Below are positions 1-45,600 of a stretch of 45,600 nt of DNA, in pieces. Every line of letters starts with the position of its first letter. Position 1 is the stretch's first letter. The notes beneath the pieces were generated by a model that saw nothing but the letters and a program-made list of their open reading frames with translations, searched no databases and was not told the origin of the DNA. Location of the stretch: positions 1 through 45,600 of the forward strand of contig BJGO01000002.1 in assembly GCA_014190535.1 (NCBI GenBank), written 5' to 3'. Source of the stretch: Bacteroidota bacterium. GTDB lineage: Bacteria > Bacteroidota > Bacteroidia > Chitinophagales > UBA10324. Position numbers and translations under genes: made by a program.

Positions 1-231
1 CAGCTCGTGTGCATTTACGATACCTACTAGCCCGGCATACAGCCCCGTGCTTGCACCCGCACTCAAAATAAACCACGATGTGATTGCGCCCTGATAGATA
101 CCATAAAGCAGACTCGCAATGGCTATGATGTGTGAAACGGCTTGCCAAAGGATGACCAGGTCAGGAGCTATCCCGTGCAGGTTATTATCTGCTCGATCTT
201 CCTTGCCGAAGAATCGTTCTATAAAAGTCAT
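1..231 (-). CDS. Partial small membrane protein (first 77 codons; continues past the window start)
   Basis: Absent from the ORF track because it is open-ended. Reverse-strand ATG at 231..229 is followed by 77 sense codons to position 1 with no stop: MTFIERFFGKEDRADNNLHGIAPDLVILWQAVSHIIAIASLLYGIYQGAITSWFILSAGASTGLYAGLVGIVNAHEL. It contains Gly/Ala-rich hydrophobic helices. Confidence 0.35.
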   Translation of the reverse strand, partial: MTFIERFFGKEDRADNNLHGIAPDLVILWQAVSHIIAIASLLYGIYQGAITSWFILSAGASTGLYAGLVGIVNAHEL

Positions 232-406
232 AATCACTAATGCAAAAAAGAGGTTTAGAAATGTATAATATCCACCCAACAGATTCCCGGCAAGGACAAA
301 TAGTAAGGGGTGCGTGCTAAATAGATACAACAAAATCTTTCTTTGCTCCAAGTGGATGTAAAATTATTTAAGTAAACTTACAATAACTCAAAAACACTTT
401 TTAGAT

Positions 407-2161
407 ATGATTCGAATTTTACTTTGTTTTTTACTCCTTACCGCATTAGGGATGAATGCAGATGCTCAATGTCCGGGCTGTGCAATCAATAGCACGTTTA
501 CCTCTCCCGGCATATACCCAAGTATATTGCCGGATGGTACTCAAAATCAGGCTTACGATGAAGATGTAACCTTTGTACTATTCACCGATACGCTTGGCTT
601 TGCGGTAAATTTCTTTAAGATCAATTCAATCAGCGGCTTGCCCTTAGGGCTATCCTATGAGTGTAATAATATAACCAATGGATGTGTTTATGATCCTCAA
701 TCCAGCATTTATGGTTGCGTGAAGGTATGCGGTACACCTATACAATCGGGGTCCTTTACGGCGGTTGTCAGCGTAACGGCAAATCTTGAAGTTGTTGGCG
801 ATCAGAATAGCACAATTAACATACCGCTCACGATAGTACAATCGGCAGGCGGTAATACGGATTTTACATTTAACCCGGCTTCAGCCTGTGGCTCTGCAGA
901 GGTTAGCTTCAGCGCTTTATTAAACAATCCGGCATACATCAACACGTACGCTTGGGATTTTGGTAATGGTGTCACTTCCGATATACAAAATCCACCCACT
1001 CAGCTTTATGATTCAGCAGGCATCTATCTTGTTTCCCTGCAAACACAATTTTCTGTGTATGCCTTGTCCGGTTTAAGTGTTAGCGGAGTAAATAATAACT
1101 GGTGCGGTGATGTGGAAGAACCTAACTTATTTGGATGTACAGGCTCTCCTGATTTATACATCGTGGTATCGGATGCCAGCAGTAACATCGTTTATACTTC
1201 TTCAACAATAGATAATGCGAATTCGGCGAGCTGGTCTGATATCAATATACCCCTGAGTAATCCGCCATATTCTTTCACCATCTGGGACGAAGATGTGGTT
1301 TCTCAGAATGATAATCTGGGCACCTATAGTTTTAACCCTGCAGGAACCGGTACATTTAATTTCAGCGGTAATGGCACCTCGGGCAACTACACCATCGGCA
1401 CACAAGTGGTCACAACATTTAACAGTTCAGATTCGGTGCTGATTTATTCTGTACCGGCTATACCGGTAGTTGCGTTATCGGGTAATGATACGATATGTGC
1501 CGGCGACTCGGTTACGTTGGCGGCGCTTTCTGCCGAGGCAGAATCATATAGCTGGCTACTGGCCAATACGACTATTACAGGTGCAACCGATTCCCTACTT
1601 ACTGTTTCCTCTGCCGGCGCCTATGCGGTGCAGATCACAAATGAATTCGGTTGCAGTGCTACATCGGCTGAGCAAACTATTTTTCAGCAACCGGCCCTGC
1701 CCAATATTAATTTTACTATTCAGGGTAATGATTTAACTACATTCCTGACCGGATATAATTTTCAATGGTACCTGAACAATAATCCAATATCGGGTGCAAC
1801 AGGACCAACACATACCATTTCACAACAGGGTAATTACTATTTGCTGGCCTGCGATAATTTTGGCTGTTGCCGTGCTTCAAACACGCTGTTGATTACTCCG
1901 GTAACGGCATACACACCGGAGTTGCATAGTGGTGTTTTGGTTTATCCCAATCCGGCAACTCAGATCCTTAACCTTGAACTAAGTGGTAGCGGACAATCTC
2001 TGGAATTTGAAATCATAGATATTACCGGTCGTGTTATGACTACGGGTATTCTGGAGGGCCGTACCCTTGTTGATGTAAGTACCTATCCTGATGGAACATA
2101 TATCTTACGATATCATTCAGGAGCAGGAAGCTTTCATCAGCGTATGATCATCTCGCACTAA
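407..2161 (+). CDS. T9SS-secreted multidomain surface protein (PKD-like domain, Cys-bracketed Ig-like repeats, type-A C-terminal sorting domain)
   Basis: Signal peptide MIRILLCFLLLTALGMNADAQ. PKD-like signature AWDFGNGVTS...YDSAGIYLVSLQ. Two Ig-like modules (ICAGDSVTLAA...GAYAVQITNEFGCSATS; YNFQWYLNNNPISGAT...GNYYLLACDNFGCC). C-terminal VYPNPATQILNLEL...DGTYILRY is typical of T9SS sorting domains. Confidence 0.8.
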   Translation: MIRILLCFLLLTALGMNADAQCPGCAINSTFTSPGIYPSILPDGTQNQAYDEDVTFVLFTDTLGFAVNFFKINSISGLPLGLSYECNNITNGCVYDPQSSIYGCVKVCGTPIQSGSFTAVVSVTANLEVVGDQNSTINIPLTIVQSAGGNTDFTFNPASACGSAEVSFSALLNNPAYINTYAWDFGNGVTSDIQNPPTQLYDSAGIYLVSLQTQFSVYALSGLSVSGVNNNWCGDVEEPNLFGCTGSPDLYIVVSDASSNIVYTSSTIDNANSASWSDINIPLSNPPYSFTIWDEDVVSQNDNLGTYSFNPAGTGTFNFSGNGTSGNYTIGTQVVTTFNSSDSVLIYSVPAIPVVALSGNDTICAGDSVTLAALSAEAESYSWLLANTTITGATDSLLTVSSAGAYAVQITNEFGCSATSAEQTIFQQPALPNINFTIQGNDLTTFLTGYNFQWYLNNNPISGATGPTHTISQQGNYYLLACDNFGCCRASNTLLITPVTAYTPELHSGVLVYPNPATQILNLELSGSGQSLEFEIIDITGRVMTTGILEGRTLVDVSTYPDGTYILRYHSGAGSFHQRMIISH

Positions 2162-2783
2162 ATACTTGATCAATAATCGTTTTTATCTCAGAGGCCGACT
2201 GTGCAACATAGTCGGCCTCTTTAATTTCATCAAATCCATAACCATAGGCACAGCCAATACTGATTAAGCCATTATCCCTGGCTGCCATAATATCATGAAT
2301 GCGGTCACCGGCAACGATGTGGTAGGATGCTGGTTCTGCCTGCTGAATCAGTTCGCGAACCATAGATGTTTTATTGTCGGATGGCGACCGAGGCAAACGT
2401 ACCGAGCTGAAGAATGAGCTTATTTCGGTTTTGTCAAATACCGCCTCCTGATAGGCATCAACGGCATTACTGCAGAGCGCAATTTCCTGTCCACTGCGAT
2501 ACAACTCTTCAAGCAAAAGTTTTACGCCTTCAAATAATGCTCCGTTTTTATATATATAACCCACCTCAAGTTCAATCATTCGGCGGCGTGTTTGCTCAAA
2601 TGGCTGATCGATATCGTGACGAATCAGCCACTCCCTGAAATAGGCTTCCGGCTCGCCAACGAGTTTCATCACTTCGCGGTTGCCCGGATAAGGCTTGTTA
2701 TAGGTTAAAAAGAAATCTTCACAAGCCGGTATGAAGGCAGATGCCGTATTAAACAGGGTGCCATCCAGGTCAAAAATGATCAT
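2148..2783 (-). CDS. HAD-superfamily hydrolase (phosphoglycolate-phosphatase-like, subfamily IA)
   Basis: Motif I at the N-terminus (MIIFDLDGTLFNT). Motif IV is GDRIHDIMAARDNG. Length is 211 aa. The 3' end overlaps the convergent upstream gene by 14 nt. Confidence 0.8.
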   Translation of the reverse strand: MIIFDLDGTLFNTASAFIPACEDFFLTYNKPYPGNREVMKLVGEPEAYFREWLIRHDIDQPFEQTRRRMIELEVGYIYKNGALFEGVKLLLEELYRSGQEIALCSNAVDAYQEAVFDKTEISSFFSSVRLPRSPSDNKTSMVRELIQQAEPASYHIVAGDRIHDIMAARDNGLISIGCAYGYGFDEIKEADYVAQSASEIKTIIDQVFSAR

Positions 2784-2839
2784 TAAGAAAAAATAGGTTT
2801 ATTTAGCAATATTAATTTCTACCAATCAAAAAAAAGCAT

Positions 2840-4534
2840 ATGAAAAGACGATATACCATTTACGCTGTAACGGCAATCATCGCACTCATTATTGTAAACT
2901 CGATTTCTTACGAAACTACAAGTAGCACTGCGGGTTCGCCGGCTGCCCGTTGTGGTGCTCCGGCGGATGGAGGCGCTACGTGTACCGGATGTCATGGAGG
3001 TACTACAATTATTGATCTGGGGTTAAATAATGGATGGATTGTATCTGACATACCTGCAGGTGGTTACGTGCCCGGTGAAACCTATACCTTCACGGCTACT
3101 GCAACACAGGTAGGTAGCTCGAAGTTTGGTTTTCAGATGTCGCCACAGGCATTGAATGGCGCATACCTTGGAACGATGATTGTCACCGATGCGGTTCAAA
3201 CACAGATTGTGGGCACGAAGTATATCACGCATAAGTCGGCCGGTACGGCCGGTTCGGGTTCCAAGTCGTGGAGCTTCGATTGGATAGCACCGGTGGCCGG
3301 AACCGGCACGGTAAGTTTTTATGCCTGTTTTAATGCAACCAACAGTAACTCATCGAGCAGTGGTGATCAGATTTATAAAACAATATACACGGTTAACGAA
3401 TGCGTGGTAAGTGCATCAGTTTCAGCTCCGGTAACTTCTATATGCAGTAACCAAACCGCTTCATTAAATGCACAGGGAACAGGATCTTATTTATGGAGTA
3501 ACGGAGCAACAACACAAAACATTTCAGTAAACACATCAGGGGCATATGCCGTTACCGTTACTAATGGTGCCGGTTGTACGGCGGCAAGCACACCCGTTTC
3601 GATTTCGGTAACCAATGTGCCTGCAAGTCCCATAATAACATTACCCGATCAGGCTTGTGTTGGTGCAACGGTAGCTTTATCCGTAGATAATTTTAATCCT
3701 GCCTTGAATTATTCTTGGAATATTGACGGTACGTCATCCATAGCGGTCGACAGTTCATCGTTTACGTTTGATCTATCGTGGGGTAGCACCGGTACCTACA
3801 ATTACTCCTTTACCGCATCAGAACTAAATTGTATCAGCAACCCCACATCAGGCACAATACAAATTGGTGCTGAACCCATCATCTCGACATCGGCTATACC
3901 GGAATCTGCCTGCCCGGGCAGTTGTTTCCCGATCAGCATCACCGGAGCCGCAAGCGTTTCCATTAACGGAGCCGGCGTGGCAATTCCTGATTCGCTTTGC
4001 GCTACCGGTAGCGGAAGTTATGATATTGTGGCTTTATCGACTGAAGGTTGTCAGGCCTCGTCTTTAGTGCAAATCGATATTCTTAATGCACCCAATATTT
4101 CCCTGGTTCAAACAGCGAACACCCTCTGTATTTCCGATACGAACGGCATAACCTCCTCAGTTTGGGCTCTCAATGGTAACACCATTGCAGGGAACACGGA
4201 TTGCATCGACATGACTGAATCCGGAACCTACAGTATTATCGTTACTGGAGAGAATGGTTGCACGGCGACATCATCCGGTGCATTTACCTTAACAGGTCTT
4301 AGTACAACGGCACAACTTCCGCTTACCTATAATAATCCGGTGCAGTTTAACCTGATGTTAAATAATAATCCGGAAGGCCAATTTATACTAAGCGACCTGA
4401 GTGGGCGCGTAGTTAGGAGTGAAGCCGTCTCTGTTAACGCCATTATTGCATTGAATACGATACCTGAGGGCATCTACCTTGCTCAAATTATTTCTGAAAA
4501 TCAGATTCATAATTTTCAGATTATTAAACAATAG
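2840..4534 (+). CDS. T9SS-secreted protein with N-terminal Reeler-like domain carrying a CXXCH motif, Ig-like repeats and C-terminal sorting domain
   Basis: N-terminal hydrophobic anchor or signal. CGAPADGGATCTGCHGG (CTGCH at nt 2981..2995). FGFQMSP...ITHKSAG...WSFDWIAPVAGTGTVSFYACFNA resembles the Reeler domain layout. There are at least three modules of the type C..Q.A.L.A.G...Y.W..G.T...I.V...G.Y.V.V.N..GC. The C-terminal sorting domain is ...GIYLAQIISENQIHNFQIIKQ. Confidence 0.7.
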   Translation: MKRRYTIYAVTAIIALIIVNSISYETTSSTAGSPAARCGAPADGGATCTGCHGGTTIIDLGLNNGWIVSDIPAGGYVPGETYTFTATATQVGSSKFGFQMSPQALNGAYLGTMIVTDAVQTQIVGTKYITHKSAGTAGSGSKSWSFDWIAPVAGTGTVSFYACFNATNSNSSSSGDQIYKTIYTVNECVVSASVSAPVTSICSNQTASLNAQGTGSYLWSNGATTQNISVNTSGAYAVTVTNGAGCTAASTPVSISVTNVPASPIITLPDQACVGATVALSVDNFNPALNYSWNIDGTSSIAVDSSSFTFDLSWGSTGTYNYSFTASELNCISNPTSGTIQIGAEPIISTSAIPESACPGSCFPISITGAASVSINGAGVAIPDSLCATGSGSYDIVALSTEGCQASSLVQIDILNAPNISLVQTANTLCISDTNGITSSVWALNGNTIAGNTDCIDMTESGTYSIIVTGENGCTATSSGAFTLTGLSTTAQLPLTYNNPVQFNLMLNNNPEGQFILSDLSGRVVRSEAVSVNAIIALNTIPEGIYLAQIISENQIHNFQIIKQ

Positions 4535-4536
4535 TT

Positions 4537-4956
4537 TTAATAACGCCTTACGTCGGTTGCCTTAGGTATGATAACCATGATGCAGCCTGCAGTAATCACG
4601 TGAATACCTACGGAGAGCATTTTGAATGCCTTTGGTGCATGCGTGCTATCCGGAAGGGTCGGAGATATGCTCCATAAGAGGGAGATTAACAGGATAACGA
4701 CACAGGCTATGTTGAAATAAAAACCATACCTTCGGGTAATCTTAACCAGCATAAAATATCCAACGGATGCAAGTATGGATGAGATGATGGAAAGGAAGGT
4801 GATTACGGGAAAATTAATGTATTCATCCATCGAGAAATTTAGTAGTACACCATAGGCATAATTATAGGCATTATTGAGAATAGCCGCGGAAGAACCGGCT
4901 ACTAATCCGCCCCGTATCGAATGCCACATCTTAAATTTCTTACGTGTTACTGCCAT
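4537..4956 (-). CDS. Small integral membrane protein, unknown function (about 4 TM)
   Basis: 139 aa with four hydrophobic segments. It lies 25 nt downstream of the 398-aa gene on the same strand, so co-transcription is likely. Confidence 0.55.
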   Translation of the reverse strand: MAVTRKKFKMWHSIRGGLVAGSSAAILNNAYNYAYGVLLNFSMDEYINFPVITFLSIISSILASVGYFMLVKITRRYGFYFNIACVVILLISLLWSISPTLPDSTHAPKAFKMLSVGIHVITAGCIMVIIPKATDVRRY

Positions 4957-4981
4957 TTGTTAACGCTGTAAAACTAATCAT

Positions 4982-6178
4982 TTACAATTCAAAAAATCCA
5001 ACGGTGCCACCTACCCACGTTTTGTCTTTATTGTATTTCGTGCCAATCATTTCTCCGCGACTAAGCCGAGCCAGATTAGTTACCAAGTCGTATGACTCGT
5101 TAACCTGATTGTAGATATAGAGTAACCGGATTTCACACTTGATTAATCCGTCAGGAGATTCAACACAAGGCTCATATTGAACTTTGCGTTGGAGTATGTA
5201 TTGATTACGTTCTTTTGAGGGAATGGCATCGATATCTTTTTTTTCTACGTGAAACCGTACGCCATTTCCTGAAAAGGAGAAGAGGGGTTTAAGTACATAA
5301 TGTTCCAGATCTTCGGGTATAGGGTTGAGCTGATCAAGAAAATAGCAGTCGGGAATGAATGCACTTTGTATGAGTGGCATTGTGTATTTACTGATTCGGA
5401 AGAACCAGTTTGGGTGCCCGGCCCATTCAACATCTACTTCCTCGGTAAGGTTATAGCATCGCGTTAAATCGGTTCGGCGCAATAGCTCATCAAAAATGAT
5501 ACGGTTGTAAATTCTTTTTATCGGTGTTTTAATGCCATCACGCAGATAATACAACTGCCGGCCTTCACGGATTAGCGATGAGATGCAAACGGCTTTTATT
5601 CCGGATATCTTTTCGGTGATAATAAAATCTATCGCTGTTGGTTGTTTGTCGGGTTCAATTTCTAAGAGGATGACATGTTGCGGTTGATGATTACCGAGTA
5701 GCACTTGACTTAGATATTGATTATAGGTGCCATAATCCATTCCATTCAGCAGATGATGGAAAGCGTCGGGAATGGGAAAATAGGTTCTGAATGTGTGAGC
5801 CAGATAATTCTGATAAGCAAACAGGGAAGGGAACCCCTGCATTTCAATGAGTTGAGGATGGTACTCGCCGAGCTGATTTTTACATACGGCAAAATCAAGA
5901 GCGATAAAGAGCGATTGATTATCTTCACCCGGTACGTTACACGGAGCGGGAATGGCACCTTTCGTTGCTGATTTAAATCCGGGACTTTGAATAAAACGGA
6001 TAATATCCGAACCGGCATTTCGAAGCTTATGGCTAAAGGCTCGGTCTATGAATATAGGTGTTTCGGCAATGCGGAACGGTATTTTATGTTGTGTATAGCA
6101 CTCCATCTCCTGCAGAAATAGTAGGTAGGTGTTGTTGCTAAAGTTTTGATTGTAATGTTTTCGGATAGATGCAATCAT
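4982..6178 (-). CDS. Uncharacterized protein, possibly ATP-grasp-fold amidoligase-like
   Basis: 398 aa. YVLKPLFSFSGNGVRF resembles the ATP-grasp phosphate-binding strand-loop. The C-terminal KCEIRLLY...LARLSRGEMIGTKYNKDKTWVGG resembles the tail of circularly permuted or GSP-synthase-like ATP-grasp proteins. The fold assignment is tentative. Confidence 0.35.
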   Translation of the reverse strand: MIASIRKHYNQNFSNNTYLLFLQEMECYTQHKIPFRIAETPIFIDRAFSHKLRNAGSDIIRFIQSPGFKSATKGAIPAPCNVPGEDNQSLFIALDFAVCKNQLGEYHPQLIEMQGFPSLFAYQNYLAHTFRTYFPIPDAFHHLLNGMDYGTYNQYLSQVLLGNHQPQHVILLEIEPDKQPTAIDFIITEKISGIKAVCISSLIREGRQLYYLRDGIKTPIKRIYNRIIFDELLRRTDLTRCYNLTEEVDVEWAGHPNWFFRISKYTMPLIQSAFIPDCYFLDQLNPIPEDLEHYVLKPLFSFSGNGVRFHVEKKDIDAIPSKERNQYILQRKVQYEPCVESPDGLIKCEIRLLYIYNQVNESYDLVTNLARLSRGEMIGTKYNKDKTWVGGTVGFFEL

Positions 6179-6290
6179 GAGGTCTTAGAGTATGAATGGA
6201 TTTAAATATACCATAGCCACATTTATTTACTTACAGGAATATCCGTCGATGAACGGCAATTTGTTTAATTTGTGACATAAATTAACAACC

Positions 6291-7061
6291 ATGGAAACAA
6301 AAACGGACATCGTGAATAACTGGCTTCCCCGATACACCGGAACAGCTTTGGAGGATTTTGGTAAATATATCATACTGGTAAATTTTGGAAATTACGTGCA
6401 TCGCTTTGCTGAGTGGCACGGTGTGGAGGTTCGTGGTAAAGATCGTCCGATGATAAATGCTACAGCAGATGGCATAACGATTATTAATTTCGGTATGGGT
6501 AGCCCCAATGCCGCCACGGTTATTGATTTGCTAAGCGCCATAAAGCCCAAAGCCGTTTTGTTCCTGGGAAAGTGCGGTGGACTGAAAAAGAAAAATTTGT
6601 TGGGTGACTTAATATTACCGATTGCGGCAATACGTGGCGAGGGAACATCGAATGACTACTTTCCTGCCGAGGTACCTGCGTTACCGGCATTTGCTCTGCA
6701 AAAAGCCATATCAACCACTATACGGGATGCCAACTGCGACTATTGGACCGGTACGGTATATACAACGAACCGGCGCGTATGGGAACACGATGAACAATTT
6801 AAGGATTATCTCCGCAAAATACGTGCGATGTGTATCGATATGGAAACGGCTACAATCTTTACGGTGGCTTTCTCCAATAAAATTCCAGCCGGTGCCTTGT
6901 TGCTGGTCTCCGATCAGCCCATGGTGCCTGAAGGCGTTAAAACAGAGAAAAGTGATGCCGTGGTTACAGCAAATTACAGCGACCGTCATCTGCGCATTGG
7001 AATTGACTCGTTAAAGCAACTGATTAATGATGGTCTCACGGTGAGGCACCTAAAATTCTGA
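6291..7061 (+). CDS. amn: AMP nucleosidase, short catalytic-domain-only form (PNP/UDP phosphorylase fold)
   Basis: NWLPRYTG...YIILVNFGNYV...INFGMGSPNAATVIDLL...FLGKCGGL...IRGEGTS matches the AMP nucleosidase catalytic domain pattern. Length is 256 aa. Confidence 0.75.
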   Translation: METKTDIVNNWLPRYTGTALEDFGKYIILVNFGNYVHRFAEWHGVEVRGKDRPMINATADGITIINFGMGSPNAATVIDLLSAIKPKAVLFLGKCGGLKKKNLLGDLILPIAAIRGEGTSNDYFPAEVPALPAFALQKAISTTIRDANCDYWTGTVYTTNRRVWEHDEQFKDYLRKIRAMCIDMETATIFTVAFSNKIPAGALLLVSDQPMVPEGVKTEKSDAVVTANYSDRHLRIGIDSLKQLINDGLTVRHLKF

Positions 7062-7066
7062 AGCTG

Positions 7067-8071
7067 ATGCAGAAATTATTTTCTGAAATTGAGCGTGAGC
7101 TAAAAAATAAAATCTATCACCCTTTATATATACTGGAGGGCGAGGAACCTTATTATAATGAGGTGTTGACAGACTATTTTGAGAACCACATACTAAGCGA
7201 TGCGGAGAAAGGATTTAACCTCACCATCGTTTATGGTAAGGATGTAAATGACAGTAAGATTGCCGCATTAGCTAACTCGTATCCGATGTTTGGCAATTAC
7301 AATATTGTTATAGTTAAGGAGGCGCAGTTTATTAAAGATTGGTCTGCCCTGAGTCAGGTAGTGGCCTCGTTACCAAAAACAACTATTCTGGTATTATTTA
7401 TTTCAGGAGCGACTTTGGATAAGCGTAAAACGGAGATTAAGCAACTAATAAGTCATGCCGTACAACACAGCACAAAAAAACTTAAGGAGAGTGAGATACA
7501 GGATTTTATTGCGTCTTATTTTAAAAAGCACAAACACAAAATAAGTCCGGATACCGTTCAGCTGCTTACTGACCATGTTAATCAGGATTTATCATTTATA
7601 GTAAATGAAATGAATAAACTGATTTTGAATGTGCCCGCTGAAAATGAAATTACTGCGGCACATGTACAGGAGTTTATTGGTATACATAAAGAATATAATG
7701 TGTTTGCTCTGACCAAAGCTTTGGGTACACGACAAATTAAAGAGGCTTTGCTCATTGCTGATTATTTCTCCCGAAATTCAAAAGAAAATCCATTGGTGGT
7801 TATTCTTTCACAACTATATTCATACTTTAATAAAGTACTGTTATACCGTACGATGCGTGCATCTGCTCCAAATGAAATCGCATCGGCACTGGGAGTTAAT
7901 CCATACTTTATAAAAGAATATGAATCTGCGGCACGCATCTATACCAATGCCAGACTGTTTAACATATTCGAACTGTTAAAGGAATATGATTTGCGTTCAA
8001 AAAAAATAATAGAGAATGAATCGGATGATGGGGTGCTCATTCGCGAGTTAGTAATGCGTATTGTAGCTTAG
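7067..8071 (+). CDS. holA: DNA polymerase III subunit delta
   Basis: 334 aa. The N-terminus ...IYHPLYILEGEEPYYNEVLTDYF... and the overall helical C-terminal half are typical of HolA. It starts 5 nt after amn. Confidence 0.8.
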   Translation: MQKLFSEIERELKNKIYHPLYILEGEEPYYNEVLTDYFENHILSDAEKGFNLTIVYGKDVNDSKIAALANSYPMFGNYNIVIVKEAQFIKDWSALSQVVASLPKTTILVLFISGATLDKRKTEIKQLISHAVQHSTKKLKESEIQDFIASYFKKHKHKISPDTVQLLTDHVNQDLSFIVNEMNKLILNVPAENEITAAHVQEFIGIHKEYNVFALTKALGTRQIKEALLIADYFSRNSKENPLVVILSQLYSYFNKVLLYRTMRASAPNEIASALGVNPYFIKEYESAARIYTNARLFNIFELLKEYDLRSKKIIENESDDGVLIRELVMRIVA

Positions 8072-8907
8072 GCTCTTTTGGAATAGGGTTGATGATGTTC
8101 CGTGGCCATACGAAGGAAAGCCGGCAAAATGGTATTATGGGTATGAATAATGGCCTCAGGCCGGTGAAGGATGTCAAGGGTTTCATTGTACTTTTCAATA
8201 CTATGATGACTGATGATGAAATTCTTTTTATCCTCGCGCATCAGATAACGTAACATACCTTCCACATCGGATTCCGGATGAAACTGGGTGCCTACAAAGC
8301 AATCGTTGAACCGAATCGCCATTACAGCCTGCTCTAGATTTACGTGTGGTCGTTCTTTTTCCAGACATAACACCGTTCCGCCAAGTTCGCGCAAGCGGTT
8401 TTTGTTGATTTCAATCACTTGCCAGTCTCGCGAGTCAACAACGTAAAAAGGATCATTAAGATGTTCAAATAATAGTTCCTTCTTTCCCGCCTCGGTCTTG
8501 TGCGTAGGAAAAATGCCAAATGCTGTAGACTTGCGAAGGCATACATTGCCTAACTGATAGTACCGGCAATAAATCTGAAAGGAGTGGCAAATCAGAAAAA
8601 CATGTTTACGGCGCTCAGGATGTTTTAGGTTAAATGCCTGGATATCATCCATTAACCGAAAAAACTTTCGCTCCCATTCACTTCCTTCACTATCGAGCGG
8701 ACTACCCGGACCACCACTGCTGATATAAATATCAAAGCCTAAATCAGCCATTTCATTTTTTCCTCGTACATCATAGACCTCCATTTGCAAATCACGATTG
8801 TTATTCAGGGCAAATTCATGGACAATAGATTTTATACAACGCATGCCCTCATTAGGCAGGCCATCATACATATCAAGCACGGCAACGTTTAACGGTTTCA
8901 GCATCAT
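8068..8907 (-). CDS. Class-I glutamine amidotransferase-like protein (GuaA1/gamma-glutamyl-hydrolase-like)
   Basis: Nucleophile-elbow Cys in FLICHSFQ and a His-Glu pair in GTQFHPES. The track ORF starts at TTG 8916; I prefer ATG 8907 (MMLKPLNVAVLD...). It is the last gene of the four-gene operon. Confidence 0.7.
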   Translation of the reverse strand: MMLKPLNVAVLDMYDGLPNEGMRCIKSIVHEFALNNNRDLQMEVYDVRGKNEMADLGFDIYISSGGPGSPLDSEGSEWERKFFRLMDDIQAFNLKHPERRKHVFLICHSFQIYCRYYQLGNVCLRKSTAFGIFPTHKTEAGKKELLFEHLNDPFYVVDSRDWQVIEINKNRLRELGGTVLCLEKERPHVNLEQAVMAIRFNDCFVGTQFHPESDVEGMLRYLMREDKKNFIISHHSIEKYNETLDILHRPEAIIHTHNTILPAFLRMATEHHQPYSKRA

Positions 8908-8919
8908 TAGGCGCAAATA

Positions 8920-10017
8920 TCAGATGCCATCAAGAGTTTGCTCGCAGATATAATCCACAACGGATTCAAGACTTTGTGTAGACTCATACACAGCTAACTG
9001 CCGGTCGGCCCCTGTTCCCTGTTCCAGGATTGTTCGCACATAATCTACTTCACGTTTTATATCCAGTTCATCAACAACATCACTGATGAAATCAAGAAGC
9101 TCGTGAATCAATGCTCGCGTGTTTACTTCCATCTCCTTACCAAAGTCGATCATTTTACCATCAATACCATAGCGGCATGCACGCCATTTATTTTCATTAA
9201 TTAATGCTCTGCGATAACTCATGAAATTTAAATTTTGCTCTCTGAGTTTGGTGAGTTTACAAACCAATGCCTGAAACAGCGCAACCACCGACATCGTTTC
9301 GTTAATATGCATAGGGATATCGCAAATGCGGAATTCAATTGTGTTGAAAAAAGGATGAACGCGTAAATCCCACCATATTTTTTTTGCATTATCGATGCAA
9401 CCGGTTTTTACAAGCAGATTAACATAGTTCTTGTATTCATCATAACTGCTGAAATGATCCGGAATACCGGTTCGGGGAAAACGTTCGAATACTTTTGCTC
9501 GGAATGATTTAAAACCGGTATTACGCCCTTCCCAAAAAGGTGAGTTTGTTGTTAAGGCATAAACGTGTGGCAGAAAATATCGTATGGTATTGGCTATATG
9601 TATAGCCAGATTTTTATCCTCAATACCTATATGAACATGCAATCCGAAAATCAGATTTGATCTTGCGGCCTCCTGCATTTCATTTACAATTTCTTCATAG
9701 CGTGGATTAGGAGTAATCAGCTGGGTATTCCAATGAGAAAAAGGGTGAGTGCCGCTGGCACCTATCTTTAAACCCAGCGAATGAGCAATATCGGCAATAG
9801 ATTTTCTTAAGTTTCCTAAGTCGTGGCGAGCTTCGTGAATGTTCTGGCAGATGCCCGTTCCGGCCTCTACTACTGCCTGATGCATTTCTGCCTTTACCTG
9901 ATCGTTGAGCCGTTTGGCCGCCAATTCAACAATTTTTTGATCGTGTGATTTTAATTGGCGGGTAAGCGGGTCAATGACCATATATTCTTCCTCTACACCA
10001 ATGGTGAATGCTTTCAT
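8920..10017 (-). CDS. Carboxylate-amine ligase, GCS2/YbdK family (glutamate-cysteine ligase family 2)
   Basis: The N-terminal FTIGVEEEYMVID motif, GLHVHIG, the 365-aa length and overall collinearity match YbdK-type ligases. Confidence 0.85.
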   Translation of the reverse strand: MKAFTIGVEEEYMVIDPLTRQLKSHDQKIVELAAKRLNDQVKAEMHQAVVEAGTGICQNIHEARHDLGNLRKSIADIAHSLGLKIGASGTHPFSHWNTQLITPNPRYEEIVNEMQEAARSNLIFGLHVHIGIEDKNLAIHIANTIRYFLPHVYALTTNSPFWEGRNTGFKSFRAKVFERFPRTGIPDHFSSYDEYKNYVNLLVKTGCIDNAKKIWWDLRVHPFFNTIEFRICDIPMHINETMSVVALFQALVCKLTKLREQNLNFMSYRRALINENKWRACRYGIDGKMIDFGKEMEVNTRALIHELLDFISDVVDELDIKREVDYVRTILEQGTGADRQLAVYESTQSLESVVDYICEQTLDGI

Positions 10018-10028
10018 GAGATATGCGT

Positions 10029-11036
10029 TTATACGTTTTCCGATGTCTTTTTTCTTGGTGTACGTTTAACCGCTTTTTGCTCGATTGATTTATCAGTAGC
10101 AAAGGCTTTAACGAATTCGCCCCAGGTAAGATTGTTTTTACCGGGCTTGAATGATTTGGCTCGATCTATAGCCAGATCTGCCGCAACACGGACAACCCAA
10201 TCAAAATTTTCCTGACCAACCGAATTCACGTCTGCATCGGGTGCGGGATTACAAAAATCAATGGCATAGGGTATACCATTACGAACGGCCAGTTCAACCG
10301 TATTGAAATCATAGCCAAGGTATTTATTTAACCGAATAACATAGTCCTCCATCGTTTGCAGTAGTTTTTTGTCTGCATTAAACTTGTTGTGGACATAACG
10401 AAGATGATGTGGGTTTCGAGGCTCATACTGCATCATTCGAACCTGATGACCTCCAATGCAATAGCAGCGGTAATATTCTTCAAAAATAATTTCCTCCTGT
10501 AGCATCATTACCAGAGTGCCGGTCTCATTATATTTCTCAAAAAATTCGTCGCGGTTATTGAGTTTATACACACTTTTCCAGCCACCTCCCGAAAAAGGCT
10601 TCATATATGCAGGCCAACCGATGTATTGAAAAATATGATCCCAGTTTAAGGGAAATGCCAGATTGCGGAATGAAGAAGAACTCGTATCGGGCGGCATCTG
10701 ATTGGAAGGGAGTAGTACCGTTTTCGGAACGGGCACTCCTATTTTTTGAGCGAGTGCGTTATTAAAAAATTTTTCATCGGCACTCCACCAGAATGGATTA
10801 TTGATTACGGCTGTTCCGCTGATTGCCGCATTTTTCAGATAGCCTCGATAAAATGGAACATCCTGCGAAATGCGGTCAAGTATAACAGCATAATCAACCG
10901 GTGCGGCTTGTTCGACCATGTCAATCATTACACGCTCAGCTTCGATGTCTTTGATATTACGTTTGTTAATTTCTTCAATGAACGCATCAGGGAAAGTGGC
11001 TTCCATACCGTGCATTATGCCAATTTTCTTTTTCAT
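10029..11036 (-). CDS. ATP-grasp family ligase (RimK/GshB-like)
   Basis: KIGVPVPKTVLLP followed by YMKPFSGGGWKSVYKL (Gly-rich ATP loop) and TVELAVRNGIPYAIDFCN (Mg/ATP-binding E..N region). The Lys-rich C-terminal tail is KAVKRTPRKKTSENV. Confidence 0.75.
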   Translation of the reverse strand: MKKKIGIMHGMEATFPDAFIEEINKRNIKDIEAERVMIDMVEQAAPVDYAVILDRISQDVPFYRGYLKNAAISGTAVINNPFWWSADEKFFNNALAQKIGVPVPKTVLLPSNQMPPDTSSSSFRNLAFPLNWDHIFQYIGWPAYMKPFSGGGWKSVYKLNNRDEFFEKYNETGTLVMMLQEEIIFEEYYRCYCIGGHQVRMMQYEPRNPHHLRYVHNKFNADKKLLQTMEDYVIRLNKYLGYDFNTVELAVRNGIPYAIDFCNPAPDADVNSVGQENFDWVVRVAADLAIDRAKSFKPGKNNLTWGEFVKAFATDKSIEQKAVKRTPRKKTSENV

Positions 11037-11064
11037 AGTATAGTTTTTTTGTTTTACAAATTTC

Positions 11065-11772
11065 TTATTTAATCAGTGAAAGATAGTGAGGAAACATTTC
11101 GCGCCAAACCGGCCAGTCGTGATTTGCTCCCTGCCTGATGTCCAGCCAGTTGGCTATGCCCTTATGATTTAAAAGTTGATGCATATCAATATTGGCTTGC
11201 TTACAGATATCGTGTTCGCCGGTGCCTAACACCACATACATATCTCTGAACTCCGTATTCTGGGCATCAGGTAAGTAGTCGGGCGGGTTGTTGAAATAGA
11301 CATCGTCGTTGTAAAAGCCATCCAGTTGTTGCCTGATGTCGAATGCGGCACTCATGTTAAAAATATACTTTACCACTTCAGGGTGTCTGAAAGCAAAGTT
11401 GGTAGCGTGATAACCACCGAAACTACAACCTGCTGTTGCTATTCGGTTTTCACCGGTTTCACGCTGACAAAGAGGAATCAATTCCTCCAGGATATACTTA
11501 TCGTACCAAATATGATTTTTTACTCGGTCAGCCGGATGAATATATTTATTGTACCAACTGAATGAGTCGACACCGTCGGGGCAATAAATTTTTACTAAGC
11601 CTTCTTGGATAAACCACCGAACAGAATCTATGAGGTGAAAATCTTTATTCTCAAAATATCGTCCCATAGATGTAGGGAACAGAATTATCGGATAGCCTCT
11701 TGTCCCGAACGAAAGCATATCCATGTCTTTACCCAAATTTTGTGAATACCAGCGGTGATGTTGTTCAGTCAT
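11065..11772 (-). CDS. Alpha/beta-hydrolase, esterase-D/'putative esterase' family
   Basis: Nucleophile elbow GCSFGG, a downstream acidic residue and His (GEHD...NHDW), 235 aa. It is the first gene of the four-gene operon. Confidence 0.65.
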   Translation of the reverse strand: MTEQHHRWYSQNLGKDMDMLSFGTRGYPIILFPTSMGRYFENKDFHLIDSVRWFIQEGLVKIYCPDGVDSFSWYNKYIHPADRVKNHIWYDKYILEELIPLCQRETGENRIATAGCSFGGYHATNFAFRHPEVVKYIFNMSAAFDIRQQLDGFYNDDVYFNNPPDYLPDAQNTEFRDMYVVLGTGEHDICKQANIDMHQLLNHKGIANWLDIRQGANHDWPVWREMFPHYLSLIK

Positions 11773-11889
11773 AGTATGATGTTACCTTGCAAAATACAAA
11801 AGAGAAATGGGATTATGCTTGGGCAATCTCTTCGATTTGATTTTCTTTTTTTACATCGAGGCGGTTAAAAGATAGAGTGATGCGTTACA

Positions 11890-12336
11890 GTGAACTTAAA
11901 AAAGACATTCCGCAATCTCGAAGCCCTCGATGCAAATGAAATGCTGGATATAATCCATATTAATAGCATTGCTCCTTTGCTTATTGTTAAACACTTTAAA
12001 AAATTATTGATAAAAAGCGACCATCCTGTTGTCGTCAATATTTCAAGTTGGTTAGGTTCAGTATCTAATCTGACATTTGGCGGACATTACGGATATGTGG
12101 GAAGTAAAAACCTGTTGAATATTTTAAATAAGTCAATGGCTAACGAACTCAGGCAATACAAAATCATTTGTATTAATGTAAATCCGGGCTGGGTTAAAAC
12201 CGACATGGGCGGGCAGAAAACTCAATTCTCCCCTGAACAGGCTGTGACTAATATCATAACCAATATCGTATTAAACGCTACCATTAACGACAGCGGAAAA
12301 TTCTTCAATTTTGACGGAAGCGAACATCCGTGGTGA
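11890..12336 (+). pseudogene. N-terminally truncated short-chain dehydrogenase/reductase (CsgA/C-factor-like SDR) remnant
   Basis: It retains NISS...YGYVGSK (catalytic S, YxxxK) and NPGWVKTDMGG. The ~80-90 aa Rossmann TGxxxGxG N-terminus is missing. The ORF opens at GTG directly after an in-frame TGA (11878..11880). Only about 115 nt separate it from the divergent esterase gene. Confidence 0.6.
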
Positions 12337-12494
12337 AGTTAGACACAACAATATATGCTCATAAAAAAGGGCCTTCATCATCCTAATTATTCCCTTAATA
12401 ATTTATTCAGGATGGCACTAATAAAGCGACACTATTTTATCTCACCGATAGACTTATAAATTAGGTTTCTTTGCAACCTAAATTGCAATAAATC

Positions 12495-13430
12495 ATGTCG
12501 GAGATACACAAATGCATCATCATCGGTTCCGGACCTGCCGGATATACTGCGGCAATCTATGCGGCAAGAGCGAATTTAAAACCCATAATGATAACCGGGC
12601 TGGAGCAGGGTGGTCAGTTAATGAACACGACTGATGTAGAGAATTATCCGGGTTATCCGAATGGTATTCTGGGCCCGGAAATGATGGACGATTTCAAAAA
12701 ACAGGCTGAACGCATGGGAACAGATATTCGATATGGATACGTCAGTAAAGTGGACTTTTCAGGCACAGTGCATAAAATATGGGTAGACGAATCCAAAGAA
12801 TTAACTGCACATACGATAATTATTTCTACCGGCGCATCAGCAAAATGGTTAGGCATAGCATCGGAGAAAAAATATAACGGTGCCGGTGTATCTGCCTGCG
12901 CAGTGTGTGATGGTTTCTTTTATCGCGGCAAAGAAGTCGCAATAGTTGGTGCCGGTGATACAGCCTGTGAAGAAGCACTTTACTTATCAAAAATGTGTAC
13001 CACCGTTCATATGCTCATACGCAGTGAAAAAATGCGTGCGAGTAAGGTCATGCAGGATCGGGTGATGGCTACACCCAACATAAGGGTTTACTGGGATACA
13101 CAAACCGATGAGGTGCTTGGCGACGGAACAGTTGTTACTGCAGTCCGTGTAAAACATAATAAAACCGGGTTATTATCAGAAATTCCGGTATCCGGTTTTT
13201 TTGTTGCCATTGGTCACACTCCGAATTCCACGCCATTCAAAGGTATTATCGATATGGATGAGCAGGGCTATATACTTACCAAGCCGGGTACATCAAAAAC
13301 AAATGTAGAAGGTGTATTTGCTTCAGGTGATGTTCAGGATAAACACTACAGACAAGCGGTTACGGCCGCCGGATCAGGCTGTATGGCCGCGCTCGATGCC
13401 GAACGTTATCTGACCAATAAAGGATTATAA
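12495..13430 (+). CDS. trxB: Thioredoxin-disulfide reductase
   Basis: FAD motif IIIGSGPAGYTAAIYAARA, redox centre CAVCDG, NADPH motif VGAGDTACEEA, 311 aa. Confidence 0.95.
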   Translation: MSEIHKCIIIGSGPAGYTAAIYAARANLKPIMITGLEQGGQLMNTTDVENYPGYPNGILGPEMMDDFKKQAERMGTDIRYGYVSKVDFSGTVHKIWVDESKELTAHTIIISTGASAKWLGIASEKKYNGAGVSACAVCDGFFYRGKEVAIVGAGDTACEEALYLSKMCTTVHMLIRSEKMRASKVMQDRVMATPNIRVYWDTQTDEVLGDGTVVTAVRVKHNKTGLLSEIPVSGFFVAIGHTPNSTPFKGIIDMDEQGYILTKPGTSKTNVEGVFASGDVQDKHYRQAVTAAGSGCMAALDAERYLTNKGL

Positions 13431-13439
13431 TCAGTCATT

Positions 13440-15101
13440 ATGAAATCGCTTGCTCTTCATTTGTTGTTCCTTGCTGTTACGTGTTCTGTTGGTTACGCAC
13501 AGAAAAAAAATGAAACAGAAGTACCGGATAAACCCAAACTTGTTGTGGGCATTGTTGTGGACCAGATGCGCTACGATTTTCTTACGCGCTATTGGGATAA
13601 ATATGGCGACGATGGCTTTAAGAAATTAGTACAGCAGGGTGTTTTATGCCGACAGCTCTATTATAATTATGTGCCAACACACACCGGTCCGGGCCATGCT
13701 AGTATTTATACCGGAACCTCACCCGCAATGCACGGCATTGTAGGTAATCATTGGTATGTAAAAGATAATCGGGCTACAACCTATTGCACTCAGGATGATA
13801 AGACAGAGAGTATAGGCACCACATCGCCTGCCGGTAAACAATCACCCCGTAATTTATTTAGCTCTACCATTACCGATCAATTGCAACTTACCAACCTCGG
13901 AGATTCCAAGGTAATTGGTATTGCACTTAAAGACAGAGGTGCTATACTGCCTGCCGGTAATATGGCCGATGCGGCATATTGGTACGATGATGCCTGCCGC
14001 TGTTGGATAAGTAGTAGCTTTTATATGAAGGAGTTACCCGAATGGGTTAAGCGCTTTAACGATAAAAAATATCCCGATCAATATCTGAGCGGAGAATGGA
14101 ATACCTTGTATCCAATTCAACAATACACGGAGAGTCTACAAGATGATAATCCTTACGAAACTATAGTTAAGGGAAAGACCAGCCCTACTTTTCCCTACAA
14201 TTTAAAGGAGATTGCCCAGGCCTATCAGACTTCATCCATACTTCGTACAACACCATTCGGTAACTCACTTACCACATTGTTTGCCATTGATGCCGTAATG
14301 AGCGAAAATATGGGTAAGGGTAAATCAACCGATATGCTATGCGTTTCGTTTTCCTCTACCGACTACGTTGGTCACAGTTTTGGGCCCTATTCTGTTGAAT
14401 CAGAAGACTGCTACCTCCGACTGGATAGAGATTTAGCCACTATGATCACGGTTATTGAGAAGTATTTAGGAAAAGAAAATGTTCTATTTTTTCTAACTGC
14501 CGATCACGGTGTATCTGATGTTCCGGCTCACCTCAAGGATATAAAGATCCCGGCCGGATATATCAATGAAGCCGTGCTCATGAATAAAGCTAAAAGTTTT
14601 TGTGCTCAGCACTTTGGCGACTCACTGGTCTTAAACTATATCAATAATCAGTTCTATCTGGATGATACAAAAATAAACACACTCAAACAGGATCGCTGTG
14701 AGATACAGAAGAAACTGGCATTGCACCTGATTGGTACTGAGTCTGTGGCTTATGCATATACTTATTGCGATATGTTGCAACAGAGTTATGTGCATTTTCC
14801 TGCAGAGTATATTCAGCATGGTTTTCATCCACTTCGAAGCGGCGATGTAATGCTTTGTTTTAAACCTAATTATATGGAGTTTGAACAACGGGGCACCACA
14901 CACGGCGAGCCATTTAGTTATGATGCACACGTTCCACTTATTTGGTATGGATGGAAAGTGAAATCGGGCAATGTCATTGATCAGCGATATGAGATTACTG
15001 ATATCGCAGTTACTCTGGCCAATATGTTACAGGTTATGGAACCCACCGGGGCAACAGGAAAAGTGATTAAGGGAATCATAAAACAGGAGAAATCCGAATG
15101 A
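13440..15101 (+). CDS. Alkaline phosphatase / nucleotide pyrophosphatase family protein (PafA-like)
   Basis: Signal peptide. VVDQMRYD, nucleophile region PTHTGPGHASIYTGTSPAMHGIVGNHWY, SSTDYVGHSFGP and LTADHG metal ligands. This is the layout of Bacteroidota PafA-type phosphatases. Confidence 0.8.
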   Translation: MKSLALHLLFLAVTCSVGYAQKKNETEVPDKPKLVVGIVVDQMRYDFLTRYWDKYGDDGFKKLVQQGVLCRQLYYNYVPTHTGPGHASIYTGTSPAMHGIVGNHWYVKDNRATTYCTQDDKTESIGTTSPAGKQSPRNLFSSTITDQLQLTNLGDSKVIGIALKDRGAILPAGNMADAAYWYDDACRCWISSSFYMKELPEWVKRFNDKKYPDQYLSGEWNTLYPIQQYTESLQDDNPYETIVKGKTSPTFPYNLKEIAQAYQTSSILRTTPFGNSLTTLFAIDAVMSENMGKGKSTDMLCVSFSSTDYVGHSFGPYSVESEDCYLRLDRDLATMITVIEKYLGKENVLFFLTADHGVSDVPAHLKDIKIPAGYINEAVLMNKAKSFCAQHFGDSLVLNYINNQFYLDDTKINTLKQDRCEIQKKLALHLIGTESVAYAYTYCDMLQQSYVHFPAEYIQHGFHPLRSGDVMLCFKPNYMEFEQRGTTHGEPFSYDAHVPLIWYGWKVKSGNVIDQRYEITDIAVTLANMLQVMEPTGATGKVIKGIIKQEKSE

Positions 15102-15733
15102 GCGCATACGTTATCACCGGTATAGGAACCGGTATCGGCAAAACCCTGGTTAGTGCTGTTTTTACAGAAGCATTGCAAGCGGATTATTATAAACCAATTC
15201 AGGCCGGTGGTCTTAGAAACAGCGATTCTAATTTTATCAGGAAACACATCAGCAATACAAAAAGCGTTATTCATCCGGAGCAGTACCGATTAAAAACACC
15301 AGCTTCACCACATTATGCGGCGGCCCGTGAAGGTGTATCCATTAAGCTCAAGGAATTGCGACTTCCAAAAACTAAAAATAAACTAATTGTTGAGCCGGCG
15401 GGTGGTCTGATGGTTCCCTTTAATGATGATGAATTATACGTAGACTGGATAAAAAAAATCAAGCTTCCGGTAATCCTTGTATCCGATATCTATCTCGGAA
15501 GTATTAATCATACCTTACTTAGTGTTGAAGCCCTGAAGAGTCGCAATATTGAAATAAAGGGAATTGTATTTAATCATTCACCCTTTCAGTCTACCGAATA
15601 TATCATAACAAAGTACACGGCCTTACCCGTGTTATTACAGATAAAAAAACACGCCACGCTGAATAAAAAGCTTGTTATGAGGTATGCGGATGAACTGCTT
15701 CAAAATTGTGTCCGTTTAAACATAACCTTATAA
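15098..15733 (+). CDS. bioD: Dethiobiotin synthase
   Basis: P-loop ITGIGTGIGKT, YYKPIQAG, EPAGGLMVP; 211 aa. Its ATG overlaps the upstream stop codon (ATGA at 15098..15101). Confidence 0.9.
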   Translation: MSAYVITGIGTGIGKTLVSAVFTEALQADYYKPIQAGGLRNSDSNFIRKHISNTKSVIHPEQYRLKTPASPHYAAAREGVSIKLKELRLPKTKNKLIVEPAGGLMVPFNDDELYVDWIKKIKLPVILVSDIYLGSINHTLLSVEALKSRNIEIKGIVFNHSPFQSTEYIITKYTALPVLLQIKKHATLNKKLVMRYADELLQNCVRLNITL

Positions 15734-16930
15734 TCGTTTCATACGCGCCATATAAAATCCATCATAACCTGATGATGGCCTGATGATATGTTCTTCCTCC
15801 AAAACAAAATCCTTATGAGATTCGAGGAAAGATTGTATCTGTAATTCGTTTTCAGAAGGTAATATAGAGCAGGTAGCATAAACCATTTTCCCATTTGGCT
15901 TCACCATAATGCTGTAGCTCTCAAGGATATCCCTTTGTTTTTGTTTAACATCTTCAATAAAGGCCTGATCCAGTTTCCATTTGGCATCCGGATTACGGCG
16001 CAATACACCTAAACCACTGCAGGGCACATCCAATAATAAGCGATCTGCGGTATCACGTAATCGTTTTATTACTTTAGTTGAATTAATAAGCCGGGTTTCA
16101 ATAATATGTGCGCCATTCCGTCGCGATCGTTTAGTTAACTCGTTCAATTTATGTTCTTCAATATCCATACTTATTATTTTGCCACGATTCTGCATAAGTG
16201 CTGCCAGGTGTAAACTTTTACCACCACCTCCGGCACATGCATCGATTACGCGCATTCCCGGAGTAACTTCAAGAAAAGGTGCAACCAGTTGCGATGAGGC
16301 ATCCTGCACTTCGAATAATCCCTCTTTGAATAGCTCTGTTTGAAACACATTCAAACGTTTAGAAATACATAAAGCATCCGGATAACCATCGATGCCAAAG
16401 CAATCTATTTCTGATTGCTTCAGGTACTCCATAAGCTGTGATTTATTTGTTTTTAGGGTATTTACGCGTATAATCAGTTTTGCCTGATCATTCAATGCGT
16501 TGATTTCGGTTGCCCAGGATTTACCTAATTCTTTGCTTCCGATTTCGTGAAGCCAATCGGGGATAGAAGCTTTAACAGGAAGTGGTAATGTATCATCGTA
16601 GTATCGCTCTTTGAGGGTATTGTAATTCAAATCATTGAACAGTAACCATTGTGGTAATTCATATTCATCTTGTAATAAGAGGTAGGCACTTATTGCTTTT
16701 CGGAAAAGGCTTTTATCGCGGATTAGTTGTGCGGCATATTCGTAACGTCGCCACCATCTGATGAGGTCGTATGTGGCACTTGCAATTAATTTTCTGTCGC
16801 GGGCGCCCCATTGTTTGTTGTTTTTGAAAACCTGCTCCAGTATGCGGTCTCCATAACGATTACGTTCAATAACTTCCTGAAGAATCTGTTCAATGGCCAA
16901 TATGATATTATTATGTAGTCGTTTTTTCAA
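15728..16930 (-). CDS. RsmB/NOP2/Sun-family RNA m5C methyltransferase
   Basis: SAM motif DACAGGGGKS and catalytic Cys motifs DVPCSGLGVLRRNPD and YATCSILPSENE; 400 aa. Confidence 0.85.
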   Translation of the reverse strand: MKKRLHNNIILAIEQILQEVIERNRYGDRILEQVFKNNKQWGARDRKLIASATYDLIRWWRRYEYAAQLIRDKSLFRKAISAYLLLQDEYELPQWLLFNDLNYNTLKERYYDDTLPLPVKASIPDWLHEIGSKELGKSWATEINALNDQAKLIIRVNTLKTNKSQLMEYLKQSEIDCFGIDGYPDALCISKRLNVFQTELFKEGLFEVQDASSQLVAPFLEVTPGMRVIDACAGGGGKSLHLAALMQNRGKIISMDIEEHKLNELTKRSRRNGAHIIETRLINSTKVIKRLRDTADRLLLDVPCSGLGVLRRNPDAKWKLDQAFIEDVKQKQRDILESYSIMVKPNGKMVYATCSILPSENELQIQSFLESHKDFVLEEEHIIRPSSGYDGFYMARMKRL

Positions 16931-16965
16931 TCAACAAGTCGGTATTTTGCGAAAGTAATTGATTA

Positions 16966-18645
16966 ATGCCTTATACTAACCTGAATATGCGTCTGGTAAT
17001 ACTGCTTTTATTAGTTATGCTATGTTCGATCTCCTGCGATTTTCTGTTTCGTAATACATCCGAGGCGGACAAAATAGATCAATCACTTATTGATCCCTAT
17101 GATATGAATTCCAACTATCTGGACTCCATAAAATTACACGAGTACACAAGACAGTATCCATTTCTTCAGATGTATCATCCTGAAATTCAAAAATTTTATT
17201 CTCGTCGTAATTACCAGTGTGTTTGGTTTAATAATCTGGGTTTAATAGAGCAGGGGTCTTTATTTATTAATCTGATGCAGAGCTCAAAGCTCGAATTAAC
17301 CGACAGCATTAATGGCCTGAGTCAGATAGTTTTATTTCATAATCAAATTGTCAATGATTCTATAACCGGAAATGAGGTTCGGCTCTTGGATGTTTTACTC
17401 ACTAATGCTTTTCTTGAATATGCCGATAAAAAGTGGATTGGTTTGAGAGACAGCTCCGTGAAGGAACTTGGCTGGTATATCAAACGAAAGCGCCTGGTAT
17501 CTATTGAACTTTTAGACTCGATTACGGCTAACCCATCATTCTTTTCCTACTATAAACCCTTAAACAAGCAATACGAGTTACTCCGACAATATCTGGTGCG
17601 ATTAAAAACGATTGAAGTATCGGGAGGATTACCATACATTGATACGTTACAAAAAGCATATCGTAAAGGAGATACCGGACTTGTTATTAAGAACATCAGG
17701 GTTTGGCTCTATCGCAGTGGTTTTTTGATGGAGCATGATTCAACGAATAATCGGTTTGACGATGCCCTATTTCAATCCGTTAAATTGGCACAGCATTGCA
17801 TGGGCTTAAAGGAAGATGGCGTGGTAGGAAAGTCTCTGATAAAACAAATGAATGTCAGCCTCAATCAGCGTATGCAACAGATTCTTATCAATCTGGAGCG
17901 ACTGCGTTGGGTTGAAGATTCTGATACCGGCAAGCATATAGTTATAAATATTCCACGCTACAAACTATATGCGTATCACAACGATACCTTAGACTGGGAG
18001 TGTAATGTAGTTGTTGGCACGACAAGAACGAAGACCAGTATTTTTAACGGAAATATCAGGTACGTAGTACTCAATCCATATTGGAATGTGCCAAATAGTA
18101 TTCTATTTAATGAAATAATACCGGCATATCGTAAAGACAAAAACTATTTTGTAAAACATAATATGGAAGTATTATTAGGCAAGTCTTCTGTAAATCCTGC
18201 TGATATAAAATGGTCGGATTTTAACGAAAAAAATTGCCCATACATGGTTAGGCAACTTCCGGGAAAAGACAATCCACTTGGAGTAGTTAAATTTCTTTTT
18301 CCCAATACCTACAACATATACCTTCACGACTCACCGGCCAAGCAATATTTTGATAGACAGAACAGAACCTTCAGTCATGGATGTATTCGAGTTGGAGAAC
18401 CGCTTGTGTTGATGCAATGGGTATTACAAGACGAAAAGCAAATTACACCCGATCGTATTCAGTCAATATTTGAAACCGGAAAAGAGACCTATCTTAATCT
18501 TAAACAAGGCATTCCCGTAACTATCGCTTATTATACTGCATGGATTGATGAACTCGGATATATCAATTACACGGATGATGTATATAAACTGGACGAGGCT
18601 ATGAAAAATATATTGTTTCTGGATGGCGTTAAGCCCGTTCGGTAG
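16966..18645 (+). CDS. L,D-transpeptidase family protein (YcbB-like, with peptidoglycan-binding region)
   Basis: YkuD catalytic signature YLHDSPAKQYFDRQNRTFSHGCIRV. PG-binding-like segment LAQHCMGLKEDGVVGKSL. N-terminal signal or anchor. Confidence 0.85.
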   Translation: MPYTNLNMRLVILLLLVMLCSISCDFLFRNTSEADKIDQSLIDPYDMNSNYLDSIKLHEYTRQYPFLQMYHPEIQKFYSRRNYQCVWFNNLGLIEQGSLFINLMQSSKLELTDSINGLSQIVLFHNQIVNDSITGNEVRLLDVLLTNAFLEYADKKWIGLRDSSVKELGWYIKRKRLVSIELLDSITANPSFFSYYKPLNKQYELLRQYLVRLKTIEVSGGLPYIDTLQKAYRKGDTGLVIKNIRVWLYRSGFLMEHDSTNNRFDDALFQSVKLAQHCMGLKEDGVVGKSLIKQMNVSLNQRMQQILINLERLRWVEDSDTGKHIVINIPRYKLYAYHNDTLDWECNVVVGTTRTKTSIFNGNIRYVVLNPYWNVPNSILFNEIIPAYRKDKNYFVKHNMEVLLGKSSVNPADIKWSDFNEKNCPYMVRQLPGKDNPLGVVKFLFPNTYNIYLHDSPAKQYFDRQNRTFSHGCIRVGEPLVLMQWVLQDEKQITPDRIQSIFETGKETYLNLKQGIPVTIAYYTAWIDELGYINYTDDVYKLDEAMKNILFLDGVKPVR

Positions 18646-19171
18646 CAGTTTCTCCTCGGCGAATCAGTTCAAAAGCGGAAATGAAAATAGCAGTGAATAT
18701 TAAGTCACTGACCAGGGATGACTGAAAGAAGGGTAGTGCGGCCATATAGGACTGTATCTGGCCGTCCCAGTTTTGAGCGTATAGTTCAGGCCCGTACCAG
18801 ATAACAAGATTAGTAACCAGGTAAAATAGAACGGAACTGATTATAGAACCGGCAAGTATGTGTGCCACTTGTTTCCCGGAAACATAGATCCCTATCAATG
18901 TGGCCATCGATAGAGCTACATAAACTACAAGCATCCCATCGTGCAAACCAATTATCAGGTCGCTGATGAACATTGCACTCAAGGGTATGATAAATGAAAA
19001 ACGTTTATCGTGATAGGCATAACCGGCGAACAATGCCATAGCAGTTATGGGTGAAAAGTTCCACATCTGGAGTTTATTGAAAATGATACGCAGTAATACA
19101 GCAGATAAAACCAGTATGGTGGCAACGATAACGTTTTTGTTGAGTTTTTTCATGTTTTGTGAAGTATTCAA
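18629..19171 (-). CDS. Integral membrane protein (5-6 TM), possibly an ECF-S-component-like small transporter
   Basis: 180 aa and almost entirely hydrophobic helices. There are no catalytic motifs, so the family assignment is uncertain. The 3' end overlaps the convergent transpeptidase gene by 17 nt. Confidence 0.5.
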   Translation of the reverse strand: MNTSQNMKKLNKNVIVATILVLSAVLLRIIFNKLQMWNFSPITAMALFAGYAYHDKRFSFIIPLSAMFISDLIIGLHDGMLVVYVALSMATLIGIYVSGKQVAHILAGSIISSVLFYLVTNLVIWYGPELYAQNWDGQIQSYMAALPFFQSSLVSDLIFTAIFISAFELIRRGETATERA

Positions 19172-19314
19172 AGTGCTAAAGTAGTTAAAGATTGAAAATT
19201 AGAATACAGATATTAATACCGTATATACGTGGCGCACATCTTTACACCATATCTTCTTAAAACATAGTTTATCTATCAGCAAATAATACATAAATTTATG
19301 GGCAATAAAGGATT

Positions 19315-20589
19315 ATGAATACAAAAACACTTTTGCAGATTGTTATTTTGTTTTTTGCCTCGCTATCCTATACAATTGCTCAGATTATTCCGGTGGAGTA
19401 TCAGGGCCAGGTGACCTTATCTAATGGGAATCCGGTAAGTGGAGTTCCTGTGCTGGTTTCCGGAGATATGGGTACAACGTTTCAGGCGGCCGGTTTTACA
19501 AATGTATCCGGGTACTATTCCGGCGTATTGAACGTTGCTCAAGCGTCAACGTATTTTTTAGCTCAGATTATTGGATGCAACAACAACTATGTAACAACGG
19601 TTTTTAACTGGAATGGTGCCGATACATCCGTTTTGTTCTCGCCTTTGGTTTATTGTAATACAGTTAGTGATACGTTTTCCTTGTGTATTAATGCATTTGT
19701 TACCGATACCAATTCATTGAATGCAAACACCTATGCCATTTATCTTATTCAATCAGCAACAACAGCAAGTGGTGATAGTCTCTACCTGGTGAATACCGAT
19801 ACCATCAATGCCGGAACATTTGCCTGTTTTGACAATCTGGTGGGTACATTTTATGCAAAGGCAATGATGTTGCCCGGTTCATCCGACTATGGCAGTTATG
19901 TGCCTACTTATCAGAGCAATGCCTTTTTGTGGGGTAATGCCTCGGCATTGAATAGTAACAGTCAGTCTTATCAGAATATCAACATGATACCCGGAACACC
20001 TGCAAACGGACCCGGATTTATAGGAGGACTTGTTACACAGGGAGCAAACAGACTGGAGTCTGAAAACGCAGTTGGTGACCCAATTCCCGGAGTCGATATT
20101 ATCCTCACTAATTCATCTGGTCTCGCCGTTAAACACGTCCAAACTGATCAGAATGGAATGTACAGTTTCAGTAATCTCGAATATGGGCTCTATCAATTAT
20201 GTGCGGATGTGTTAAATAAACCTTGCATAGCGCCTATAGTTGTAAATATTGCTGCCGGCCAGGATTCGGTAACCAATACACAATTTAGTGTGGGCGCAGA
20301 TGCAGTTTTCGGATGGTTTACAAATAGCCCTGTTGTTGCTGGCCAAGTCCCCATAATTCGCTTTATCGAGAATCCGGTTCATCAGGCTGTGCGATTATAC
20401 AATTCATCTTCTCAGCTTATTACTGCTGAAATCACAATCACCGATATAACCGGAAGAGTATACCATAATCAGGTTTATGAATTAAACAGGGAACTAACAA
20501 TCAACGCTGAACCTTTGTCAAGTGGCTTGTACTTGATACGTTGTAAAGTGGCGGGAGAATATCAGCACTTCAAGTTTGTAAAACAATAA
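19315..20589 (+). CDS. T9SS-secreted protein with carboxypeptidase-regulatory/SdrD-B-like domain
   Basis: Signal peptide. DPIPGVDIILTNSSGLAVKHVQTDQNGMYSFSNLEYGLYQL is a CarboxypepD_reg/Cna-B-like beta-sandwich. The C-terminal sorting domain is ENPVHQAVRLYN...ITGRVYHNQ...GLYLIRCKV...FKFVKQ. Confidence 0.7.
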   Translation: MNTKTLLQIVILFFASLSYTIAQIIPVEYQGQVTLSNGNPVSGVPVLVSGDMGTTFQAAGFTNVSGYYSGVLNVAQASTYFLAQIIGCNNNYVTTVFNWNGADTSVLFSPLVYCNTVSDTFSLCINAFVTDTNSLNANTYAIYLIQSATTASGDSLYLVNTDTINAGTFACFDNLVGTFYAKAMMLPGSSDYGSYVPTYQSNAFLWGNASALNSNSQSYQNINMIPGTPANGPGFIGGLVTQGANRLESENAVGDPIPGVDIILTNSSGLAVKHVQTDQNGMYSFSNLEYGLYQLCADVLNKPCIAPIVVNIAAGQDSVTNTQFSVGADAVFGWFTNSPVVAGQVPIIRFIENPVHQAVRLYNSSSQLITAEITITDITGRVYHNQVYELNRELTINAEPLSSGLYLIRCKVAGEYQHFKFVKQ

Positions 20590-20617
20590 TCGAATACGGT
20601 TAAGTTGTCTATAAATA

Positions 20618-21688
20618 TTATGGACTAACAACGTTTATGCTTACGAGTGCATAAAAGGTGTTACCTATTGTATTTATCATAGCATAAGGTTGATTGCCAA
20701 AGAAACCTCTGAAAAATTCATTTCCGCCGCTAACGTCATCAACATTAAATCCATAATTATAGCGAAACCCGGTTTGTACACTCAGCCAGATAAACTGATA
20801 CAAAGAGAATTCATACATAGCCCTAAAACGAAGTTCACTACGTCGGATTTCGAGATTATCAAAATCACTGGGTAAGGTGTTTCGTGAATTTATTTTATAG
20901 CTGTTGCCTTCCAGTTCGTAACCTACGAAAAACATATTTCTTGAATTTATAGTCCGACGAACGTGTGCCCGGGCCGGAAATAATACTTCAGTCCCCCACT
21001 TGCGATTCAATGAGGTCCAGTTCCAAAGAATTATGGGGATATAATTCATTTCTCCTACACGGTAGGTTCGTGAAAGCCCTACACCAAACATCCTCCGGTC
21101 ACCGGTTTTCCATCCGAAAATCGCCGCTCCGCTGTATCGGAGCAATCGTAATGAAGGTATGGTGTTGAATCCGTAGTCGCCATTTAAATCGGCTGAGGCC
21201 TGCGCTATGATGAAATTACGTTCGTTGAGGGGTTTGAAAATTGTAGTATTCAGTCCTGTACTTCGTAGTCCGTTTCGGCTAAGATTTGTAGATAACAGAT
21301 TGTCCGTTGGGGTATTGTCGATTTGATAGCGCTGTTCAAGATAATTAGCGCCTAGCTGCACAATGATATTATTGCGTGATATCACGGGTATATTGGCCAT
21401 TAACCTCAAACCTTGAGAATAATTTGTGCGCACAGTTGTTGGCGCATACGTACCGATCGTATCTGAATTTATTGCATAGCCACCCTGAAAATCATATCCT
21501 ATGCTGATTAGTTTCTGTGGACTCAGATCAAAAATTTTAGATGTACAGAAACGTTTTGCGTTTCCGTCGGCAAAACTTAAGTTGTCATAATTTTCTTCTT
21601 CTTCGGGTATTAATGTTGTGCTGTCGGTGATTTGTGCAGATGCAGTAAAGCAGATCAGCAATAAGAGAATTAAAGCAGTGAACTTCAT
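20618..21688 (-). CDS. Putative outer-membrane beta-barrel protein
   Basis: Signal peptide MKFTALILLLLICFTASAQ. Alternating hydrophobic/aromatic beta-strand pattern throughout, 356 aa. It starts 1 nt after the DUF2147-like gene. Confidence 0.5.
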   Translation of the reverse strand: MKFTALILLLLICFTASAQITDSTTLIPEEEENYDNLSFADGNAKRFCTSKIFDLSPQKLISIGYDFQGGYAINSDTIGTYAPTTVRTNYSQGLRLMANIPVISRNNIIVQLGANYLEQRYQIDNTPTDNLLSTNLSRNGLRSTGLNTTIFKPLNERNFIIAQASADLNGDYGFNTIPSLRLLRYSGAAIFGWKTGDRRMFGVGLSRTYRVGEMNYIPIILWNWTSLNRKWGTEVLFPARAHVRRTINSRNMFFVGYELEGNSYKINSRNTLPSDFDNLEIRRSELRFRAMYEFSLYQFIWLSVQTGFRYNYGFNVDDVSGGNEFFRGFFGNQPYAMINTIGNTFYALVSINVVSP

Positions 21689-21689
21689 G

Positions 21690-22163
21690 TTAATTAGATT
21701 TTATCTCTTGCTTCGCTATTTCGAGGCGTTTCCATACATCGGTTCTTCCTAAGGCCGAAACCCCAATATAGCCCCTGATATCGAGGGTATTTTTATCCTT
21801 CATTTTAATGGTACAATTGTATGTACTGCCATTTTCAGGGTCGTAAATAGTACCGTCTTCCCATAATGCTTTACTCTTAAATTCAAAGTCTTTAAGTAAA
21901 CGATATCCTTTTAAGGGCACGGTTCGCATGCTTTCATCCGGATTATTCTTATCTACTTTAGGTTGTTTGTTCACCGGATCAAGGGGTTCCTTGAGCCATA
22001 CTATTTTACCATAGTACTTATTTCCGATTTTTTCAATTTTTACGCGAGCCTTGCCACTGCTGGGTTCCCAGATGCCAATCAAATCATCTCCATTATCCTG
22101 GGCCTTACAAAAGAGGATACTGCAAATGAGCAGAGTAGTTAAAGCAAAAAACTTGTTTATCAT
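21690..22163 (-). CDS. DUF2147-like periplasmic protein
   Basis: Signal peptide followed by DLIGIWEPSSGKARVKIEKIGNKYYGKIVWLKEP...DKNNPD...G...L, the characteristic DUF2147 pattern; 157 aa. Confidence 0.7.
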   Translation of the reverse strand: MINKFFALTTLLICSILFCKAQDNGDDLIGIWEPSSGKARVKIEKIGNKYYGKIVWLKEPLDPVNKQPKVDKNNPDESMRTVPLKGYRLLKDFEFKSKALWEDGTIYDPENGSTYNCTIKMKDKNTLDIRGYIGVSALGRTDVWKRLEIAKQEIKSN

Positions 22164-22168
22164 AGTAT

Positions 22169-22687
22169 TTATTTTTTAATGGTTACTTCAAAGGTTAGTG
22201 ATGCCTTAAACCGAATAGGTGTTTCCAGATCTTTTTTTACATTGACATCGGCTATCAGATAAATGGAGGGCTGTTTGAAAGCCTCTGCCGCATCGGCTTC
22301 TTCAGCAAGCGTCATGTTTAATTGATCAAGACCGGTTGGTACAGGATTTACAACGGCAAACTGTGCCATTTCAGTTTTATCGGAACTGATTTGTAATACA
22401 ATACTGTTTACATTGTCGAAATGAGAAGTGTCTGTTGTTTGCAGAGAGGCTTTTACCAGTTTCACTTTTTTAATCTGATCTTCGGTTAATTGATTCAATC
22501 CGGCAGCGGATGCCAGTTCGAGCGCGTGTTTATTTTGAAGCGTGTTGGATCCTTCAAATACCATATCATCAGATACAAATTCCAGATCTTTGATTTCATA
22601 CGTTATCACCACTTTCTCGCGCATACAACTGACGAGAAACAGGCAAACAATCAGTATAGGAATAAACCGGTGTGTTTTTTTAATCAT
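22169..22687 (-). CDS. Lipoprotein, unknown function
   Basis: Lipobox-like LFLVSC after a basic N-terminus; 172 aa. It is the first gene of a tightly packed trio (gaps of 5 and 1 nt). Confidence 0.55.
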   Translation of the reverse strand: MIKKTHRFIPILIVCLFLVSCMREKVVITYEIKDLEFVSDDMVFEGSNTLQNKHALELASAAGLNQLTEDQIKKVKLVKASLQTTDTSHFDNVNSIVLQISSDKTEMAQFAVVNPVPTGLDQLNMTLAEEADAAEAFKQPSIYLIADVNVKKDLETPIRFKASLTFEVTIKK

Positions 22688-22750
22688 AGTTAGTGATTTT
22701 AATCTACGGGTTAAAGTAAGGAGTTCAATTTAATATTTTTAGAATACTAA

Positions 22751-23869
22751 TCAACATTCATATTGTATAGACCGGCACAAGGATTTGATTTCGTCTACGG
22801 AGTTGAAACTGTGCAGTATGACCCGAAGTCGCTCTGTTCCCTCGGGTACGGTTGGCGATAGGATTGGTCTAATGTCGAACCCATTCTTTTGCAAAATCTG
22901 AGCCAAACGAATAGCGTTTGAGTTGCCCGGGATAGGTACGGCCTTTATGGGCGTTGGTGTTGTGCAATTCATCAATTCATTATAGACTGAAATGGAGTTA
23001 CTTAATGTATAACGTGATTCATCTGCCGCAAACATATACTCCAGACAGGTACGCAACATCAATATTTCCAGGGGAGGTAGAGCCGTTGAATAGATAAAGG
23101 GACGTGAGAAGTTTATCAGATATTCTATCAAATCTCTGGAGCCTAAGATGCAGGCACCATGAAATCCGGCCGCTTTACCAAATGTGTGTATGCGTGCAAA
23201 CACATCCTCTCTTAAGCCAAGCTCATCTACAAGGCCCTTTCCCGAAGTGCCTCGAATACCGAGTGCGTGCGCCTCATCTACAATTAACGAGGCCTGATAT
23301 TTTTTACATATAGCCGCTATGGACCGTAAATCGGCGATATCTCCATCCATCGAGTACACGGACTCTACAACGACATAAGTTAGTCCCTTGGATTGCCTGA
23401 GTTTCGCTTCAAGATCGTCAATTTGATTATGGGCAAACTTGAATCGGTTGGCATAACTCAGACGCATACCATCGATGATACTTGCATGAACCAACTCATC
23501 GCTAATTAAGGTATCATGCCGCTGTGCGATGCACGACAACAAACCCACATTAGCATCATAGCCTGAGTTGAAAAGTAAACCGGCTTCGGCATTATGAATA
23601 CCGGCATACCATCGTTCAAATGATTCAGCCTCAGGACTATTACCACTCAATAATCGGGAACCGGTACTCCCGTTATTTACCGTTGCTTGCTCATGCAATT
23701 TCAAATAATGTGCGTGCAGTTCACGATGTCTTGCGATACCGAGGTAGTCGTTCGAAGTAAAATCGATGCCTGTTACTAATGTTCTTAATGAACGGAGTAA
23801 TTGGTTTTCTCGGCGTTCATTCAACTTTTCTCTTAAATACGTGACCACAGGGTTATCCCTCATAGTCAT
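22751..23869 (-). CDS. bioF: 8-amino-7-oxononanoate synthase
   Basis: Class-II aminotransferase fold with PLP-Lys motif HTFGKAAG and DEAHALG. ATG at 23869 shares one nt with the bioB stop (TGATG). GTG at 23872 is an alternative start. Confidence 0.9.
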   Translation of the reverse strand: MTMRDNPVVTYLREKLNERRENQLLRSLRTLVTGIDFTSNDYLGIARHRELHAHYLKLHEQATVNNGSTGSRLLSGNSPEAESFERWYAGIHNAEAGLLFNSGYDANVGLLSCIAQRHDTLISDELVHASIIDGMRLSYANRFKFAHNQIDDLEAKLRQSKGLTYVVVESVYSMDGDIADLRSIAAICKKYQASLIVDEAHALGIRGTSGKGLVDELGLREDVFARIHTFGKAAGFHGACILGSRDLIEYLINFSRPFIYSTALPPLEILMLRTCLEYMFAADESRYTLSNSISVYNELMNCTTPTPIKAVPIPGNSNAIRLAQILQKNGFDIRPILSPTVPEGTERLRVILHSFNSVDEIKSLCRSIQYEC

Positions 23870-24867
23870 CACAGTTGAGCGTGTTCGGAATGATTATGTG
23901 TTATCACATCTTTAAAGGGCTTACGTGCTGTGAGTCCGAGAAGTTCAAACATATTCATGTCCTCCTCAAAGGATGGGTTGTCGGTTGTCAATAACTTATC
24001 ACCTGCGAATATAGAATTTGCTCCGGCCATAAAACAAAGAGCCTGTTCTGCCATGCTCATCTCTCGGCGGCCGGCAGATAATCGCACGACTGATTTGGGT
24101 AGCACCAAGCGCGTTGTAGCAATCATTCGAACCATATCGTGAAAAGGAACGCGTGGTTGGTTTTCCAGTGGTGTTCCCTGTACCGGCACTAATGCATTAA
24201 TGGGAACCGATTCCGGATGCTTGGGCAGATTAGCTAATAGGAGCAGCATGTTGATTCGGTCACTGTCTTTTTCGCCTAATCCTACAATGCCGCCACTGCA
24301 TATCGTCAGATTTGCCTTACGCACATGATCCAGTGTTTTTAATCGGTCATCAATTGTTCGCGTGGTTATAATCTCACCATAATGCTCACTGCTGGTATCG
24401 ATGTTATGATTATAGGCATACAAGCCGGCCTCAGCCAAACGTTGCGCCTGTTCGTAGGTAAGCATACCCAGCGTACAGCATACTTCCATACCAATATCAT
24501 TAATACCTCTGACCATATCCAGCACGCGATCAAAATCACGATTATCTCTGACTTCACGCCATGCCGCACCAAGACACATTCTTGACACGCCGGCTTCTTT
24601 AGCCTGTTTTGCCGTTGCTAGCACTTCCTCCTGTTTTAAGAGGGCGTGCACATCTATCTCGGTGTGATAACGCGCGGCTTGAGGACAGTAGGCACAATCT
24701 TCAGGACAGCCTCCTGATTTAATATTTACCAAACTACTAATTTGCACCTCTGCATAATTCTTATGCTCACGATGCACAGTGGCGGCCTCATAAATAAGGT
24801 CGAGCAATGGCTTATGATAGATGGCGGCAATTTCATCAAAGGTCCAGTTGTTACGTACGATACTCAT
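23869..24867 (-). CDS. bioB: Biotin synthase (radical SAM)
   Basis: Radical-SAM cluster motif [10 protein letters not shown] and NHNIDTS; 332 aa. Confidence 0.95.
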
Positions 24868-24915
24868 ACGTGCAAACCTAATATAAGTATATCGAATACA
24901 GAAAAGTTAACGGGG

Positions 24916-25488
24916 TTAGGGCAGTTCTTTTTGCATTAAACCTTCAATGAGCTTATGCATATGAAAAGGCTTAACGGTACGCCAGTCCACTTCATTCAAC
25001 TGATTGCCAAATTTTACATAATGGTGGATTCTTGCCGTTTTCATTTCGTCAAGCACATGTTGATGAAAGTTTACAAAAGCAATATAGCCGTTATGCTCAT
25101 TAATATCGTCATACCATTCTTCATAATAGCAATCATCGCTGGCATGAAAATTCAGTACATGTTCACCGATGACAATAAACTTAGAGATGCCAGCATTCAT
25201 CATTGGGTTGATAATATCTGTTTTTAAAAACATGATATCATTTCCAATAGCATCATTCCACTCACCAATCATTTCAATGATGACATATCCTTTTTCGTAG
25301 TCTGCAAAGAGCACCTTGATGTAAAGAGTAGATGAGCCGAATTCATCCCATTGAGGATGGATATAGAAGTTATATATCGTATTACTGAACTCGAATTCGC
25401 TATAGGTTCGGCCATAAAATGGTGAGTGTTCATCGTCTTCAGAACTGTAATAGTCGCGCCAGAGGTAATATGGTTCTATGGTATGCAC
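24916..25488 (-). CDS. Conserved hypothetical protein (possible STAS-like core)
   Basis: 190 aa with an acidic/aromatic N-terminus. GYVIIEMIGEWNDAIGNDIMFLKTDIINPMMNAGISKFIVIGEHVLNFHASD resembles a STAS/anti-sigma-antagonist-like alpha/beta unit. This is weak. Confidence 0.4.
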   Translation of the reverse strand: MHTIEPYYLWRDYYSSEDDEHSPFYGRTYSEFEFSNTIYNFYIHPQWDEFGSSTLYIKVLFADYEKGYVIIEMIGEWNDAIGNDIMFLKTDIINPMMNAGISKFIVIGEHVLNFHASDDCYYEEWYDDINEHNGYIAFVNFHQHVLDEMKTARIHHYVKFGNQLNEVDWRTVKPFHMHKLIEGLMQKELP

Positions 25489-25589
25489 GGGAATACGGGT
25501 ACAAAATTACAGATGCTCTGGCAAATCAATTACAAAATATTAAATGTTTCATATGTGAGATAACATCGATGATTTCGTTTGTGAAAACT

Positions 25590-25597
25590 TATATTTG
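25590..25597 (+). promoter_or_regulatory. Candidate Bacteroidota -7 promoter box (TAnnTTTG) for the MbnP-like/MbnH-like operon
   Basis: TATATTTG at 25590..25597, 19 nt upstream of the preferred ATG (25616). Confidence 0.4.
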
Positions 25598-25615
25598 ATA
25601 GACAAAATTGAACGA

Positions 25616-26353
25616 ATGAAACCTGGTTTAATTCTTTTGCTACTATGCACGTTGTTCATAGCCTGTAAACCCGATCAATCGGATACACAAGGTGTATCTG
25701 ATTTGATTATTAAAGTCAATAATAGTGTGGGAAATCAGGCGGTTCAATATGGTCAAATGATTTATATGAATAATGCCGGTAATAAGTACAAAGTGAATCT
25801 ACTTAAATATTACCTCTCTAACTTCGTGTTCACCCAAGAAGATGGTTCACAATTCAGAGCTTCTAATTACGAATTAATTGATGCATTTGATTCTACGACC
25901 TGTTATCTACAGTTTAAAAACGTGCCTCAAGGTAAATACACGTCCCTGCAATTCAGTGTAGGTATTGACTCTATGCGTAACCATACCGGTTTGCAGGAAG
26001 ATGACCTGGATCCCTTACACGGCATGATTTGGACATGGAATACCGGATATATTTTCTTTAAACATGAAGGGCAGTTTTTAGATGCTAATATGTCACCTCA
26101 ACAACTACTGTATCATTTTGGAACGGACAAAGCATACACGCAGATTCAATTAGCGCTTCCATCCGTCGATGTACGTGATGCCAGCAAAACACTCCATATT
26201 GACTTTGATTTAAATGCTTTGTATAATACACCCAATGAAATCAACTTTATCGATAATAACATTCACGAAAGTTTATCTGCTGATGATAGCAAATGGATGA
26301 AAGAGATGCAGGACAATTTCAAACAATCCTTCAGTTTTATAAAAGTTGAATAG
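25616..26353 (+). CDS. MbnP-like (WxW-motif) periplasmic lipoprotein, putative copper-binding partner of the downstream di-haem peroxidase
   Basis: Lipoprotein signal MKPGLILLLLCTLFIAC. HGMIWTWNTGYIFFKHEG contains the WxW motif (WTW at nt 26030..26038). The downstream di-haem enzyme starts immediately after the TAG stop (26351..26353), at ATG 26354. The track ORF starts at TTG 25595; ATG 25616 is preferred. Confidence 0.6.
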   Translation: MKPGLILLLLCTLFIACKPDQSDTQGVSDLIIKVNNSVGNQAVQYGQMIYMNNAGNKYKVNLLKYYLSNFVFTQEDGSQFRASNYELIDAFDSTTCYLQFKNVPQGKYTSLQFSVGIDSMRNHTGLQEDDLDPLHGMIWTWNTGYIFFKHEGQFLDANMSPQQLLYHFGTDKAYTQIQLALPSVDVRDASKTLHIDFDLNALYNTPNEINFIDNNIHESLSADDSKWMKEMQDNFKQSFSFIKVE

Positions 26354-27403
26354 ATGAAGAATTTTTTCAGGTATTGCGCTATTGGTATTTTGATGGTATC
26401 ATCCTGTAAGGTCGATCCATCGATTGATCCTGAGTTATTGCCTCATACGCATTCCCACGATTTATCGATACCGGAGGGATTGCCCGATATGATTATTCCA
26501 ACAAACAATCCATTGACCGAGGAGGGCATAGCCCTTGGTCGTAAATTGTTTTATGACCCTATTTTATCTAAGGATGGCACTATTTCCTGTGCTTCCTGTC
26601 ACAGACAATCTTTTGCATTTTCTGACACTTCCATTCAGTTTAGTTTGGGTATTGATGGCCTTGAGGGTACACGAAATGCAATGCCCTTGTTTAATTTGGG
26701 TTATCAGAAAAAATTCTTTTGGGATGGAGGAGCCGCCTCGCTGGAGGATCAGGTCATTGCCCCGATTCAAAATCCGGTAGAAATGCATGAAACATTGTCC
26801 GGTGTTCTCAGCAAACTGCAATCACATCCCGAATATCCGGCTTTATTTCAAAAAGCATTTGCATCCTCTCAGATCACCACCACCATGTTAATGAAGGCTA
26901 TTGCTCAGTTTGAGCGAACCATGATTTCCGGTAACAGTAAATTTGATCAGTACCTAAGAGGCCAAGCCACACTCAGCCAACAGGAACAACTCGGTATGAA
27001 TCTGTATATGCAGGAGGATAAGGGGGATTGTTTTCACTGTCATACCCTTGGTAGTACTTTTAGCGACTTTGAATTCAGGAATAATGGGTTGGATGCTGTA
27101 CCGGTTGATCCGGGTCGTTACCTTGTCACGTTAAATGAATCTGATAGGGGTAAATTTAAAACCCCGTCGCTTCGAAATATTGAGGTTACAGCTCCATATA
27201 TGCACGACGGACGATTCAGTACACTTCAAGAGGTCTTGAATCACTATAACTCCGGATTTATTGTAAATGAGCTTACGGATCCCAATCTCGCCATACTCTC
27301 CAAGAACCGGATGACACAACAAGAGATGGATGCTATTATAGCATTTCTTAAAACACTCACAGACTACGAGTTTCTTACTAATCCCCGATTTTCTAAACCC
27401 TGA
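26354..27403 (+). CDS. Di-haem cytochrome c peroxidase family protein (MbnH/MauG-like)
   Basis: Two CXXCH motifs: CASCH (nt 26588..26602) and CFHCH (nt 27029..27043). FKTPSLRNIEVTAPYMHDG is the CCP/MauG signature. N-terminal signal or lipoprotein sequence. Confidence 0.85.
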   Translation: MKNFFRYCAIGILMVSSCKVDPSIDPELLPHTHSHDLSIPEGLPDMIIPTNNPLTEEGIALGRKLFYDPILSKDGTISCASCHRQSFAFSDTSIQFSLGIDGLEGTRNAMPLFNLGYQKKFFWDGGAASLEDQVIAPIQNPVEMHETLSGVLSKLQSHPEYPALFQKAFASSQITTTMLMKAIAQFERTMISGNSKFDQYLRGQATLSQQEQLGMNLYMQEDKGDCFHCHTLGSTFSDFEFRNNGLDAVPVDPGRYLVTLNESDRGKFKTPSLRNIEVTAPYMHDGRFSTLQEVLNHYNSGFIVNELTDPNLAILSKNRMTQQEMDAIIAFLKTLTDYEFLTNPRFSKP

Positions 27404-27454
27404 ACCGGTATCATCTATATGCTTGAATTCATAATCTCAGGTCGTAAACATCAA

Positions 27455-29317
27455 ATGAATCAATTTATGAAAGCACTATTTCCTGTAATCGGTTTGGTTT
27501 TTATATCAATGCTGAGCACAGCACAAATCAGTAAAAAATCCTTTCTCATGCAACCGGCGGGGGTAAGCACTCCAGCCAATGTTTCAGCAGATTGGAATCC
27601 GGTATTGCTTAATCTCGAAATGCCTGAGCCTGATGGTGGCGCTGATGAACTGATCAAGGAAAGGGCGAGAGAACTGGCCGACTCCCTTTACGGATCGGTA
27701 ACCCACGAAAAAAAATCACAGAGTAATCGATCTATATCAAAACCGATTATGGGTAATAATTTCTACGGCAACCCTTACAACTACTCTGTACCTAATGACA
27801 ATGATGTGGCAGTTTCCAACGACAATAAGGTGGTATCGGTAATTAATTCATCACTTCGCATTTATGACTTGAATCTTGATACCGCCTATCCTGCAATTTC
27901 ATTATTTACTTTTTTTGGCGCACTGGGATTACCCAACGAGCATTTCGATCCCAAGGTTATATACGACCCGCAAGCCGATCGATTTATTCTTATGTGTTTG
28001 AATGGCTTCACAGATTCCACTTCAAATATCGCTATTGCCTTTTCTCAGACCCCGGACCCAAGACAAAACTGGTCGCTTTATACGATCACCGGTAATCCCT
28101 ATAATGATACTCTTTGGACGGATTATCCTATGATAAGCATAACCGAACAACATGCATATATCACGGTGAATCTGTTGAAGAATGATGAATCGTGGCAGAC
28201 AGGTTTTGTGCGCACGATTGTATGGCAGCTCGATAAATCAGATGCATACAGTGGGGCACCATTGAACAGCACCTTATACGGCAACTTTGATTTTAATAAC
28301 AGGAATATTCGTAATATGTGTCCGGTCAGAAACGGAAATGAATTATTCAGCGGCACGATGTATTTTCTTTCCAACAGAAATTTTGCGGTGAGCAGTGATT
28401 CCATCTTTTTAATTTCTATGCCTGATGTACTGAATGCAGATACGTCAATGATTGACGTATCACTGCTACGTGCAAGCACGGCATATCATGTTCCACCGGA
28501 TGCCAAACAAACGGCACCACGTATTCTGCAAACCAATGATGCCCGTATTCTTGGTGCGTTTAAACATAATAACCGAATTCAGTTTGTTTCCAATACCAGA
28601 GATACCGTGCTAAACAAGGCCGCCTGTTACCACGGTGTTATTGATTTGATGTCAGCTAATCCTGAGTTTCCGGCATACATCATTACTAACGATACCGTAG
28701 AGTATGGATATCCTAACATTGCTTATGCCGGTACTAATAATGATGATCATACTGCCATTATAGGTATTAATTATACTGCGGCAGATATTTTTCCTGCCTG
28801 CGGCGCAATCAGCACCGATGCAATAGGAAATTACTCTGATTTATTGACTATTCGAAAAGGAGATAATTACATTAGTGTACTCTCCGGAGGTAATCAGCGA
28901 TGGGGCGATTATAGCGGGGCACAAAGAAAGTATAATCAGAATGGCGTGGTGTGGTTGGCGCTTACGTATGGTAGCCAATCCAAGAAGCCGAATACCTGGA
29001 TTGCTGAACTGAGCTTACAACCTTTTTCGGGAGTGGCTGATGAACGGCACACCATTAATGAACAAGTTGTTTATCCCAGCCCTGCACAACAGACTATTTT
29101 TTGCTCATTTCGTGTTCAGCAAGAAGCCTCACTCAATTTTAGAATAGTTGATCTGAATGGTCGTTTTGTTCAGGACATTTTCAATGAACGGGCATTACCG
29201 GGTTTGAATACTTTTTCCTTTAATACCGCCTCATTACAAAACGGCAACTCCATACTTGTTATTATGAATGCATATGGTAGTCCTTTAATAGCTACTCCTT
29301 CTACCATACAGAAATAG
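27455..29317 (+). CDS. T9SS-secreted protein, unknown function
   Basis: Signal peptide MNQFMKALFPVIGLVFISMLSTAQ (ATG 27455 preferred over 27419). No recognisable catalytic motif. C-terminal sorting domain VVYPSPAQQTIFCSFRV...FRIVDLNGRFV.... Confidence 0.65.
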   Translation: MNQFMKALFPVIGLVFISMLSTAQISKKSFLMQPAGVSTPANVSADWNPVLLNLEMPEPDGGADELIKERARELADSLYGSVTHEKKSQSNRSISKPIMGNNFYGNPYNYSVPNDNDVAVSNDNKVVSVINSSLRIYDLNLDTAYPAISLFTFFGALGLPNEHFDPKVIYDPQADRFILMCLNGFTDSTSNIAIAFSQTPDPRQNWSLYTITGNPYNDTLWTDYPMISITEQHAYITVNLLKNDESWQTGFVRTIVWQLDKSDAYSGAPLNSTLYGNFDFNNRNIRNMCPVRNGNELFSGTMYFLSNRNFAVSSDSIFLISMPDVLNADTSMIDVSLLRASTAYHVPPDAKQTAPRILQTNDARILGAFKHNNRIQFVSNTRDTVLNKAACYHGVIDLMSANPEFPAYIITNDTVEYGYPNIAYAGTNNDDHTAIIGINYTAADIFPACGAISTDAIGNYSDLLTIRKGDNYISVLSGGNQRWGDYSGAQRKYNQNGVVWLALTYGSQSKKPNTWIAELSLQPFSGVADERHTINEQVVYPSPAQQTIFCSFRVQQEASLNFRIVDLNGRFVQDIFNERALPGLNTFSFNTASLQNGNSILVIMNAYGSPLIATPSTIQK

Positions 29318-29346
29318 CTATTTCATATAGGTAAGCGGAGTGCAAA

Positions 29347-30072
29347 TTATTTAGTATTTAGTTGCTGTAACAACTCCTCTTTAGAAGTAAAGCCAACCTT
29401 ACTCCAGGCGAGTTGATTGTTTTGATAAAGTTGTAAGACGGGCAGTGCATCGATTCCTAATTCTTTGAGAAGAGTCGTATGTTCATCGGCATTAATGCGG
29501 ATGATACTAACAGAATCGCTCATCGATACACTAAGTTCATCGATATAGGGTTTCATCTTCTTGCAAGGCGCACACCAGTCAGCATAAAAATTAATAAGTA
29601 CACGTTTGTCTGAAACCAGTAATTTGTTAAAATCATCACGACTCATACTTTCGGTTAGTTTGGATTCATTTGTAACTTCAGGAAGGCCTGACGCACGCCA
29701 TTTCATGATCCCCCCTTGTAATTCATACACCTCCTTAAAACCTTCCAAACGCATTTTTGAAGCGGCCGACGAACTACGTCCTCCACTCAGGCAATAAACA
29801 AATACCGGTTTGTTTTTATCAATCATCGATATGTTCGTCATAAAATCATCACTGTTCCAGTTAATATTTATTGCATTCGGTAAATGACCTTTAACAAATT
29901 CTTCCTCGGTTCGCACATCAATAACAGATGCTTCGGGCATTTTTGAAATTTTATCAGAAAAAGCCCGGGCTTCGAGGCTCATGTTGCCTGAATTTGACTG
30001 GCCATTACTGCAACTGTAATAAAATAAGATAGCAAGTAAGGTTAAGTATCTGAATTGGAAAAGAGATTTCAT
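29347..30072 (-). CDS. Rhodanese-thioredoxin fusion lipoprotein
   Basis: Start at MKSLFQFRYLTLLAILFYYSC (lipobox-like). Rhodanese has VIDVRTEEEFVKGHLPNAINI and active-site loop YCLSGGRS. Thioredoxin has FYADWCAPCKKM. The track's 5' extension to 30192 overlaps the upstream gene and was rejected. Confidence 0.8.
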   Translation of the reverse strand: MKSLFQFRYLTLLAILFYYSCSNGQSNSGNMSLEARAFSDKISKMPEASVIDVRTEEEFVKGHLPNAININWNSDDFMTNISMIDKNKPVFVYCLSGGRSSSAASKMRLEGFKEVYELQGGIMKWRASGLPEVTNESKLTESMSRDDFNKLLVSDKRVLINFYADWCAPCKKMKPYIDELSVSMSDSVSIIRINADEHTTLLKELGIDALPVLQLYQNNQLAWSKVGFTSKEELLQQLNTK

Positions 30073-30100
30073 AAACGATTTATTTGGTGCTACAAAGGTA

Positions 30101-31714
30101 CTATGCCGGTTTAAATTCATTCGCGGCATTGAGTAATGCCTTGTGTGCCGAATAAACCTCGCGATAAATATTAAGTAGGGATGAAACTTCAATTTCAGAG
30201 ATATGCCCCTGATGCAACAGATTTAAAGCACGCTGCACCATATGGTCGTATCTGGATTTATTTGTTTCTTCTTCTTTAGTAGAACCAGCCGGATCCGTCT
30301 TAAAATTTTTCTCTATTGATGCAGTAAAGAGGTCTTCACTATCCTGTAATAATTGGTATTCTCTATATAAGTAATCATTAGAGGATGTTTTTAATTCAAT
30401 AATATTATGCCGTATATCCTTAATGTTTTTTGCCGCACGTAGAATATTTTTTGCAATATCGATTGCATCGATCACCCGGGAGGCATAGTCCTGATCATCA
30501 GTATGAGAAGTCGCTTCTATACAAAATTTCATTAGCTCACCGTGGAGTAGTTTTAACCGATCATAATGTTCTTCATAAGTAGCTTTGTTTGTGCCTCGTA
30601 TCGAATCAAATAATGATAGCTGTCGTTCCTCCGTTTCAAGATCAAATGTCTTGCGGTGTAAGATTATAGTCTCATTGAGAAAATAATTTAACTCTTTTTG
30701 CAGCATACTCATTGCCCCATCACTTTCTTCAGGATTTACTTTGTGCAGATACTTTGTTACTACTTCGTTATCGTTTGTTTTAATGCTTAGTTGAAGCCAA
30801 TCAACAAAACGATTGGAGAAAGGATAAAACGAAATAATAGCAACCAGATTAATGCCGCTTTGGAATAGCACCAGTGCAATGAGGGGATCGCTAACTTGGA
30901 GCTTTATTGTGATCCAATGCGTCAGGGGATAAAGCAGTACAGAAGAAATCAAGAGCGTATAACTATTAAAATAAAAATTTCCATAAGCTAAACGTTTCTT
31001 ATCTGTTTTTCCGGTATATCCGCTAATGATTACTTTAATGGTAGTACCCAGTTCGGAGCCGATAATTAATCCGGCGGCATGCATAAACTCAAAACTACCG
31101 GCGTATAGTGCAGTAAGTACGATAGCCATCATAGCAGAACTACTTTGCACCAGAGCCGTTAGTATAAAACCAATAGGTATAAATAGATACGGGGATAATT
31201 GTTTTATAGTATTAAAATCAAAATAATTAACAACAATAACCGCACTTGATTTCATCCATTCAATACCGATAAAAATCAGCGAGAATCCGAATGTAAGGGA
31301 CAGTATTTTTTTTGCAATACGATTTCGTGGAATAAGGAAACCCAATAGTGAAAGCCCGAGAATGGGATAGGTAATGTATTCCAGATTCAATTTAAATCCC
31401 AATAATGCGATGAACCAGCTACTGAGCGTTGATCCAAGATTGGCGCCCATGACTACATGAAAAGCCTGCTTCACACTTAAAATGCCGGCACCGACAAATG
31501 AGAGTACCGTTAAGTTAACTACAGAACTGCTTTGAAGTAGGGCAGTAATAATAAGTCCACCGCCTATCGCTTTTATTTTGGATGCTGTTTGTTTCTCGAG
31601 AAATTTTTTGAAGGGTCTGCCTGCCAGATGATTTAAAGCATCCTCAAATTGACTCAGCGCAAAGATGAATACCGCCAATCCACCCAGAAAATGCCACATA
31701 GTCAACGCATCCAT
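30101..31714 (-). CDS. Na+/phosphate cotransporter family protein (NptA-like with PhoU-like C-terminal domain)
   Basis: Duplicated GANLGST / GSELGTT motifs in a polytopic N-terminal half. The C-terminal half is helical and PhoU-like. Length is 537 aa. Confidence 0.85.
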   Translation of the reverse strand: MDALTMWHFLGGLAVFIFALSQFEDALNHLAGRPFKKFLEKQTASKIKAIGGGLIITALLQSSSVVNLTVLSFVGAGILSVKQAFHVVMGANLGSTLSSWFIALLGFKLNLEYITYPILGLSLLGFLIPRNRIAKKILSLTFGFSLIFIGIEWMKSSAVIVVNYFDFNTIKQLSPYLFIPIGFILTALVQSSSAMMAIVLTALYAGSFEFMHAAGLIIGSELGTTIKVIISGYTGKTDKKRLAYGNFYFNSYTLLISSVLLYPLTHWITIKLQVSDPLIALVLFQSGINLVAIISFYPFSNRFVDWLQLSIKTNDNEVVTKYLHKVNPEESDGAMSMLQKELNYFLNETIILHRKTFDLETEERQLSLFDSIRGTNKATYEEHYDRLKLLHGELMKFCIEATSHTDDQDYASRVIDAIDIAKNILRAAKNIKDIRHNIIELKTSSNDYLYREYQLLQDSEDLFTASIEKNFKTDPAGSTKEEETNKSRYDHMVQRALNLLHQGHISEIEVSSLLNIYREVYSAHKALLNAANEFKPA

Positions 31715-31720
31715 GCTGAA

Positions 31721-32134
31721 TTACTTTTTTAACAGCACTCCGGCCATGAGCAGAATCCATCCTAATATAAAAAATATACCGCCTGCTGGTGTAATCAGAA
31801 AGAACCATTTTGGATAACTGATTTGCATGAGTTCCCGTGTAGCTGTAAGATAAAGAGAACCCGAAAAAAATAAAATACCGGTAACAAAGGATACAAAGGC
31901 ATAAGGTATCCGGTGTTTGCTATGAATAAATTGAAGCAGTATTCCGGTAATCAAAATAGCAAATGCATGATACATCTGATAACGCACCCCGGTATCAAAG
32001 CTATAGAACTGATCATCGGTTAGGTGGGGTTTTAGGTTATGTGAACCCATAGCACCAATAATTACTGCCGTGCAGGCGAAAAAAGCGCCTGTCAAAAATA
32101 TAGTTCGTTGAAGAGGTTGATTTGTGGAAAGCAT
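31721..32134 (-). CDS. DUF423 (YgdD/TMEM256-like) membrane protein
   Basis: 137 aa, 4 TM, GAMGSHNLKPHL motif. Confidence 0.75.
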   Translation of the reverse strand: MLSTNQPLQRTIFLTGAFFACTAVIIGAMGSHNLKPHLTDDQFYSFDTGVRYQMYHAFAILITGILLQFIHSKHRIPYAFVSFVTGILFFSGSLYLTATRELMQISYPKWFFLITPAGGIFFILGWILLMAGVLLKK

Positions 32135-32186
32135 GGTCCGTTATTCTATGACTGTGAAATTAGTTTTGCTCATTGACATTAAATAA

Positions 32187-34844
32187 TTGAATAAAAGAAA
32201 TATTTTCATAGTAAGTTTTATTATTGGGGTTATAGCCGTTGCTATTTACTTCTATGATATCATTTATTTGATCTCCGGTAAGGATATCCGATTCAGAGCA
32301 GTACCGGTGCATACAGCCTTTTTTACTGATTTGAGTCAGTGGGAGCAGATACAACAGCATGCTACAGAGGCCGGCTATTCCGAAACGATATCGAGGTTAA
32401 ACATACTGCTAAAGGTTAAGGAAACGGAACAATTACTCTTACAGTTGAAGGAACAAGATAATCTGATCTTGTCAGATCTTAAATCAGGACATCTCATTTT
32501 CTCCTATCACGTCACAAAACCGGGTTATCTGGAATCTCTGATGATTCTTGAACTGGATCAGGCCGATGAATCCATACTAAAGGATATGATGGAGAATCAA
32601 ACTAAATTCCGAACCGATAAACGTATGGTTCGTAGTGAGCCCGTATGGGATATCAGTATGGGTGATGCTACGATGCGATGGACCATCACTCAATCCCATG
32701 GCCTGCTATTGATGAGTAAGGATCCGGCACTGGTTGAAGATGGACTCTTACAATTGAAGGATAACATCTCGGTATTTAAAGATGGCACCTTCAAAGCACT
32801 TGATAATAGTAACAAGGCATATGTTAATGTTTATTATCATCTAACTAATATGAGTTCAGCCGCACAAGCTTATGCAGATAAAGCGGCATATATCTATTGT
32901 CAATCATTAAGTCGCTTTGCTGACTGGATGGCACTTAACCTTACTTTATCCAATAAGGGTGTTGCCCTGAATGGATATTGTACAACCAGCCAAAAGGAGC
33001 TTCGACTGCTGAACGACTATTCTTTCGACAACATACAAAAAAACCAGGCTCTATATCAGAAGCCGGATAATACGGCCCTGCTTCTGAGTGCAGTTATACA
33101 TCAACCAGACGCAAATGAAAAACCTGATACGATCCCTCTATTGAAGTCGAAGAATTATAAAAAGTTTATGGCTCCCTGGTTTGATGAGGAGGCATCGTAT
33201 ATTTTGACAGAGCCAGTGGGGAAACAATATGATGCTTATAGTTTACTATTCCTTAAATCAAAATTGAACAGCAATCCGTTAAATGCATTAAAGCCTTTAA
33301 TGCTGGCAACTGACGATCAGGGTAATACACTTCCTCAGAATTATAAGGGATATCGAATTGGTAAATTAAATAAGGCCGGCTGGTATAGTATGATTCTGCC
33401 TAATCCATTTGTAGAGTTTACATCACCTTATGTAGTAATTACCAAAGATTATGTCGTGCTTGCTGAATCTTTAACACAAATTAAATTATACATTGAACGG
33501 TTAATTGATAATAAAACGCTCGATAAAACCCTTACTGTTGATATAGACTCTAAATGGCAAAATAATTCCAACTACACGGTTTATTCGTCATTGCCTTTAC
33601 TGAATGATTTTGTAAGTAATAGTCTCGGTCGCGATTATGCTGATGCCTTTATGTCGGAGTATAATTTGTTTTCTGCGTGGTCCCCGCTGTTGCTGAATTT
33701 CAAGTTTGAGTCGAAAGGTTTATTTCAGGTGACTGGTGTCTTATTATCTAATCCTAAATCCACGGAAGTTCATTCAGCCTATTTATGGAAAACCGAGTTG
33801 GATACCACGGCCATCTCATCGGCATATGTTGTATGGGATGAGGTGCAGCGAGAAAAGCGCATACTGGTTCAGGATGCCGCGCTCAATCTGTATATGTTTA
33901 ACCGTGCCGGAGATGTATTATGGAGAAATAAACTTGAAGCACCATTAACGGGCGGCATTTCTAATATTGACTTTTATAATAGCAATAAGAAACAAATAGT
34001 TTTTGCAACAGAGAATAAGATTTATGTAATGGATGATCAAGGCAATCATCTGCCTAATTTCCCCATTACCATTCCGTCAAGAGCAATTGTCCCGTTGAGT
34101 GTGATTGATCCTGATGGAAACAACAACTACCTCTACTTCGTTGGTTGTGAAAATGGCTATGTGTATGGCTATGAGAAGGGTGGACGTCCGCTGAGTGGAT
34201 GGAATCCTAATCCGGATGGAAAAAATGTAACCCTTCCTGTTTCATATTTCCGGCATAATGGGAAAGAATTTTTCATGCTCACGACTAACTACGGAGCCCT
34301 ACGTTTTTATTCCCGAAATGGTACGCCATTATATGAAGAGCTAACCACAGGGGCTATGCTGAAGCGTCCGTTCATCAGTATTCCGGGAAAAGGTTATGTT
34401 ACTGCTGATGCCTTTGGCGACACCTATTTCCTGAATTATGAAGGTAAAATCAACAAAGGCAATTCACCGATGGATGACTGCACCGATGCCATCATCACAA
34501 TGTTCACTTCAAAGGATTTTGCTGATTTAATCTGCGTGAACACCGGGCGGATCGCTGTTTATCGATACGACTCCAGCGAGGTACTGTCTTATTCGTTTAA
34601 AAATGCATTAACATCACCAAAATGTAATGTACTTACCGGCAGTGAATCTCAACGTTGTATTCTGATTGAAGATCAGGATAACATATTACCGATTAGCACA
34701 ACAGGAAAATCGGCGAGACATTTTCCTAAAAAGGGGAAAGGATTGTTTGCCATTACTGATTTATACAATAATGGTCGCGATGTTCTTGTTGGATTTACTG
34801 ACCAGCAGACCCTCATTGCCTATCCGATTGATTGGGAAGATTGA
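32187..34844 (+). CDS. Large membrane-anchored protein with C-terminal beta-propeller-like repeats, unknown function
   Basis: TTG start directly after an in-frame TAA. N-terminal TM IFIVSFIIGVIAVAIYFY. The C-terminal third holds repeated strands of the type LYMFNRAGDVLWRN / IYVMDDQGNHLPNFP / YVYGYEKGGRPLSGWN / LRFYSRNGTPLYEE. Confidence 0.55.
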   Translation: MNKRNIFIVSFIIGVIAVAIYFYDIIYLISGKDIRFRAVPVHTAFFTDLSQWEQIQQHATEAGYSETISRLNILLKVKETEQLLLQLKEQDNLILSDLKSGHLIFSYHVTKPGYLESLMILELDQADESILKDMMENQTKFRTDKRMVRSEPVWDISMGDATMRWTITQSHGLLLMSKDPALVEDGLLQLKDNISVFKDGTFKALDNSNKAYVNVYYHLTNMSSAAQAYADKAAYIYCQSLSRFADWMALNLTLSNKGVALNGYCTTSQKELRLLNDYSFDNIQKNQALYQKPDNTALLLSAVIHQPDANEKPDTIPLLKSKNYKKFMAPWFDEEASYILTEPVGKQYDAYSLLFLKSKLNSNPLNALKPLMLATDDQGNTLPQNYKGYRIGKLNKAGWYSMILPNPFVEFTSPYVVITKDYVVLAESLTQIKLYIERLIDNKTLDKTLTVDIDSKWQNNSNYTVYSSLPLLNDFVSNSLGRDYADAFMSEYNLFSAWSPLLLNFKFESKGLFQVTGVLLSNPKSTEVHSAYLWKTELDTTAISSAYVVWDEVQREKRILVQDAALNLYMFNRAGDVLWRNKLEAPLTGGISNIDFYNSNKKQIVFATENKIYVMDDQGNHLPNFPITIPSRAIVPLSVIDPDGNNNYLYFVGCENGYVYGYEKGGRPLSGWNPNPDGKNVTLPVSYFRHNGKEFFMLTTNYGALRFYSRNGTPLYEELTTGAMLKRPFISIPGKGYVTADAFGDTYFLNYEGKINKGNSPMDDCTDAIITMFTSKDFADLICVNTGRIAVYRYDSSEVLSYSFKNALTSPKCNVLTGSESQRCILIEDQDNILPISTTGKSARHFPKKGKGLFAITDLYNNGRDVLVGFTDQQTLIAYPIDWED

Positions 34845-36035
34845 TTAGGAATTCTTGAAAGGGTGTCTATCCTTAAGGTTGAGTTCAGTGGTATGCTGAA
34901 AACGCGCTTTAAGTTTTGTGTAAATCCATTTAGATAGCGATGAGCTGAAAGAAATATAACTTTTAAATGCAACGGGTTCAGCCCCCACAACAGCCTTGGC
35001 CTCTCTGGCGGTTCGACCTAACTCAAGGCATGCTGTTTTGTGATCGATAGCTCGGCTGATACCATCAAATAATATATTGAAATACAGATAGTGTTTTTTG
35101 TTTAGCTCATAATCCACCCCGATATAATGCAATTCGTTACTATGATGTTGTATGAAATAGGTTGAAAAGGCAACCATGCGATTCTCAATAAAATATCCGA
35201 AGAACTGAAAGGAGTCAGGCTTATGCCGTTTCATCTCATAGAAATAACGGGCGTCAGGAATTCCGAGTCGTATATTCTGTTTTTGTACTACCTGATTAAA
35301 CAAGGTGTTAATCACTGTTGATTGCGAATGTATCTGATCGGCTGATAAATTGATGCGTTCCAATTCAGTTGCCGCTTTCAGGATTTTCCTTGCACGCTGC
35401 GCATACTTATGCTTTAAAGAGGCGATGTAATCATTCAGACTGTTCCATTCAGAGCGAATTGGCATCGTCATGGTGACATCATCGTTGAAAGCCTGAAATT
35501 CACTTTTATTGAAGTAGTTTTCAAGTATGCTGTCAACATCCTTAAAGATGAGCTCACATTTTTTAGAGATGCGCATGATCTCCGCAGCACCTTTTTTTAG
35601 TAATTCACCTTTTTTAATAGGATCATATTGCTCGTTTGCAAAATAATAACCCGGAGCATTTACAGAGAAAAGAGATCCGCAGATTAACATCCGGAAACGT
35701 TCACCTACAACGTACTTTTCTAAATTTCGTAAAAGTACGTTTTGTTTCAGCACCGAATCAAAATATGCCGCACGGAATGGTAAATATTGAAAGTATTGAA
35801 CACCAATTAACTGCCTATGTTCATCCTCAATGGTTATGTAATAAAATTTAAACTGATTATGTAACGAATGTTGTATAGCGAGGAGTCGTTGATATTCCAG
35901 CGGGTGGCCTTCGGGAACTATGGATTGCCAGATTTCAGCAACAACTTCAATGTTTTCATGCACTTTTATTACCGTATCAAGCGCGGTTAGATAAGGCGTT
36001 TTATCCGAAATTGTTTTGGAGCAAATACTAATCAC
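34845..36035 (-). CDS. FemAB-like/GNAT-fold acyltransferase family protein (function unknown)
   Basis: The C-terminal FGYFIENRMVAFSTYFIQHHSNELHYIGVDYE...YLYFNILFDGISRAI...LELGRTAREAK resembles the Acetyltransf_6/FemAB-like GNAT domain. GTG start overlaps the ltaE stop by 1 nt (TAGTG). Confidence 0.5.
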   Translation of the reverse strand: MISICSKTISDKTPYLTALDTVIKVHENIEVVAEIWQSIVPEGHPLEYQRLLAIQHSLHNQFKFYYITIEDEHRQLIGVQYFQYLPFRAAYFDSVLKQNVLLRNLEKYVVGERFRMLICGSLFSVNAPGYYFANEQYDPIKKGELLKKGAAEIMRISKKCELIFKDVDSILENYFNKSEFQAFNDDVTMTMPIRSEWNSLNDYIASLKHKYAQRARKILKAATELERINLSADQIHSQSTVINTLFNQVVQKQNIRLGIPDARYFYEMKRHKPDSFQFFGYFIENRMVAFSTYFIQHHSNELHYIGVDYELNKKHYLYFNILFDGISRAIDHKTACLELGRTAREAKAVVGAEPVAFKSYISFSSSLSKWIYTKLKARFQHTTELNLKDRHPFKNS

Positions 36036-37051
36036 TATAAATTTTTTAGTGCTTTAGTAACGGTGTTGAGCATATCATCGTTAAAATCCAGGTGAGTAAC
36101 CATACGTATTTGTTGTTTCCCGATGGAGAAGCAGTGAATATGTTGTTCTTTGAGCTTGCCAACCAAAACATCAGCAGGCATAGATTGGTTTAGTTCAAAT
36201 ATGATAATATTCGTCATTACTTCGAGTACATTGTTCACGTAAGTACATTCTTTAAGAACGGTCTCAATTTGTTTGGCTCTGTAATGATCTTCCTTTAACC
36301 GATGGATATGGTGGTCGAGTGCATAGATACCTGCTGCGGCGATGATTCCGGCCTGACGCATACCACCACCCATAACCTTACGGTATCGCCTGGCTTCAGA
36401 GATAAATGCAGATGACCCGGTGAGGACAGAACCAACCGGGCAACCAAGTCCTTTGCTTAAGCAAATGGAAATGCTGTCAAACATGGCTCCTATATCTGAT
36501 GTAGTTCCGCCTGTTTCAACCAGAGCATTAAACAGCCGGGCTCCATCAAGATGTATCTTCAATCCACTTTGATGAGCAGTTTGAGTTAGTTCATACAACT
36601 CACTCGTGGTATAATAACTTCCACCACCACGATTTGATGTATTCTCAACGCATACCAGTGATGTTCGTGCATGATGAAGGTTTATTGGATTTATATTCTC
36701 GGTAATGTCATTTGGTTTTATACGACCACGATTTCCCTGAACTAAGCGAACTGAAGCCAGAGAGTTAAAGGCTACTCCGCCGGCCTCGTAATAATAGATA
36801 TGATTTGATTTTTCAATAATGACCTCATCCATGGGTTTGGTATGCGTTTTTACTGCAATTTGATTGGTCATTGTGCCGCTCGGACAAAACAGGGCGGCCT
36901 CTTTGCCAAACATATGGGCCACTTTCTGTTCCAGTTCATTGATACTGGGGTCTTCGCCGAACACATCATCACCCAATTGGGCCTCCATCATAATGGATTT
37001 CATTGCCGCAGTTGGGCGGGTTACTGTATCGCTACGTAAATCGATAAACAT
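36035..37051 (-). CDS. ltaE: Low-specificity L-threonine aldolase
   Basis: N-terminal IDLRSDTVTRPT, GDDVFGEDPS and PLP-Lys region CLSKGLGCPVGS; 338 aa. Confidence 0.85.
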   Translation of the reverse strand: MFIDLRSDTVTRPTAAMKSIMMEAQLGDDVFGEDPSINELEQKVAHMFGKEAALFCPSGTMTNQIAVKTHTKPMDEVIIEKSNHIYYYEAGGVAFNSLASVRLVQGNRGRIKPNDITENINPINLHHARTSLVCVENTSNRGGGSYYTTSELYELTQTAHQSGLKIHLDGARLFNALVETGGTTSDIGAMFDSISICLSKGLGCPVGSVLTGSSAFISEARRYRKVMGGGMRQAGIIAAAGIYALDHHIHRLKEDHYRAKQIETVLKECTYVNNVLEVMTNIIIFELNQSMPADVLVGKLKEQHIHCFSIGKQQIRMVTHLDFNDDMLNTVTKALKNL

Positions 37052-37052
37052 A

Positions 37053-37667
37053 TTAAAGAAATGAAGTTATGTTGTGATAAAATCTCAGGGCTAACTCAGG
37101 TTTCATAGCAAGTGTGAAAATAATGCCGAATATAGCACCATAAAGATGTGCATCGTGATTAATATGATCGCCGCCTCGTTTACTCATATAATAACTATAT
37201 GCCATATACAGGGCCCCCCAAATGATACCCGGCATCGGAAAAAACATAAACGCATAAATCTTTTGCAGTGGATTAATAAACAGGTAGGAGAATAATACAG
37301 CACTTACCGCTCCGCTTGCACCGAGACTATTAAATCCAGGATTGTTCTGATGTCGAACGTAGGTGGGTACATCAGATAAAATAATACCACCTATGTACAA
37401 GCATAAAAGATAGTAACCGGCTTTTTCGTCAAACAGGTCAACGTAGTATAGCTGTAGCACACGACCAAAGGAATACAACACGAACATATTTACAAAAAGG
37501 TGCATATAGTCTGCGTGAATAAGGCCTGATGTAAACACTCGATAATACTGCTTTTGATGTTTTACCGAATAGGGGTTCATCATTAACCGGTAAAGCATGT
37601 GATTGTTATTAAAGGCAAGTATAGAAACTGCACAGGTAACAATGATAATAATCAGAATTAAATCCAT
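37053..37667 (-). CDS. Rhomboid-family intramembrane serine protease
   Basis: GLIHADYMHLFVNM, catalytic Ser in GASGAVSAVLF and catalytic His in HDAHLYGAIFG; 6 TM. Confidence 0.85.
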   Translation of the reverse strand: MDLILIIIIVTCAVSILAFNNNHMLYRLMMNPYSVKHQKQYYRVFTSGLIHADYMHLFVNMFVLYSFGRVLQLYYVDLFDEKAGYYLLCLYIGGIILSDVPTYVRHQNNPGFNSLGASGAVSAVLFSYLFINPLQKIYAFMFFPMPGIIWGALYMAYSYYMSKRGGDHINHDAHLYGAIFGIIFTLAMKPELALRFYHNITSFL

Positions 37668-37703
37668 TTAATGTTTATTCAGTGTGTAAAGTTATATGAA
37701 TTT

Positions 37704-38162
37704 CTAACCGTGATGATATTTTTCGCCTCGCAATATGGTGCAGGCTCTGTATAGTTGTTCGGTGAAAACCAGGCGGCATAATTGATGAGGAAAGGTTAAT
37801 TGAGAGAGGCTCAATTTAAAATCAGCACGTTTGTATATTGAATCATGAAAGCCATAAGCCCCTCCGATACAAAATACGGTACGACGGCTACTGTCATTCA
37901 ATCTCTTCTGTATCATCTGCGCTAATTCTTCTGATGTTTTTAGGTAACCTTGATGATCAAGCAGAATCAGATAATCATCTTGTCGCAGCTCTTTCAAAAT
38001 CAGCTGAGATTCCTCGGATTTTATCATTCCCGCTGCCGATTGTGTTGATGGTTTTAATAATTTCGGTTGGTAGGATATATAGTGTTTCAGTCGGGTTTCA
38101 TAGGATGTGATTAATTCCTGTAATACAACATCCGGCTTCTTGCTTACGGTGAGTAGGATCAA
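37704..38162 (-). CDS. rlmH: 23S rRNA (pseudouridine1915-N3)-methyltransferase
   Basis: SPOUT fold with LLDHQG...FCIGGAYGF...LSLSQLTFPHQLCRLVFTEQLYRA; 152 aa. TTG is the only start available after the upstream in-frame stop. Confidence 0.85.
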   Translation of the reverse strand: MILLTVSKKPDVVLQELITSYETRLKHYISYQPKLLKPSTQSAAGMIKSEESQLILKELRQDDYLILLDHQGYLKTSEELAQMIQKRLNDSSRRTVFCIGGAYGFHDSIYKRADFKLSLSQLTFPHQLCRLVFTEQLYRACTILRGEKYHHG

Positions 38163-38225
38163 TTGCTTTTAAAATTATGAGCAATAATAAACATATCGTG
38201 CTTTTTTTACAGTTGCGACTCTATT

Positions 38226-39041
38226 TTATCCTAGTCCAACATCTAATGCCATCATCACCGTGAAGCCAATAATAAAGCCCAGGGTTGCGATGTCGGTGTA
38301 TTTATCCAGTTGTGTTTCCGGTATAACCTCTTCCACTACAACGAAAATCATTGCTCCGGCGGCAAAAGCAAGGGCATAGGGTAATATTGGAGTGAAAAAA
38401 GTAACCGCAGTTGCACCAAGTACTCCGGCGATAGGTTCAACAATTGCAGAGGCTTGCCCGTATATGAAACTTTTTTTACGGCTCATTCCCATTCTTCTTA
38501 ATGGCATGGATACGGCTATACCTTCAGGGAAATTCTGAAGTCCGATGCCAATGGCCAGGGTTACGGCACCGGCAATTGTTGCTTCAGGAACACCTGCGGC
38601 AACTCCACCGAAAAGCACACCCACCGCTAATCCTTCAGGTATATTATGTAAGGTTATGGCCAATACTAAAAGAGTAGTCCTCTGCCATTGGGATTTTGGA
38701 CCCTCACTTTCCTTAAAGTCGATGTGTAAATGAGGTAATGTTTTATCAAGCATGTAGACAAATAGGGCGCCTCCCATAAATCCAAGCATACTCGGAATTA
38801 CTTTTTGAAATCCATCCCCGCCGCTCATCTCAATGGCCGGAGCCAATAAACTCCAAAAACTGGCCGCGACCATAACACCTCCGGTAAATCCAAGCATACC
38901 GTCGAGTAATCCGCGATTCATCGATTTAAAAAAGAATACCAATGAGGCGCCTGCCGCTGTTACAAGCCAGGTGATTAGTGTGGCATACAATGCGGCCAGT
39001 ACCGGAGGTATATTGCTGAAATAATCAATGATTGGTTGCAT
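38226..39041 (-). CDS. ZIP-family divalent metal transporter (ZupT-like)
   Basis: Signature motifs HNIPEGLAVG and QNFPEGIAVS; 271 aa, polytopic. Confidence 0.85.
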   Translation of the reverse strand: MQPIIDYFSNIPPVLAALYATLITWLVTAAGASLVFFFKSMNRGLLDGMLGFTGGVMVAASFWSLLAPAIEMSGGDGFQKVIPSMLGFMGGALFVYMLDKTLPHLHIDFKESEGPKSQWQRTTLLVLAITLHNIPEGLAVGVLFGGVAAGVPEATIAGAVTLAIGIGLQNFPEGIAVSMPLRRMGMSRKKSFIYGQASAIVEPIAGVLGATAVTFFTPILPYALAFAAGAMIFVVVEEVIPETQLDKYTDIATLGFIIGFTVMMALDVGLG

Positions 39042-39073
39042 ATTGGAGGTATTAGTTGTGTAAAAATAATAAG

Positions 39074-39087
39074 TTAGACATATCTAA
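39074..39087. promoter_or_regulatory. Candidate DtxR/MntR-type operator palindrome in the divergent ZIP/regulator intergenic region
   Basis: TTAGACATATCTAA has perfect 5-bp arms (TTAGA/TCTAA). It is nested in an 11-bp AT-rich inverted repeat, AAAAATAATAA (39062..39072) / TTATTATTTTT (39097..39107). Confidence 0.35.
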
Positions 39088-39130
39088 AAATACAAATTAT
39101 TATTTTTGTGCTGTGAAGATTTCAGTAAGC

Positions 39131-39766
39131 ATGGAAAATTATCTTAAATGCATATACAATTTGTATGTGCAAAACGACACCATCCTGCTTACGGATTTGG
39201 CTGATTATATGAATGTTAAAGCGCCGAGTGTAAACAGTATGATTAAAAAGCTGGCTAAAAATGGTTGGGTCAAATACGAACCATATAAACCAATAAAAAT
39301 AACGGTCAGCGGAAAACGTAGGGCGGCTGAAATCATTCGTAAACACCGATTAACTGAAATGTTCTTATGCGAAATGCTTGAGTTTCGATGGGATGAGGTT
39401 CATCATATTGCCGAACAGATTGAACATATAAATGCTCCGGAGTTTTTTGAACGCATCGATATGTTGCTGGGATATCCCAAATCTGACCCTCACGGTTCAC
39501 CAATACCCGATAAGTATGGTGCAATAACAGCACAAGCATATAAAAGACTTTCTGATTGTGCAAAAGGTGAACTGGTTACGCTTAAGGCCCTGAACCGGAG
39601 CGACGAATCGCTATTAAAATTATTAACAAATAAAAATATTCATTTAGGTTGCACACTAACGGTAAAAGAAATCGAGCAATATGATGGAAGTATTACATTG
39701 AAATTATCAGATAAAGTATATATCGTATTGTCCAAAACGGTTTGTGATAACCTGATGGTTCTATAA
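39131..39766 (+). CDS. DtxR/MntR-family metal-dependent transcriptional regulator with C-terminal FeoA/SH3-like domain
   Basis: MENYLKCIY..., wHTH, metal-site region HRLTEMFL...EVHHIAEQIEHI and a C-terminal SH3-like segment. ATG 39131 is preferred over the track's 39056 start. Confidence 0.8.
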   Translation: MENYLKCIYNLYVQNDTILLTDLADYMNVKAPSVNSMIKKLAKNGWVKYEPYKPIKITVSGKRRAAEIIRKHRLTEMFLCEMLEFRWDEVHHIAEQIEHINAPEFFERIDMLLGYPKSDPHGSPIPDKYGAITAQAYKRLSDCAKGELVTLKALNRSDESLLKLLTNKNIHLGCTLTVKEIEQYDGSITLKLSDKVYIVLSKTVCDNLMVL

Positions 39767-39782
39767 TTAAAATTTGTATTTA

Positions 39783-40901
39783 ATGCACACTATCCACGAA
39801 CGTGATTTAAAAGCATTACTCTATCTGACAAAGATCAAACTCATTGGTCCGGTTAGTATTCGAAACCTGATTAGTTACTGTGGCAGTGCCCAACAGGTAT
39901 TAAACTCCGGTAAAAACAAATTAATGCAGGTGCCCGGCATCAATGAAGAGCGAGCTGAACTGATTATTCAAAACCGTAATCAACTGGATAAATCAGTAGA
40001 CCAGGAAATGGAATTCATTTTTAAACATAATATTCAATGCCTGCCTTATTATGACGAGTTGTATCCTTACCGGCTAAAGAACATTCACGACGCTCCGGCT
40101 TTGTTGTTCTTCAAAGGCCAAGCTTGTTATAATCAGCCGAGATGCATAGCTGTAGTAGGTACACGAAAAGCCACGCCTTATGGAAAACAATTTGTTGAGG
40201 CCCTGATTCAAGATTTGAAGTTATATGATCCGGTCATAGTTAGCGGATTGGCTTATGGCATTGATATTATTGCCCATCGTCAGGCTATTGAACACAATCT
40301 GAACACCATAGCAGTGCTGGGATACGGATTACATACTGTTTACCCGGCTTCGCATCAATCTGTTGCCGATAAAATGCAAAACCGGGGTGGACTTATTACC
40401 GAATACCGAACTGATCAGAAGATGCAACCGGAGTTTTTTGCGGATCGCAACAAAATCATAGCCGGCCTTTGCGATGCCATCATTGTTGTGGAATCGGCTG
40501 TTAAAGGGGGTGCGTTAATTACGGCTCAGTATGCGGTTGATTATAATCGGGACGTATTTGCAGTTCCCGGTAGGGTTGGCGATTCGTATTCCGAAGGATG
40601 CAATGACCTGATTAAGTCAAATAAGGCGGCCTTAATCGATCGTGCTGAGGATTTGATAAAAGCATTGCGATGGGATACCGATCTGCAAAAGGGTGGTACT
40701 CAACGAAGAATGCTATTTGATTTAAATGAACAGGAGCAGATTCTTTTTGATTACTTAAAAGAGTATGAAGATGCTCACGTGGATCAAATAGCCATACATA
40801 CAAAGATGACAGCCTCGAAAGTAGCCGGAATTCTTGTGGAGTTGGAATTAAAAGGAGCTGTGTTGGCATTGCCCGGCAAACGAGATCGGGCCATTACCTA
40901 A
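39783..40901 (+). CDS. dprA: DNA-processing protein DprA/Smf
   Basis: VVGTRKATPYGK, SGLAYGIDIIAHR, AVLGYGL, GALITAQYA..RDVFAVPG and a C-terminal winged-helix segment. ATG 39783 is preferred over TTG 39774. Confidence 0.9.
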   Translation: MHTIHERDLKALLYLTKIKLIGPVSIRNLISYCGSAQQVLNSGKNKLMQVPGINEERAELIIQNRNQLDKSVDQEMEFIFKHNIQCLPYYDELYPYRLKNIHDAPALLFFKGQACYNQPRCIAVVGTRKATPYGKQFVEALIQDLKLYDPVIVSGLAYGIDIIAHRQAIEHNLNTIAVLGYGLHTVYPASHQSVADKMQNRGGLITEYRTDQKMQPEFFADRNKIIAGLCDAIIVVESAVKGGALITAQYAVDYNRDVFAVPGRVGDSYSEGCNDLIKSNKAALIDRAEDLIKALRWDTDLQKGGTQRRMLFDLNEQEQILFDYLKEYEDAHVDQIAIHTKMTASKVAGILVELELKGAVLALPGKRDRAIT

Positions 40902-41057
40902 AAAATGAAAACCGCCGACGACAATCTCTTTTTCTAACCAGACGGTTATGAACAACTCAGGAAAACACCAAAAAACCCTTGTCGTTCAGAAAATGTGTCA
41001 AGCGGTTTTCTACCTAAAAAACCTAAATGCTAAAATTTAAAATCTGAACTCAAAACG

Positions 41058-41100
41058 ATACAGGTAATTCGTTTTTGAACCATCCTGTATTTTGTGTTTG
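41058..41100 (+). terminator. Candidate intrinsic terminator in the dprA/response-regulator convergent gap
   Basis: 7-bp stem ATACAGG (41058..41064) / CCTGTAT (41084..41090) followed by TTTGTGTTTG. The stem is weak and the loop is long (19 nt). Confidence 0.25.
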
Positions 41101-41203
41101 TTGGCCTCTTTTACATGGCTATTAGAAAAAGGTTACCCTGGTTATAAAAATATTTATAAAAGAATTATTTGGCTATTTGAACGGAGTAATATATACGCAA
41201 AAC

Positions 41204-41863
41204 TTACTCGACCAAACCATTTTGCATGGCATATTTAATCAGGCCGGCAGTATTCTTTACACCTAGTTTGCGCAATAAATTTTTACGATGGGTAATAATC
41301 GTCATCGGGCTATTATTAAGTTTTGCCGCAATTTCGGCGTTCGTCATTTCCTGAGCAATTAGTTTGATGATTTCTATTTCTCGTTTGGTCAGTTCTGACT
41401 TGCGTGTATTGGATGCAACTGTGCTTGTTTTTTCCTGCTCTTTATTAAACATACGTTCAATAAGTTTTACTGAAACTTCGTTGCTTACGTATTTTTCACC
41501 GGCATATACCTTCTTGATTGCTGTTACAAGTTCTTCTTTTCCGGCATTTTTTAATAAATAACCGGATGCCCCTGCATTAATCATCTCATTGATATGCAGC
41601 GTATCGTCGAACATGGTTAAAGCAAGTATTTTAATCTCAGGATAGAGCTCTTTAATCTTTTTTGTTGTTTCTACACCACTCATTACAGGCATATTAATAT
41701 CCATCAGAATCACATCCACCTTTTTAAGGGTCAATAGATCGAGCAAAGCCCGGCCATTTTCAGCATCACCGGCTAATTCCAGCTCAGGTACCTCACTTAA
41801 CAAGGCTTTTACACCTGCTATGAATAGATGATGATCATCTGCTATATAAACCTGTATGGGCAT
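41204..41863 (-). CDS. NarL/LuxR-family response regulator (REC + HTH)
   Basis: IADDHHLF, phospho-acceptor region DVILMDINMP, conserved K in ASGYLLKN. LuxR HTH is LTKREIEIIKLIAQEMTNAEIAAKL. Confidence 0.9.
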   Translation of the reverse strand: MPIQVYIADDHHLFIAGVKALLSEVPELELAGDAENGRALLDLLTLKKVDVILMDINMPVMSGVETTKKIKELYPEIKILALTMFDDTLHINEMINAGASGYLLKNAGKEELVTAIKKVYAGEKYVSNEVSVKLIERMFNKEQEKTSTVASNTRKSELTKREIEIIKLIAQEMTNAEIAAKLNNSPMTIITHRKNLLRKLGVKNTAGLIKYAMQNGLVE

Positions 41864-41943
41864 TTTGTATTAGATTTTTATTAAAAATAATGATTAACTA
41901 TTAATTGGTATGATAAATTATTTATATCAGTCAATTATTAGTA

Positions 41944-42984
41944 TCAGGAACGTGATAAAAGGTCAATTGTTATAACCGTTCCCTGATTAGGAAATGAGTC
42001 TATCTGCATTTTTCCATCAAATAATCCAACGCGCTGGTTAATTTTTTTCAGTCCGATAGCATTTTGTTTCTTCAACTCTTTATTATAGTCAAATCCCTTT
42101 CCATTATCTTCATAGGTAATGGTTACACCGTGCTGATCGCTATATAATTGAAGAATAATTTCTGTAGCCGATGCATGTTTGATTGAGTTCTGCAATAATT
42201 CCTGAATAATGCGATAAATTGTGATCTCTAAACTTTTTTTGAGATTCAGGGAATCGGTTACCGGTATAAATTTTACTAAGGTATCACCCTGATAGTTTAC
42301 TGATTCTACAAGATTTAGAATAGCATTTACCAGCCCAAACTCATACGATACCGGTGCGGTGTGCATAGCGATGTGCCGGAGCATTTTTATAGATTCATCA
42401 AGCATACGGATTCCCTTTTTTAACTCCTCTGCGCTGCGGTTGTTGTTGCCCTGATTCGAAGATAAACTCAAATCAAGCTGATGCTTACAACTCGCCATTA
42501 AACTGCCCACTTCATCGTGCAGGAAGTCAGAGATTTTTTTTCTTTCGTACTCATCAGTCTCTATGATCAATGCAATTAAATCTCTTTGTTCATGGAGGTC
42601 ATTAATCAGTTCTTTTTCATAAGCCGACACTTGAGGGCGCGACATCTGTTCAAACAATACTAGTGTAGTTTCTTCCGATTCGTCATATAATCTGTTCCAT
42701 TTGCAGTTGTATTTAACTATATCGCTACCTATTGAGAACAGACAATCGGTTTCGCCGTTTTCTTGTTCAATAATCAGGTTCAGCAGGGGTTCTCCCTTTT
42801 GTTGTTGCATTACCTGAGCAATAGAATGATTAATCAGATAGCCTTTTTTCTTTTTTGTGAGTTGTTCGAACGCCGGATTAACTTCAGCAATAATATGATT
42901 CTGTAACAATAAACCCGGTTGAGGGGACATTTTAAAGTACAGATTAAATACATCGGTTGCTCTGCTGAATCGGGTTAGGTTCAT
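41944..42984 (-). CDS. Cytoplasmic sensor histidine kinase (PAS-like + HisKA_3 + HATPase_c)
   Basis: No TM segments. N-terminal PAS-like segment (IIAEVNPAFEQLTKKKKGYL...). H-box FLHDEVGS, N-box LLQNSIKHA, G-box YEDNGKGF. Confidence 0.85.
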   Translation of the reverse strand: MNLTRFSRATDVFNLYFKMSPQPGLLLQNHIIAEVNPAFEQLTKKKKGYLINHSIAQVMQQQKGEPLLNLIIEQENGETDCLFSIGSDIVKYNCKWNRLYDESEETTLVLFEQMSRPQVSAYEKELINDLHEQRDLIALIIETDEYERKKISDFLHDEVGSLMASCKHQLDLSLSSNQGNNNRSAEELKKGIRMLDESIKMLRHIAMHTAPVSYEFGLVNAILNLVESVNYQGDTLVKFIPVTDSLNLKKSLEITIYRIIQELLQNSIKHASATEIILQLYSDQHGVTITYEDNGKGFDYNKELKKQNAIGLKKINQRVGLFDGKMQIDSFPNQGTVITIDLLSRS

Positions 42985-43088
42985 GGCTTATTATTATGCT
43001 GAAAAAATAGATATGTATCCCTTTTAATATTCGCGGCCTATTTAACAATTACCCACTACTTTTATACTATAATCCATTAATTAGTCCA

Positions 43089-45600
43089 ATGAGGTTTTTT
43101 ACAACGCTTATACTGCTGATTGCTTTTACCGTTCATCTGAAGGCGAATACCTATTATATCAGTAATAATGGAGATGATTTAAACGACGGACTATCAATTG
43201 CTACACCATTTAAAACTTTTCAACCAATAAATGCATTGATATTACAGGTCGGAGATTCCATTTTATTGGAATCAGGTCATTGGTTTACAGGCACCTTGAT
43301 GCCTGCTATGAATGGACCTCAGGTTAAACGGTTGTATATCGGCATCTATAATGGTTCGGAGAAAGCAGTTATTTCGGGCGGATTTACCCCCTACGGGTGG
43401 TCTGTTGATGGTGACACAGCCAGCGTAGTTGTTGATCAACACATTACTTCTGTTTATTTAAATGGGCAACGACAAACACCTGCCCGATTTCCTGATTTCG
43501 GTTTTTTACCAATAGCTTCAGTAAATGGAACCATAGGTTTTTCTTCATCAGGTTTAACACAAATTAATGAAACGTGGAATGGCGCTACGGCACGCATACG
43601 CTCATCTCCTAATGAATACGTGTCCGGTTTGGTAGATCAATATAACAGTGGCGCTTTGGTTTTTTCAGATCCGATAAGTAATGCACCCACTCCTGGCAGT
43701 GGATTTTATCTGGATCAATCCTACAAGGCCTTGAGCACTTTCGGGGAATGGTATTATGATACCGCAACGTATAAACTATCTTATCTTACCAATAACCCTT
43801 CGGCGTTGACCAATCAGGTTGTAGCCGTATCTGAAGATTATGGATTGCGTTTTATGGCTTCCTGCGATAGCATCATTATTGAGAATCTTGATATACGATT
43901 CAACAACAGAAGTGGCATTTATTTTCCATCTACTGTTAATAATACCCTCATTCGAAATTGCGCATTCAACTATGGTAATGATGCCGGAATTCTAATTGAT
44001 GGTATTGCAACTAAAGTTGATTTTCACAACAACACATTTAATGATTTTCTCACCAACGGCATTCATGTTTTTCAATTGTGGTATTCACGAATTAATCATA
44101 ACACTTTTACAAACATAGGTGCAGTTGCCGGACAGGGTAGAAGCGGATATTTTCAATATACGCCAATATTTTCAGGCTTTATGGCATATAGCGAAATCAA
44201 TGATAATACTATTAAACATTTTGGTAATAGTGCCATAAAATGCGATGGTCCCTTTAATAGTTTCAGGCGAAACTATATCGAGGATGGTATGCTATGCACA
44301 ACCACATCCGGTGCTTTGAATTTTTATGGCGACGTGAGTAAAGAACTGATTATTGAAGATAATTTTATTCTGAACATCAAAGGGAATCAGGATGGATTAC
44401 CTCAGTATGATGGATTGATATGCGGAATTTTATTGAATGGTTTGTGCCATAACAATACCATTCATCACAATACGATAGCCAATTGTGGTAGCTACGGCAT
44501 TTGGATTACTACCGGAAATTATGAACATACGATCACCGGCAACTTAATATACAACAACCGTATTGCTCAGTTATCACTCAATGATTTTTACGGAGTGCCC
44601 GGATCGAATAAAAATCACGTAATTAAAAATAATGTCTTTTACTGCCTTTCCGGTGAACAAGTTTGTCTGGAATACGAAACTTTAAACCCGGAGAATTTAT
44701 ATTCCGTTACAGACAGTAACTATTATTGCAATCCATATAACTATACCGCTGTAAGGGAGAAGTTTGTCTTTGAGGAGCCCGCAACCGTAACGTATCCTCT
44801 GCCAGCATGGCAGAAGAGAATTCTTGCAGACAGTAATTCCATAGCACCCGGTTTATCATTGAATCAATATACGATTGATGCAGAAACAGAGCATGAGCTT
44901 ATAACCAATGGCAACTTCACGGCCAATTTCGATGATTGGGAATTATATGCCGATGCCGGTATGGATTTGTTACTCGACAACGATATTGGAATGGATGGTG
45001 GTTGTGTAAAGGTATTATTACAGGACACGGCACTTACTTTTGCCCAGATCAATTCTAAAGCATTTTCGCTAACCAACAACCAGTTTTACCGATTGCGATA
45101 TAGCGTATTTGGTGATCAATCGTCTTACATGAACACCTCTGTATATCTGAAGGGTGGCGACTATCATCCCGTTGGATTAGATCGATTCAATACCTATATC
45201 ACAAACAGGACTGAAAAAGAATTTATATTCAGAAGCACCGAGGACTGCGCATCCTGTGCAGTTAGATTATCGATGTTTAAAGGAGACAGCCTGTTGGTAT
45301 TGGATAATATATCATTACGTCAGGTTAGTGTTTCATTACTTGATTCCACATTATCAAACCGTTTGATTTTAAACTATTCCGATCAGCAGACGGAAATAAA
45401 TCTTAATGATACCACGTACTTTGATTTAAATGGTAATACCATCACCGGTACATTTAACCTCCCGGCATACAGTTCTTATGTATTGGTGCCTCAGCAGATT
45501 ATTTTTAATTCAATAAATAATCCGGTGCTTAACCAAAGCACGATACAGGTTTATCCTAATCCTGCAACAGATCATATTCAAATCATCTTGCCGGAATACC
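43089..45600 (+). CDS. T9SS-secreted right-handed beta-helix protein with CBM-like domain (3' end beyond window)
   Basis: Absent from the track because it is open-ended. I translated 43089 to about 45000 by hand and found no stop. Signal peptide MRFFTTLILLIAFTVHLKA. NTYYISNNGDDLNDGLSIATPFKTF is the start typical of pectate-lyase-fold proteins. Repeated N..I..N.F turns (IIENLDIRFNN, LIRNCAFNYGN, FHNNTFNDF, INHNTFTNIG, IHHNTIANCG). CBM4/9-like ELITNGNFTANFDDWELY.... The same frame ends with TIQVYPNPATDHIQIILPEY, the start of a T9SS sorting domain. Confidence 0.75.
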   Translation, partial: MRFFTTLILLIAFTVHLKANTYYISNNGDDLNDGLSIATPFKTFQPINALILQVGDSILLESGHWFTGTLMPAMNGPQVKRLYIGIYNGSEKAVISGGFTPYGWSVDGDTASVVVDQHITSVYLNGQRQTPARFPDFGFLPIASVNGTIGFSSSGLTQINETWNGATARIRSSPNEYVSGLVDQYNSGALVFSDPISNAPTPGSGFYLDQSYKALSTFGEWYYDTATYKLSYLTNNPSALTNQVVAVSEDYGLRFMASCDSIIIENLDIRFNNRSGIYFPSTVNNTLIRNCAFNYGNDAGILIDGIATKVDFHNNTFNDFLTNGIHVFQLWYSRINHNTFTNIGAVAGQGRSGYFQYTPIFSGFMAYSEINDNTIKHFGNSAIKCDGPFNSFRRNYIEDGMLCTTTSGALNFYGDVSKELIIEDNFILNIKGNQDGLPQYDGLICGILLNGLCHNNTIHHNTIANCGSYGIWITTGNYEHTITGNLIYNNRIAQLSLNDFYGVPGSNKNHVIKNNVFYCLSGEQVCLEYETLNPENLYSVTDSNYYCNPYNYTAVREKFVFEEPATVTYPLPAWQKRILADSNSIAPGLSLNQYTIDAETEHELITNGNFTANFDDWELYADAGMDLLLDNDIGMDGGCVKVLLQDTALTFAQINSKAFSLTNNQFYRLRYSVFGDQSSYMNTSVYLKGGDYHPVGLDRFNTYITNRTEKEFIFRSTEDCASCAVRLSMFKGDSLLVLDNISLRQVSVSLLDSTLSNRLILNYSDQQTEINLNDTTYFDLNGNTITGTFNLPAYSSYVLVPQQIIFNSINNPVLNQSTIQVYPNPATDHIQIILPEY

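Follow-up and report, generated by a model that had tools for sequence, protein, structure and literature searches.

Operons that combine ATP-grasp ligases, COOH-NH2 (GCS2-like) ligases and peptidases were described by Iyer, Abhiman, Burroughs and Aravind (2009, Mol Biosyst 5:1636), as cited in PMC4431377, and the same paper presents linked ligases from different superfamilies as a recognised mark of successive peptide ligations. The nearest worked example is the GshA/GshB/GspS route of E. coli. Here we analysed a locus in a 45,600-nucleotide stretch of Bacteroidota DNA (the window) and found an uncharacterised three-ligase enzyme set, broader than the four-gene operon first noticed there, which occurs in Bacteroidota, Ignavibacteria and Acidobacteriota (Table 1). 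The preliminary description of the locus had named it a candidate pathway for an uncharacterised gamma-glutamyl-type peptide or thiol, and no experimental characterisation of the cluster was found in the searchable literature, which did not cover the text of the Iyer et al. survey.

Table 1. Coordinates of the cluster genes and adjoining intergenic regions in the window
Feature	Position	Strand	Description
EST1	11065..11772	-	235 aa; cytoplasmic alpha/beta serine hydrolase, 'putative esterase' family; operon gene 1
GRASP	10029..11036	-	335 aa; divergent classical ATP-grasp ligase; short Lys-rich C-terminal tail
GCS2	8920..10017	-	365 aa; YbdK-family carboxylate-amine ligase
GAT	8068..8916	-	282 aa from TTG; standalone class-I glutamine-amidotransferase-fold protein, Cys-His-Glu triad
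O398	4982..6178	-	398 aa; predicted circularly permuted ATP-grasp, glutathione synthetase/GspS/YgiC type
Intergenic region 5' of EST1	11773..11889	-	117 nt; presumed promoter/leader region of the operon
Intergenic region 5' of O398	6179..6290	-	112 nt; divergently common to O398 and the AMP nucleosidase gene

The ORF list of the window placed all four co-directional minus-strand genes exactly where they had been claimed, with intergenic gaps between EST1, GRASP, GCS2 and GAT of 28, 11 and 3 nt (12 nt with the ATG start of GAT at 8907, which is as likely as TTG). Bases 8068-8071 read TTAG, so that the holA stop TAG (8069-8071) overlaps the GAT stop TAA (the complement of 8068-8070), as had been described, and the quoted catalytic motifs were present in the translations and kept across homologues of all four proteins. 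The four-gene unit is thus real and conserved, but its boundary had been drawn too narrowly: a fifth conserved gene, O398, had been missed, and the unit contains three ligases rather than two. In the window a holA/AMP-nucleosidase pair is inserted between O398 and the operon, leaving O398 about 1.9 kb away. The closest relatives (L081, L083 and L084) share the divergent O398/AMP nucleosidase layout, and O398 must, on this prediction, be transcribed on its own from its 5' intergenic region. The supposed promoter region of the operon exists as an intergenic gap, but a promoter scan revealed no consensus site in it, neither sigma-70-like nor TAnnTTTG; it had no Rfam match, and the ORF that borders it opposite EST1 is a truncated SDR remnant. 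The cluster is surrounded by housekeeping genes (BipA, RibBA, IspF, PrmC and holA), and inspection of the five protein sequences found no signal-peptide-like N-terminus in EST1, GRASP, GCS2, GAT or O398.

Gene-neighbourhood conservation, on which the preliminary description had staked the unit, was assessed in 80 related genomes, and the genes were co-conserved in the layout EST1-ATPgrasp-GCS2-GAT-O398 with a divergent EST2 gene upstream. Dozens of genomes, spread over three phyla (Bacteroidota, Ignavibacteria and Acidobacteriota), repeat this gene order; the arrangement therefore lies far beyond chance, and this conservation supports a functional unit of amide-bond ligases and hydrolase-fold proteins. 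GRASP adjoined GCS2 in 71 of the 80 loci and EST1 lay immediately 5' of GRASP in about 40 of them, while O398 was directly 3' of GAT in approximately 38 loci and outside the window had the tightest linkage to GAT of any gene. Median gaps across loci were 45 nt (GRASP-GCS2), 13 nt (GCS2-GAT) and 4 nt (GAT-O398), and among the 59 loci with sufficient flanking sequence, 23 carried the full six-gene set. EST2, a second, Fes-like esterase gene, is carried by most relatives and is missing from the window. In Thermoanaerobaculia (Acidobacteriota), GRASP, GCS2 and O398 are directly adjacent, with O398 adjoining GCS2 and no GAT, which identifies the three ligases as the common core. An M29 peptidase homologue occupies the GAT position in Ignavibacteria and one acidobacterium, and alpha/beta hydrolases from several families recur beside the ligases across loci. 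GAT, the M29 peptidase and the Fes-like esterases are variable accessories to this core. The modules are also separable: within 8 kb, many Chitinophagaceae loci hold only the divergent EST2 and GRASP-GCS2, and GCS2 is missing from Saprospiraceae loci, so a strict linear three-step pathway is not obligatory. GRASP and GCS2 are 60-75% identical across the three phyla; relative to the window protein, GRASP identity was 64-75% in Bacteroidota and Ignavibacteria and 62-64% in Acidobacteriota. Across about 90 loci, no conserved small ORF (precursor) or carrier gene was found within or next to the cluster, and the cluster loci contained no conserved transporter, riboswitch or defence gene.

In HMM searches of the four operon proteins, EST1, GCS2 and GAT passed Pfam models, whereas no Pfam model reached threshold for GRASP. 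GCS2 matched PF04107 (3e-64), NF010039 'carboxylate-amine ligase' (532 bits; cut-off 371) and TIGR02050 (307 bits; cut-off 176), its PDB relatives were the YbdK structures 1r8g and 1tt4 (about 1e-45), and its GVEEEY motif was conserved in 72 sequences. GRASP matched TIGR00768 rimK_fam at 6e-6 (25.7 bits; cut-off 143) and weakly matched a LysX model, far below the family cut-off, and 27 of 30 GRASP homologues matched R2K_2 below threshold. The AlphaFold model of GRASP (pLDDT 68) resembled the known ATP-grasp ligases PsnB, Ddl, ArgX/LysX, RimK and MdnC in Foldseek (E about 1e-11), and K146, P147, G150-G152, W153 and K154 were invariant in 30 sequences. A Lys/Ala/Pro-rich basic tail is present on GRASP in many lineages, one such tail ending with a helix-hairpin-helix motif; Chitinophagaceae GRASP has only 7-8 residues beyond the conserved core. 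O398 had no Pfam or NCBIfam match and no significant sequence-level PDB match, profile search included. It forms a family of its own (about 350 clusters at 50% identity with E<=1e-30), in which 6 of 36 homologues matched GSP_synth below threshold. A Foldseek search with its AlphaFold model (pLDDT 91, pTM 0.90) matched 3n6x, YgiC, yeast and human glutathione synthetase and Cp1B (E 2e-12 to 1e-9; TM 0.53-0.62), and O398 is accordingly a predicted circularly permuted ATP-grasp enzyme like glutathione synthetase, glutathionylspermidine synthase and YgiC. Catalytic residues were kept in all five proteins, O398 included.

The GATase had been proposed as a PuuD-like trimming hydrolase. Its class-I GATase fold (PF00117, 26.8 bits; cut-off 22.8) and intact triad held up, but the likeness to PuuD did not: all 16 GAT homologues matched PF00117 and 7 of the 16 matched HTS/MetA below threshold, whereas none matched Peptidase_C26/PuuD. 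C110, H213, P214, E215 and the SGGPGSP strand were invariant in these 16 sequences, and hhalign aligned all three motifs with E. coli PabA. Since GAT aligns motif for motif with a true glutamine amidotransferase, donating ammonia is no less likely a role for it than trimming, and either function, ammonia donor or hydrolase, would fit; we know of no GspS-like or GS-like ligase with a GATase partner. EST1 matched PF00756 (32.4 bits; cut-off 22), its best PDB relatives were CE1/putative esterases (5vol, 6e-7), and the nucleophile Ser of GCSFGG and the His of NHDW were at least 98% conserved in 41 homologues. S-formylglutathione hydrolase, to which the esterase had first been likened, reached an E value of 0.025 at best in the PDB search, and EST2 was closest to enterochelin, bacillibactin and IroE esterases, so the cluster esterases stand nearer to Fes/CE1 enzymes.

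In Bacteroidota, Ignavibacteria and Acidobacteriota, the enzyme set most likely makes, and partly degrades, a small peptide-like molecule. With a little less than even confidence, we favour a conserved system in which three ATP-dependent carboxylate-amine ligases build a short amide-linked metabolite stepwise and hydrolases provide turnover. GCS2 would form the first bond, probably via a side-chain (gamma) carboxylate, GRASP would add one residue to the C-terminal carboxylate, and O398 would then attach an amine as a cap to the resulting C-terminal carboxylate, as in glutathione synthetase, GspS and YgiC; candidate amines are an amino acid, a polyamine, or ammonia from glutamine via the adjacent GAT. 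GAT, or the M29 aminopeptidase in its place, together with one or two Fes-like serine esterases, may serve turnover, editing or recycling. By analogy with GshA/GshB/GspS, the product is best read as a short gamma-glutamyl-type peptide or peptide-amine/amide. Co-conservation, tight gaps, fold assignments and conserved catalytic residues were counted for the three-ligase pathway, and the absence of precursor or carrier, transporter, riboswitch and defence genes and of signal peptides was counted for a cytoplasmic small-molecule pathway. The presence and order of the genes, their conservation across three phyla, the fold and family assignments and the intact catalytic motifs are observations; we infer from them in what order the ligases act, that the product is a small molecule, and what each hydrolase does.

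The main rival, which we consider rather unlikely, is protein or peptide-tail modification, in which a conserved protein whose gene lies elsewhere, such as a ribosomal or nucleoid protein, would receive amino acids from the ligases at its C-terminus or on a side chain (compare RimK on S6 and LysX on LysW), and the hydrolases would take the tag off again. In some bacteria RimK is paired with a hydrolase partner. The top GRASP folds PsnB, ArgX/LysX, RimK and MdnC act on peptides or proteins, and these modelled similarities to peptide and carrier-protein enzymes, with the Lys-rich tails of many homologues, were counted against a small-molecule pathway; however, the folds equally include Ddl, a small-molecule ligase. 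At the sequence level GRASP also weakly resembles rimK_fam/LysX and the R2K_2 clade, for which protein modification has been predicted (PMC4431377). The basic tails, and the helix-hairpin-helix motif in one of them, may indicate polyanion binding, but the tail is absent in Chitinophagaceae. The extreme conservation of GRASP and GCS2 across phyla is unusually high for an accessory small-molecule pathway, and a conserved macromolecular substrate would also fit. In contrast, no small ORF or carrier gene accompanies the cluster, and the GCS2/YbdK family and the structural relatives of O398 are known to act on small molecules only. A glutathione-like low-molecular-weight thiol seems to us improbable, although the architecture maps one-to-one onto GshA/GshB/GspSA: GCS2 would yield gamma-Glu-Cys, GRASP would correspond to GshB and O398, whose fold resembles glutathione synthetase and GspS, to GspS or GSH-amide synthase, while the esterases would cleave S-acyl thioesters. 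To our knowledge, gamma-Glu-Cys ligation is the only activity known among GCS2-family enzymes; GCS2 nevertheless fell below the cut-off of every 'glutamate--cysteine ligase' equivalog model, and the esterases are nearer to Fes/BesA/CE1 enzymes than to S-formylglutathione hydrolase. A fusion of a DinB_2/YfiT-like domain (thiol transferase fold) with an esterase adjoins O398 in one acidobacterial locus, and three loci have DinB_2 genes no more than 6 kb away, but these are very few loci, and no DinB gene stands beside the cluster in the sampled Bacteroidota loci. The host phyla, moreover, already have bacillithiol or N-methyl-bacillithiol, predicted in Bacteroidota, Ignavibacteria and Acidobacteria and shown in Polaribacter (PMC6282198). 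Among the products first suggested, the gamma-glutamyl-type peptide was kept, and the thiol, though possible, was unsupported, given the GCS2 cut-offs, the esterase likeness and the occurrence of bacillithiol.

Transient gamma-glutamylation for amine catabolism or salvage (Puu or Ipu type), in which a ligase would tag and the GAT-fold protein would remove the glutamyl group, appeared very unlikely. The operon does combine a glutamine-synthetase superfamily ligase with a class-I GAT-fold protein, as PuuA and PuuD do, and hydrolases are numerous in the cluster; however, no conserved oxidase, dehydrogenase or transaminase was found in it across loci, tagging does not need three ligases, Peptidase_C26 matched none of the GAT homologues, and acidobacterial clusters lack GAT. 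We gave the least credence of all to an NRPS-independent secondary metabolite (siderophore or antibiotic) that Fes-like esterases would release or against which they would protect the producer. Multi-ligase clusters often yield secondary metabolites (PMC4431377), and EST2 is nearest to the enterochelin, bacillibactin and IroE esterases, but the housekeeping surroundings, the uniform layout with 60-75% identity across phyla, and the lack of a consistently linked transporter, TonB receptor or regulator at the loci surveyed argue against it.

Compared with known systems, the cluster resembles the amidoligase neighbourhoods of Iyer et al. (2009), known here through PMC4431377, in combining ATP-grasp ligases, GCS2-like ligases and peptidases. 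GCS2 is a clear member of the YbdK/GCS2 carboxylate-amine ligases, which include haloarchaeal GshA and EgtA, but its subfamily bears no more specific name than 'carboxylate-amine ligase'. RimK/LysX/ArgX and graspetide ATP-grasp ligases are among the closest folds of GRASP, which nonetheless scores far below their family cut-offs and has no target or carrier protein gene nearby. O398 shares its modelled fold with the YgiC/YjfC peptide-spermidine ligases and eukaryotic glutathione synthetase, although at 10-16% identity; its structural relatives (glutathione synthetase, YgiC/YjfC and Cp1B of the E-64 pathway) all use a small peptide or acid, whose C-terminal carboxylate they ligate to an amine (PMC12568646). 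As in CarA/CarB and PabA/PabB, where a GATase subunit serves a synthetase, GAT lies almost always directly 5' of one ligase, O398, and its nucleophile elbow, HPE motif and SGGPGSP strand align with PabA; unlike in those pairs, it is missing or replaced by the M29 peptidase homologue in other phyla. The cluster differs from GshA/GshB/GspS in that GCS2 is of YbdK type, GRASP matches no GshB model, O398 has only sub-threshold GSP_synth matches, and the Cys enzyme has a class-I GATase fold whereas the GspS amidase has a CHAP fold; the ligase genes are clustered in these loci and dispersed in E. coli. Like that route, it pairs a gamma-amide starter ligase with a classical ATP-grasp and a GspS-like circularly permuted ligase, all ATP-dependent, and, like GspS with its amidase domain, it sets a cysteine-nucleophile hydrolase-fold partner beside the last ligase, with all enzymes cytoplasmic.

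We analysed the gene neighbourhood in 80 fetched loci of Bacteroidota and Ignavibacteria using tblastn and ORF clustering. The results revealed a recurrent layout in which EST2, a second, Fes-like esterase, lies divergently upstream of EST1 (esterase), GRASP (ATP-grasp protein), GCS2 (YbdK-type ligase), GAT (class-I GATase-fold protein) and O398 (a third ligase), in that order. All six genes were present in 23 of the 59 loci having sufficient flank, 15 carried only divergent EST2 and GRASP-GCS2 within 8 kb (mainly Chitinophagaceae), and the rest showed partial combinations. Strains with the complete set include Pedobacter (L062), Mucilaginibacter (L015 and L021) and Algoriphagus (L067). Median gaps were short (GRASP-GCS2: 45 nt; GCS2-GAT: 13 nt; GAT-O398: 4 nt). 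Across these 80 loci and 6 Acidobacteriota loci, gene content and order recurred in distantly related genomes, answering the neighbourhood check suggested in the preliminary description, and chance juxtaposition was rejected because the arrangement is conserved in about 90 loci. The four-gene unit originally proposed is thus part of a conserved cluster, but its boundary was drawn too narrowly, since O398 belongs to it too. In a scan covering one genome per GTDB species, at least 590 encoded a GRASP relative. GRASP and GCS2, the two most conserved enzymes, share 60-75% identity between members of the three phyla, suggesting an important, unstudied function.

The composition of the cluster varied by lineage. 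One divergent O398 clade belongs to Thermoanaerobaculia (Acidobacteriota), where GRASP, GCS2 and O398 are directly adjacent without GAT in three loci (L085, L086 and L089) and identity to the window proteins is 62-64% for GRASP, 60-62% for GCS2 and 39-40% for O398; locus L090 additionally carries an EST1-like gene upstream of the ligases. The three ligases thus form the invariant core, and the hydrolase-fold partners differ by lineage. Saprospiraceae-type loci (L042, L051, L069 and L022) keep EST1-GRASP-GAT-O398 with GCS2 missing from the cluster, and many Chitinophagaceae lack GAT-O398 within 8 kb, indicating that the modules are separable. In the window, GAT and O398 are separated by an insertion of two oppositely oriented genes, holA and an AMP nucleosidase gene (short form, 256 aa; NF005500, 427 bits). 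The closest relatives (L081, L083 and L084; GRASP identity 83-88%) share this insertion, which is therefore stable in the lineage. EST2 is missing in the window (tblastn, whole 45.6 kb) and in its closest relatives. The flanking gene clusters were housekeeping genes or lineage-specific synteny. Unrelated insertions were also seen, namely a Uma2-family endonuclease between GRASP and GCS2 (L030, L072 and L074) and a 381-aa protein in L007. Starting 25 nt downstream of O398 in the window, a 139-aa ORF has several long hydrophobic stretches, transmembrane-like by eye; it has 61-71% identity in the closest relatives only and is absent from the other fetched loci.

Coordinates of the cluster genes, neighbouring features and variants in related loci
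Feature	Sequence	Position	Strand	Size or remark
EST1, esterase	window	11065-11772	-	235 aa
GRASP, ATP-grasp	window	10029-11036	-	335 aa
GCS2, YbdK-type ligase	window	8920-10017	-	365 aa
GAT, class-I GATase fold	window	8068-8916	-	282 aa counted from TTG start
GAT, alternative start	window	8907	-	ATG
Overlapping holA and GAT stops	window	8068-8071		TTAG
AMP nucleosidase and holA	window	6291-8071	+	
O398, third ligase	window	4982-6178	-	
ORF downstream of O398	window	4537-4956	-	139 aa
Intergenic stretch upstream of EST1	window	11773-11889		117 nt
SDR-like ORF	window	11890-12336	+	148 aa
Thioredoxin reductase-like ORF	window	12495-13430	+	311 aa
GRASP C-terminus, example	window	10029-10100	-	
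GRASP C-terminus, example	L042	1760-3187		
GRASP C-terminus, example	L069	5819-7222		
Peptidase_M29 homologue	L053	10122-11141		
Peptidase_M29 homologue	L056	7172-8236		
Peptidase_M29 homologue	L080	6031-7059		
Peptidase_M29 homologue	L087	6510-7524		
DinB_2::Fes-like esterase fusion	L087	10224-11507	-	427 aa
Protein inserted in cluster	L007	9068-10213		381 aa

Within the window, the coordinates of the four minus-strand ORFs matched the preliminary description exactly, with gaps of 28, 11 and 3-12 nt from EST1 to GAT, and all the catalytic motifs it quoted were found in the translations, each kept in homologues. The overlap it reported between the holA and GAT stops was likewise present, because the TTAG tetranucleotide holds the holA stop (TAG, +) and the GAT stop (TAA, -). 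The alternative ATG start of GAT gives an N-terminus of homologue-like length. The 117-nt intergenic stretch, previously called a promoter region, exists as such, but promoter scans detected neither a sigma-70-like nor a Bacteroidota -7 (TAnnTTTG) site within it, so a promoter here is only putative. No riboswitch or leader RNA was detected by Rfam search, either in window positions 4500-12600 (E ≤ 0.1) or in 8 related loci (gathering score). A known defence system was rejected, the PADLOC output being one negligible match. Beyond the intergenic stretch lies an ORF that covers only the C-terminal portion of a short-chain dehydrogenase (SDR), in the exact place of divergent EST2 in other lineages. 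Dehydrogenase profiles align to it only from about position 86 on, and the missing Rossmann N-terminus cannot be encoded in the 117 nt upstream; the ORF appears to be what is left of a truncated gene. A further ORF, some 700 bp from the operon start, carries GSGPAG and CAVCDG motifs and is thioredoxin reductase-like by eye; its adjacency is probably coincidental, since it is not kept in other loci.

GCS2 passed the YbdK/GCS2 carboxylate-amine ligase models PF04107 (217.6 bits vs cut-off 21; 3e-64), TIGR02050 (307 bits vs 176) and NF010039 (532 bits vs 371), and scored below the cut-off of all six glutamate-cysteine-ligase equivalog models (NF010043: 355 bits vs 409; NF010041: 297 vs 332; NF010042: 284 vs 427; NF010044: 264 vs 437; NF010045: 247 vs 395; TIGR02048: 71 vs 249). 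Its nearest structures were YbdK and the Salmonella homologue, and the N-terminal GVEEEY was kept in 72 homologues. By sequence, GCS2 is unambiguously assigned to the YbdK-family carboxylate-amine ligases. GRASP reached no curated cut-off: no Pfam ATP-grasp model was at threshold, and scores fell far below those for the RimK family (TIGR00768: 25.7 bits vs 143) and LysX (TIGR02144: 22.2 bits vs 276), with a sub-threshold R2K_2 match in 27 of 30 homologues. Its AlphaFold model, of moderate quality (pLDDT 68), matched PsnB, Ddl, ArgX and RimK (Foldseek probability 1.00, E ~1e-11), which places it in the ATP-grasp fold; it fitted classical ATP-grasp ligases with no subfamily preferred among PsnB, Ddl, ArgX/LysX, RimK and MdnC. 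PDB searches with the sequence profiles of GRASP and O398 gave marginal or zero matches, and fold comparison alone was informative. The KPxxGGGWK motif (Lys and Gly-rich flexible loop) was invariant in 30 GRASP sequences. After the conserved NLTWG motif, GRASP ends in a C-terminal tail of 7 to 164 residues, which is Lys/Ala/Pro/Thr-rich in Cytophagales, Sphingobacteriales and Saprospiraceae (K+R 28% vs 11% in the body) and nearly missing in Chitinophagaceae. In L069, the tail end is a helix-hairpin-helix motif (PF14520, 2.9e-5, under cut-off).

O398 had no Pfam or NCBIfam match and was annotated as hypothetical in all sources examined. Its AlphaFold model was confident (pLDDT 91, pTM 0.90) and showed the circularly permuted ATP-grasp fold, the 15 best PDB matches all falling in one class (E 2e-12 to 2e-6) and the following match dropping to E 0.13. 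Included in this class are 3n6x ("putative glutathionylspermidine synthase"), E. coli YgiC, the glutathione synthetases of yeast and human, GS-like effectors from nematodes, and Cp1B, a ligase from fungi. YgiC, as well as YjfC, ligates peptides to spermidine, and Cp1B joins an acid to an amino acid (PMC12568646). The glutathionylspermidine synthase pre-ATP-grasp model PF03738 (GSP_synth) scored 12.5 bits on O398, below its cut-off of 29.3, and gave sub-threshold matches in 6 of 36 homologues (best 3e-4). By its modelled fold class, the known ligases in it and these sub-threshold matches, O398 is a third ATP-dependent amide ligase of the system. The window protein retains all residues invariant in the family. 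Searching 1.84 billion representatives with a profile yielded 1641 matches at E ≤ 1e-3, of which 347 reached E ≤ 1e-30, indicating a distinct family of modest size. Fusions of O398-family proteins, examined as Rosetta-stone evidence, included none to a ligase or hydrolase. One 870-aa protein (P0246) joins a sodium:solute symporter (SSF) to O398, possibly a gene-calling artefact. Some distant homologues (32-40% identity; P0264, P0267, P0314 and P0317) carry N-terminal extensions of 150-190 residues with a signal-peptide-like hydrophobic start followed by an Ala-rich stretch, an unexpected feature in a ligase that depends on ATP.

Among the hydrolase-fold partners, EST1 passed the PF00756 "putative esterase" model weakly (32.4 bits vs cut-off 22), its catalytic Ser and His being at least 98% conserved in 41 homologues and the Asp of the triad assigned by eye. 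It was closer to CE1/putative esterases than to S-formylglutathione hydrolase: comparison with esterase D/S-formylglutathione hydrolase gave a single partial match (E 0.025 to 7yvt), and an NCBIfam scan gave no FrmB-type match. EST2 clearly belongs to PF00756 (5e-28) and is nearest to enterochelin, bacillibactin and IroE esterases. In some Cyclobacteriaceae, EST1 and GRASP are separated by an additional alpha/beta hydrolase of S33 type. In three Ignavibacteria loci and the Thermoanaerobaculia contig L087, a Peptidase_M29 homologue of ~340 aa lies between GCS2 and O398, which is the GAT position; these proteins are ~70% identical between Ignavibacteria and the acidobacterium. L087 also encodes a fusion of a DinB_2/YfiT-like domain (weak match, E 5e-4) to a Fes-like esterase, convergent with O398 and 36 nt from its end, and standalone DinB_2 genes lie at most 6 kb away in L085, L086 and L087. 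The DinB_2/YfiT-like domain is a thiol transferase fold.

GAT passed PF00117, the class-I glutamine amidotransferase model (26.8 bits vs cut-off 22.8), as did all 16 homologues (best 1.6e-12), and 7 of the 16 matched the MetA/HTS model sub-threshold. No support emerged for GAT being a PuuD-like gamma-glutamyl hydrolase: none of the 16 homologues matched Peptidase C26 (PF07722) even at E ≤ 1, and a profile search of the PDB returned no such match. C110, H213, P214, E215 and the SGGPGSP strand were invariant in 16 sequences, and the oxyanion strand, nucleophile elbow and HPE motif aligned in register with E. coli PabA (hhalign E 2.3e-5, using a manually entered PabA sequence). The true-GATase motifs and very tight linkage favour GAT-O398 as a glutamine-dependent amidoligase pair, while the M29 peptidase holding the same position elsewhere favours an antagonist pair of synthetase and hydrolase.

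Gene content, gene order, folds and motifs are shown by the data. For the pathway, we infer step order, substrates and product as a sequential ligation: GCS2 would make the first amide, probably of gamma type, the classical ATP-grasp enzyme GRASP would extend this product, and O398 would cap the C-terminal carboxylate with an amine. Serine esterases flank GRASP. ATP-grasp enzymes can form esters too (D-Ala-D-lactate, graspetides), so the cluster esterases may, speculatively, reverse or edit an ester bond of this kind.

A serious alternative to a small metabolite is that the ligases tag a protein or peptide, as the cross-phylum identity of GRASP and GCS2, the protein-modifying enzymes among the GRASP fold neighbours and the Lys-rich tails on many GRASP homologues, one with a helix-hairpin-helix motif, would suggest; against it stand the absence of a linked target gene and of the GRASP tail in Chitinophagaceae. 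The case for a thiol product is circumstantial, drawing on the family precedent of GCS2, a fold like that of glutathione synthetase and links to DinB genes in a few loci, and it is countered by the sub-threshold glutamate-cysteine-ligase scores of GCS2 and by bacillithiol or N-methyl-bacillithiol being already assigned to the host phyla (PMC6282198). Puu-like catabolism fits poorly, as does siderophore or antibiotic synthesis; no recurrent precursor, carrier or transporter gene was found near the cluster in the loci examined.

We consider it possible, though on balance doubtful, that the three-ligase core makes an undescribed metabolite or cofactor, which could be a gamma-glutamyl peptide with an amidated or polyamine-capped C-terminus and perhaps another thiol beside bacillithiol, or else attaches a novel peptide tag to a conserved protein. 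In both cases the function would be near-core in aerobic Bacteroidota, Ignavibacteria and Thermoanaerobaculia, and GAT-O398 would be the first ligase of the GspS/glutathione-synthetase class to depend on glutamine. No characterisation of the cluster was found in the searchable literature; the comparative survey that Iyer et al. published on amidoligase neighbourhoods in 2009, known here through the citing paper PMC4431377, may list it. The host bacteria dominate soils, rhizospheres and freshwater, and knowing the product could uncover a novel small-molecule cofactor, stress metabolite or protein tag, would give a YbdK-type ligase subfamily its first physiological role, and would test whether a glutaminase partner can drive a GspS/GS-type ligase. 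All the enzyme superfamilies and the linked-ligase logic are already known; as far as we checked, this particular set of three ligases, the O398 family, which lacks annotation, and the O398-GATase pairing have not been described. The nearest worked analogue of the three-ligase pathway is GshA and GshB acting with the GspS synthetase/amidase.
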